Source: Adineta vaga
Taxonomy: Eukaryota; Animalia; Rotifera
Length of the DNA stretch: 64,000 nucleotides
Assembly: GCA_021613535.1 (NCBI GenBank)
Contig: CP075495.1
Location: 16,120,001-16,184,000, forward strand
Reading direction: 5' to 3'
Under the pieces are notes generated by a model. That model was not told the DNA's origin, searched no databases, and saw nothing but the letters and a program-made list of their open reading frames with translations. The translations under genes were made by a program, and so were the position numbers. This document shows positions 1 through 64,000 of the stretch, piece after piece (within the stretch, counting starts at the first letter, position 1; every line of letters begins with the position of its first letter).

Positions 1-570
1 TGAGAAAAAGCGAGAAAATTTATATAGCAAAATAGTTTAAATCGTTTTTTTGCACTAGTGGCCATATTTCTTTTTGAATAGAAATATAAGGGAAACGTAG
101 CTTTTTTCACGGGCTATCAAACGTACTATATGAGAATTTTGGTACCTTCAATTTTTCTGATCAAATATCTCTTGAAAGATCAGGGAGAATCAAAAATATA
201 GCAAATTGTGTCCTAATGTTGCTTATTCTATCGAAATTTTCTCTGATAAAACTAAATATGGATTCATGTTTTACACATAGAATTAAAGCCCTGATCAAGA
301 GCTATCGAAATCACTAATTAAATGTTATTTTATCTTGTATCTTTGCCATGGAATAGAGTCAACAATAAAAGTGAAAATTTTGAATTAATAACCCCAAAAT
401 TAGGCTTCTTGTCCGTAGCTTTTTATATCGAAAAATAGATCAGAACCCCAACAATTTTATACCAAAATGCTCGTCTTAACAAGCTCTTTCTAATGGTATA
501 AAATTTATAGGGGGTTAGTGGGAAAAATCAAAATGGGCCGATTAGCGGTCTTATTAGCTCCCGTCCTTTT
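1..570. mobile_element. Probable right arm of a non-autonomous DNA transposon (Kolobok-like end), truncated by window start
   Basis: Non-coding, ends in ...CTCCCGTCCTTT, with MITE-like texture. The partner TIR is not in the window. Confidence 0.3.
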
Positions 571-1349
571 ATAATTACTTATTATAAAGGAGCATTAGTT
601 TAATGGTATGTTGTTCATTTTGAAAAATCGACAGCGTCGACGAATAACGTCCGACTCGAAGAAGTACACCATTAATAATATTTCGAAATATATGTCGATG
701 ATGATCAGAAATAAATGTTACGACGTAATGGTAGTAGCGGCGGCGCCAGAAATTTGGACTAGGGTGGGCTCAGACGAAGGGGGAAAAAGCCAACTCCAAA
801 TTTTTAACACAAGTTCTAGGACTCTTGAAGTAAGGGAGTACAGTCGAAAGTATTCAGAGAAAACTTAATGTGTTGGAGGCCAATGTGGAATATGCCCTGG
901 AGTACGGGAGTACCACACTGAGTATGTGAGTATTAAATGGAGTACGAAAGTATAGATCAAAAAGTGTTCAAATACTATTAGAAGGACTAACTACAGGAGC
1001 CTATGAATGATAACCAACTTAAATTTTCAAAAGATTCTTTTAAATTATCAGTATTACATTTTTTTATTCTTGTAAACTGGTAATTGTTCGAGAAATTGTA
1101 ATACTAGCAAAGCTAATTATTATGTTCTATCGTTCAAAACATGACCCAATATAGGTTCAACAAGTACAAACACGTTCTTTTTCTGTTCTTTCATTGCCGT
1201 TCGGAATGCTCAACGAAATTATATATATATATATATATATATATAAGAACACAAATGAACTATATCCGTTAGCTTTACTCTTTCTTCAACCGGAAAGCAT
1301 ATAATTCATTTTGTAACTATACTTCGTTTATTAAATAAGCAATTTCAGT

Positions 1350-1681
1350 CTTCTACCACACTTGATATTTCCGTCATTCCAAAAGATGCTCTCAGTTTAC
1401 GAAGAGATTCATTCAATTCTCTAGTGGAACAATTAACGTCGAAAGATATCAAAGATTTACTCAGGATACAAAAAATTTCGAACGCTCGTTGCTTTCTCAA
1501 CACAAATTCTTTGGCTGTCTTCGATATTAACAGTGATGATCCATCAGTTATTCAGCTTCAGGATCGTCTTTCGATAAAACTCTTGAATAGCAAACGAGCT
1601 GTTTTGGCAGGCGTTCATGGCTTTCTTAACTATCTTCAAGAATTAAATACTCAACTATATGAAAAGAAAGTAGCTGGTTAG
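1350..1681 (+). pseudogene. Truncated ORF fragment resembling the N-terminus of a transposon-associated protein
   Basis: Open frame ...IPKDALSLREDSFNSLVEQLTSKDIKDLLRIQKISNARCFL... preceded by an AG acceptor (ttcag at about 1348). It ends abruptly against the Penelope remnant. Family recognised from memory only. Confidence 0.35.
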
Positions 1682-1774
1682 TTTCTATTGAGAAGAATTA
1701 ACCGATTTATCAAAAATTCACGTTTTTGAGACAAAGAGAGAAAGAAAAAAAGAGTTGTTTGTTTTGTGTACTTT

Positions 1775-1820
1775 ATTGACTAGTTTCTGTCAAGTTACGA
1801 CTTGACTTCATCAGAACTTA
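1775..1820 (-). ncRNA. Hammerhead ribozyme motif (type I, minimal, partly degenerate)
   Basis: Minus strand reads CTGATGA-a-gtcaag-tcgtaa-cttgac-a-GAAA-ctaGTC. Stem II and the palindromic stem III are present but stem I is weak. It lies about 200 nt 3' of a Penelope-like RT C-terminus. Confidence 0.6.
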
Positions 1821-2017
1821 TATACAAAAAAACTCTTAATTAAATTACAATAAAAAACTTTTGGAATGAAAAAGAACGATGAACTATGTCAGGACTTGAA
1901 GAGCCCGCGACAATAAAAAACTAGGGTTAGATGAGCCCTTAGTTCTGCTCAAACTCCATTTAATCTCTTCTTCTTATTTAGAAAGGAGAAGAAGAGGTAG
2001 ACAGGTTTGTTAGTAAA

Positions 2018-2427
2018 TTATTTTAGGAACACCTTATTTGGTTTTTTATGTACTAAGTAATCTAGAAGGTTGTCTAATCTTCTAGAACCTACAATCGGTT
2101 TTCTATTGCAAATAGGTGTATCCGAGAAGCTTTCATTCCATAGTCTATGAAAACTGGTCGCAAAATCGCTCATACCTTTACAAAAGGAAAAATGGCACAT
2201 TATATTGACCTCGAAATCAATTTTCTTTTCTATTATTTCATTTCTTGTGTTATTTAGAAAGGTTCTTCTTATATGCAAGAAGTTCTCTTGTGATGGAATT
2301 GAACAACGAAAAACTTGCGAGACTCTTTCAAATTGTTTCAAAATGAAATTTAATGGATATTGGTTCAAGAGCAACGACATGCATATATGCGCTTCTTCTA
2401 GTTTATAATTATCATAACGTGAATAGA
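2018..2427 (-). mobile_element. Penelope-like (Athena-type, endonuclease-less) retroelement, 3' fragment of RT ORF
   Basis: The pattern SLLLNQYPLNFILKQF...HFSFCKGM..F...FHRLW...PIVGSRRLDNLLDYLVHKKP matches the PLE post-thumb C-terminus. The ORF stops with no GIY-YIG domain and is followed by a hammerhead motif. Confidence 0.75.
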
Positions 2428-2561
2428 ACAAGGGGGGAAAAGCGATTTATGATTTATTGATTTAAAATGAGTTTAGTTGATTTATTTGATTTAATTGACT
2501 CAAAACTGATTTATCTGATTTATTTGACTCAAAATGATTTAAATCGCGCTTTTCCCCCTTG
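2428..2561. mobile_element. Small MITE (CAAGGGGG...CCCCCTTG ends) with internal GATTTA repeats
   Basis: TIR caaggggggaaaagcgattt / aaatcgcgcttttcccccttg. It truncates the PLE ORF. Confidence 0.6.
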
Positions 2562-2991
2562 CCCTCAACACTCTCCAAACATTGCGATTGATATATCTCG
2601 CACTTAACTGCTTGGTGAAAATAAATCACGTAGAGATTGTTTCGTCTGAGTGATTGCTTCGTTTTATTAGGCAGTGAAGCATAAATTACTAGCGTACCGT
2701 TCTTCTGTTTGCGGACGGTTGATTACTGCAGTGAAAAAAGAGATATAAAAGCACGTGCCTCTTATATTCGTCTTTCGGTATTTTATTTTGTTGTTTTAAT
2801 ACACAAAAAGTGCATTTGATCGTACGACTAGACTCCAACTGTTGTTGGACATTATTTAACGATAGGAACTTCCACTAAAGGTAATTTTCGAATCGAATTT
2901 GAATTTGCATGATATTAGAGTCATAACCGTACTGATATTCGATGAATATTGTATCCTTCTTCAATTGTTGTTTCTTTCTCAGAAAAAAAAC

Positions 2992-5900
2992 ATGGTATCA
3001 ATACAAAATGAAGACATTCCTGTCGAAGAATTAATAAATGGGAACTTTTCCTCGACAACTCAACAGAATAATGAGATCTTAGTATCAAATTTACAGACCC
3101 TAACACATACTAATGAAAACATTCGCGATGAAACACAATTATTTATGTCACAAGAGAAAAGCTCTCGGTATGTTTCTTGCCACTCTATTTCTATCACTAT
3201 TATTTCTGTTGTTCTTGGTTAGGACAAGTATTTTATGTTCAAAACAACGTATTTCTATAACAGTGGTTGCAATTATTCTGTATATGAGTATATCGATGGC
3301 CACTGGTGTTTTATTAGTATATTTTAACCAACCAACAAAATTAAGTATGTTCATCTTCTCTTATTTTCTTACGAGGGAACGTTTTCAGCTGTCAAATATC
3401 TTGTGGATTCGGTCTTTCTACATAAGATAGACGCCAATGAGATATCAAATACCCCCAAAGAACAAGTACCCTTAGACCTTCTATCGAGAGATACAGACGT
3501 TTTACTGGAATTTTATGGCTTCATATGGTGTATACCTAAGTCGAACAAGCTCGGTCGTAAACGACTGTATACAGAGAAATACGGCGATATACGAAGAAAA
3601 AACCGCCGTTTACTAGCTTAGTACATGGAGGTTGTATACAGTCACAGAAATACACTATCGTATACAGAGCTCGTAACGATCGACGTGGGTAATGATAAAT
3701 CGAACAATGCCTAGGCCGAGCAATCCGGCACGGTAACGGCCTGTTTCGTGGTACTTCGCAGTTTTTGTGGAAGCAGTATTCTGGTGAATAAATCCGATGT
3801 TCGGATTTATAAGGTTCTACCAGAAACCGACAGGTATCTGTAGGAACTAGTAGCCGGATACGGTTACCGGATTCCTGCATCGAATTCCTAGCATTTTCCA
3901 GTGGGTTTCGGCCGGAAATAGCAAGTTTCCCGCGAGTTTTCGCCGGAACTTCAAGGAATACTACTTCGAGAATTATTGTCCTGGGTGATATTTCGACCTG
4001 AGATTTCGCTCACAGATAGATCTTTATGTGCATACAATCTCCTTAAAATTTCACTTCAAAAGAATGTTTCCCTCTTGAAATATTAAAGTTCCGATAACCA
4101 CCCTTATTCCATTATGAATGCTATAGAATTTGACATTTCTTGGTCTTTAATATTTCGGAAACGAAATATATTCTGTTGAGCTGAAATTTTAAGGCCATTG
4201 TGGTTACAGATAGCTAGATCGATCTGTCGGCAAAGTCTTAAGTCGACAAATCAACATTCGATTTGCTAGTATATAGCATGTGAGATCGTAAAAACCCAGC
4301 AAAATACCTATGACTCTGTATAAAAGGTCTAAGGGCACTTGTTCATTTAGAGTTTTTCATATCATATTGAGGTCTATTTTATGCACAAAGTTCGAATCTA
4401 AAAGCGATTTGACAGTGGAAAACGTTCCCTCGTTAGTACGAAAGTCAGTGTAAGAATTAGAGCTGCCGATAGGCCACTTTTTCGGCCTGTCCTGCCTGGC
4501 AGACGAAACCGGGCCCACTAATATTTCAATCCTTTGTTTCATCAATGGTTGTCTGAATCTTTTGGCATTAATCATAACACACGAGTACTCTTTCATATAC
4601 GCTGTTTCGCTACGTTGTCTATAGCAAAGTTTTCACAGATTAGATAACTTGAAAATCCGACAATTCCTTCAAAAAACATCCGCCTATTTGTTGATTTAAG
4701 ATAGAGATTCAAATGTGGTCTAATAAATGGATGTCGTGGATGCTGTATTACTTTCAATAACATCGTAGTTTTTTGTGTTGGATTTAAATAAATCCAATAT
4801 TTACTCACTAGAGTATGACGACTAAGGTAAAAAGACATAATGACAAGACAACTGTATATAAGAATATGATAATTAGAAATGTTCAAGGTGAGCAGTTTTT
4901 GTACTGTAATTCTATCATAACAAAAATTTCCTTAACCTTAATCCTACTTTAAGTTATCTTGTTCGAATCAAAATCCTATAGCCATACTCTATCATGTGAG
5001 GTAGAATAAAATAAAGGCAACTTTTAACGTCTCTTATGCTAATAGATGAAGAAAAGATGCTGATAAGGCATTTATATTTGAAGCTGTTGAAATGAAAGAG
5101 ATAAAGACGACAATGATACAATAAAAATTTTCTCATCAAATCACCTTGTTTCATTAAACCTATTGTAAGTGATAAATACAAAAAACGTGTTGCTGCTCTT
5201 ATGACTACGCAGACGAATAATTTATATACATTCTATTGAAATAAGTTAGTCATACTTATTTTCGTTTTTCTTTTGATTATGAAATACATTCAGTCTTTGT
5301 ATGGAATAAACTGTTCAGCGATTATAAATGATCCCATCAGTGAAGGAAATCATCAACTTATGACGCCATGGTATATTTTAACTTAAGTTGAAGAATGAGC
5401 ACTACATCAGATCCAGGCCATACCTTCGACCTGACCTGGTCTGCCGGTCAGGTCGGGTAGGAATACGTTGTGTTCATTCAATAGTTCAAAGAGTTTTTAA
5501 ATGGGTTGTCAGATTCTATATAAAACCATGTGGCAGATTTCTTAATCTGTCCTTCCAGGTTTTAACTAATTCTCTGGATTCAGGTATGCACCAGTTCCAG
5601 TTGATCAAATACCAGTCCGACTGCTACCAATCGGTTCACCCAACCAAGACTTCATTCTCAGTAAGTCTTAATTCGATTGGGTGATACCCGATCCAACTGA
5701 AAAATATCCAGTCGAACTGGATATCACCGAATCGGACGATGTCCTAGTGGGAATGAACAGTCTTGGTAGGGTGAGTCGACTGATGCATGTCTAGTCTAGA
5801 TTCAATATCATAATAACACATTAAGCACAACATTTTTCGTTTGCACATCTACATTCGTGAAGAACAAATGTAACAATAAATGCGTAGATGTTAATAATAG

Positions 5901-8900
5901 TATAGAAAATTCATTCCTTTTACCCGTTGTAAGTCCATGCGAGTATTTTCTTTTTCATTGTGCTGTTTAGTCCCGAAATGTGAACTGAAATTTATACGGA
6001 CGCTCCAAAATCCAATCGCCTACAATTATCGTCCACGATCTGTCGCTACTGGAGATTTCAACAATGATACGTGGCTAGATATTGCTGTTGGCAATTATGC
6101 TGCCGGTAATATCGCTATATTTCTTGGATACGGTAACGGTACGTTTGAAAATGCAATCATTTATTCACTTGGTTCTGGTTCTACTCCATACATGGTCGCT
6201 GTTGATGATTTAAACAATGATCACAAACTGGATTTTGCTATCGCAAATTTTGGTAGTAACAGTATTGCTGTATTTCTTGGATTAGGAAACGGTTCTTTCG
6301 TCATGGAAACATCACTTTCAACAGGCACATCTCGTCCAGTTTGGATTAACATAGCTGATTTCAATAATGACACTAAACTTGATATTGTCATTGCTAACTA
6401 TGGTACCGACAGTATAAGTATTAGTTTCGGATCTGGTAATGGACGGTTTTCATCACCAATTTCATACTTTATTGGCTATGATTCTCGGCCACTTGCAATT
6501 GCCAATGGAGATTTTAATGATGACAATCATGTGGATCTTGTCATCGCTAATTATGTCACAAATAATATTGCTATACTTTTCGGAAATGGAAACGGTAGTT
6601 TTGGTAATCAAACTACTTTCTCAACTGGTCCTAGTTTTCATCCATATTCGATCGTCGTTAGTCATTTCAATGACGACAACCTACTAGATATTGCCGTCGC
6701 GAATCATGGCACTAATAGTCTAGGTATATTCTTGGGTTATGGAAACGGACTTTTTTCAAGTCAAGTGATATATTCGCTGGGTACGGCTTCACCATATTCG
6801 ATTGGTGTTGGTGATTTTAATAAGGACAATCATTTGGATATAATAGTCAGCAATCATGGTACTAATAATATAGGCCTATTTTTTGGATATAAAAACGGTA
6901 GTTTTACAAGCCCACAAGTATATTCAACTGGATCTTCTTCTTCAGTTTCATTGGCTGTAGGTGACTTTAACAATGACGATGAAATAGACATTACTGTTGT
7001 CAATAATGATACTAATAGCATTGGTATACTTCAGGGTTCCTATAAGGCTTTTCAGACTCCAATGACATATCCTACTAACTCTCTACCAAGATCTATAGTT
7101 ACTGGTGATTTCAACAACGATACTCAATTAGATATTATCGTAGCTGCTGAGTGGGATAATAATATTGATGTACTTTTCGGATATGGTAACGGTTCGTTTG
7201 CAAATCGAATAACATATTCAACCGGTATTAATCCAAATTCTATAGCTGTTGGTGATTTTAATAATGATACTCGATTAGATGTCGCCGTCGCTAATCGCGA
7301 TTCTGATAATGTTGGAATACTTCACGGATATGTCAATGGCTCGTTTGCAGAGCAAATCACATATTCAACCGGTGCTGATTCTAGACCATATTGTTTAGCT
7401 GTTGGTGATTTAAATAATGATACTCGATTAGATATTGTCGTCGCTAACTCTAATACAAACAATGTGGGTGTACTGCTTGGCTATGGTAACGGTTCATTTG
7501 CTCATCAAATAACATATTTTACTGGCACTGGTTCTGTTCCACGCTCCGTAGGCATTGGTGATTTTAACAACGATGGGTTGCTGGACATCGTCGTTGCTAA
7601 TTATGGCAGTAACAATTTAGGTATATTTCTTGGATCCGCTAACGGATCTTTTAGCAATCAAACGACATATTCAACTGGTAATAGTTCCTCTCCATATTCT
7701 CTGGCTATTGGTGACTTTAACAATGATCATCGATTGGATATCACTGTCGCTAATTTTGCTGGTAGTAATATAGGTGTCTTTTTTGGATACGGTAACGGAT
7801 CTTTTGAAAATCAAATGACATACTCAACTGGTTCTTTTCCATCCTGTATAACTACTGGTAATTTCAACAATGACACTCTACTGGACATCGTTGTTGCTAA
7901 TTCTGGCAGTAATAATCTAGATTTTTTTTTCGGTTATGGTAATAAGCTGTTTTTACATCATAGAACATATGCAACTGACTATAATCCTGAAGGTATAGTT
8001 GTGGCTGATTTTAATAACGACGCTCGTCCAGATATTGTTGTGTCTAACTCTGGTAGCAACAATATTGGCGTACTACTCCGATATGATATTGGAAGTCTTA
8101 CAACGGGAATCACATTTGCATTAGCAGGTGCATCTCGTTTACGATATGTTGCCGTTGCTGATTTTGATAAAGACAATCGATTGGATATCGTGGTTAGTAA
8201 TTATGGTAGTGATAATATAGGAATTCTTTTTGGATATGCGAATGGCACGTTTGAAAATCAGTTGATGCTTACAACTGGCTTAAATTCGCATCCATATGCG
8301 ATGGTTGTCGGTGATTTCAACAATGATAATGAATTAGATGTCGGTACAGCTAACTATGGCAGTAAAAGTTTAAGTATGATTCTTGGGAAAGGAAAAAGAT
8401 TATTTACAACTCAATCATGGTATGGAAGTTCTTTCGATTCTCCTCCATTTGCTTTGGGTATTGGTGATTTTAACAACGATAAACGATCAGAGATTGTTGT
8501 CGCCTACGATGATATCGATAATATAGATATTTTCATTGCATATGATACTGGATCTTTTACAACAACCACATTGTCAACTGGATCTTATCCAGTATATATA
8601 TCCACTGTCGATTTAAATAATGACAAAATACTGGATATCATTGTCTCTAATTTTGGTTCTAAAACCGTAGGCATTTTTCTTGGATATAGTAATGGTTCAT
8701 TTGCAAATCAGATAACATATTCAACTGATAACAGACCATGGACTCTAGCTGTTGGTGATTTTAACCATGATACATACCAAGATATAGTAGTTCTTAATTA
8801 TTATGACGATAATGTAGAAATCCATTTTGGATATGGTAATGGTTCGTTTTCAAATCAAACAAAGTATTCAACTGGTATAGGTCCCATAGCAGCAGTAGTT

Positions 8901-10193
8901 GCTGATTTTAATAATGATACTCATCTGGATTTTATTATCGCCAATTTGATCGACAACAGTATCGATGTATTTCTTGGATATGGTAATGCTTCGTTTTCAT
9001 CTCAAACAACATATTCAACTGGTGCTGATTCTAATCCATACTGTCTGGTTGTTGCTGATTTTAATAACGATAGCCGATTGGATATAGCTGTTGGCAATCA
9101 AATCTCTAATAATATAGGGATATTTCTCGGTTATGGTAATGGATCTTTTACAACTCAAATAACATATGCAACTGGTCCGGATTCGAACCCGACCTCTATA
9201 GATATTGGTGATTTCAATAACGACACTATATTAGATATCGTTGTTGCTAATTTTGGTACTAACAATATCGGAGTTTTTATTGGATATGGGAATGGATCAT
9301 TTGCAACGCAAACAACATATCCAACTGGCACTGGTCCTCAGTATGTATCCGTTGGTGATTATAATAACGATGCTTTACTGGATATCGCTATTGCTAATGG
9401 TGGTGACAATAATGTAGGTGTGCTCCTAGGGCGTGTTGATGGTTCGTTTGATGCACAAACAACATATTCAACTGGTACTGATTCTAATCCACAATGGTTA
9501 ACTGTTGGTGATTTCAATAACGATGGTCGACTAGATATTGTTTCGTCCAATTCTAATGGCAACAATATATGTGTACTTTATGGATATGCTAGTGTAGCCT
9601 TTATATATCGGATGACATTAATAACTGGTAATGGTTCTCGTCCATACTCATTCGCCATTGCTGATTTTAATAATGATAACCATACAGATATTGTTGTAAC
9701 TAATTCTGGTAGTAATAATGTTGGTATTTTTCTTGGATATGGCAATTATTCTTTTACGCCACAAACGACATATTCAGTTGGATCCTTGCCATACTCTATA
9801 GCTATGGGTGATTTCAACAACGACAACTTGCTGGATATAACTGTCGCTAACTTTGGTAGCAATACTCTAGGTGTTCTTCTTGGACATGGTAATGGTTCAT
9901 TTTCTCATCAAATCATGTATTCAAGTGACACTAGACCAAGTTTTATAGCTGTTGCTAATTTTAATAACGATACCTTCTCAGACATCATTGTCGCTAATTA
10001 TGATACGAATAATATCGGTGTTTTTTTGGGACATGGAAATGGTTGTTTCGCAGATGTAATGATAGTTTCGATCGGTGTTGGATCTCATCCATTCTTCATT
10101 GTCGTTGGTGATTTTAACAATGATACAAAACTTGATTTTGCCGTTGCAAACGAGGGCAAAGACAACTTAGAAACATTTTTGCAAACTTGTTAA
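2992..10193 (+). CDS. Type II membrane FG-GAP/VCBS-repeat (beta-propeller) protein, about 1506 aa; exons 2992-3167, 3223-3344, 5971-10193
   Basis: GT-AG introns join in frame (CG|G, A|TC). Exon 2 encodes a TM helix (ISITVVAIILYMSISMATGVLLVYF). Exon 3 has about 27 repeats of GDFNNDxxLDIxVAN...GxGNGSF. The ORF-track start at 5937 lies in the intron. Confidence 0.88.
3372..4432. mobile_element. Mariner-like MITE with about 170-bp diverged TIRs, containing a nested insertion (about 3710-3986)
   Basis: TA|cgagggaacgttttc ... gaaaacgttccctcg with extended imperfect inverted arms. It lies in intron 2 of the FG-GAP gene. Confidence 0.65.
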
Positions 10194-10293
10194 TATTCTA
10201 TCTCTTATTTTATGCTTTTACTCTTGTTCCTGATTTTTAACATTCGCTTGTTGCTTTTTATATTTCATAGAAGTTCTTTGAGGGTGAGATAAT

Positions 10294-10338
10294 AGTCATG
10301 ACTAGTTTCGAACCCACTACGGTTCTCATCAGATGACT
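10294..10338 (-). ncRNA. Hammerhead ribozyme (type I, minimal), intact
   Basis: Minus strand: agtcat-CTGATGA-gaacc-gtagtg-ggttc-GAAA-ctaGTC-atgact. Perfect stems I and II, palindromic stem III (ACTAGT) and a GUC cleavage triplet. Confidence 0.9.
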
Positions 10339-10390
10339 TCATTCATTAAAAATGTTTAGTTGATAAAAGAGGATGAGAGTGAGACAAGCT

Positions 10391-10439
10391 GCCAAGATCC
10401 GGATTTCGTCTTCAACTACGAAGACACCATCATGTGCTT
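10391..10439 (-). ncRNA. Degenerate hammerhead-like motif
   Basis: Minus strand: caTGATGG-t-gtcttc-gtagtt-gaagac-GAAA-tccggATC. The core is mutated; stem II and a palindromic stem III are retained. Confidence 0.5.
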
Positions 10440-10574
10440 CATCTCTATTCAGAAACCTAATTAATCCGAAGAAAAATCGAATTCTTGAATAACCTTCTAT
10501 GTTCGAAATACCCGAATCGTAATTCCAATAGAACAAATCGACGATATATTCTTATGGCAGAGTGAGACAAGCTG

Positions 10575-10627
10575 CTAAGACGCGTGTTTCAACTGTTGTC
10601 TAGACAGTCAGTCGTCATTTGGCTTAG
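10575..10627 (-). ncRNA. Degenerate hammerhead-like motif
   Basis: Minus strand: ctaag..aTGACGA-ct-gactgt-ctagaca-acagtt-GAAA-cacgcGTC-ttag. It shares the 3' flank gcagcttgtctcactct with the 10391 motif. Confidence 0.5.
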
Positions 10628-11990
10628 AATCTGTGCTGGAAGACGAACGCTTCGAAAGTAACTGAAATTGCAATTGTGTGTAGTTCTAAGGAGTGGTTTT
10701 CTCTTGAAGAATTATTGAGCTCGATGAATATGTCTAAATCAGGAAATATAAATATGGTGAAGTAAACGTAATAAGCTTTTAACTGAAAAAAGTATTGATT
10801 GAATTCTTACTCAGAATGTTTCAGGTTTATGTCATTGATTAATATCATCTTGAGGTTGGTTGTTCCATTGAGAAATCACAGTTGTTGATTATAGTTGATA
10901 ACACAGATGTCCACAGGACACATTTTTTCGTCCTGTCCTGTCCTGTTCCAAAAACAAATGGACAGGACACGTCCTACTTTTTATTTAATGGATTTTTAAT
11001 AATTGGACTCAAAGTGTTGCATATTACTCGTATTCGTTAAGCAAATGTTTCTGTTCCGTATACGCGCTCTTAACATAAAATCCTGCTAGTAGTTCTCACA
11101 ATACAATGAACATAATAGAAGTGCATAAGAATGAAAAATATCACAAACATAATTACTTTTTCTATATAGATCTAATATATTTTGGCGTACGCAGCCATAG
11201 GTACCTCGTACGTTATATCTCTAGTTAGTTAAAAGCAAAATGTGATTTCTTTTTGTCAGTTTAAGTTCATGTATCATGCTAATAATCAGTTATTGTTTGA
11301 GATGTATATCTCACTGAAACTGTGGATTATAAAGTGTTTGTTTATAATCATTTTGTCGAAGTGTTATGCGTAGTACCTGTTAACGTACTTCAACTCTGAC
11401 AGAACTTTTTGTTGTGCACAAGATTTTTTTAACTGATTTATTTGACATAAAGCTAGCTTGAATGCTGCAGTCAGATTCACAACTTTGATATGATAGTGAC
11501 ACAGACATTTTAGTAAAAAGAATTGCCAGATGAAAGTCCATTGAAATTGTTAAATCAACAAGATTGGATATAAAATGATTAAAGAAATAATTTACAAATT
11601 ATAGTTATAGCGAAATTTACAGGTCAAACAATAACAGATTCTTAGCATCATAGGGTTGCATCCATGGAGATCCTACCACTTTTTTGAAGGAAGTCTTTTT
11701 TTCGATTTCTTTTTCGTCCAAAACGCCAGTATGGTCTAGAAAACACTTCTCATGGAAAAAATCAGACCCTTCTTATTGAAGATTTCAAGTTTTCGATCAT
11801 TTTCTCGGAATGCCTGTGGTATACTTTCAGAGATAAAGAAAATGACAGAAAAAACCTATAAATTCTTTAAAAGTGACTTTTTCAGAGTTTCCTGGTTCTG
11901 ATGCACATGAAAGACATCTAGAAACACTGTTGTCGAAAACAAAATCACACTCTTTCTGCTGGAACTGCTCAGTCCTGGGTGTGTTCTAGC

Positions 11991-12035
11991 AGCCATGACG
12001 CGTTTCGAACCCGCTACGGTTCTCATCAGATGGCT
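11991..12035 (-). ncRNA. Hammerhead ribozyme (type I, minimal), intact
   Basis: Minus strand: agccat-CTGATGA-gaacc-gtagcg-ggttc-GAAA-cgcGTC-atggct. It shows compensatory changes relative to the 10294 copy. Confidence 0.9.
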
Positions 12036-12822
12036 TCTCAATGAAAAAAGATCAGAATTAAATTATTTTCAACTGAAAATAGTCAAAAACAACCTAATTC
12101 TGTTAGTCAAAATAAGTTTAATGTTATTAGTGCAATGAATTAAGACGAATTGTATAAGTTTTTTGAGGTTAGACGTTAGTTTGGAATTCATTGAAGCTGT
12201 GGTTTGGTGTAGTCGTTTTTTTGCAAAGAAGTTTGATGGATGTTTGTTTTCAGAAACGTGGCTATTGGTTCGGATTGGCGTCGTTAATTTTTTTCGAATA
12301 TTGTATGTAATTGAATGATGGTCGATTGTATAGGATGAATGTAATGGTAATTTTATCACCTTTACTGGACTAGTTTATCTGTTTTGTAACTTGGAATGTG
12401 ATGTCTTGAATTATCATTGATTGATAATTAAAGACTAGAATCTTGTGAATCATTTTTAGACTGAAAATATAGAATGAACCGTTGTAAGTTGGTTCTCATT
12501 GTAGATTTGGACGGCTCGTGAGTTCCAGGGTACATTAGAAAACGATATATTCCTATAATCCTAAGATTTCGCATGAGTTTTAATATTAGGATACCGAAAG
12601 TTCAAATTAATGTGCAATTTTTCGTTTATGATGGTTTTTTCATGCATTCGATACATATCGGTCACGTACAAAGCGAAGAAGATTTTTTATCAATGTACAG
12701 AAAGAAGAAACAGAACATTTGTTCTGGAAAAAATACCAAAGGAAAGAAATAAAAGAGAGAGAAGGAATATAAAGTCGAAGAAGCAGAGAATCTTTTTTTT
12801 TTTCTTCATTCATATTAAGAAA

Positions 12823-13227
12823 ATGCCTAAAGTAAGTCGATGTTCTCAGCGATGTGGATTTAATGGTGCTGCTTCAAACGGAAGTAGGGCTGATGGTGCT
12901 CGTGGTGAAGCACGGACCAATGCTCAATACAAGAAGGTTCGTATTGAGCATAACAAGTTGGTGATCTTGTACGAACATCGTAAAGACGATGATGGTCATG
13001 CAAGCTTTACTCGTCTACACATTAGTAGACGAGGAGCACTTGGTCCACCACCACCGCGACCACCACGAGCACCAGTAACAACTGCTGGAAATAATCAACA
13101 GCAGAATGGACATCAGGCAACAACCGTGGTCATTAACAATGATCATGGTGGTATAACACTCGATGTTTCGTCGAGAAAAAACGAACATAATTCGTTGGAC
13201 ATCACTATCACGAATGGTGGTAGTTAA
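12823..13227 (+). CDS. Hypothetical small basic protein (134 aa, Pro/Asn/Gln-rich C-terminal half)
   Basis: GC-elevated open frame from aaaATG at 12823, TATAAA at about 12768 and AATAAA at about 13407. No recognisable domain. Confidence 0.5.
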   Translation: MPKVSRCSQRCGFNGAASNGSRADGARGEARTNAQYKKVRIEHNKLVILYEHRKDDDGHASFTRLHISRRGALGPPPPRPPRAPVTTAGNNQQQNGHQATTVVINNDHGGITLDVSSRKNEHNSLDITITNGGS

Positions 13228-13511
13228 TTTTTTTGTTTTTTTTTCTGTTCTTTGTTCGTTATGCTTGTGCGAGTGGTAGTGCCGCTTATCATTTTTGTAT
13301 TAGATAGTTTTTTTTGCAACACGTGCATGTGCTTTGTCTTCATTGAAGAATGAAGACATTCTAATTTTGTTTTGTTTTTTTCTTGTTTGATTTATTTTAA
13401 TCCAGCAATAAATATCTTTCTTTCTTCAATATAAATTCTTATTATTTTCAATATTGTTGAATCATATAAATGAATAGATGTTAATCATACCTTTTTGGCA
13501 GACTTGATAAT

Positions 13512-13856
13512 AATAATTGAGATTGTATTTTGATTATCATAATGAAAGAATAAGATACATATTGTTTTTGGATATAGACAATATGATTCTCATCTAAAAG
13601 AAAGGAGAAAATATTTCATTTTCTTTACAATACAAAATATATTACTCTTGATAATTGATTGTGGGCCTCAATTATAATGAATCAATAATTGAGATTGTAT
13701 TTTGATTATCATAATGAAAGAATAAGATACATATTGTTTTTGGATATAGACAATATGATTCTCATCTAAAAGAAAGGAGAAAATATTTCATTTTCTTTAC
13801 AATACAAAATATATTACTCTTGATAATTGATTGTGGGCCTCAATTATAATGAATCA
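13512..13856. repeat. Exact tandem duplication, 172 bp x 2
   Basis: The unit aataattgagattg...aatgaatc starts at 13512 and again at 13684. Confidence 0.9.
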
Positions 13857-14231
13857 AATTGATTGTCGACTTTTTAGATTTGCTTATATTGTGTTCGAAC
13901 TACTATTAAAGAATAAAACAATGAGAATAACAATTTATCATAATAGAAACTATTTACTCAATAATTTTGAACATTACTTTTTGATTGGAATATTCTTTGA
14001 AAGATGGTTCAGAATCGTAAAAATGGATTTCGAATGAATTAAAACTAAGTTAAAATGAAAATGACACTGTAACATAATCTATTTTCAGACAAATTCCATC
14101 AAAATGATTAAATTCATTGAAAAATTCAATTTAATTATGTTTTAATCGAATTTAGATGATATTTTGCTGCATAATATATAATATATTGAAGTAGTTTGTA
14201 TTGTTGATCTAGAATAGAATAAAGAAATATA

Positions 14232-17200
14232 AGATGCACGCAAAGCAAAAATAAAGTAAAAAAATTTTTTCTTTGATTTTCATACACCATTCGATAGAGA
14301 ATTTGATGGAGATCAAGAATATGTATGTCTTGCATTTTCTCAAACCTTCTTTTCCAGTGAAAAATTGAAAAAACTCAGAAGGTGTCGAAAACGGGTGATT
14401 TCGCAACTTTTCATAGATCACTCTTTTTTTCAAATATGTTACAAGTTGGAATCTTCTAACTCAGTTTTTCTGATAGATCATACAAAACTGAATAAGAAAC
14501 TGTTTTTAAATAATATTTAGAACAAAACATTGGCTCACAAAATAGTTTCCCAAGACCAAGACTCAGAAACGAGAACTTAATTTTGCAAGTCTATCACAGG
14601 TTTTTTGAGAAATGTTAGAGCCAATATTTTGACATGGTTAGATTGGTTAGATGCATAGCTACAAAGTTACGAAGAGTTTCAAAATCACATTTCCTCGCTG
14701 AGAAAATTCGATTTTACTGGGGACCCTCAAAATCGGTCAGGTAATTTTTTCTCGTTTTTTTGTATTCTCTTTCAACATAGTCAAAATATACTCAAATGGG
14801 TTAAAATTGATGCCCAATCTAGCAGATATACTCTAAGGATCTTTACAAAGCTTTTAAAAGGTTTTTGGAAGGTTTTTGAGCTAGTAACTATTAGTTTCTT
14901 GCCTTTCAGACTACATAAATGCAAATAAAGGGAAAACAAAACATTCTCTGTTCGTTAAAGTATCTACTGGCAAATTTATTCTAACATAGCCACAATGAAA
15001 ATCACAGATGATAAGAAAAAGAAAAACTTATCATTTTAAAATCACAAACTAAACGTTTAAACTAGTATTACTAATTCGTGTATGACTTTTGACTGTTCCA
15101 TCGCATTTAGGACTAAAGAACATCTTCATTACTTCTGCATACGACTGACCATCCTTATAAGCCGATAAACATTTCCAAAATCTTCGTAATAATTTCAAAT
15201 GAATTTCCTTATCTCGAAAGTTTTCACGTGATTCAATGATGAGCTTGAGCATAGTATTATACGTTTGATCAGTTTTTCGACGAACATACATTTTTTGTGA
15301 GCCCCATAAACCTTCAATACAATTAAGTTCGCAGTGAAACTTAGGACAAAATTTTATTGTAACACCATACTTTCTAGCTAACTGTTCTAACCGAGAAACC
15401 TGCAGATGGTGAAGCATATCATTAATTTAAGAAGGTTTAGTACAGTATAAAAGCTCACCGTGTTAAATGCCGGATGATCGGACAATAGTGCTCGTAGATC
15501 CTCCAGTTTAATCTTGGATGGCACTGTCACTTTCAATTCCTTAGCAATATACAGAAGACCTTTGCTCCTTCCATTGTCTGGTCCACTTTGAAAATAACAG
15601 TTTAAGATTTGGTTTTGTCCTTGTGCATCTGTATACTCAATTTTCTCCACCTTACAACTAGTTCCAATCGATTTGCCGAAGTCCAATAAACTATGTGACT
15701 TTGCTGAGTGTGTTCGTGCATTGTCAACAATAATTTCAATCATGTGATCTTTATACTGCTCTTTAAATTCTAACAACTGGAATAATCTTTCAAATTGTTC
15801 TAGTATAGTAGCATTATCAAAGTAGTTATCTTGACCAACATTAATTGAACCTGTAGCACTTCTGTCGACGTAGGTAATGCCTTTATCTTCTGCTAACTAG
15901 AACGTGGTGAGAAAAGAAAGAGAAATTATGTATTGGTACAAAAGCATTTGACGAACTACTCACTTGAGGATAGTTAACTAGAGCTTTTTCATATTCAGTT
16001 TTAGAAAGACTGAAGAATGGGCCAGAAGGATGTTGCACCAAGAAATCACTAATCATGTTCGATCGACCTCTTCCTTTTGAGTGAAATGGAGCTTCTGTTC
16101 CGAAAAACCATCGTTTTGCAGATACCTCTCCCGAACGAAAAGTACTTTCATCATGAACTAAAATTAGATAGATATTAAACTGCGAGTTTTATAATTAATT
16201 TCGAGAACAACGCTTACAAAGTAAAATACATGGCGGATTTTGAGTTCGTAGTGTCCATATGGGTTTATCATCTTTAGAGACTCGGTAATAATAATCCTTT
16301 CGATCAAGAAAATAGTCGATGAACTGTTGACGATGTTCGATAACGTCTGGACGTTCATGCCCTTCGAAATACGGTCGTTGGGAGTTCTCTTTGAATCGAG
16401 CGCCCCAACGACGTAAATCCAAACGACATGAAGAAACAGATCGAATCAAAACCCCGCCATCATTCTTTGTTAAGTTTGTCATATTGTAATACCTTGTATC
16501 GATGAAATTTGCTAAATCAATGGCTGTGAAATCGGCAGACTTCTGAGAACATCGTTCAAGTGTAAATTGTTTAGCTTCAATTTCGATTTCTGGGAAATAA
16601 TCATAAAATTCAGCGTTGTGCTTACCACCACGATTTTCACCTTGAAATTCCTCGAAATCACCAGAAATAAATATTTGTGACCATTTGTGTGCCGTCTGAG
16701 CTTTTAATGATCCAATATCACGTAAGAAATCATTACAATCATTCCAAGAAACCCCAAAACGTTTCAACGACATATAAAGTAATACGCTGAGGTATTTTAA
16801 TGGACATTGAGCTCTACATAGTTCAAATAAATCAGTAATATTACCTATTGTAAATTTCTCGTTGAAATCTGATGGTTCTTCATCGCTGAAATCATCGATT
16901 TCCGTGTCAGTTTGCTCGGAGGAGGAGATATTGCCGATTTGATTCTTCAGATGACCTGTTAATGAACGTTTTTTGTTGACAACAGTAAGTTGTAAACGAC
17001 GCTTCGTAGGTGGAGACATAATGAAGATTAATAATAACGATAATGATGAGTAATGTAAATATTATTTCTAATGGGTTGGTTGGTGTGTAATTTAATGAAC
17101 AAATCACTTTGCTATATATAGGATCATGAAATCAGAAGAGAGAGATAGTACTACAGAGAGTGATAACAAACACCTGGAGAATATATTACGAATACACAGA

Positions 17201-17948
17201 AAGAGTGATTGCAAAGGCCTGGAATAAGTAGATCGGTATTCGATTCACAAGAATATAGCAAAAAAGTGATTTTTGAAATATAACATATTATTCAGCCAAA
17301 GTCCACCAAGAAAGTTTTCCAGAGATCCTCTCAAAATCTCTAAAGTATATTTGATGGATTAGGCATCGATTTCAACCTATTTGAGTATATTTTGACTATG
17401 TTGAAAGAGAATACAAAAAAACGAGAAAAAATCACATGATCGATTTAGAGGAGTTCCCAGTAAAATCGAGTTTTCTCAGCAAGGAAATGTAGTTTTTGAA
17501 AAAACTCTTCGTAACTTTGTAGCTATGCATCTAACAAATCGAATCATGTCAAAATATTGGCTCTAACATTTCTCAAAAAACCTGTGATAGACTTGCAAAA
17601 TTAAGTTCTCATTTCTGAGTCTTGGTCTTGAAAAACTATTTTGTAAGGCAATGCTTCGTTCTAAAAATTATTTAAAACCAGTTTCTTATTCAGTTTTGTA
17701 TGATCTATCAGAAAAACTGAGTTAGAAGATTTCAACTTGTAACATATCTGAAAAAAAGAGTGATCTATGAAAAGTTGCGAAATCACCCGTTTTCGACACC
17801 TTCCGAGTTTTTTCAATTGTTCACCCGGAAAAAAAGTTTTAAAAAACGCAGAGCACATATATTCTTGATCTCCATCAAATTCTCTATCAAATGGTGTATG
17901 AAAATCAGAGAAAAAAAATTTCACTTTATCTTTGATTTCCGTGCATCT
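14232..17948 (-). mobile_element. IS630/Tc1/mariner-superfamily DNA transposon, about 600-bp TIRs, TA TSD
   Basis: TA|AGATGCACG...CGTGCATCT|TA. Inverted arms at about 14232-14830 and 17350-17948 flank a transposase gene. Confidence 0.9.
15049..17019 (-). CDS. DDE transposase, 594 aa, 4 exons (17019-16218, 16157-15964, 15896-15459, 15399-15049)
   Basis: The splices give a continuous frame. Catalytic motifs are FHDESTF, IIVDNARTH and CPKFHCELNCIEGLW. Confidence 0.85.
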
Positions 17949-18619
17949 TAATAAAATCCCTGAAAATTTCGAAAATCAATAGAAATCACGGAAATCAAGA
18001 GCAATCGTAGAGATCAACACAAGTCACATGAATTTTTGGGAACTATATGTATCAAGTATAATGATTTCTGTTGATTCCAATAATTTCGCTTGATTTCTCC
18101 ATGATTTCTGGTTAAAAATCATTTGTTCTCCCTTGGTCAGAAATCAATTTCTTCCTCTGCATCAATGTACAATAGTATAATTAATTTCAAAGACCAGCTG
18201 TCATTTCTCATGTGTATTGTCTAACATTGAGGCAACTATTTTCTCGATTTACGATGACTATTTGTAATTACCAACATTTCATGATTACCCTTGTATTTGA
18301 TATAGATATCATTATGGTGAATAGCGTACTTAATTTTCTGACTATTTCCGACTTGTACCTGTGACTGCGGTTCCTGTCGGACCTATATTGTCGGACACCA
18401 ATAAAATCCGTGCAAAGGAACTCCTGTGTTCCTGTATGATCCGACAAGTTCCGGTAGCAGTAACTAAATGGTTTTAGCTGGGAGTCCGATATCACGTGAA
18501 ACGATAAATTCTGATCATTTCATGTCAGCAGATCACTTCAGATCTGATCAAAAACAGTTGGATATGGGAATAAAATCTGATCGACTCCTGATCTCTGAAT
18601 CTTGTCGGAATTGTAGTAT

Positions 18620-19045
18620 AAATAAAACATTAGATTTTTTCATGTCTTTTATTGAATCAATAATCTCTTCATCATTAAGATTTAGATCAAATTGTGATTT
18701 ATTATTATATAAATAATCTTTTATTGGCATTGCTTCTGGGGTATTAGTAACAGAATCTAATGAATCGGTTTCATTAAGAAAATTTGTATCTTCTATCCGC
18801 TGATCATTAATCGAAAACGTATCGATATGTTTTTCTATTGAATGTAATTTAGTTAAATGTTTTCGGTGTATATGTGATTTATATGCTGAATATGTTCGAT
18901 ATAACACATCACGCGTGCTATGCAAATCACATGTCATTTTGAATTTCGGCTCATTTTGATGGTAAAGTGTGATGTGCCGGGACATTTTAGTAAAATTTGT
19001 GAACTTTCGATTCGTCGAGCAAAGTGAACATATATATGATAACAT
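18620..19045 (-). pseudogene. Truncated C2H2 zinc-finger ORF, probably the N-terminus of a DNA-transposon protein
   Basis: CSLC...HITLYH and a degenerate C...HIHRKH finger. The frame runs into a repeat. Confidence 0.5.
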
Positions 19046-20351
19046 TAAATTTAAATCTTTTTTTTTTCAACAGTTCAAGATAAAAAGATTTATAAAATAT
19101 ATCTGTATTAAAAGAATATATGCGATAGTTTCTAATTTAGTTTTTTTACATTTGGTTAGTGACCAGACACGATGGATAAAAATATAAACAACAGCTAGTA
19201 TAGACAAATGGATTAGAAATGCCAAGAACTATTCAATTCTAACATATAGCATAAACACACACTTCTGGTTTAGTAGAGAAAAAAGTAAAAGAAAAGAATT
19301 AAACGCAAAGATACATGAATGTATCTAATTACATCAGATTACATATCGATGATTTCTATCTTATATTACGAAATGTCGGATACAATTTAAATATTTAGAG
19401 CTAAAATCAGCTTGTAAAAAGCATGCATTCTTCTAATAAATAATAACAGACTAACCTTCAATTCTAGATGAAATTACATCGTCGTCGAGAAAAGTTTTGC
19501 GCCAACGAAGAATAAAAGACAAAAAATTCTACACAAAACAATATCACTGACATTTTTCTCGTGTTTAACGGTCTATCGATACTATTTACTTCATCTAATA
19601 TTAAAGCATTTTAATAGATGGTGATACAGCGACTCGGGGATATCTTCAAAGTCATCACAGAAGATCGAACAACAGTAATTGCATTAACAATTCGAGGCAA
19701 AGAAAAGCTTCTGATCTAATTCATGTTACTTTTATTCCTCACAGCTCTATGTTGCATGATAATTGTGGGCTCAAAATCTGTTGTATCTTGATGCATTCAT
19801 AACTATTTGTCAGTTGTCAGCAATCTCGTTTGATAAAGAGTGAACATTCGTTCAAGGAAGATAAACGATTTATACCGAATACACTAAACAGTTTATTTAG
19901 TAACGCAGAGTAGTAAACCTCTTCAACGAAAGAGTACAATAATCAACTTTTCCATGTAGAACAATCAGCCCTTGTCTGTAGAATATCAAGATGGTTATTC
20001 GAAAGATATTAAATCCTTTTCAGTAAAAGAGAGTGATATACTCATCTAAACCAGACGTAGTATAATATTTCCAAATGAGGATAATAAGATACCGTTATAT
20101 TGAAAACGTGTAATAATCAACTCATATTGGTTGCACCATCTACTCTTATCTTCATAAGAAACTCTCATATAAGCATTACATATCCTTTGAACTTTTATAA
20201 ACGGAAAGTGTGATAAATGCTTGGAGTATTAAACCCTTGAAACGTTTATTGAGAAAGTTTTTAAGTGCAAGAGTAGATTACTATGCTGAATTTTTGTTCA
20301 GTGCATGAAAGAATAAAATAATGTGTAGAACGATTATCTTAACTTTTAATA

Positions 20352-21877
20352 TCATGTTTTACAGTATGTATGACACGGTAATCGTTCAACAAATACATTA
20401 AATATATTAATGAAAATAAACATTGGAATTGTTCCTATGAACAAACCTGATTGCGTACTTGTACCAAAATAAAACATGCCTTTCTCGTCTATCCATTCCA
20501 TTTTAATACGATTTCCAATTACAACGCGAACATAAGCAAGGTTGAGAGTTGTTAAAAACCATACAAGAACCATAATTATAGATCCATATATTGCATCAGC
20601 CATCCATGGACATGGACTTTGCCAAGCAATATATATATAATGAAAACTGAAAAAATAAAACCAACATTTGACATTAAGATAAGTCTAGTTGTTGATAATC
20701 TTGTCCAGCGAAGATTGAGTAAACATGCAATTGGATATGCTAATTGTGAGGTTAGATTCGAGTAATAAAATGTCTTTTGACTGAAAGGTAATAAAGAGTA
20801 GATACTTAATGGTGGTAAAAATCCATACAAAACAATTCCACAAAGAACGTTAAGGAATAAGAGAAAATAAAATATGTTTGAAGACATTTGTGAATTGACT
20901 GATGAATTAGGTGATTGAATATTATTAATCATAGGGATAACTTCACTATGTGCAACTTGAATTGATAATTTTTTATTCTTAAGTTGATTCTAAATATTAT
21001 TTTCAAATGGATTTTTATAAATGATTTATATTTTCCTTATTTACCAGCTCAGCAGCATCAGCAAGTGCAACAATATTTGTCCATCTGAGAAGTATAAAAG
21101 CGACAAATGATAAAAGAATAATACCTGCTATGTAAAATAGGAAAATAGTAGCACTGAAGCGTGGTTGAGAATAGATAGGTTCTGAAATAGTACCATTGCC
21201 AGTTGGAATACAAATAGCTTCACTACCAACTCCTTGCAATATGGCTAATAATGTCGGAAGGAGAGTTGTGAGACCATCACCCCAAAATGCAGCAGATAGA
21301 TAATGAGCACGGAATCGCTTCATATAATCAAAAAAGACCAAAGATGATGTACAATCAAGTAATGCTAAAGTAAGAATACTACCCAATAACCATACGCTTC
21401 GTTTATGACCAAACAGTACTACGGTTTTTTTGCCCTGTTACAGCCATGACACAGCATGATACAATAGCGATAATAATAATGATATAAATTTATGGAATTT
21501 CTGAAAATCGATTTCCTTGACGCCAACGTACTAATACAAGAATGAAAGGTCCAATATTCGCTGCACAGACACACAAACCCACTATTGATGGTAGTGTCCA
21601 GCGTTCAGGCGTAAGAGGAGTAATAAGTGGTAATTCTACAAATAATCCTTGTAAATCGATCCATGCACTCAAATTCATAATCACAATTAAAACAAAACAT
21701 ATTATTTGAGGCGATTTTGATGTAATATTTCTTAATATTAAAAACAAACAACATGAGACGAATTTTTCGGATAAAAGCTTCAATAAAATTAATAAGATTT
21801 ATATGAAAAGAATCTGAATTTTGCTTACCGTTTTGGTTGCTGTACATCAACAGTTTCTCGACTGTTATCGAGTTCAT
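20352..21877 (-). pseudogene. Riboflavin transporter (SLC52/RFVT family) pseudogene
   Basis: Motifs SAWIDLQGLFVELP..PERWTLPS..ANIGP, LALLDCTSSLVF, QPRFS and QSPCP. There is an in-frame TAA at 21490-21492 plus frameshifts near 21430 and 20635. Confidence 0.85.
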
Positions 21878-23100
21878 TGTGCGTATCTGATTGCATTTTT
21901 AATAAATTTAATATATCGAGTCAGCACAAAATATTTTTTGAGGTTATACTATGAGTAAGAAGTGAATATTAACCGTACTTTACACATGTGTCATGCATCA
22001 CTGAATTCATTTTCTTCACCATTTCATTAGGTTTAAATAACGAGTGTTTTCTGACAGAAATAAAGCTACAGATGTGTTCTATATGAAAAATTTGAATTTT
22101 ATGTGTCATAATCATTCTTGGGCTCGTTTAAAAAAAAATCAATCTACATCCATCCTTTAAGGAAATATCTCCCCCTTTCCGGCGTTTCTAAGAAACAACC
22201 GAGCAAAAGTTCTTCTGGACACAAGTTTGTCAGATCTCATCCGTTTGAGCTGAAATTTCTAATTTAGATAGCAGGATCCAATCGGTAGATGCTTTTACTT
22301 TATGAAAAATTTCATATAGTTTAAGCAGTAGAAGCAAAATACAGATCACGATAAAATCTCTCGGTTTTTCGGGTCCTAAAAAATTTTGTGAAGTCTGTCA
22401 AATCTGATTGGTAGGAAGTATCGACAAACAAAATCACCTTCACCCACCCTCAAGATTCGGATTCAGGACCATCGATTAGCTATGGTCCACTAGATCTCAC
22501 GTCGAAAACGATTTCCATTTCTCACATTAGTACATAAAAGATATTGCAGTTGACTGTTATCAGCGCATTCAATCTCCTTGTTGATTCAACTGTTTTATGC
22601 TCACAGAATACAAGTGCTATAGCTTCAGAAAATACAATTATTTCGAATCTGTGTGCTGTGTTCAGTTAAAAATATAGGTAACGGGTGAAGTGAATATTTC
22701 TATTAATCAAACTTGGTCGTGTTCACAATACATCCGTAGCTGGTGTTTGCGCCTATAATAAAGTCAAGATGTATATAACTAATTTATCACCATGGGTGCG
22801 TCAAAACGTATACAAAATGTACTCACAAAAAAGACGAAATACGACAATTCTATCATTTCTAAGGTTTTCGAGCGAGTACACACCTCGATATCAATACATG
22901 CATTCTCTCTTATCAGATTGAAATATATTGTTTCATTGCGAGTACAATTTGTACTCGTATCCGCGTACCCCTCTTGATCAGATATCATTGTTAATTCTTC
23001 TGTTGTATGTCCACAGACTACGTATGCTACTGCCTTGAACCAAGCTCATATTCGAATTTATGTGCTAGTGTTGAGTTGAATATCGATATTCATGACTTAT

Positions 23101-24060
23101 CCCAGGACAGACGTTTCGGACCCTTCCACACAGTTACAGTTAGATACTGACAGAACCCAACTAAAAATCTCGGGAGAATGGAAGCAGTATTCCAGACTGA
23201 AAAATCTCAGGCACGGATACAAAAGATTCCTGACAAAACTGACGACCGATTTCCTTAAAGAACCCTACCGAAACCAACTATGGAAAACAAAACATAGACC
23301 ACACTGTAAAAAAAGCGTCGAATTACAAATCCTCGAAAAGGATTGATAGTCGCGACATGAACCCTTTTTAGATTTATGAACGTAAGGTACTCTCTCATAA
23401 ACCCTTGTTTTCATGGACGTTGGTAAGGGTTTCTTATACGTTGCACTTTCATAAATCCTTTAAGGTGGATGAGCATTCATTTACCCTTAAGAGGTTTGCT
23501 CATGTACCCTTTAAGGGTATACGAAAGTGCAGCGTATAAAATACCCTTCTTATAACTTATAAGGTTAACAAACCTATAAAAAGAGTTGATTATTCTGCGC
23601 TTTTTTTTACAGTGCACTTCAGTACTTTGTCACTTATCGTATCACAAAGGAAGCTTTAGCGAACGCGCAAATGAATCATCCGGAATCCAACCACTCGGAC
23701 TTTTCCGTTCCATTCCAACCTTTTCCGGCTAGGTCCGACAGAATACAAACGGTTCCTAAAGGCGAAACCGAATAAAGCGATCTCTCCTATTCCCTTAGCC
23801 GACGCTCAGAAACTATCGGTACCAACAAAATCTAACAAAATCCTGCGTAAAGTAACCATAGATTGACCCCAATCAGACTCAGGTATATTCTTAAATTTAG
23901 ATATGAATGATAAAAAATCGGTATTCAATCCTTTCAAGAATTCTTAACAGAATTCGGTGAATACATGTACAAGCTTGGATAGGAGGGATGAAGATGAAAT
24001 TGGGAATCACTATTCCTTAATAGGATCTGTTGGTTTCCGGGCCGGATTTTCGGACCTGGG
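23101..24060. mobile_element. Non-autonomous TIR element (CCCAGG...CCTGGG, TAT duplication) with nested CACTG element at 23302-23614
   Basis: tat|CCCAGG ... CCTGGG|tat. The inner element is ca|CACTGTAAAAAAAGCG ... CGCTTTTTTTTACAGTG|ca. Confidence 0.65.
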
Positions 24061-27038
24061 TATCTATTGTTACCGTTAATACTTCTTGATCGTGTCCTGG
24101 AACAATAAATGTAACTGCTACCAATGTTAATGAGTCAGTATCTTATTGTGCTTTGAATTTGATGAACATTCATTATATTAATTAAACATTCGTATACAAT
24201 TCTATTCAAGTGTATCCTAAAGAACTCAATGTAAGTAGCAGGGAGGATAGCAATTTTGTCAATGACTGCCCAAGTGTGCCTATCTCGCTTGATGCTAACA
24301 ATGCGATGGTTTCGACATATACATCAAAATGCTCTCCGACTGTTAACGTAATGGCTACGAATGGAGCGTGGTTAATGTTTGTGCTGTTAGAATAAATCAT
24401 GCAGTTGCATCATTTAATGGCGCAATATAGTACAGAGGAACCGAGGGAAAAGAGCGGAAACCTGAATGGCATGAATTTTGAAAGATGGAGTAGTTATTGA
24501 AACTTATTGTTTTGGAATTTATGGGAATTTCTGAATAACTACCACGTCTTTTATAAGGAAAATGACTTACTGAGGATGAGAGGGCGAGAACGAGGAGTAG
24601 AATTAATGGTGAGGGTGCACTGAAATATTGATGTAGTGAATAAGTGCAAATAAATACTCTGTAGAGAATAAATCCTAATAAAAGAAATCCTAAGGACTCC
24701 TCTTCTTGCACTTACCTTAGGACGTTCATTCTCGATCTTGTTTCTGACACTCATACGCACCCACACGCCTATTTATCTTTATTCTTCACAATCCCACTCA
24801 TTCGAATTTACTATTACACATGCATAAAAAACTAGAGACATGCTCTATATGTAAGTTTATGTGTTTGTTTTTTGCAAGTTTTGTGGCATCAACTGTAGTA
24901 TGAATGTCACTCCATGTGGATGTTGTGTATACTCTCGATTTCTTGTAAATATTGTATTATCAGATTATGTAATGAGACAAGTGTATGAAACATCACATAT
25001 GTTGCGTTCATTAGTCTATGTGGACAGGGTGCATAATGTTTGAAATAATGTCAGACCAGTAGTCTAATTTATTTGCAGAAACAGGTTTGATTGGTACGAT
25101 GCATTGAGAGATGACAGTCACAGATGAATGGCTTTATAATTACCCTAGAAAATATGTTATGGTAAAGTTTATTCTATTATCTGTGTGAATAAATATAATT
25201 AGGGTAAGGAGGTGAATAAACGGACCTTTTTTCCATATCATATAAGCACGCGAAACTGCTCTACTGTGATTGAAATGAGATGTATATAGATCTACACAAA
25301 ATATTTTACTTATTAGAATTCTGTCTCTACATTGTGTGACTAATGTCATATGGTTAGAAATCGTTCTGTTTGTACAGAAAATTCAGGTTGGATATTATAT
25401 CCATCTTTCAGTTGAAGTATCGGAATTTCAAGAGTATAAAACAATCAGACCAAACAATTTATTTTTGTCTGAACTATCCAATAAAAGGTAATCTAGGTAA
25501 CTGAGAGCATACATTTTATTCAAGCCTTTCGGGGGCGATGTGATTTTGAAAAGTTTGCAAAGAGATTTACGAAACGGATTTCATACGTTGAATTAATCAT
25601 TCTTAATTAGCACATTTCCATGCGTACTCTTTCATGAAAAAGATGAGTGTAAATATCTGCGAAAAATCTGTTACGCCAAAACATGTTCCAAAAACATTTT
25701 ATTTTTATTGCTGACGAACGTTCGGAAAATAGAGTATGCGCCATTGGTGATCAACATCGTCATTAAAGGGCTAACGAAGATTCGACTTTATACTGCGGAT
25801 TATACAAAATTATTCCGATCCTTATAACAATTTAAAACGTTTTTATGCAAAACGAATTACTATTGGCTTTGTCGAAAGGAAATCCGAGGAACCTTCACGA
25901 AATTTGCGGGTTGGCGTAAAGAACTTTTGTGCATTTTCTTTTTATTGTGGTTACATAGAAAGATTCTTCTAAAATACGCGTGCAACAAGATAGAAGAAAA
26001 TACTTCAGCTTTTATGATGTTGTTAAAATATTATGATTACTATTGCAAATAAGAATAGTAAAAGTCTAGAAATGTCAGAGTGATTAAATGTACGATAATG
26101 TGTAGAGCGAGATGTTAATTTTCCAGTTCCTTTTATACATGTTTATGTTTTCTAACAGCTCTTATTATTCACTTTAGTGTGGAGATTCAGCTTATGAAAG
26201 GATAGAAGTATCGACAAATGAACAATTGTGCGTTGCTTGTTGGAACATTTCATTAGCTCGAAATTTCAAAGAATAAGATGTTCAGTATGCACGTGTCCAT
26301 ACCAAGGTGCACTTTTACTTACCTGCATATGAGTACAGAGAGGAAAAAGTTAAATATTGAAACTTTTTCATACTCCATGTGATAAAAAATACTCCTCATC
26401 GTATTGTTTCTTTAGAGAACCATGTTGATAGGTCTACCGTACAGAAAAGGACACAAATATAGCACAAGCTGATTGAAAACCTCTATTCTTCCTTCCTCCT
26501 TTTGCAAAACGACAAATAAACTTCTTAGGTACAAGTTCTAATTATAAACACCGTTGCCATATTATAACATAATTTAACAGATATGGTTGAACATATCTTT
26601 ATGTAGTAGAACCATCGTTTAACCATATTCCCGTATATGACATAATATCAATACTTTACAAATCGGCCTACTGCAACTCCGTTCCTTGCTCCAAAGAACG
26701 TATCTCGTAAAGTCAGTGTATTCATCCTTATTCTTCTTGTTATTTCATGAATGTGGAGTATATTAGAACAAGATGCAATAAACTACAACGCTCTACCGCA
26801 TTATACACAATTTCTAGTCGACTATTTATGAGTAGCATCCACGTTTTTCCTTCTGAATATTATATTAGGATATCTTGAAATGCTGGTTTACCTGGTTTTA
26901 GTCGTTATTGAGATGAAGTTGACTGCCGTTTCAATTGTATCTTCAAACCATGTGAGGCAGTTGCTATGTTTTTGTTCGCTGATATCCATGGAAAGCACAA
27001 ATCGAAAACCAAACTGTTCTGTTCAATTGTTTAGACGC

Positions 27039-27232
27039 TGTTAGTGCAAGAGCCTTAGTTCCACCAACACTAGTGCCTCGACAGTGTTCTACCCGTTTTT
27101 GATTAATGTTAGTGCAAGAGCCTTAGTTCCACCAACACTAGTGCCTCGACAGTGTTCTACCCGTTTTTGATTAATGTTAGTGCAAGAGCCTTAGTTCCAC
27201 CAACACTAGTGCCTCGACAGTGTTCTACCCGT
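27039..27232. repeat. Tandem repeat, 68 bp x about 2.9, identical units
   Basis: The unit tgttagtgcaagagcc...gattaa starts at 27039, 27107 and 27175. Confidence 0.9.
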
Positions 27233-28194
27233 GGTTTGGTTATACCTTGCCACTTTAAAAGCAAGTTTATTTAAGCTAATACTGATTCGAACAGAAATGG
27301 TTGTCGAAGTTGTGCAGTCACCCATTCGTTGGAAATATAAATGGATAATCCTTCTTTCTTAAGTGTCAAGTTTCGTATTAAATTGTGAAATTTACGCTTC
27401 GTTTAAGATTGGTCAGATATCAGTTTACCTATAAAAGAAAGTAATGCAATCTTAAGTTGATACGATGCTTTATCATAAAAATTGACTGATAGAGAACGGT
27501 CACCAACTATCCAGTCGATTTTGGATTAATATTTTGTGGAACCATATGTTTTCAGTTGAAAAACAAATTAACGAGTGTAAGTTTTAGGTCGATGAATTTG
27601 GCCCACACCTCTTCCCGATCCTCAATTACAAACAGAATCCATTAGAAGCGCAAATAGGCTATGTGACTTTCACATTTTAGACCCAAAGCAATTGCGCTGA
27701 AAAACGTTCTCGCTCAACAATGAAAAAGCGGTTAAAATTTCATGACTCCACACAAAAGACTTAGCGTTCGGAAATTTCCTGGGACTATTCGAGTCTTAAG
27801 GTCTCTTGCCTATAACTAGAATATCAACCCAAAGCGACTGATATATGTTCGTGAGTTTACCTCGCAAAATGCTCATAACTGTGAGAGGAAGGCTTGAGAC
27901 AACTAAATGTTCCAGGTTTTTCATGTCTCAATAGAATGTATCGAATCTTCAAAACTCCAACGCAATAACAAATGAACAGCTTTTAAGTCGTTAGCATTAA
28001 CGTCCATAAACAGGTGCATAAAAATAATAATCCTTTCCTGCCCTATGAGCGCTATGACGCCCATCTTACATAAATCTCGTTCTTTTTGAACTAAGAAATA
28101 TTTAAGGACCAATTTCATATCAACTTGGAGCCTGTCGAAAGTACAATTCATTGGCTTTATATGTGTACATAATTGAGCTTTAAATGTTTCTTAG

Positions 28195-28777
28195 CAGAGA
28201 TGGTCACTAAATGTCCAACTATTTTTCATTAGTATTTTACCCATAGGTAGAGGGCTATAAGAGTAGAACAATCCTACTAGGATATGGACCACTATTGCTT
28301 TGGCGCCGAGTTATGGGCTTTCTACCTACTTTTCGCCCTTTTTCCACATTGAAGAAAAAACTAAATAACGGAGTTTTCAACTGAAATTCGAACCATAGAT
28401 AGGTCTAATCATCATTAGACTATTCTGAAAGTTTCAGTCGCAAAAAATGTTCCCTTATGGACATATTGATTTATGAGAAGACAATCACTTGCAGTATAAT
28501 ATATGCAAATTATCAGATTACTTCAAAATCCAATATCTCTATAAAGGAACACTTTTCGGCTGAAACTTTCAAAATACTTTATTGATGGTTAGACCTATAT
28601 ACGGCCCAAATTTCAGTTGAAAATTCCGTTATTTAATGTTTTGCTCAATATTGACAAGGGGTAGAAAGTCGGTAGAAAGCTCATATCCTCATAGGATTAT
28701 TCTAGACATAGAATCTCTTACCTTTGGCCAAAGTATCCACTGAAAAGCGACTGGGCAGTGAGTGACTCTCCCTCGTT
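28195..28777. mobile_element. Old foldback MITE with diverged inverted arms
   Basis: Inverted matches such as acggagttttcaactgaaatt / aatttcagttgaaaattccgt and ctgaaagtttcagtcg / cggctgaaactttca. Confidence 0.55.
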
Positions 28778-29696
28778 ATTTCTAAAGAACCAAATTTTGT
28801 AGAAAGTGGATGTTAAAGCGCGCAAAAGCAGGAAAGGATTAATATGAATATTATAATATTCGATCAGAATATTCTACAACATTTGATCAAATATTACCGT
28901 ATATAGTGCACAATACTTTAAAACTGCATAAATAAATTACTTACGTTTTTTTAACAGCAAGGACGAATTGAATATGATATATTATTCTGCCATAAGTGTA
29001 ATATGATTTAAACATTTATATCACTTAACCAACCTAGAATGGAGAAAAAATACAGAGTATGTTTGATTCAAACTCTTTCTCTAATGTTTTACCAATATCA
29101 AGATCAAGTCCTTGTTTGTAAAGGCCTTCTCATATTGATCATAATGCAGCGTCATATTATTTTACTGCACACTACTCTCTAGCCGTATATGAAATGTAAT
29201 GGTCCCTATTTTATTCTATGCGTCGATTCTTCATAAAAAACGACGGTAAAAATCGACGAAGCGTGAATAAGTAATCGAAGAGCAGTGAGAGCGTCGATAG
29301 TATTCTGATTTCTATCGATACATATCACACTATACATTTACACATGATGATAAAAATTTTATGTTCTGTACAATACTAAACTGGGTAAAGTGCGGATAAC
29401 ATAGAACTGAAAAAACTTTATTCGTGCGTTGCATAATCTTAAAAGACGATTCTAATGTAGAAAACCACAAACAGTAATTAAAAACTTCAACAAAAACATA
29501 TTTCTAACCCATCTTTTCAGGCTTTACTTGATATGGAATATTACAAAGTCAGAAAAATATATGAATTTGTATTTCTACAGAAGTTTTCATTCCGAAAAGA
29601 TTGCTTTCCCCGTAATGTAAAGTTATTTGTTTTGATATATTTGTATATGATAGCATGCTAAAACGGAGATATTTTATATCTGCTTTGAGAAATACC

Positions 29697-30046
29697 CAAG
29701 GGAGGAAAATCTCATTGTGGGGCATTTTGAATGCCCGAGAATGCATGGAAATGGCTGGGAACGCGAGAGAATGCGCTGGCATGCAAGAGAATGTGTGGGA
29801 ATGCGCCAGAATACCGTGTGTTGGTTTAAAATTTTGCCATTTGTCCTAACATCCATCGAATAATGAAATAGCCAGCTGAGAAGCAATTCCAGGTTTTAAT
29901 TTTCAACACGCCAGTTAGAAATAGTTAATGGGTATATACCAATAATCTAGTATGGCTGGGAATGTACAAGAATGCAAGAGTATGCCTGAGAAGGTACGGG
30001 AATGCACCAGACTACCGGAATGCCGGAATGAGATTTTCCCCCCTTG
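29697..30046. mobile_element. MITE (CAAGGG...CCCTTG ends) with 10-bp-period GAATG array
   Basis: TIR caagggaggaaaatctcatt / aatgagattttccccccttg with an internal GAATG repeat every 10 bp. Confidence 0.65.
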
Positions 30047-31270
30047 CAAATACCACAAACCCATTTCAACTTGAAATCGATAGGATGTTTCTCACCAAAT
30101 ATCTGTAGTGGCCATAAGTTCAAACTCAGACTCTACAAATCTGAAAACAACGGCTGTTCCAGAACGAATGGTATCTCTGAGTATTTTGAATATTTCTCAT
30201 CTATCATTCATGTGATCGAAGAGCTTTTTCATGAAAAGATAGCGCTCGGAATTCCTACAAAACCGTGTATGGTTGAACCATCAGACGTTATTAAACATAT
30301 TCAAAAAAGATGAAATTAGAGACATATGAAAAGGTCTAAAAAGCAATGGGCTAAACATTTGCGTCTCATTTTTCTGCCGTTTGCTTCCTCTTATTAAACA
30401 TATAGAATATGCCAAAGGATAGGGTGTGAGGGTGTGGGTGTGGATGTTGATATTCCTTCTTTATACAAACCGTCATGCATCCAGCCACCCAACAACCCAC
30501 CCATACCCGCAATCACACCTCAAAGAAAGTGTACGTAATAATCTATTTATTTGTTCTCTTTATATTGAACACTTGCATTGAATCATTCTACTTATTTGTT
30601 ATTTGATTGTTTTTCTTACTCTTACTTAATAAAGATCGAAAGTTGATGAGAAATTTTCAATTATTATGTTGAATCTAAGCTTTATAGTAGACTAGCGGAG
30701 ATACCCGCTGCAAAGAGGATATAATTTACGTTTTTCATCTACAACAGTGTTTTTCTCATCACCCACTGGACCTCTCCGTAGGTATTTACCCGTCGTGTAT
30801 AAAAAAATCCTCACATCCTGCTTTCTCGCCCTGCCTTAGCTAGTATAATCCTTCAGGTCGTCACTTAGCGCGCATTACCTGTCTTCCAAGCGTCTTTCTC
30901 CTTCGTACTGAGGCTACTCCTATATCTCTTTTGGCATAAAAAACCAGGCCTTTTTTTCAGAAATTTTCACATCTATTCATTAGTTCTTTGCTACTGGTCT
31001 TGTCTCGCTGTGCATACGATATAGAACTCTGTTCCTTTTAAATCCACACCCACTGTCCCGCTGCAACTCCAGGCACATTCTACACTCACTGTCTCGCTGC
31101 AACTCCCACACCTCGGTAGATCTGCCTATTCTCAGACGCCCGCTGCAAGTCATTCTATAGTTTCTAAACTTCACTTCGACTCCATACAGGTAGAGTAGTC
31201 AATTCACTTCAGATTCAGTTTATTTTTGAGAACCCAACTCAGGCATTGCAGTTGTCCATCTTGGATGCAG

Positions 31271-31299
31271 ACACCCACACCCACACCCACACCCTCACA
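31271..31299 (-). repeat. Interstitial telomere-like repeat (TGTGGG/TGAGGG)
   Basis: acacccacacccacacccacaccctcaca. Similar tracts occur at 30421, 32728, 45785, 51040, 53141 and 54645. Confidence 0.6.
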
Positions 31300-31989
31300 T
31301 TGATGATATGTTGTCATTATTACTTGGACAAATCGACATTTGTTAAAACAAGTTGATTTCTTAGATTTTGTATGAAAAATCAAGATAATCAATTGTTCAC
31401 TTCAGTTTATCATAAACCATCTCAAGAACCATATTATTTACCATTCATTCATATTCATCTCGTTACACATGCAGAACAATATACCATTTTCTATGTTACT
31501 TCGTACAATTTGGTATTGTGCAGTATTTCAAGCATAATTAAAAGATCGTAACAAGTTACGAATGATCTTACTTTTAAATAAAAATCCAAGTTCATTAATC
31601 GATCAACAATCTAATCATTTATTACACAAATTCGATATCATTCAACCATTATGAAGCAATAATTGTAATATATTACATCAAAAGATAATATATTTTACTT
31701 TTTAAAGAAAATATACCAGTTGATTATAGAAGGACAATATTTGTTCATTTTCCACACTATTCAAATAAGAGAATATTTTCAGAAAAATTCCATATTCTTT
31801 TTTTTTTATTTTGCTAAAACTGCGATCATTCGATCCTAACAGTACAAAAAGTTATAGAAAAACAAACACAAAAAAAGAAGTGAACATTACCCAGTAGAGA
31901 AACACCAACATATGATTAGCACAAAGAATCAGGAAATGATTGTAGAAGTTCAATTTCTTGTAAATCATAATGATAAACTAAAGAGTTTT

Positions 31990-32368
31990 GAGAAACAGAA
32001 GAGAGCCAAGAAACTACTTTTTCAAGAATTGAAAGTTGAGGAACAAATCTTTTAGATCTTCTTAAGCAACTAATTGGAAATTCTTTATCTAATCAGCTTT
32101 TTCTGAACTCACATAAGTTAGCTTTTTCGAAAATGAGACAACCATCAATTGAATTAGATAATGCAAACAAATAACGATTCCAATAGACCGAGCACCGATC
32201 TTCAAAGAATAATTCATCAAGTATGTGTGCAAAAAATAATTCATTCCAACAAAGACAGTTAAGGGTGCGACGCAGAGAAGTATAGTAAAATTTAGACATA
32301 CTTTCTTGTTGTTCACGAGTAAGTAACGGAAAAATAGGATAAATCCAAGTGAAAATAGGAAATTCCAT
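31990..32368 (-). mobile_element. 5'-truncated non-LTR retrotransposon, post-RT C-terminal fragment
   Basis: PIFTWIYPIFPLLT.EQQ..MSKFYYTSLRR...EDRCSVYWNRYL...*...LRRSKRFV with an in-frame stop and an A-rich 3' region. Family recognised from memory. Confidence 0.55.
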
Positions 32369-32926
32369 ATTCTTTGAAATATATACTTCCTTTATTATTT
32401 ATTATTTACTATTGATTGTATTCCCACTCATTATACATTATATATAATCCAGCTTGTTTTATTTTTCGTTTGTATTTTTAAACAGTTTATTTTCATTTTT
32501 GTACTGAAATACGTTTTTGTGCAGAGTCCTAATGAGCACGTACTTATTTGTATCTTAGATATACGAATTGGTCTGTTTTACATTAAACTTTCTTAGACCC
32601 ACCCATATCCAATTGCGGATTTCGTTAAAAAGTTTTGAAGAAAACTTGACGCTGAGTTTAATACAGTTACCTGAAGAACTTGGCCAGTGAGAAAGGTCGA
32701 AACTATAGTCGTAGCATTCTCTGTATAACACACCCACACCCGTTCTATAGAAGCATAATGTTTTTGGGAACCTAGTCGGAACCCAATATATAATTATTTG
32801 GTAATGAATTCGATTACGAGAAAATATAACCTTTTTACTCGGTTTATGTTAGTAACATTGAAGAGTGTATGCGATATCGTCAGTGTAAGTACGAAGAAAA
32901 ATCCTAAGAGATGAAACGTAACTGAA

Positions 32927-35221
32927 TTAAACATATTTCAGTATCAGTTTTAATTCTTCATCGGAAGGTTTTTCATTTAATACTAATTTTGGTCGAGGCT
33001 TTTGTACAGAAGCACATGCTGTTCCACCAGTAATACCAATAAGAATATTTTCGTTTTTTGTGAAAACCTTTTGATCACCATTGTTAATTTCATGTAGAGT
33101 AGCTGCTAATGCTATAACGCCAGCTTTCTCGAGAATATTTCCTTCAAAAGTTTTGGTAATATTAATATTATTTTTTATTAAAATAGAAATAGCTTCGTCT
33201 AAATAATGACTGAAATCATTATTTCTGAGTACTTTAATTTTTCCACCATAGGTATCTAATATTTGTTTCACTTTATTGACCAAATCCCCTGGATTACTTC
33301 GAAATAATGTAGGTTCAATGAGTTCAACCTCGGTGTTAGTTCCATCTGTACTATTATTCCAAAATCCAAGTTCACGTGCAAATGGACAAACAGCTTCTTG
33401 TTGTATACCAAGAAGTTTTGGTATTGCTAGCTGTTGTTGTTGCTGTTGTTGATCTTGTAAAATGTTTGTAAAACCTTTATATATACCAATGGGACCGAAA
33501 GCACTTGATAATGATTGTACATACCAATTAAAGTTAATTTGATTTTCTATTGAATAATCTTTGATAAAATAACCCCTGATTTGATTAGCTTCGAATTGTA
33601 TATTCAAACTGGGCACTATTGGTATATTCGTTAAATCAGAAAAACGTTTTAATATACATTTCATTTCTGCTTCTGTTGAATTGACTTCGACTAATATCAC
33701 ATTATTAGGTACAAATATAGAGTTGATTTTATACGAATTTCGAGTTAAATAAAATTGTATCAGTGTAATCGACGGGTGTTTTCGAGCATAATGAATAAGA
33801 GACATAGCTGTATTACCTGAAGATTGTGCACATATGCAATTTATATTATTTTGCAAACAATTCGCGAAAGTTAAACAACCAAGAAAATCTTTAAATGTTG
33901 CACTTGGACTCATTGTTGTCATATCATAGAGAAATAATTTTATATTGGTATCACGATAAAAAGCAGCATCAATTATTTGTTCTTGTTCGTTCAATGTTGC
34001 TTCCAGTAAATATTGACGTTTCATATGTGGTAAAACCACGGGTGCATATTTTAAAAGAATACTTGGTGAATTTTGCACTTTTAATTTAAAATTTTCTAAT
34101 GTTATTTGCCCAGCAAGATTAAGTGAAACGTCTGTTGGTGAATGAATAATTGTTAGGGATAATGCGTCACGTACATATCGGTCAATACTATATTCAGATG
34201 TATAGCCCGAACCACCAAACAGTTGGAGACAAGATAAACAAATATCCTTAGTAGTTTCTGTAACAAATACTTTACATGCAATGAATTTTGTTTTGTCGGT
34301 CGCATTAAGATTCGAACAACAATCATCAAACAAACTCTGAGCTGCGTGGTATTTGGTTAATAATTGCCCGAGTCTCAGACGTACAACCGGTTCTTCCGCT
34401 AAACTTCCAACAATTCCATTACGGTTACGTTTCAATAAATAAAATGAGTATTTTTCGATTAGTCTTCTAGCAATGCCAATTGCACGTGCTGATGATATCA
34501 TTGATAGAATTCTACGTGACGATTCAACAAGTATTCTCCCATCATAATGAAGTTCTCCAATAATATCTTTAGTTTTAACTGCACAGTTTTTAAACGTAAC
34601 TGGTGCTAAGCTTATGCCTTTAACACCCATACGATCCCAATCACTCTCAACCTTTAATCCAGCTGTGTCTTTCTCAACAAGTACAACACATGTATTTATA
34701 GATCGTGAATTTGAACGTTCCTCTATAACACGGGCTGAAACGGCATATATATCAGCATTTCTTGAGTTAGTAATCCATTCTTTTCTTCCCGATAATGACC
34801 ATGTCTCCGACGTTTCACTAACATTTGTTAAGCATGTTTCCAAGTGTTCAAGCACTTTCATATTTTTCTCATTGTTCGCATGCGATGCGATTAGTTTTCC
34901 TTTAGCTAGTAATGGTAAATATTTCTGTTTTTGTTGATCAGTGCCATACTGAACAATATAATCACACACACGTAAATGACTATCCAAAATGGAACATAAA
35001 CTAACCCATCCACTTGATAATTCTTCGATCACCTTTAAGCGTGTTAGGATATTACTTTCCAAACCCTCATAGGCTTGAGGTATTATCAAACCGAATAGAC
35101 CCATTGATTTCATGGTTTCAATTAATTCTGTTGGGTAAATATTATTTTTATCAAAATATTCTGCACTTGGTATAATCACACGATTAACAAAAGTTTTAAC
35201 TTCCCGAATTAACGTTGACAT
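32927..35221 (-). CDS. Acyl-CoA dehydrogenase-fold / PLP-dependent (fold type II, threonine synthase-like) fusion protein, 764 aa
   Basis: N-terminal half: GLFGLIIPQAYEG, YGTDQQKQKYLP, SGRKEWITN, MGVKG, QLFGGSGY..EY.IDRYVRDA. C-terminal half: SPSATFKD (PLP Lys), AQSSGNTA, PKLLGIQ, EKAGVIALA, ITGG. The CDS has no introns; a likely 5'UTR intron is at 35244-35282. Confidence 0.88.
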   Translation of the reverse strand: MSTLIREVKTFVNRVIIPSAEYFDKNNIYPTELIETMKSMGLFGLIIPQAYEGLESNILTRLKVIEELSSGWVSLCSILDSHLRVCDYIVQYGTDQQKQKYLPLLAKGKLIASHANNEKNMKVLEHLETCLTNVSETSETWSLSGRKEWITNSRNADIYAVSARVIEERSNSRSINTCVVLVEKDTAGLKVESDWDRMGVKGISLAPVTFKNCAVKTKDIIGELHYDGRILVESSRRILSMISSARAIGIARRLIEKYSFYLLKRNRNGIVGSLAEEPVVRLRLGQLLTKYHAAQSLFDDCCSNLNATDKTKFIACKVFVTETTKDICLSCLQLFGGSGYTSEYSIDRYVRDALSLTIIHSPTDVSLNLAGQITLENFKLKVQNSPSILLKYAPVVLPHMKRQYLLEATLNEQEQIIDAAFYRDTNIKLFLYDMTTMSPSATFKDFLGCLTFANCLQNNINCICAQSSGNTAMSLIHYARKHPSITLIQFYLTRNSYKINSIFVPNNVILVEVNSTEAEMKCILKRFSDLTNIPIVPSLNIQFEANQIRGYFIKDYSIENQINFNWYVQSLSSAFGPIGIYKGFTNILQDQQQQQQQLAIPKLLGIQQEAVCPFARELGFWNNSTDGTNTEVELIEPTLFRSNPGDLVNKVKQILDTYGGKIKVLRNNDFSHYLDEAISILIKNNINITKTFEGNILEKAGVIALAATLHEINNGDQKVFTKNENILIGITGGTACASVQKPRPKLVLNEKPSDEELKLILKYV

Positions 35222-35801
35222 TATTTGCACTTGAGTTTAAATCTACAACCAAGAAATATGTTTAAATGAAATTAACTCATACCGTGTTTTTTCCTTCAAA
35301 GCGTTCCTCTCGTTCTAATATTCCCTTCTATTGATTCAAAAGATCTTACAATTACTTCAGAATTCTTTAGACTACACCCATGAGATATTTTGAATTATGT
35401 TAAAGATTTTGAAGTGTTCTTTCTAGAAATAGTCTCCAAACAGACAAGATTTTTCGAAAATGCGTTGAAACGCACAGAAAGACGGAAAAAATCGAGAAAA
35501 AGTGGTCGATTTTCTCATAGGTGTTATCTGTGACGAAATAATAAATACGACTCACGAGGGCGGAGCAAACGAACATTTTTTCTCTTTTTGTGTACTCAAA
35601 AAGTGAGTACACTACTAGAATCGATCAGTGTGTCCGGCCGTCCGTTTACACGATAACTCGTCACAACTACATCCGATTGAGCTAAAATTGTGTACACAGA
35701 ATTATTTCATCAATGTCTCGGTCGAGTTCGAAGATGACCTCAATCGGTTGTACCATTGTTCACCTACAGAAAAATTTCCGAATATCTCTACATAAAAAGT
35801 A

Positions 35802-36254
35802 CACTGAAAAACATTTTCGTAGAATGATAAACCCTAAAAAAGGGTTTATAAAGGAGAAATCAGTTTATCAGCGTGACCTACCCCTTGATCAACCCTTTTT
35901 TCTTGAAAAACCCCCAAAGGGTTTATTATACGTTGCAAACTGATAAACCCAAGGGTTGATCCTCACTTGATAAACGCTTTTTCCATATATCAATTTAATC
36001 AACCCTTAGACACAGAGTATATTATTGTCTTCAAGGAAATCATCATTTTGGGGTTGATTAAATTGATATATGGAAAAAGCGTTTATCAAGTGAGGATCAA
36101 CCCTTGGGTTTATCAGTTTGCAACGTATAATAAACCCTTTGGGGGTTTTTCAAGAAAAAAGGGTTGATCAAGGGGTAGGTCACGCTGATAAACTGATTTC
36201 TCCGTTACAAACCCTTTTTTAGGGTTTATCATTCTACGAAAATGTTTTTCAGTG
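35802..36254. mobile_element. Near-perfect foldback MITE with CACTG termini
   Basis: About 205-bp arms CACTGAAAAACATTTTCG... / ...CGAAAATGTTTTTCAGTG with a short spacer. Confidence 0.85.
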
Positions 36255-37639
36255 TTGTATGTTTGTCTGCCTGTTCGCTAGCCATTCAGTCCCTGTAATA
36301 GCTAGGATCACCAAACTTTACATGTTGCTTTCATAGGCGTAAGAAAAGGTCCAGAGAGTGTTGGTACATACGATTACGGGAGGCGGGGGGGGGTGCTCTG
36401 GGTGAAATTTCATCCAGGCGGTTCCACGATAGATAGCGCCGTGAAACTTTCCATGATGCTTCCCTAGATCTAGAAAAAGGTCGAGAGAGTGTTGGCATAC
36501 GAATAGAGAGTGAGAATGTGAGACCAGAGTAAAGTTTCACCCACGTGGTTTCGAGGGTTATAATGCCACACCCTCTTTTTTATAGTGCTTACCTAGGTCT
36601 ACAAAAAAGGTCACAATGTGGCTAGCATCATCAGGGTAAGTGTGAGGAATCAGTAAAAAAAACATCACACGCTTATGTTTGTCCTTGCTTTGCACTTTGA
36701 TCGTATGATTTATTCTATTCTTATAATCCTTTGTTCTTTTCTCTTTCGAAAGGGTATATAAGTGACTGTTTTCTTTGAGAACGATACGATATAAGATGCA
36801 CATAAAGCACGGTTAAAGTGAAGAAAAAAAATTGCCGTTTTTTAGCCTATCCCATAGAGAATTTGACGTTGATCACGAATATGTGTCTTTTTCGTTTTTT
36901 GAAAACTTTTTTTCGATCGAAAAAGTCCAAAAACTTCGGACTACTCTAAAAGGTGACAAAATCAAGTTTTCAAACAAATGACGCTAGTCTGTTTCCTTTT
37001 GAGTTTCGCATCTCGAAACTAAGTTTGAAAGCTCCAGAGCAAGAAATGGGTTTTTCAAAGGGCCCGAAACAGGCACGACTAAAAAACCCGAACCGATCTG
37101 GCAAACCTAACACCACTTTTTTCTAAGCATCTAAAAGCAATACTTTTACGTGGTTCGATTCGCCAGATGCTCCTCTTCAAAAGTATACGTCCACATTTTT
37201 GAAATTGTTCTTCTTCCCTGAGAAAATCGACTTTTACTGAGCACATCTCTTAAACAGCCAAGTCCTTTTTCGATATCTTTTGCGAATCTTGCTCTGAATG
37301 TGTTGAAAACAGGTGTAAGAAGGTTAAAACTGATGCTAATGCTGCCGAACACTTCGAGGAGGTGGGGAACGGAGGGGGAGTAGGGGGAGGGGTAATGGGT
37401 TTTCAGAGGATTTTGCCAAAATTTCGAGAGGGAACCGTGTTAGGTAGTGCTATGATTCTCACCTTTAGTTAAATGATAGTATAACTATATTTGTACTATC
37501 TTTTCCAGGTCTTTGTGATCACTCTCTCTCTTTTGTATTCATGTATTCGGTCGTCGTTCCGACCTATAAATAGACCGGTTTCAGTTCAAATAAAGCATGT
37601 GATATACAATTACATTCATCTATTCTCTAAAAATTCACT

Positions 37640-39685
37640 ATGGGTCCGAAATCACGACGTCGACGACACGCGATAACAACGTCAACTCGATATCTACCGA
37701 ACCGAAGTGGAAACAATGCAGAAGACGACGCTGAACGGGAGAAAATGGAGGTGGACGACATCGAATATGAACAACAACCAATGAATTTCACGGACCGAAT
37801 CACGGCCGACAACATGGCCGATCTCTTTGAACTTTGCAAATACAAGTGTCCCGTGAAGTATCTCAGCGTGTTGATCTACGCAACCCTGAGAAGTTTTGGT
37901 CACAGCTGGGAGAACTGTGATAGTTTCCTTCGAACTATCGGTGAGTTGCTGAATTGTCATATCTCTTTTCTCTCTTAGAATCACAAAAGTTTTCTTTCTA
38001 TTAACAGGCGCAATAAAGGCACAAACTGCACACCGATGGACCGACGTGTTTCTTAAGGGGGACGTGGAGGAGTTTCAGGGGCGAGAACAGAGGTGGTAAA
38101 CACATGGCCGAGTTCTACGACTACTTTCCAGACTTGGAGGATGCTGCCAGAGAGTTCACTCTTCGGCGATGTTCAGAAAAAGCTGCCGGTTTCACAGCCA
38201 TTGACCTTGCTAACTTCATCGGCAAGGAGTATTACCTGACAGCAAATACGTCAAAAGGTGAGTTATGTCTTTCTCTTCATTGCACTTCTTGAAAGACAGT
38301 TTCATTTCAGATTCTCGATCTCCTTTGATTCGATCAATTCCATCCTGCTGTCTCGATCTCATTCGTCGGGAAGCTCAGTTCAAGAACAACTCCCAACGCC
38401 CCTACTTCGAGGGTCACGAGAGGGACGATGTCAAAGCTCACCGACAGGAGTTCATCACTTACTTCTTGGACCGCAAGGACTTCTATTACACGATCACAGA
38501 CGGAGAGAAGCCCACTTGGAAGTTGCCAACTCAAAGTCCTCCCTGCATCTTGCTATGTAAGTGCCTTGAAGCCTGCATTTCACAATGAAAGTCACATACG
38601 TTTCTTTTATTTTAGTCCACGATGAATCGACGTTCACAAGTGGAGAGGTGTCGGCCAAACGGTGGTTCTTCGGAGACGAAGCCCCCTTTCACTCCAAGGG
38701 ACGAGGGCGGTCGAATATGGTCTCGGACTTCATTGTTCAACACGAATCAGGACTATTCTTCACTCTCTCTCCACAGGAATACCAAAAGGCTGTCGTGAAG
38801 TATCCGCAGTTGGAAGGTGAGCTTCTTTTATTTAGGACAGGACCAAACTCAACATATTTTCATTTTGATAGAGGACACGGAGATCATCTAGGTTGACCGA
38901 AGTGCCACTGCCTCAATTAACGTTGGAAGTGATTCGTACTTTGACAACCTGACAATTTTAGAACAGTTCGAACGAATCTTCCAGCTGCTGGAGTTCAAGG
39001 AGGTCTACAAGATCGATTACACAGACTCCAAGGGAAAAGCAAAAGTTCTGCAATGCAAGTTTCAGGACGGTGAGTTTCTGTATCAAGAGAAATCTGCGCT
39101 GATCGGCGCTCGCGCAAAACGCTTACGCTCGATGAAAATAATTTGTTTAGGCGAGCACAACGGCAAGACGAAGGGGCTGATTGAAATCGCCAAGGAGCTG
39201 AAGACCAAGTTTCACCCAAATATCAAACTGGATGACTTACGGGAACTACTCCCAGAGCATCCTGCATTCAAGACTGTAAGAAATAACTATTCATTAGGTG
39301 AATGACAAGCAAATCATAAAGTTTTACTTTGCAGGTTTCTCGTTTGGAGCTGCTGGCAGAAAAATACGGCGTGACGATCAAATGGTGCCCAAAATTCCAT
39401 TGCGAGCTCAATGTCATTGAAGGATTATGGTGCAACCAAAAGATGTTCGTACGGAGGAAGACAGATCAGACCTACAACACCATGTTGAAGCTCATCGTCG
39501 AGTCGCGCGAGCAGTTCAAAGAACGTAAGATCTACTTGAAGTTGCTTCCAAGATTCTGGAGGTGTCTGCGGGCATACAAGGACAACAAATCGTACGCCGA
39601 GGTGATGAAGATGTTCTTCAGTACGAAGTGCGAAGGAACAGTTAAGAGTCACACTCGAATCAGTAATAGTAGTCTGGATGTTTAG
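37640..39685 (+). pseudogene. Transposase pseudogene, homologous to 15049-17019
   Basis: HDESTF and PKFHCELNVIEGLW are present. It has a frameshift at about 38080, TAG at 38888-38890, and a deletion of the IVDNARTH segment at about 39010. Confidence 0.85.
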
Positions 39686-40671
39686 GGTGTGATTTTTTAG
39701 AGACTTTGTGTTAGTTCGTGTTTGTTTTCTTTTGTTCTTAGTGGTTTTTCCCTCGACTGAAAGGAGGGTGATGTGCGAAAAAAGTGGGCTCAAAAACTGA
39801 AATTCGTTTGTTTGTTTGTTTGTCTGTCGCAGGTCAAAGGTCAAAAAAACATTTTCTCCAAAAATATCGCAAACGTTAGAAATTGATAGCAGAGAGATGA
39901 TTGGGTGGTGGGTGATTAGGTGGGCCGCTGAGAGGTTAAAGATCATTCGTTGATAAAATGATTTATTCGCAGATTGATTTTGGCAGATTAAAGTTGATCC
40001 TTGTATTTTATGATAAGATGTAGCGTTTCTTCTGCAACTGTCATACCAGAGAGGGTACTATTCAGTCTTCGTAGAAACTTTTAACATACATGTTTTATGT
40101 GCTGCATTCCCTTCCATGTGACAATCGGTGTTCGTCTCTGAGTTCGTTACGGGTACACTTCATCTTTCTATGGATTCGAGCGCATATAGAGTTTTAGGTC
40201 CGCAAATAGATCTAATACGAAGGATTTTTTTCTCGAGTGAATCTTGTATGCAATAAAATTATATATAAGGAATACATCAGGAACATAGGATTAGATTTAT
40301 TTTCATGCTCAATTCTTCTCTTGTCATAGATGTGGAACTGTGGAATTAGTCATTAGATAGAAGATCTTATTTCGAATCGAAAGATGTCATTTTCATCTCA
40401 CTGAAACAGTTACAATGCAGAGAAGGTTTCACTTCTTTCAAGTGTATGTGACATGGGCATATACAGGTATTGTCATTTTTTCGACCTCCTACATTCTCTT
40501 GTCTCTATGGTTTGCGAGATCGACATTGTTAGATGAAAAAAGAATTCGATGCTAAATTGAACTCTATGAATCTATATAGAAACATGTTAGAAAAAGTGAC
40601 TACGTATGTTTTGGTTGACTCTTCTTTTTGATAAATATCGTGGTAATATTCAAGAAAGACAAAGATCTCTA

Positions 40672-41347
40672 GGAGCCACTGCACGAGAGGGACAACCGAT
40701 CCTGCTCAATGAGAGATCCCAAAGTTTTCTTATCTCCTTTAGATAGCCCTGAGTGAATAGTATTTGAAAAAAGTTTGAACGAATTCTATCGAACTGATCT
40801 GAAAAAATCCTATAAGAATATGAATTCCCATAATTTTTCCCTTCAAATTTTGAAAATAGGTTTCTCCAGATCAGCTCGAGCGAATTTGCCGAAACTCGTT
40901 GTGCAGAGACCCTTCATCAAAGGCTATCTAAGAGTGACAAAATAATTTTGGGATATGCAATATAACAGTGTCAGATATCAATTTCGTGTAATTGCCCGTG
41001 CCAACTGTTCAAAGTGTTTTCGGGGAATCAGACCAGTATTGAGAGATAAATATCAGATTCTGAGTCGATCATATTCTTACACTCGTCAGTGAATAAAGCG
41101 GTCGATAAATGAGCGATGACTGCAGATATAGTCACAAAGTTTACCTTCTGACTTTTGAGGACCTATTCAGCGAAAAATTTGCTCTCAGAGCGGGAGCATC
41201 TTCATGAAAGGATGTGGGACAAAGCTAAAAATTTTGTTTTATCGCTAAAATATTGTGCTCTATCAGATTATATGTGTCCCACACGAAACTGCAAACCTAA
41301 CTGAGCAGCCTCCTATGGAAATCGGTTGTCCCTCTCGTGCAGCGGCT
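40672..41347. mobile_element. MITE nested in transposon cargo
   Basis: agccactgcacgagagggacaaccgat / atcggttgtccctctcgtgcagcggct inverted ends. Confidence 0.6.
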
Positions 41348-44300
41348 GTTAGGGAGCCGCCGTATAATCTAATCTAAGCATAGATGTCCAAGAAATCGTT
41401 TTCTCTTTCCAACTGTTTTTCCAAGATCATATTGATAGAAAACAGAGACTATAGAGATAATGCCGAAGCTAAGTTCAATTATTCTTCTCAAAATTGGATA
41501 ATAGGGACCAATATGCTAGAGTTACGGTAGAAATGACTGATCGTGAGTGGCCGATCGGAGAGAGGCCGACGAGCGACCAGTTATTTCTATCAAAGGTTAT
41601 TTCAAAATGAAACATTGACATGCCTCTGAAAAAAGCTAGACGAATTTTTAATACAATTGAAATGGTTTTCTTCCGATGGTAAATTCGGAATGAAATCAGG
41701 TTCGTAAAATCGAAGAGAAAATGAACCAATGACTAGAAAATAGAAGCTGCTATTTAGATGCGTAGGGGTTTACGATAGAGGAATTGGTTCTGATGTGTTT
41801 AAACTCGAATTGAACTTATGGTACATTAGAGAATAAACCATGAAACTCAACGGCTAGCCGTGAGTGGCCGACTGGAAGGAGGCCGACGAACGACTAGTCG
41901 TTGATTTGAGAGACCTAACATTAACTAGACAGGTGACAATCTTGGTGCTCAAGAAGCTTTCGAATCAATCGATCTATAAACTAATATAATTCTTGCTGAC
42001 AAATTGAACATAATGGAATTCATTGATTAATGCGCGCGTGATATTAGTTATTGATAGTTGTTTGATTGCGCGTACCTAATACCTCGAAGTAGCACTTCAC
42101 AGTGCTCCCTTCTCGAAAGCTATCATTCTTTGCGATACTAAGTCGGTATGTGGTATCAATTATATGCAATTTCTCCTACTACACCAATCAACGTGAAAAA
42201 CACACGAAAGCATTCGAAAAATCTACTTTCGATTTCTTGCATGAACAACGATATAGAGATGTTGATTGTGCTAAGAAATTTATGCAGATGTTTGCTTGCT
42301 TCTCTAACATTTTGTTGTATAATGATTACTGTACTTTTCTTATCCATCTTAGAATCTCAGTTGTGTAAACCATAAAATTCACTAAGTTAAAGTTTTTAAA
42401 TATTATAGCAGTATCAACAAATCTTCACAAATAAATGATGAAAGAAAAATGATACCATATGATCATAATGATAGTGTAACAATTCATGATGTTTTAGAAT
42501 GTAAGCAAGATGAAAAAATTCATTTTCAAAACTAAACGCTTTTCAGCAGAAATAATCAGTAAATTCATTTTTGTCAATTCTTCAGTCGAGGGTCAAGCGA
42601 GGCACTCTTGACGAGCGTTATCTTGTGGTTATGATTCGTTTATATTGGTGATGATACAACTGTACGGAACGAAATAATTTATCATGGGTCATAGCAGCAA
42701 CTATGAAGTCAACGACAGCAGTTATCAGCAAGTTTCCCTCTTGAAATGTTAGCAAAACCGTCTGAAAACCCACCAACACCCTCCTCCCCTCCGTTTTCCA
42801 CCTCCCCGAAGTGTTCGGAAGTATCAGCATCGGTTTTAACCTTCTTACGCCTGTTTTCAATACATTCAGAGCAAGATTCGCAAAGATACTGGAAAAGGAC
42901 TTGGCTGTTTAAGAGGTGTGCTCAGTAAAAATCGATTTTTTCAGCGAAGAAAATAAATTTCAAAAATGTGGACGTATACTTTTGAAGAGGAGCATCCGGC
43001 GAATCGAACCACGTCAAAATATTGCTTTTAGATGCTTAGGAATAGGTGGTGTTAGGTTTGCCAGATCGGTTCGGGTTTTTTAGTCGTGCCTGTTTCGGGT
43101 CCTTTGAAAAACCCATTTCTTGCTCTGGCACTTTCAAACTTAGTTTCGAGATGCAAAATTCAAAAGGAAACAGACTAGCGCCATTTGTTTGAAAACTTGA
43201 TTTTTTCACTTTTTAGAGTAGTCCGAAGTTTTTGGACTTTTTCGATCGAAAAAAAGTTTTCAAAAAACGAAAAAGACACATATTCGTGATCAGCGTCAAA
43301 TTCTCTATGGGATAGGCTAAAAACGGCAATTTTTTTTCTTCACTTTAACCGTGCTTTATGTGCATCTTATGATAGGAAGAAATAAAGGAATGCGTAGCTC
43401 CATCAGCGCTAAAGCCTCTTCTATCAAAAATCATCTCAGTGCGGGTCAGCAGGGAGACCTTGATGACTTTCAGCCAAGTCTTCTTTGTATTATTTCACTT
43501 TATCAAAGTCATTCTCGGTGTGTTAATTGGTGAAAAATGTAGAAATTCATTCAAAAAATAATTTCTTTTAATTTGAAGGCCTCCGATGAACATATTTCAG
43601 GTATCAGTAATATGCTATCGAGAACAGATTTAGAATCTGGTAGTTTTTCAAAGGTACGGAAAAAATAAGCGCGAAACTAGAATCAATCGATGTGTATCCG
43701 TCCATCGGTTCGTTTACATGATAACTCCCGAAAGGCTAATCCGATTATGATGAAATTTGCTAGAGTATTGTCACATCAATATCTCGCTCGAGTTCGAAGA
43801 TGAGCCTGATTGACCGAGCCATTGGTGAGTTATTGAAAAAATAATGATATTTCCATATATCTTCTATCCCATACACTTTTTGCAGTACACATAACTTTCG
43901 GATAAAATCCGAAATTTCCGCATTTATTTATTCTGCGTTTAAACGCGTGTTAGGAAACTCTTGCCTGGTTGGATGACCTGGCATCCTCAAGAATCCGTTT
44001 TAGAGATTCTGTAGACCTATTTCCACTTAAATAAAAGCTTTACTGAATTATACCTAACGAAGAAACTACTCGAAATGATTAACCACTTTAAACTCATGCT
44101 TTAAGTATAAGTAGAGTATCGGAACACTTGAATAACCTTGAGAAAATGTGGACCCATGAATCTGTGGGATCGAGTTATTACCGTTTGATTGAGTTTTTGT
44201 CTCGCGGTACTGTTTTGCCTTGATAATCAAAGGAATTGATTTCAGCCTGAAATTTTGCTTGGGAAGAGCGCTAAGAGTCACTAGACGATTCTGATAGTTC

Positions 44301-44867
44301 TTCTCTAGAGATATTCGTATGCTAAAATTCTGTATTTTCAAAAGGATGTATTTGTTTTGTCGAAAACTTTCAGAATTTTATTGTGGTCCTTCGATATCTT
44401 TGTGGACAAAATTTCAGGCTAAAATTCACTCATCTGATCTTCCAGGTAAAACAGTACTGTATGGCAAAAAATTTGATAAAACCGTCAAAACTGCGTCACA
44501 TAAGCAATATAATTTATGTGTATATGTCATGCTGAAGCTACACATGCCGCCGAAGTTGTAACTTGGCCACGACATATATAAGAAACTTTTATGGTAGTAT
44601 AACAGAAAACATACACTTGATATAGAAAGCTTCAATTTATCGTGATTGGGCATTATGATTAATCGACGATTTTTTTGAAAATCGCAAAAATCGTGTCAAT
44701 TTTCACTACATGGGTAGGTTGTTTGCTATTCGTATCTTGATTAGGTTTAGATATGGTACCGTAGCGATCTCCTCAGTCTCATTTGAAATTCTTTGGTCCT
44801 TTAACTCTTTCGGGACGGGTGGTACATTATATACAACACAGCCCTTTTTTTACGGAAACCTATTATT

Positions 44868-45657
44868 TAGGGATGCAACGGTAGAGGTTAACCACCGCTT
44901 GGTCGTATGCGGTTAACCAGTCGAAAACAAAAACCGGTCTAAGTGAAATACCGATTAAACGAAAACCGTTCCAAGAGAAAAATCGATTAAACTTTAACTG
45001 GTGCTAATCGTTACACGGTTAAACGATAACCGGTATCATTCGGTAACCGTCATGTAATCAATTGTTTATACATGCGTAAAAGTGATACGATATGAAAACA
45101 TGAATATCGAGACCTATATGGTGATATTCTATATCCTTATCAACATTAAGGCAAAGGTATTATTCGTATCAGTGAAGAATTATTGAATTCTATACGAGTA
45201 ATCATTTTGAGGAGTACTATGATGAACAGTTACATTACACTCCGTTTGCGTATTAAAGTAATTAGTGCAAATAATCTATGAATGACTTTAGTGTTCCAAG
45301 ACACAGTAAAAGTAGCATGTTGGTCATAATAGTCTTCTCTTTTCTAGTTCTGGTCGAGCCATGCACACATCTAGTACAATAATAAATGTAGAGATTTGAA
45401 ATGTTACGAAAAGACAATAAATCAACAGTTCGTAAAGCTATTGTCAGGAAGTAGATAGGTATTTATTTTTAGTTTCACCTATAACTGTAAAGATCAATAA
45501 ATTAACAAAGCAAAAACAACCAGTGACCAATCCAAATCGGTTTTCGTTAAATCGGTTTTTCTATTCGAACGGTTTTCGTTCAATCGCATTTTCTCTTAAA
45601 CGGTTTTCATTTAATCGGTATTTCACTTAGGCCGGTTATTGTCACCGTTGCACCCTA
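44868..45657. mobile_element. Non-autonomous hAT-like element
   Basis: TAGGGATGCAACGGT...ACCGTTGCACCCTA ends, an 8-bp TSD ctattatt/gtattatt (7/8 match) and subterminal AAACCG repeats. Confidence 0.75.
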
Positions 45658-46924
45658 GTATTATTTGTCGAGGATAGAGGGTAACACTCAACAACATTCG
45701 GAAAGAGGTAGTCACTCCGTGAACAACTCGCTCCGATTAATGCGTCGTCATTTTCTAGAATTGATCCATGCAGGAAAACGACAAAGGGTGTGTGAGTGTG
45801 GGTGAATAAAAGAGACCCACACCCTCAAGGAAGAGAACATCATGTGAAGATCTATTTTGACCTTTTCGTGAGCTTTAGAATTTCTTCGTTTTTTCGCCTA
45901 CTAAATATGACAAAATCACGAGAGAAAATTAGTTTACCTTAACGGTGGTCCCATGGGTAGCCAACTAAAAAAAACACAATGTTTTCGAAATATCTTTGCA
46001 CTGCTAGGATCTGTAGAGCTTTTTGTGCTAATCATTTGAGTAAAACATTTTCTTCCTCATCCATTTTTTTCCATAGTATGGTTAAAACATCGTCAAGAAC
46101 TATGAAGATTCTTCAAAAATCTCGATTCATGATTTGCTAGTATTTTGGCTCTAGAATTATCTATAAATGAGTAATTCTAAACTTTTTTAATGAAATTGAT
46201 CCGTACGAAGAGCTCTACAACACAGACTGTCGAAGAAATTTTGAACGCTCCCTTCCATTGTTCAATCGTGAATACTCAATAAAATAGTCTATGCTTAGTG
46301 CTCGAAATGGGTACATTTTGAAAAGTTGAGACATATCAGGCATAGCTAGGAGTCAAGGGTTTGTACTAGTACTTTCGGCATTTTCTCAAGCAAAAGTATT
46401 ATATTTTTCCTGTAGTATACTTTGAATTAAGTGAAAAACACCGTATTTTACGTTTTTTTTTCAAAATATATTTTATCGAAAAGATAGTATCCTTCTTCGT
46501 TTTCAAAGCACTCCTCAGATGTATCTAGTGGTGGCGTCAGTGAATGGGACGACCGAGCCTACTTCCCCAGCTCTTAGAACAATCTCGTACACAAACGATG
46601 ATTTTGTTAAGGTGCCGGCAATAGAAAATTCGAGTGAAACTTATTTTTGCTCTATTTTGTCTGGAGGAAAATCGATGAGGTGACACTAATGTAGCACATG
46701 TCTTTTTCATTTAAATCGAATGAAAATTTGTTTACAACGATAAAACTCAATATCAAATCGGATGTACATGCTCTGAAGGTGAATGCTCAGTGATGGATCT
46801 TCTTTGGATTTCTTTAAACCCTTTTTCAAATTTAATATATAGGCATATAAACCCCTCCCCAGATTAAAAGACCCCGGGTCTTCTACTATGTCCGCGCATA
46901 AAAATTTTTGAAACGGGTCTTATA

Positions 46925-48385
46925 CAGGGTATAGCAAAATTATAGACCCCCATATACGAAAAATATATTTCTCGATTTTCTGGAGTTGATCAACCGTTAA
47001 TTTCTGGCATTTTCCTATGATACAAGTAACATTCTATCTATTTCTCTCACTCTGAGCTATTACTGGTCAAAGTTATGGCGCAAATTCTCGTTATTATGAG
47101 AGCTTAACTGGTGTCTTATCATTCGCTACGTGATCTTGGTCAGGAAACACTTTTTTCGTAATTTATATCTACACAAAACTAGTCTGATAGCCATAATTAC
47201 GCGAGATAGCATCGCCCTAATTGAAATTATCTCGATCAAAGTGTAATTTGAAAGAGTTTGACGATACAGATAATATAGTACCTAGCTTTTACGTGAGGTA
47301 TTGTTTGAAAGGTCGCAGAATATTATGACTAGTTGAAGCGATGGATCCAATCTAATGGTACAGTTAGAGAGAGCGCATCAAGTTGTACTAGAATATGTAC
47401 TAAAATAACACAGGAAAAACATTCTTCAGAAGAAAGGTCCGTAACTCGGAAGATTGGCTAATTTCAACAAATATATGCGTATGCAGACAAAAGAAAATTT
47501 GTTCGTATAGTTTTGATACACTGATTCCGGCGAACTCTATGCACTTTTTCAGATACGTCTCTGATTATGGATATCAGTTAAGTAGGAAAACTCTAGTTTC
47601 CTTCTTCAAGAGTTACTATAACATAATCAGACGACAGCAGTCAATTTTTGCATAAGCTTAGTAATTAGCCAATCTTCAATGTCATGGATAGTTATTCTGA
47701 GGAATGTTTTCCTGTATTATATTTGTTGATATTCTTGTACAACTTGATAGGCTCTCTCTAACTATACCAAGAGATTGAATTAATTGCTTCAATTAGTCAT
47801 AATATTCTGTGACTTTCTAACGAACAGTCCACATAACAGAGAGATATCATGGTGGCCATCTTCTTAAACTCTATCAAGTTGCTCTTTGATCGACATAATT
47901 TCAATTAGCGCAATGCTATCTCAAGTAAACACGTCTATCGGGCTAGTTCTGAATAGATAAAAATGACGAAAAATGTATCCTCCAATCGAGATCACGTAGC
48001 GAATGATAAGACACCAGTTAAGCTCTCATAATAACGAGAATTTGCGCCATAACTTTGACCAGTAATAGCTCAGAGTGAGAGAAATAGATAGAATGTTACT
48101 TGTATCATAGGAAAATGCCAGAAATTAACGGTTGATCAACTCCAGAAAATCGAGAAATATATTTTTCGTATAGGGGGGTCTATAATTATGGTACAGCAAG
48201 TTTTCACAAATTTTTATTTTTTTCTTCTACTATCAGCGAACGGAAATAGAATGTTAGGTTGGTAGATAGTACATGTGTACCCACGCATTCCTATGCTATT
48301 GGTTGATCACCATCTCTTACTGCTGAAATAAAATAACGATTTTCGTATTCATGTATATGGGGGTCTATAATTTTGCTATACCCTG
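46925..48385. mobile_element. Tc1-like foldback element (CAGGGT ends, TA TSD)
   Basis: TA|CAGGGTATAGCAAAATTATAGACCCCC ... GGGGGTCTATAATTTTGCTATACCCTG|TA. Near-perfect inner arms at 46945-47135 / 47990-48185, with more diverged arms inside. Confidence 0.85.
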
Positions 48386-48412
48386 TAGAGGGTAGGGAGG
48401 GGTGACCTGGAT

Positions 48413-49231
48413 GAAGTTTCACCCACGTGGTTCCGAGGGTTATAATGCCACACCCTCTTTTTTATAGTGCTTACCTAGGTCTACAAAAAGGTCACAATGT
48501 GGCTAGCATCATCAGGGTGAGTGTGAGGAATCAGTAAAAAAAACATCACACGCTTATATTTGTCCTCGCTTTGCACTTTGTTCCTATGATGTACTCTATT
48601 CTTATAATCCTTTGTTCTTTCTCCTTCGAAAGGGTATATAAGTGACTGTTTTCTTTGAGAACGATACGATATATAATAGGAAGAAATAAAGGAAAGCGTA
48701 GCTCCATCAGCGCTAAAGCCTCTTCTATCAAAAATCATCTCAGTGCGGGTCAGCAGGGAGACCTTGATGACTTTCAGCCAAGTCTTCTTTGTATTATTTC
48801 ACTTTATCAAAGTCATTCTCGGTGTGTTAATTGGTGAAAAATGTAGAAATTCATTCAAAAAGTCATTTCTTTGAATTTGAAGGCCTCAGATGAACATATT
48901 TCAGGTATCAGTAATATGCTATCGAGAACAGATTTAGAATCTGGTAGTTTTTCAAAGGTACGGAAAAAATAAGCGCGAAACTAGAATCAATCGATGTGTA
49001 TCCGTCCATCGGTTCGTTTACATGATAACTCCCGAAAGGCTAATCCGATTATGATGAAATTTGCTAGAGTATTGTCACATCAATATCTCGCTCGAGTTCG
49101 AAGATGAGCCTGATTGACCGAGCCATTGGTGAGTTATTGAAAAAATAATGATATTTTCATATATCTTCTATCCCATACACCTTTTGCAGTACACATAACT
49201 TTCGGATAAAATCCGAAATTCCGCATTTATT
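48413..49231. repeat. Dispersed repeat (Helentron/HINE-like); uninterrupted copy of 36530-36793 + 43368-43928
   Basis: Near-identical sequence to both flanks of the second transposon. It contains a tgtatccgtccatc...atccgatt..tgaaattt motif. Confidence 0.8.
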
Positions 49232-49575
49232 ATACATTTGAAAAGCTATGCGTTAAAACGCTGAAAAAGTCAGATCTGTAGCGTTTTAACGTTCCGAAAG
49301 TGTCAAATACACGTTAAAAACGACGTTTTTGATGTTTTATTAGTAGCCGTGTTTAGCTCACAGTCTAGGTTCCCGATTGAACGTTCACACGCGTTTTTTC
49401 AAATTTCTGTCTGCTAGGGTAGTAGAGCAACTTTGGTATTCTTATAGCCCGATGGAAAAAACTCTGAACGGATTAGACAAAACGTGAAAATACGAGCTTT
49501 AGATTAAATTAGGAAAACAATTTTTGAAAAAACGCAGGAGTTTTGTTGACAGCCGTATAAATCTCTAAAAAGACA

Positions 49576-50943
49576 ATGACGTCCATTAATATTTTAGGTG
49601 CATCATTTTTAGTCACCTTGACGGCATTTGTGATGAGTCTTGATGGTGGCAAAACATACGCTCAAGAAGTTGCCGAAGAGGGAAAAAAGACTTTTAACAA
49701 TATATTCTCATATACAGGTGGCGATTGTGTCAATCTTCATCACGGTGACGGCGCGCTTCCACCACATCCGGTCGTACGAGATGCACTGAGAGAGTTGGCC
49801 GACAAAATAGACGTATGGAACGAATCGGGAAGAGGGGAGAACAGCATTAAATTGAATCGCTACCGTCCACCCCTTATCACGATTACGTCTGACCTTCATA
49901 ACGTCATTCTGGAGGACTTTGCTAAATCGATGCCATCTAATTTCGACCGAACTAGGGTCGGTGTGCAGATCGGCGTTGGCACAACACATCTGGCCTCTGC
50001 TGTATTTAACTATTTTCGACATTCAAAAGACACTTTACTTATGTTTGCACCCACCTATACGTTGTTCCTCCAGTGTGTCTCGAACGTTGGCGATAATGTC
50101 CATCTTGTCAGACCAAAGAGTGATGGTCAAATTACGGCTGAGCATATTCAAAAAGCGCTTGATGAACATCCAGAGACAAGAGCTATTTTTCTTATCAATC
50201 CAAACAATCCAACGGGTCAATATTTTACAAAAGATGAACTTGAGAAAATCGGACGTTTAGCAGTTGAACGTCAACTTATTGTCATAGTTGACGAGATTAT
50301 GTACAGACTCATCCTCGATCACAACAGTACATTTGTAAGTATGGCATCAATCGACATTGATGGCACAAGCATGATTGATCGGACAATTACTTTTCGAGGT
50401 CTTTCTAAAGATCATGGATTGGCAAGTCTTCGATCAGGCTATGCGATTGGCACAAAAGAACTTATTGAGAAACTAAATTTTACCTCATTTTTATTTTTAA
50501 CCACTTGCAACGTGGATATTCTTGCTCAACATGTGACTATAGCGGCATTATCTCGCACGCCGGATGAATACTATCAGGCTCAGCGAGATCTTCTTCGCCG
50601 TCACATAGATATTGTTACCACCTCAGTCGACGATATCAATCGTAGAGCTGGACATGAGGCGTTGAAAACTGAACGGCCTCCTGCTGGAATGTTTCAAATT
50701 ATTGATGCAATTAGTTTGCGAGGTCAGTTTTATAATGGGAAAATTTTGGACAATGATGCTACACTCTGTAAATTATTATTGGAAGAAGAAATGGGTGGTG
50801 TTAGCTTTCTTCCAGCCTCTATTGGAGGATATGATGCTAAAGATATGAAATTTCGACTTACACTATCTTCGATTGAGAACGACATAATCTTGGGCATGAA
50901 AAGACTCGATGATTTCATACAGAAAGTATCACATGCTCATTAA
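49576..50943 (+). CDS. PLP-dependent aminotransferase class I/II-fold enzyme, 455 aa, intronless
   Basis: Motifs APTY, LINPNNPTG, IVDEI, GLSKDHGLASLRSGY (PLP Lys), PPAGMF and FRLTLS. Confidence 0.92.
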   Translation: MTSINILGASFLVTLTAFVMSLDGGKTYAQEVAEEGKKTFNNIFSYTGGDCVNLHHGDGALPPHPVVRDALRELADKIDVWNESGRGENSIKLNRYRPPLITITSDLHNVILEDFAKSMPSNFDRTRVGVQIGVGTTHLASAVFNYFRHSKDTLLMFAPTYTLFLQCVSNVGDNVHLVRPKSDGQITAEHIQKALDEHPETRAIFLINPNNPTGQYFTKDELEKIGRLAVERQLIVIVDEIMYRLILDHNSTFVSMASIDIDGTSMIDRTITFRGLSKDHGLASLRSGYAIGTKELIEKLNFTSFLFLTTCNVDILAQHVTIAALSRTPDEYYQAQRDLLRRHIDIVTTSVDDINRRAGHEALKTERPPAGMFQIIDAISLRGQFYNGKILDNDATLCKLLLEEEMGGVSFLPASIGGYDAKDMKFRLTLSSIENDIILGMKRLDDFIQKVSHAH

Positions 50944-52090
50944 TTAGTGTTTTTCTTCGAAACTTCTTCTTTCAAAACATGCATGAAGAAAATATGGTAT
51001 CTGTCACCTAGCATAAATTCAGACTACGCCCACCCAGAGAGTGGGTGAAGGTGTAGGTCTTAAGGGTGTGTGTGTGTGTGACGTGAGGGTGTGTGTTTTG
51101 GAATCATACACTCACTAACATTCTTAGCCACATTCACATCCACAAGATGGCTTGGCAGATTACTTCCAAGAGCTGCTTTGATCGAGAATACGTACAGAAA
51201 CATGCTATTTTGGAAGGTAGGAAATTGCAGCATTTTTTCACTTGTATATTGTGTACATCCATGTGAAGGTGTACGTATATGAGTAAAAAGAGTGTTAATG
51301 AGAAGCCTAAGTGTTGCTCTTTAAAATAATAGCGCCTCGACATTAAACGGTTGAACTTTGACAGAGATATGAGCAATTTCAGATACGGTGCGAAATGAAT
51401 CATGATTTAATAGATCAAACAGGCCATTTCGATGTCATGGTCATAGCTCCTCATAGAAAGCTTCAAAAGCGAGGCTATTACAGCTTTGAGATATTGGCAC
51501 TGTAAGCTTCAAAACCATAAAGAAGCCATCCTGATTTGAATATCCCCAGAGGATGGCTTTTCTATATCTTGGGTGTTTTTACTGCAGACCTGCTCTTAGG
51601 CCAATATGCGTCGTGGCGGTCTGTTGTTCAAATTCAGACTATGCAAACTTCTTTTTCAAAGTACCAACAATGCCTCCAGATTGGTTCACCGCAAGGCAAT
51701 CTCCCAATCAATCTGTGGGTCAGTCAAATAGCAGTCTGTCTGAGCTACTCGCGTTTAGAGAACGTTGTTATCTACAGAGGTATCTTTAAGTGATATGACA
51801 TCTTGTATAAAGCTACAGCATTTCTTTATAATGTCGTTCTAATTACAAAGTATGTGACTCATCAAGTCATTGTTCAATCTAGGAGCGAAGCGGAATTAGA
51901 AATGGTTATCAAATTTATAAAATACTTGATGTTAACAAATAAAAGTTTAAATCATTAACAAGTGGTCACAGTATTTCGGAAAATACATTGCTAGTGCTCG
52001 ATAGAAGCTCGTGTGGAGCGAAGAGTTGAACGAAAACGCTGGAGTGAGTAGTGTCAAGTAGTTGTTGTTAGTTCCATCGTCTCTTTTATT

Positions 52091-55000
52091 CTAACCACGT
52101 AGAAAGAAAAGCAGAGGCACATATAGCATGTCAACAGTAGCCACAATAGCCAGCGTCCACTGGAATCCGATGAGACGCACCAGGTATCCACCAACTGAAG
52201 GTCCTATTGATATAATGATAACAAAACTTCTTAGTGTTGTTATCTCATAAAACGCTCTAGACGCTTTGTGCTTTTCTAATAAACATATAAGCGTAACAGA
52301 TAGAGACTATATCGATATCTAAATAAATCAAGAAATTCAACAGTAGAAGGGTGGCTTCGTTCACAAAACGGACCTAAATAAAAATCGCTTGCAAGCGATT
52401 TTCATTTATGACCGTTTTGTGGACAAAGTGTCCCCGTCCTTTTGCAGAGATTGCTATCTGAAAATGTTTCCATTACAAAGCACTGTAGAGTTAATTAGAC
52501 AATAGTTCGAATGAGTGAGCAACCAAGAAAAGACAGGAACAATCACAGTGGCTGAGAAATTTTCCTGCATACTAACGATAGCTGCCATGGTTGAGTAGAT
52601 ACATTGTTCGACATATATCTACAAGGTATTGTGTCCAAACCTCAGTACCATCAGTCACAGAATGCACATTGACATAAAGATGTTTTTGTATGAGCTCAGA
52701 ACGCTGAGAATTCATTTGTCTTTGCAAGACATGTATTATACGGTTGTAGTAAATGTTTCATCTATCTCACATATTTATAAATGTTTCTCAGTTTCCTATA
52801 ACTTTATTCATCTGCATTATGTACCAGCACGTGATGCATACCCGTTGAGATGGATGTTTGTGTATTCCCACATGCATCGATGTATTACTCTCTGCATCAT
52901 CTGGAGTTTCCCATACTGTTTCATAGTATTCAGATAATTCTGGAGTATTGAGGTGTTCATGGATGTTCGACATATTATAGACAAGGGCCGAATTCAGGAA
53001 AACAGGATTCTCAAGAGACTTTGTTGAAGCGAGGCCTTCGCCCACCCTTTCGTGGCTCTCACACTGAGAGCGACGCAAGCTCAGAAAACCGCTCATCCTC
53101 ATCTTCATTTCGAAACATCTGTGAATATCTCAGTACTTAGAACACCCACACCCTCAACTTCGAAGACTTTATCCAATTTTTAGGACTTTGAGGGTATTCC
53201 TTACGAAATCCAAATAGATTTTAAGATTTTGGCATAGAAAGTAACAAAATTCAACGCATGATTACTTCAAGATGTTGAATTTTGACAGTTTGAGGTCAAA
53301 GATATCAGTAAAAGTTTTCGAAAATTTTGTGAACTAAGGGGGCCTCTAATACATCTTCACATTTATCCTCTCAGAGAGGGCTCCAAATATGAGGGAGACT
53401 TCTATTACGGGGAGGGGTTTCATTAATATTTGTTGATATTTAACAGAAATAGTGGAAAGATTTTTAGAGGGTCTCTATAGAGAAATATAGCCTGTTTGAT
53501 TCGAGATTGAATGAAAGAAAAAAGCGCCTTGAAGTTTTTTCTGCTTGAGAAAAGAAGTTTCCCTCATAAAATCTCACTTTTTCAATGGCTAGTAGTTTTG
53601 ATGCATCCAGTTTCTGGACCACTTCAAGGGCTACCGAAATCATCATTTCGATACCTTCCATCAGCGATGGGCTGACGAAAAAAACCTAGAAACAACAGGT
53701 GTCGGAAGCTTTTTTCTCCACTGTGTTTTTCTTGGTCAAACTTCGAATCTCATTTTAACGCATTATCCTGTGCAGACAAGTCAGTAACGGCGAAGGTGCC
53801 TCGAATGAGCCACTCCGTATGACAGATTCACCAGCGTACCAACTACAACTATAGTTAGTACGTTAGATGACGGAATGCAGGTACCACCGTCTGTAAAAAG
53901 AAAACATGATAGAACCTCATTACATATGGGCCCCGACAATGATTGCAATTTGACCCAGCGTGCGATAAGCCTTTAGAAGATCACTAATATTATAGTAACG
54001 ACAGTCAATATTGATCTGGCATATCGAGCATTCTTGACTTATGATCTCATCAAACAATCGATAGAGAAAAACTGTTTTCAAATCATACCAAGCAAAAATG
54101 ATAAAGAAAGTGCCATTTCTAACAAAGCAAATGCAGTGGTATAGTCCGCAGATGAGTGTCGTTTATCGACTAGCGCAACCAAAGTCGGTGGCATAGTTCC
54201 CATAACCATGCCAGTAGAAATACCACATGCAATTTGCAATGCAATCAGCATTGTTAACGATTTCGCCAGAGGTATCTATACACATAAACGAAGAAAGGTA
54301 TTAGTTAACTGCAAGACGAACAGATAGTATCTGTGAATTTTCCGACATAGAAAAGAACAACTTCTTTCCAAAATTCAAAACTGTTGTATCAATCGATTTT
54401 TGGCATTGAGACGTGAAACTTCATTCTAATCGATCAAATAACGCTCATTTGAGGGTCAAGCTACTATACACTCGCATACTAAACTCAAATACAGGTGTCG
54501 ATTATCTCTGCTGATTTTAGTAATAAAAACACACATTTGAACATCTTAATCACCTCGGTATACTTACTACGACGCTTCAGATCTCTCATAGATTCAATGG
54601 AAATACTTTTCAAAAGCAAAACTATTCTTAGGACTGAAAAAACGGGTGTGGGTGTTTGTCTGTCCACCCAGGGGTCAGTGAACGATGAGCACAAGTCTGT
54701 TTGCATCCATAATATCTACGAAAACAAAACAAACGATGGATAATATGAATCAACATGAATAGAGGAACACACCCACGCTGTTCTTTCTCGATTTTCGCCC
54801 TCACTCACACTTAGACTCTTGTGTGCTCATGTGTCCGTGTGCTCATCATTCCGGTTCCCCATCGCAAGGTTAATACGAGGCAAACAATTTAGTTCCCTGA
54901 CTTCGTGTTTTCACTGATCTCTACGATTAACATCAATTTGTAAGGTGCACCCATAGCAAAATTACAGCACCTCTCGTTTTTCCTTAAAATATATTTCATT

Positions 55001-58000
55001 AGATGCAGTTTTTTTGCGCTGATCCTGAATATCACCTTACTTATTCGATTTGTTAAAACTTTTGTGGAGATATTCTCAAAATACTGAAGAGGTAATTACA
55101 GCAGAGAATATTGCTATACCCCAGGAAATCTTGTGCTATTCATTGTCAACTTAATTTTCGATCTTATCAATAAGATTTTTGAATTCCTCGCGTAAAACTG
55201 AGTCTAAAACTCTTATTTCGAGTTCTGTTACATAGTACATGAGCAGTCGTAAAATCGGTGGGTGGGTCGTCGTCTAAATCACAAACTATATTATCTTGTA
55301 AACCTATCTAGTTTTTGAGATTTTTCGAGTTTTTCGATAGTTTCACGTTTCTGAAAGTATCTTAGATCTGAAATCAGCATAAACTCCAGCGTCGAATAGC
55401 ATAATTTGAATATGAATTCGAGCACTTTCATTTTCTCGACCTTCTCTGTCATAGACTTCTGCTGTCGGTTACCCCGTATTTGAGTCAAAAAATGAAAGTG
55501 CTCGAATTCATATTCAAATTATGCTATTCGACGCTGGAGTTTATGCTGATTTCAGATCTAAGATACTTTCAGAAACGTGAAACTATCGAAAAACTCGAAA
55601 AATCTCAAAAACTAGATAGGTTTACAAGATAATATAGTTTGTGATTTAGACGACGACCCACCCACCGATTTTACGACTGATCATGTACTATGTAACAGAA
55701 CTCGAAATAAGAGTTTTAGACTCAGTTTTACGCGAGGAATTCAAAAATCTTATTGATAAGATCGAAAATTAAGTTGACAATGAATAGCACAAGATTTCCT
55801 GGGGTATAGCAATATTCTCTGCTGTAATTACCTCTTCAGTATTTTGAGGATATCTCCACAAAATTTTTACCAAATCGAAAAGGTAAGGTGATATTCGTGA
55901 TCAGCGCAAATAACTGCATCTAATGAAATATATTTTAAGGAAAAACGAGAGGTGCTGTAATTTTGCTATGGGTGCACCTTACTCAAACGGAATAAAAAGC
56001 GAGACTTATTCGACCATTTATTTGTCTGTAATTACTCAAGTGTGAAACTCATAAAAATTGTAGCGCTAGCGAAAAATATTCTTGAAGTGATTCCCGAGAA
56101 TCTGTTTCTCGTAGTTTTGGAACTCGAATACTCGACAAGAGACGGAACAATTAGCTCAACTCCTTATTTTCTTTTCACAGGTGACGCCATTCGAGTACTT
56201 TCAAAGATCCATCAGCATAACCGTTTGATGTTAAAATATCATACTTGCATCATCCATGAGTCAGTAACCTTTTAAACGCTTTGCTAATACTAAGAATACA
56301 GCTCTCGACGTTAAGAGAGCCTTAAAAAGTTTGCGACAGAATGGAACATTCGATGTAACCGCATCTGAGAGGAGGCTGGACAACTTTCGGCTTGAAACCC
56401 ACCCTCAGTACTTTTTCTTCGGAAAATATATGCGAGTTCCAATAAAAACATCATCAGAGGTAGAATTGTTTTACTGTTTTATCTCGTTGTGTCTATTCAC
56501 AAACTGATGGTGTATGCCTCTAATGAATTCGATGTGCTCATTGTTTCATAATCTGTTCTATAATTACAATCAAAGTCGAGGCTCATCAGAGGAATTCGCT
56601 TGACTTCGGTTCGACCTGAGCATGGTGGTTCTCATAAAACGCTGGTAAGATTGCAATCTAATTGCTATTTCTATATGTCTGGTAATAAAAAGAAAATGGA
56701 TTATACAATAATTTCCGCTATTTTCACTAAACACGCTATCATCTTGATCTTCAATCAACTTTTTTAACGGAAAATGCAACAAATATCTGGTAGTTGGTCA
56801 CCTGTGTTTCTATGGTCCTTCATTACTGACTGCTGTATGTTGCGTGAGACATCTGTAGCTCAAAACACAGCTGGATCTTCTTATTTATCAATGCCTCTTA
56901 AACCTTCCGGTTGTCTATCAAAGTGCTCTCAAATTTATCAGAATTTTAGTGTTTACAAATGTAACAATTTGAGACTAAATGAATATGACAGATTATTAGC
57001 AGTATTTCCGCTTCAACACAGTCGCAAGAATCAAGTTTCAAAGCTTTTCTTCTAAACCATCGCGGGAGCGGTGCGGTAGCTTTTCTTTATAAGACCACGG
57101 CGCGGCAGCGGCAGATTTTCAACCGCGATGGACATATCTGCCTCTCTTTTAGAAAAAGAAAAACTACACACTTTCAGTGATCTGTAGCATAACCGAATAT
57201 TTTTTCGATTCAGTGTGATTTAAAGTTCGAGAAACTCGATTCATGTCGGCCTCTACTTGCGCCATTCACGCTTCTTTTTGGACCCATTCAAAGTAGATGC
57301 TTGCAAGTGTCGACAGATACAACTGACCAAGTTTTATCTGCGAATATAAATAGATTTAACTTCTGTTCCATTTGGGAGTGTTCTCATATTTCACAAATAC
57401 CACGGTAAATGTTATACTACTAACACAGAAACTATTCTCTTAAGAGACGGTCCATGACTGAATCGAGCATTTTCGTCATACAAAAATTTTTGACCTCCGT
57501 TTTTAAGTATAGCAAATGAAAGAGCATGTAAAAATACATATAAATCCGAAGTTTTAGCCTTTTTGAAGTTACCTTTGTATGGATTTGAAAGTCATCATCT
57601 TCAATAGGTCGATTTGATTATTTTTAGTTTTTTATTCTATGGCGGTTTAGTATTTGATTATTTTCTCGCTCAAAAATTGCTCATTTACTTCGAGCAATAT
57701 GTCAAACGATAGAACAAATTGAGCTGTACAAAACTGTACATTCAGAATCTTTTTTAATAAGTTTTAAATATGTCTTTAAGTGAAAAACTGCCAAAAACTC
57801 GCCTAATTTTTTTTAAAGATTTGTGGTGGTTTTTAGCAGTTTAATGATAAATTGGAGAGAAAAAAGTCCAGGCCGAGAATGATTTTATTTGGATTCGATA
57901 GAGCGAAAGAAACTGCACAAGATACACCTAAAAACAAACCCAAAAAACATGCGCATAGTACCTTAATTTAGCCCACAAGATTAGTAAAAACCACTATATT

Positions 58001-61000
58001 TTAGTATTTTTTAATGATTTCGAGAGAAATGTGTAGGATTTTAACTTTTTGCATCTTCAGGTTCATAAAATCTTATATACCATTAGATGCAGAATTAAAA
58101 GCTGCATCTTTTAGTAGTGGTTTGAAATCGTTTTGTGAACTTTTGTTTTCGTCAAAAATTTGTCCGAGATACACCCGCCTAGGATTAGCTCAAAAATGAA
58201 TTTGAGGAAAACATTGTTTTACCAATAGTAAACAGCTTTTAGCGTGGTAAAACGATAAAGGAAACAAAATGACACATACCTGAACAATAAAACAATGTTT
58301 TCCTCAAATTCATTTTTGAGCTAATCCTAGGCGGGTGTATCTCGGACAAATTTTTGACGAAAACAAAAGTTCACAAAACGATTTCAAACCACTACTAAAA
58401 GATGCAGCTTTTAATTCTGCATCTAATGGTATATAAGATTTTATGAACCTGAAGATGCAAAAAGTTAAAATCCTACACATTTCTCTCGAAATCATTAAAA
58501 AATACTAAAATATAGTGGTTTTTACTAATCTTGTGGGCTAAATTAAGGTACTATGCGCATGTTTTTTGGGTTTGTTTTTAGGTGTATCTTGTGCAGTTTC
58601 TTTCGCTCTATCGAATCCAAATAAAATCATTCTCGGCCTGGACTTTTTTCTCTCCAATTTATCATTAAACTGCTAAAAACCACCACAAATCTTTAAAAAA
58701 AATTAGGCGAGTTTTTGGCAGTTTTTCACTTAAAGACATATTTAAAACTTATTAAAAAAGATTCTGAATGTACAGTTTTGTACAGCTCAATTTGTTCTAT
58801 CGTTTGACATATTGCTCGAAGTAAATGAGCAATTTTTGAGCGAGAAAATAATCAAATACTAAACCGCCATAGAATAAAAAACTAAAAATAATCAAATCGA
58901 CCTATTGAAGATGATGACTTTCAAATCCATACAAAGGTAACTTCAAAAAGGCTAAAACTTCGGATTTATATGTATTTTTACATGCTCTTTCATTTGCTAT
59001 ACTTAAAAACGGAGGTCAAAAATTTTTGTATGACGAAAATGCTCGATTCAGTCATGGACTGTCTCTTAACTAGTGGAAATACCATGTTATAAAAACGGTC
59101 TGAAAATCTATTATTTGGAGAAAAACATTTGATCAGCTTAAGCCAGCAACTGCTGTATACACATATTGTCTTACCAAAGCAAAATACAGAGCCGCAATAC
59201 ACAGACCTATCATTCCACACAGCCATCTATAAACAAATAATATTGCATCTTTCTCAATGTAGTCTGACATCGTACGTACCGTCCAAGACGAAAGCCCAAA
59301 ACTCCAAAAACATTGTGACTAATGAAGAGTGCAATACTATGCGGTAAAAATATTAATCCTAGTGCATAAAAGCGATGAAACTAGTCGTTAATGATCCTCG
59401 TTCATACGAAACATACCCTGTTCGAGTGGAGTTGCCGATGCCATAGTAACCATCATGTGGATTGGTAGTATGGTCTGGATAATTGCTACCCCGAAGAGAG
59501 TTATCATGCATGCACCTAAAACCTCCTATATGCAAGTTCTCGACAAATATTTGCAGGATCCTTACCGATGGTAATGGAAATCAACGGATCTCGAACGAGA
59601 GTGAACACTGCTGAAGAGCGACGACCGGCGCTCTCTTTAATTAACTTTTGTGTTTCTAAATTCGATTCAGTTGACACAATGCTCAAGCGCAATACTAAAT
59701 GAAATCTATATGTACGTCATTCACACAAAATATAAATGTCTACTTACATCCATCGACAAGAGCCACTCCTGCAAGAATGAGAAATGGAACTGTTTTCCCA
59801 AAGTGATCATATAAAACACCGCCAAAGATAGGTCCAACTAATCATGTCATAATGAAGCATGAATTGTAAAACAAATAAGCACATGAATATTTCATTTACC
59901 AGCTACACCTAATGCAACGCCACTCAGAGTACGACCCATAATTTTGCCTCGTTCTTCATCGTCGGGAAAGCGCTCCGCCAGCATTCTTCCACCTTAAATT
60001 GAACATATTCGTGTGAATGTATTCGAGAGAATTCCATGTTTTTAACCTGAAATGGCGGAGAATGCTGAGCCGACTCCTTGAATGGCACGCGAACAGAACA
60101 GCAACCAGTAAGTATTCGCAAAAGCAAACACTAGACACATACTTATCAGTTTCTCATTTAATAAGACAAAGCTGCACATACTGAGAATCGAACCGAACAT
60201 AACAGCAAATCCAAACAGCATTGGTATCGTATATCCGAATCTGCAAGACAACGTGTCACGTGTGTTCCGATATCTATCGGCGAACAAGTAGCATTACTTA
60301 CCGAGTTATGATAATGCCTGCAATAGGATTTGTGATCAACTAGAATAAAAATAGTCCTTCAGACTAGAAACAGATCTGAGATCGGCAGCGAACTGAATTA
60401 GAGTTTGAAAGAAGAAAGAAGTGGATGAAAATCAAATCTCTTAATTCTTTGCTTAACTGGTGGCGTAAGGGTCACGCATTGAAAATCGCAGCACCCCAGC
60501 TTAGCTCACGCATTTAAGGCTGCAGAATTTCCCCCAGTGTGCCGAGCTGAGCCGAATCCAGATCATTAGGAGTCCTGACAGCTGCTAGAAGTCAATGAGA
60601 CTCGTGCTAGTTTTCAATTTCAACTTCCATTTTAAAATAATTCGAGAACTTTCTGGGAAGTTCAATAAGTCCCAGACAGGCAAGGACCAAACAAGTACGT
60701 GTAAGAACGGTGAGATTTTAACGAAAATAAAATCAGGAAAAGCGCACATTTTCAGGAATTAATACGCGTTTAATTTTTTTCGTAACGTTAAAAACGCGTT
60801 AATCCTTGCAATTTAACGAGTAATACTGCGTTTAATCTTACAAAATAACGGGTTATTACCAAGAAATCTTTAACGCATTAAAATATACATGCGTATAAAC
60901 ACGTTCAAGATTCGTTAAAACAGCGTTTTTACGATTGCGAACTGTCAATACGCTGTTTTAACGAAATATCAACGTGTTTTTACGCGGTTTTTTATAAGTT

Positions 61001-61447
61001 TTGTCTGTCTGGGGTATCTTGGTAAGTGAATGAGATGTTTCTAGATTGAAATTAACACTTTAGAATCATCTTTTGCTATGCTTTATTGTGACAGTCAAAT
61101 TCTAGTACCTGCATAAACGCCTTGGAGCCATACAATAGACCGAGAGGTCCATTCTCCTAAAGACAGAAAATAGTCTTGATAATAATAGTAGTAGATAGCT
61201 ATTCATCATGTACAGACCTGAAGAAGTTCGTGTTGTATTTCATTTGGCTGCAGTTGAATTAATTGTTGTGTACGGTTTTGAGTGAATATAGAACAGATAT
61301 GCGTCAAGTTCTGTTCCAACTGCGTTGTAGTTATTCGTTCATTTTTGAACAAATCTGTATCGTTTATGGCTATCGACAGACAAATGTCATGTAAATGTCC
61401 AGATGTGCGGTGACGAATTCGAAATAAATAGTCAGGTAGGATCGGTA
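52091..61447 (-). CDS. SLC18-family (VMAT/VAChT-like) MFS vesicular transporter, at least 13 exons; TM1 exon not located
   Basis: Spliced exons include 61447-61218 (PILPDYL), 61156-61109 ([11 protein letters not shown]), 60339-60302 (LITNPIAG), [37 protein letters not shown], 59226-59175 (RWLC), 54275-54089 (LVDKRH) and 52203-52091 (GPSVGGYLV). Confidence 0.88.
54943..55979. mobile_element. Near-perfect 1.04-kb foldback MITE, TA TSD
   Basis: TA|AGGTGCACCCATAGC ... GCTATGGGTGCACCT|TA, arms of about 490 bp. It lies in an SLC18 intron. Confidence 0.9.
57444..59065. mobile_element. Near-perfect 1.62-kb foldback element, TTAA TSD (Kolobok-like)
   Basis: TTAA|GAGACGGTCCATGAC ... GTCATGGACTGTCTC|TTAA, arms of about 775 bp. 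It lies in an SLC18 intron. Confidence 0.9.
60671..61013. mobile_element. MITE (CCCAGACAG ends) with AACG-rich subterminal repeats
   Basis: cccagacaggcaa / ttgtctgtctggg. It lies in an SLC18 intron. Confidence 0.55.
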
Positions 61448-61629
61448 CTAGAAAAGTTAATACATTGTTCAGTCATCATATAGAATACGATTCCCATATT
61501 ATCAGATAGAATCAAACTTCCTATCACGAACGTTTCTCTTCTTCATATAAGAAAGTAACTGTAATATGATATTTTCATTAAAAATATTATGATTGTGTCT
61601 CGAAGAAAACTAACGAAGGATGGTCCCTA

Positions 61630-63170
61630 ACTGTCCAATCGCTTTAGACATAACAGCAAGTGGGTTATAGATAACTTTCGATCGTGAATCTCAATCTACC
61701 CATGGTTTGTGCCGCCAGACCACGGAAGTATTGGTTTTTTCGAAAATCTTGTTTGGTTTGTATGCTTAATGAAAGACGTGAGTAAAGCGTCCCGAAACAG
61801 ATTTTCGGATTTCCTGGAGATCTCAAAAGACGCTAGAGATGTAACTTTAATATTTGACACTATATTATCGTTGCAAAGCATAACTTTTTTTGTCGTTTTT
61901 TGATTTTACGATGAGCCTTATTCCGTATGTCTTATGTATATAAGTATTACGTGATTCGGGCAAGAGTATTCGTTTAGAAGAAAACTTACTGCTTGTTTTT
62001 CTCATTTGTCGCGTCATGCTCATAATAGATTATTCTTTTAATTCTTCAGAATTGAGATCAGCAGTTTGAAACCAATAATAAAAAGTGAAAATGAAATAAG
62101 AAAGTAATCTGCTCCAGCTTTAATTTACGGCACGCAGTTTTGGTTGATATAATTCAAGATTTCGATCAACAACTGTCTTCTTTTTGGGAATAAGAGTAAG
62201 CTCTTACAATGAGTTCTTCAAGCTTTTTAGCTTTTGTTTTATGGACTACTTGCATTGATTACCAAGTTCTTACTCATTGCGATAAAGATTTCGTTGCCTT
62301 GACTTTACAACAGAATAAACCAATGCACCTCGTATACACATGTGAGCGTACAGCGTGTAATTAGGGATGTGCGGCGTCAGTGACAGTACTGAAAAAACTG
62401 AAACTGTTACATTGATACTGACCATCAGTGTGCACTGATATTCTCGGTGCACTGATGATGTCAGCGACACTGATTTCACTGACAGATTAATGTTGATGTT
62501 TATTGCTTGTAATTCCTAGGCGAAGCATCATGACATCTTTTATACGAAACATTGGAATATGCTGAATAGTTTTATTAGTTGAGAGACTAGATCAGCTGGA
62601 CAGTCTGTCGAATGTATTTTTCGAATTTTTTCTTACGAATGGCTCGACCATATATTATACTCTATGAGAGAATTCGCAAAACTTCATTTTTTATGATTAT
62701 TCGATAGAATATGTAGTCATTCGTAAGCAAAAATTCGAAAAATACATTCGACAGACTGTCTAGCTGATCTAGTCTCTCGGCCAATAAAACTACTCAACAT
62801 ATCTCAATGTTTCGCATAAAAGATATCATGATGCTCCGCCTAGGAACTACATGCAATAAACATCAATATTAATCTGTCAGTGAAATCAGCGTCGCTGACA
62901 TCGTCAGTGCACCGAGAATATAAGTGCACGGTGAGCTTACCGGCGGTGTTTGGCAGTGCTCCGTTATTCGGCACCGCACATCCCTACGTATAATGTTAGG
63001 GTTATGTTTCTAGCATCTTTTGAGATCGTGAGGAAACCCGAAGAATGTGTTTCGGAACGCTTCACTCACGTCTTTCATCAAGCATGCAAATCATGGATAG
63101 ATTCAGACTCACGATCACAAGTTATCTATAACCCGCTAGCTCTTACGTCTAAAGCGGTAAGACAGTCAAA
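61630..63170. mobile_element. Older composite foldback element
   Basis: Diverged outer arms at about 61630-61850 / 62990-63170 and an inner palindrome at about 62428-62690 / 62700-62930. Confidence 0.65.
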
Positions 63171-64000
63171 GCTAATTTCTCGTCTTTTTGGTACATTTTT
63201 AGAGCTCGAAAACGGCTTGAACGATTGAGTTGAAATTTTTACCGCAGATAGAAGACCCATAATGATCAGATATGTGTTTGAGAAAAAGTTTTTCCTATGA
63301 GGTTTCGACATGGTTTTAGACGAACCTTCGGTTTTCTAGTAGTGCTCATTTAGATAACGAAAACTGCATAAGACAGAGTCCGATAGGTTTGAAATTTTTT
63401 CTGCAGATAGGCACCCACATATCAGAAGTTATTTTCAGGATTTTGAAAAATCTAACTTATTTTTTTTAGTAACAAAAATACGTAGATCTCTCAAGACTCC
63501 TGCTTCTCAACATTAAAAACCCTATAAATCTGGCAGAAAAGTTCGAAAATGAAAACGGCCGATTTAACCTCTGAAGGATAGTTCAAAGTATTGCTAGTAA
63601 AAAATTTCAGTCCAATCGAACAAAGTTAAAGGGGGTTATACATGGCACAACTGAAGCGCTCCGAGGAAAAACCGGTTTTGGGGAAAAGTAGAAAACTCAG
63701 TTTGGAAGTTGTCCAAGCTTTTTTCGACGGTTTTATGATCAAATTTTAATGGAGAATCCACTGAGCTTAGGAAAAAACATTTTTCGCAAAAGTATTTTTG
63801 GGTGATGATCTATCTATCGCACTTATTAAAAGAAAAATATTTTTGAATTGTAACAAAAACAAGAGAGGAAGCACCCTTAAGGGCCACCCTTCGTAAGAAA
63901 GTTTTCCTGAAAGTAAGGCTTATCATTGTTTTGTAGGAACAAAATCACTATTGCTCTGAATTAGATGAAACAAAAAGTGCTCTGCTTTCTCACGAAATGT

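Follow-up and report, generated by a model that had tools for sequence, protein, structure and literature searches.

The window analysed here, 64,000 nucleotides from the bdelloid rotifer Adineta vaga (C2:16120001-16184000), contains a gene that joins an acyl-CoA dehydrogenase (ACAD) fold to a threonine-synthase-like, fold-type-II PLP domain, and its origin and fusion are, with high confidence, those of a gene that reached the bdelloid from bacteria by horizontal transfer and is now resident there under selection. As a whole, the gene is probably best explained as a transferred 'Rosetta-stone' fusion of a conserved bacterial gene pair with a coupled flavin/PLP function. It is an uninterrupted open reading frame (ORF) on the minus strand (35221-32927), encoding 764 aa from an ATG at 35221 and ending in a TAA (positions 32929-32927); the ORF list gives the same frame as 32927..35230 (-), 767 aa from a GTG. 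The whole frame is collinear with six full-length homologues and lacks an intron. The features of the gene are as follows.

32927..35221, minus strand: complete intronless coding sequence, 764 codons plus TAA (ORF list, collinear alignment, single copy)
35243..35282, minus strand: 40-nt GT..AG stretch in the 5' leader, a candidate intron lying 21 nt 5' of the ATG (sequence reading)
34115..35221, minus strand: N-half, aa 1-369, ACAD fold with N-alpha, middle-beta and C-alpha domains (Pfam, AF2, Foldseek)
34130..34153, minus strand: TIIHSPTD, aa 357-364, with His360 in the catalytic-Glu column of YEGT (column alignment and HMM alignment to solved ACADs)
34070..34114, minus strand: junction, aa 370-384, the ACAD C-terminus running directly into the PALP N-terminus with no extra linker (alignments)
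32930..34069, minus strand: C-half, aa 385-764, threonine-synthase-like fold-type-II PLP domain of the DUF6002/PALP family (PALP match, relatives, AF2, Foldseek)
33890..33892, minus strand: codon of Lys444, the predicted PLP Schiff-base Lys, in SPSATFKD (aa 438-445), aligned to the FKD Lys of Thermus threonine synthase
33806..33826, minus strand: QSSGNTA, aa 466-472, the fold-type-II Asn loop, aligned to STGNTA of threonine synthase (1uim), with N470 family-invariant
33431..33454, minus strand: DQQQQQQQ tract, aa 590-597, of CAA/CAG codons in a variable surface loop (alignment; only in the rotifer gene, P0001)
33299..33319, minus strand: IEPTLFR, aa 635-641, a DUF6002/PALP signature absent from threonine synthases (family alignments)
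33020..33034, minus strand: ITGGT, aa 730-734, a conserved C-terminal Gly-rich loop (domain T352, G353 and G354 invariant or nearly so)

An earlier note on this DNA had read the frame as a single 764-aa fusion of an ACAD and a fold-type-II PLP enzyme without stop or intron, and the ORF list, Pfam, collinear alignment and AF2/Foldseek results all agree with that reading. The three motifs it quoted (SPSATFKD, the SSGNTA of QSSGNTA, and DQQQQQQQ) are present, and the host-like, AT-rich codons it described are reflected in the composition of the gene (GC 0.328, GC3 0.203). For the 5'UTR intron that it called probable, the GT..AG stretch at 35282-35243 is a candidate and no more. The DQQQQQQQ tract is the sole private insertion of the rotifer gene in the homologue alignment, and model pLDDT falls to 79 at this loop. 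In the same manner of alignment, bacterial ACAD C-termini and PALP N-termini flank the rotifer junction on its two sides.

The nearest non-eukaryotic relatives of both halves form one conserved bacterial pair, an ACAD gene of a special clade beside a DUF6002/PALP gene, which was found in Streptomyces, Kitasatospora, Pseudonocardiaceae, a Campbellbacteria MAG and metagenome contigs. The ACAD gene lies directly upstream of the PALP gene on the same strand in L012, L013 and L075, and a partner ACAD occurs within ~1.5 kb in 19 of the 23 bacterial loci with a PALP match >155 bits; no locus of the distant PALP subfamily has a partner ACAD nearby. The rotifer protein also has the partner ACAD that goes with the DUF6002/PALP family, as the N-half of the same polypeptide. 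Neighbours of the pair in Streptomyces include an AMP-binding ligase, a 2OG oxygenase, an O-methyltransferase and a SARP regulator, and the gene order in a Myxococcota MAG is NRPS, then B12-radical-SAM, then PALP. The pair in L012 and L013 adjoins Tn7-like and integrase genes. A role in a defence system was also considered, and a PADLOC scan matched neither the fusion nor the bacterial pair nor the small membrane protein encoded upstream. A literature search returned no paper on DUF6002 or PF19465 and none linking a threonine-synthase-like enzyme and an ACAD in a gene cluster; according to this search, no member of the DUF6002/PALP family has been characterised.

Separate phylogenies of the two halves, which the earlier note had proposed, place both in matching bacterial partner clades. 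In the N-half tree (LG+G4; 80 of 135 rows, omitting P0006, rows <250 aa, the generic ACADs that scored lowest, and P0048, which duplicates L076), a single clade (SH-aLRT 100), distinct from ordinary ACADs, unites the partner ACADs with the eukaryotic fusions. The C-half tree has a matching structure, with a monophyletic rotifer-like group (97) and the C-half nested within the DUF6002/PALP family; both trees were built from 'quick' searches and their support values are SH-aLRT only. The horizontal bacterial origin claimed in the earlier note is therefore upheld by nesting among bacterial sequences in both trees, together with a location inside a host chromosome and a host-like composition (GC3 0.20). 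Its further suggestion, that adjacent operon genes had been fused, accords with the side-by-side, same-strand arrangement of the ACAD and DUF6002/PALP genes in many bacteria and with a one-base fusion in Streptomyces; as the halves correspond to neighbouring genes of a bacterial operon, the rotifer gene represents a horizontally acquired gene fusion.

The ACAD/PALP pair has been fused independently at least three times. The first fusion, from Streptomyces sp. NPDC050485 (L021, 756 aa), is sister to the unfused pair of S. yokosukanensis and has a CGA at the junction where S. yokosukanensis has an in-frame TGA abutting the ATG, a one-base stop-to-sense change. The second (L076/P0048, 742 aa, 66 % GC, in a dense bacterial context) falls elsewhere in both trees, and the third is the eukaryotic clade, in which the rotifer genes group with a contig where TAA/TAG encode Gln. 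At least seven further independent AT-rich contigs carry the same fused reading frame, and a partial protein of Adineta ricciae at NCBI, 65 % identical, spans the junction. The nearest non-rotifer relatives of the fusion gene are on short contigs. The architecture had been thought unusual and not known from animals; among animals it was seen in bdelloid-like sequences only, and it is rare rather than unique, being shared with the two bacteria and the eukaryote-like contig with TAA/TAG as Gln. Other matches of ~750-790 aa with two matched stretches, recovered in an exhaustive search, proved to be ACAD-ACAD tandems and not ACAD-PALP fusions.

Structures of the two halves were predicted separately with AF2, a prediction likewise proposed in the earlier note, and both models are confident (pLDDT 93.7 for the N-half and 94.3 for the C-half). 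In the N-half, Pfam PF02771 (Acyl-CoA_dh_N), PF02770 (_M) and PF00441 (_1) span aa 4-369 with E-values of 8e-25, 2e-14 and 9e-19, all above cut-off, and identity is 33-34 % to ACADs adjoining bacterial DUF6002/PALP genes and ~26 % to other ACADs. Its three-domain architecture and FAD-site motifs place it in the ACAD fold superfamily: set against short/branched-chain ACADs (4iv6, 1buc, 1ivh and MCAD 3mdd), it shares the three-domain fold (Foldseek TM 0.90 to 4iv6, 1buc and MCAD) and keeps EWITNS (WxTN), FGGSGY (GGxGY) and RDA (RD) in the canonical columns, such that it would be expected to bind FAD. It differs from the same enzymes in having HAxNE, with a one-residue deletion, for TExxAGSD, in having SARA for AAQA, and in the absence from the alignment of a catalytic Glu at either the YEGT position (MCAD E376) or the helix-G position (IVD E254). 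Across the partner-ACAD clade the former-Glu residue is His, Asp or Gly. With no Glu at either canonical position, classical alpha,beta-dehydrogenation is not assured, and on the catalytic-Glu comparison the N-half would not be classed as a canonical acyl-CoA dehydrogenase enzyme.

The C-half has a weak Pfam PALP match (aa 426-618, 26.7 bits, below the 35-bit cut-off), and the Pfam DUF6002 model does not match the rotifer protein; many bacterial members of the DUF6002/PALP family match this model only faintly. A profile search with the C-half finds DUF6002/PALP proteins at E-values of 1e-75 to 1e-42; the stand-alone bacterial relatives, at 30-38 % identity, carry PF00291 and PF19465, and all residues invariant in the family are present in the C-half. 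Lys444 is invariant in 20 family members and conserved at >90 % in 54. Foldseek best matches are threonine synthases (TM 0.67-0.75, identity 16 %), with CapA2 also matched, and the C-half has the Schiff-base Lys, the Asn loop and the fold of a fold-type-II PLP site, from which it probably binds PLP.

Given their co-evolution and several independent fusions, the two proteins almost certainly share a metabolite and handle it in successive steps or within a complex. We infer a substrate class, an order of steps and a biological role as follows. The flavin half would oxidise or activate a short acyl thioester derived from an amino acid, or a similar small substrate, and the PLP half, through Lys444, would then carry out a beta/gamma elimination, replacement or isomerisation at the amino-acid end; the predicted product is a non-proteinogenic amino acid that would feed secondary, NRPS-type or small-molecule metabolism. 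This chemistry, a flavin step followed by a PLP step to a non-proteinogenic amino acid, is read from sequence and put forward tentatively; the coupled oxidation and beta/gamma-elimination or replacement suggested in the earlier note would likewise be plausible. More speculatively, the protein, and with it the bacterial pair from which it derives, might be a new coupled flavin/PLP catalyst, in which an amino-acid intermediate, beta,gamma-unsaturated or activated in some other way, is passed straight from an ACAD-fold domain that lacks its customary base to the threonine-synthase-like domain, such that an animal (and a ciliate-like protist) would make an unusual amino acid, possibly for chemical defence.

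It is also conceivable, and in our view rather unlikely, that the ACAD half has lost its redox activity and now serves as a scaffold or substrate-binding module, or is a non-redox flavoprotein like 3-sulfinopropanoyl-CoA desulfinase, with catalysis by the PLP half alone. The missing canonical Glu, with a replacement that varies over the clade, and the replaced TExxAGSD are consistent with such a loss, as is the second-best NCBIfam similarity, which is to 3-sulfinopropanoyl-CoA desulfinase, though far below cut-off. The ACAD half of the P0008/P0047 lineage no longer has GGxGY or most of its Pfam matches and evolves faster than the PLP half (dN/dS 0.40 vs 0.09). However, the Adineta-like N-half is constrained to the same degree as the C-half (dN/dS vs P0002, 0.23 and 0.25, respectively), WxTN, GGxGY and RD are retained in a near-perfect ACAD fold, and the partner ACAD has been kept across distant bacteria, all of which argue against such a loss.

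The same constraint bears on whether the gene is a functionless relic left to decay after its transfer. The gene occurs as one copy in its genome, ~120 kb from the chromosome end in gene-poor, repeat-rich, subtelomeric surroundings, and is the sole ORF of such size for tens of kb either way. A Pfam search of 10 flanking ORFs matched no family, and no partner gene (ligase, oxygenase, NRPS) lies in the window within +/-10 kb of the fusion. The genome is rich in NRPS condensation domains, the nearest scored ones ~170 kb from the fusion gene; an NRPS fragment lies 8.6 kb away from one rotifer-like copy of the fusion. The lack of nearby pathway partners would suit a relic, as would two related copies on one contig (P0005 and P0006) that look degenerate, with conserved-motif substitutions, a 31-aa deletion and a 12-fold repeat expansion. 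Nonetheless, the 764-codon frame is intact in 33 % GC DNA and all cofactor motifs are retained, both halves are under purifying selection (dN/dS ~0.24), and a relic is accordingly improbable. In comparison with a 75 %-identical homologue, the coding sequence is alignable and the flanks are not.

It is very improbable that the protein is the animal's own threonine synthase (or cysteate synthase) for primary metabolism with an incidental ACAD domain. The best structural matches are to threonine synthases, with CapA2 alongside, and there are weak NCBIfam matches to thrC and cysteate synthase, but these score 26-36 bits against cut-offs of 167-421 (thrC, TIGR00260, EC 4.2.3.1, 28.1 bits vs 167.1; best threonine-synthase model, 35.9 vs 421), so that the C-half falls short of the curated cut-off. 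Class II bacterial threonine synthases (2zsj, 6nmx and 1uim) resemble the C-half in the fold-type-II fold, the FKD Lys, the S-G-N-T loop and the C-terminal TGG loop, and differ from it in the N-terminal region, in the 16 % identity and in the PLP-phosphate loop, which is GNAGN in the synthases and QxLSS in the rotifer protein. A family-conserved Gln occupies the column of Thermus threonine synthase Arg160 (by HMM alignment, of low confidence there), which we take to be the substrate-phosphate-binding residue; with Gln in this column, the substrate is probably not O-phosphohomoserine. Threonine synthases lack family motifs such as IEPTLFR, and the bacterial members of the family are in accessory or secondary-metabolite contexts. 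As judged from these sequence comparisons, the fusion protein is not a threonine synthase.

An artefact, whether from contaminating bacterial DNA or from a chimeric assembly of the rotifer sequence, might be suspected from the bacterial origin of both halves and from an intronless, isolated gene in repeat-rich subtelomeric DNA, but is extremely improbable for a gene that lies inside a 16.27-Mb contig, has a host-like GC3 unlike every measured bacterial relative (50-66 % GC in L012, L013, L016 and L076) and recurs as a fused frame in the independent AT-rich contigs and the junction-spanning A. ricciae protein.

The repeated, independent fusion is strong genomic evidence that the ACAD clade and the DUF6002 PLP family cooperate, and it turns the DUF6002 domain into a defined two-enzyme problem with a single-polypeptide version ready to express. 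The TGA/CGA difference in Streptomyces shows an operon pair becoming a bifunctional gene in one step, and the presence of the fused gene in an organism with TAA/TAG as Gln is a hint that it may have passed between eukaryotes or come from a donor in which it was already fused. For the bdelloids, the foreign biosynthetic repertoire gains an enzyme that is neither NRPS nor PKS.

Compared with the bacterial pair (S. yokosukanensis KQ948214, S. eurocidicus, L012/L013) and the bacterial fusions (Streptomyces sp. NPDC050485, P0048), the rotifer gene has the same ACAD-then-PALP order, halves that fall inside both co-evolving clades, and the shared motifs TFKD, QSSGNTA, QxLSSAxGP, GxQQE, IEPTLFR and TGG, and the canonical ACAD Glu is missing in all of them. 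It differs in being only 30-38 % identical, AT-rich, in possession of a private poly-Q loop and without ligase or oxygenase neighbours; the His in its former-Glu column is common only to the contig with TAA/TAG as Gln. Among horizontally acquired biosynthetic genes of bdelloids, NRPS/PKS clusters have been described from subtelomeric regions (Nowell et al. 2024, PMC11258130), in a main text that makes no mention of the fusion gene, acyl-CoA, pyridoxal or threonine synthase. Set beside the NRPS/PKS genes as that text presents them, the fusion gene is neither NRPS nor PKS and has no recognisable cluster in the window, and it shares with them a bacterial origin, a subtelomeric site and a frame free of introns, and like them is probably linked to secondary metabolism. 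The case fits known bdelloid gene transfer and overturns nothing: transfer from bacteria to bdelloids is well known, and so are Rosetta-stone fusions.

The rotifer gene occupies one long minus-strand frame (32927..35230 in the list of open reading frames of the window), with 764 codons running from an ATG at 35221 to a TAA stop at 32929-32927. Because the GC content ranges from 31 to 45% across the window and the whole 64 kb holds seven ORFs >150 aa, an open frame of 2.3 kb is far above chance expectation. Pfam assigned three acyl-CoA dehydrogenase (ACAD) domains to aa 4-369 and a sub-threshold PALP match to aa 426-618, and NCBIfam returned generic ACAD and weak threonine-synthase similarities, every one far under its cut-off. 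The frame and the Pfam assignments bear out the single-frame fusion of an ACAD and a threonine-synthase-like PLP domain proposed in the earlier note, and the motifs named there were found where it had placed them:

aa 438-445, motif SPSATFKD
aa 466-472, motif QSSGNTA
aa 590-597, poly-Q tract DQQQQQQQ

On the minus strand, the stretch from a GT at 35282 to an AG at 35243 is a candidate leader intron. The ACAD C-terminus runs straight into the PALP N-terminus with no extra linker, and the poly-Q tract, a CAA/CAG expansion private to the rotifer gene, sits in a surface loop that is variable.

The window corresponds to C2:16120001-16184000 of a six-contig, 100.8-Mb assembly, in which the fusion is present as a single copy ~120 kb from the end of its 16,274,841-bp contig. 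A partial protein labelled Adineta ricciae is 65% identical to it. A six-chromosome, roughly 101-Mb haploid assembly and a subtelomeric enrichment of foreign genes in bdelloids have both been described (Nowell et al. 2024, PMC11258130). The composition of the gene (GC 0.328, GC3 0.203) is unlike that of the bacterial loci with measured GC (50-66%), and its GC3 is close to the 0.236 of another intronless ORF in the window, at 5937-10193 (plus strand), which encodes 1418 aa with ~24 FG-GAP/VCBS-type repeats. This ORF weakly resembles a bacterial T9SS-dependent protein in NCBIfam and is probably a further foreign gene of this subtelomeric region.

A profile of the C-terminal half finds stand-alone proteins of ~380 aa with PF00291 and PF19465 (DUF6002) at 30-38% identity, from Streptomyces eurocidicus, S. 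yokosukanensis, a Pseudonocardiaceae MAG and metagenomes. On two metagenome contigs (L012 and L013) an ACAD gene lies directly upstream on the same strand, with a gap of 61-91 bp, and in S. yokosukanensis the ACAD, PALP and AMP-binding ligase genes follow in that order and abut or overlap. Scanning 185,579 species genomes yielded 59 loci, and the partner ACAD was present within ~1.5 kb in 19 of the 23 bacterial loci with a PALP match >155 bits (tblastn). It is adjacent and on the same strand in L012, L013, L018, L024, L027, L034 and L035, and L021 and L076 carry it joined to PALP in one frame. A Campbellbacteria MAG (L017) has the two genes in the opposite order, and in other Streptomyces and Kitasatospora loci they are divergently transcribed, several with a 2OG oxygenase in between. 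The remaining four are L016, L023, L031 and L033, of which L031 and L033 are full loci without an ACAD match, and a distant PALP subfamily (Acidobacteriota, Thermodesulfobacteriota and others) had no partner-ACAD neighbour in the scanned loci. The N-terminal half of the rotifer protein is 33-34% identical to the partner ACADs, versus ~26% to other ACADs. Directly upstream of the pair, L012 (8170-8775) and L013 (5144-5698) also encode a 184-201-aa protein (69% identical, hydrophobic by eye) that matched no Pfam family, and both contigs carry mobile-element genes (Tn7-like TniB/TniQ and an integrase).

Trees were built for each half (C-half, 126 rows; N-half, 80 rows). The C-half tree unites the rotifer-like sequences with an SH-aLRT support of 97. 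They belong to a wider set of 11 rows (98), which includes three short unassigned sequences (P0017, P0053 and P0056), and the bacterial groups lie outside it. In the N-half tree, a single clade (100) that excludes ordinary ACADs holds all PALP-neighbouring ACADs together with the eukaryotic fusions, and within it the rotifer sequences and a Logan contig (L079, see below) are a clade (100). The internal groups of this clade (the L017 group, the L012/L013 group, the Actinomycetota and L076) match those of the C-half tree, and the two families therefore co-evolved as a pair.

The pair has been joined repeatedly. In Streptomyces sp. NPDC050485 (L021) a frame of 756 aa covers both domains, and both trees place it as the sister of the S. 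yokosukanensis pair (L034), which is unfused. In S. yokosukanensis the junction reads CGC TGA ATG (L034:7884-8033), the ACAD stop abutting the PALP start in frame, and in L021 it reads CGC CGA ATG (L021:7806-7925), such that one substitution (TGA to CGA) makes the fusion, a natural one-base operon-to-fusion event. A 742-aa fusion on a 66% GC contig (P0048 of L076) falls elsewhere in both trees, and its neighbours are tightly packed and bacterial (ATP-grasp, transglutaminase, pseudouridine synthase and GH57). The eukaryotic clade is a third fusion. The earlier proposal that adjacent operon genes were fused is borne out and made more precise.

Full-length ACAD+PALP proteins were few among the 1.84 billion representatives covered by a word search and an exhaustive profile search. 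A fused relative should rank near the top of such a list, because its score is expected to be at least the sum of its halves; fusions inside 50%-identity clusters, such as L021, escape a representative search. The searches returned AT-rich, rotifer-like fusions at 38-75% identity (P0002-P0006, P0008 and P0047), a fragment spanning the junction (P0041) and one bacterial fused protein (P0048). The remaining ~770-aa matches in two stretches were rejected as ACAD-ACAD tandems. A rotifer-like 67-kb contig (L010, ENA ERZ26165376) carries two diverged copies on opposite strands (10001-12262 and 15141-17552), and a fragment of an NRPS condensation/PCP gene lies at a distance of 8.6 kb from one of the two. 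P0006, one of these copies, lacks 31 aa of its PLP half and contains a decapeptide repeated 12 times in tandem; in the second copy, P0005, conserved ACAD motifs carry substitutions.

The same fused frame occurs on L079 (Logan SRR29333091, 2177 bp, 44.5% GC), where 725 codons align at 43% identity. This frame is interrupted by TAA or TAG at eight codons and is free of TGA and of frameshifts. At three of the eight positions the rotifer proteins have an invariant Gln (Q97, Q569 and Q608), a pattern consistent with an organism that translates TAA/TAG as Gln, a code used by many ciliates. L079 and the rotifers also have in common a His at the former catalytic-Glu column, and the shared frame and His column imply that the fusion is older than the split of the two eukaryotic lineages. 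Either an unsampled donor supplied the gene in fused form, or the gene moved between eukaryotes.

The N-half model (AF2, pLDDT 93.7) matches short- and branched-chain ACADs at TM 0.90 and keeps the WxTN, GGxGY and RD motifs. The YEGT Glu column holds His in the rotifers and L079, Asp in the L012/L013 group and Gly in Streptomyces and L076, with no Glu at the IVD-type position in the alignment of the partner-ACAD clade, and where canonical ACADs have TExxAGSD and AAQA the clade has HA(Y/N)NE, with one residue deleted, and SARA. With the Glu lost and these motifs replaced, the active site has been remodelled and classical dehydrogenation is not to be assumed. Compared with P0002 (75% identical), the ACAD half has a dN/dS of 0.23 and the PLP half one of 0.25 (NG86, a rough estimate given the skewed composition). 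In a deeper rotifer-like lineage (P0008 and P0047, on L009 and L077), the GGxGY and catalytic-loop motifs are gone from the ACAD half, which evolves faster (dN/dS 0.40), and the PLP half is tightly constrained (0.09), which suggests that an intact ACAD half is not required for the PLP half to work.

The C-half model (pLDDT 94.3) has as its best PDB matches the class II threonine synthases 2zsj, 6nmx and 1uim (TM 0.67-0.75, 16% identity), followed by CapA2, threonine deaminases and TrpB. As in threonine synthase, K444 aligns to the Schiff-base Lys and SSGNTA to the Asn loop. Despite the like fold, threonine synthase was rejected as an identity: the thrC score is 28 bits against a cut-off of 167, the GNAGN loop is replaced by QxLSS, the column of Thermus Arg160, the substrate-phosphate ligand, holds Gln, and the DUF6002/PALP family has invariant motifs of its own, including IEPTLFR and GxQQE.

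The Streptomyces loci also hold an AMP-binding ligase, a 2OG-Fe(II) oxygenase, an O-methyltransferase, an Asn-synthase-like gene and a SARP regulator. In a Myxococcota MAG (JAHZIX010000042, L023:1419-9104), an NRPS (C-A-PCP-C), a B12-binding radical-SAM enzyme and a DUF6002/PALP homologue lie on one strand in a row of genes without an ACAD, an arrangement that links the PLP family to the synthesis of non-ribosomal peptide building blocks. A PADLOC scan returned nothing, and no recognisable partner gene lies within ±10 kb of the fusion in the window. A second PLP enzyme, an intronless 455-aa class I/II aminotransferase ORF (49576-50943, plus strand), lies 14 kb from it, with GntC-like PLP enzymes as its best NCBIfam similarity, well under cut-off. 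For the coupled oxidation and elimination chemistry that had been suggested for the protein, a tentative scheme, more doubtful than the fusion itself, is that the flavin half and then the PLP half would carry out a two-step tailoring of a small amino-acid-derived substrate, the product feeding secondary metabolism. In one version, appealing on chemical grounds, the ACAD-like half would desaturate beside a thioester to give a beta,gamma-unsaturated amino acid, the class of intermediate that threonine-synthase chemistry acts on.

The capture of a bacterial gene by a bdelloid and a Rosetta-stone fusion are both of kinds already known, and what makes this case valuable is the connection it draws between the uncharacterised DUF6002 PLP family and a dedicated ACAD clade.
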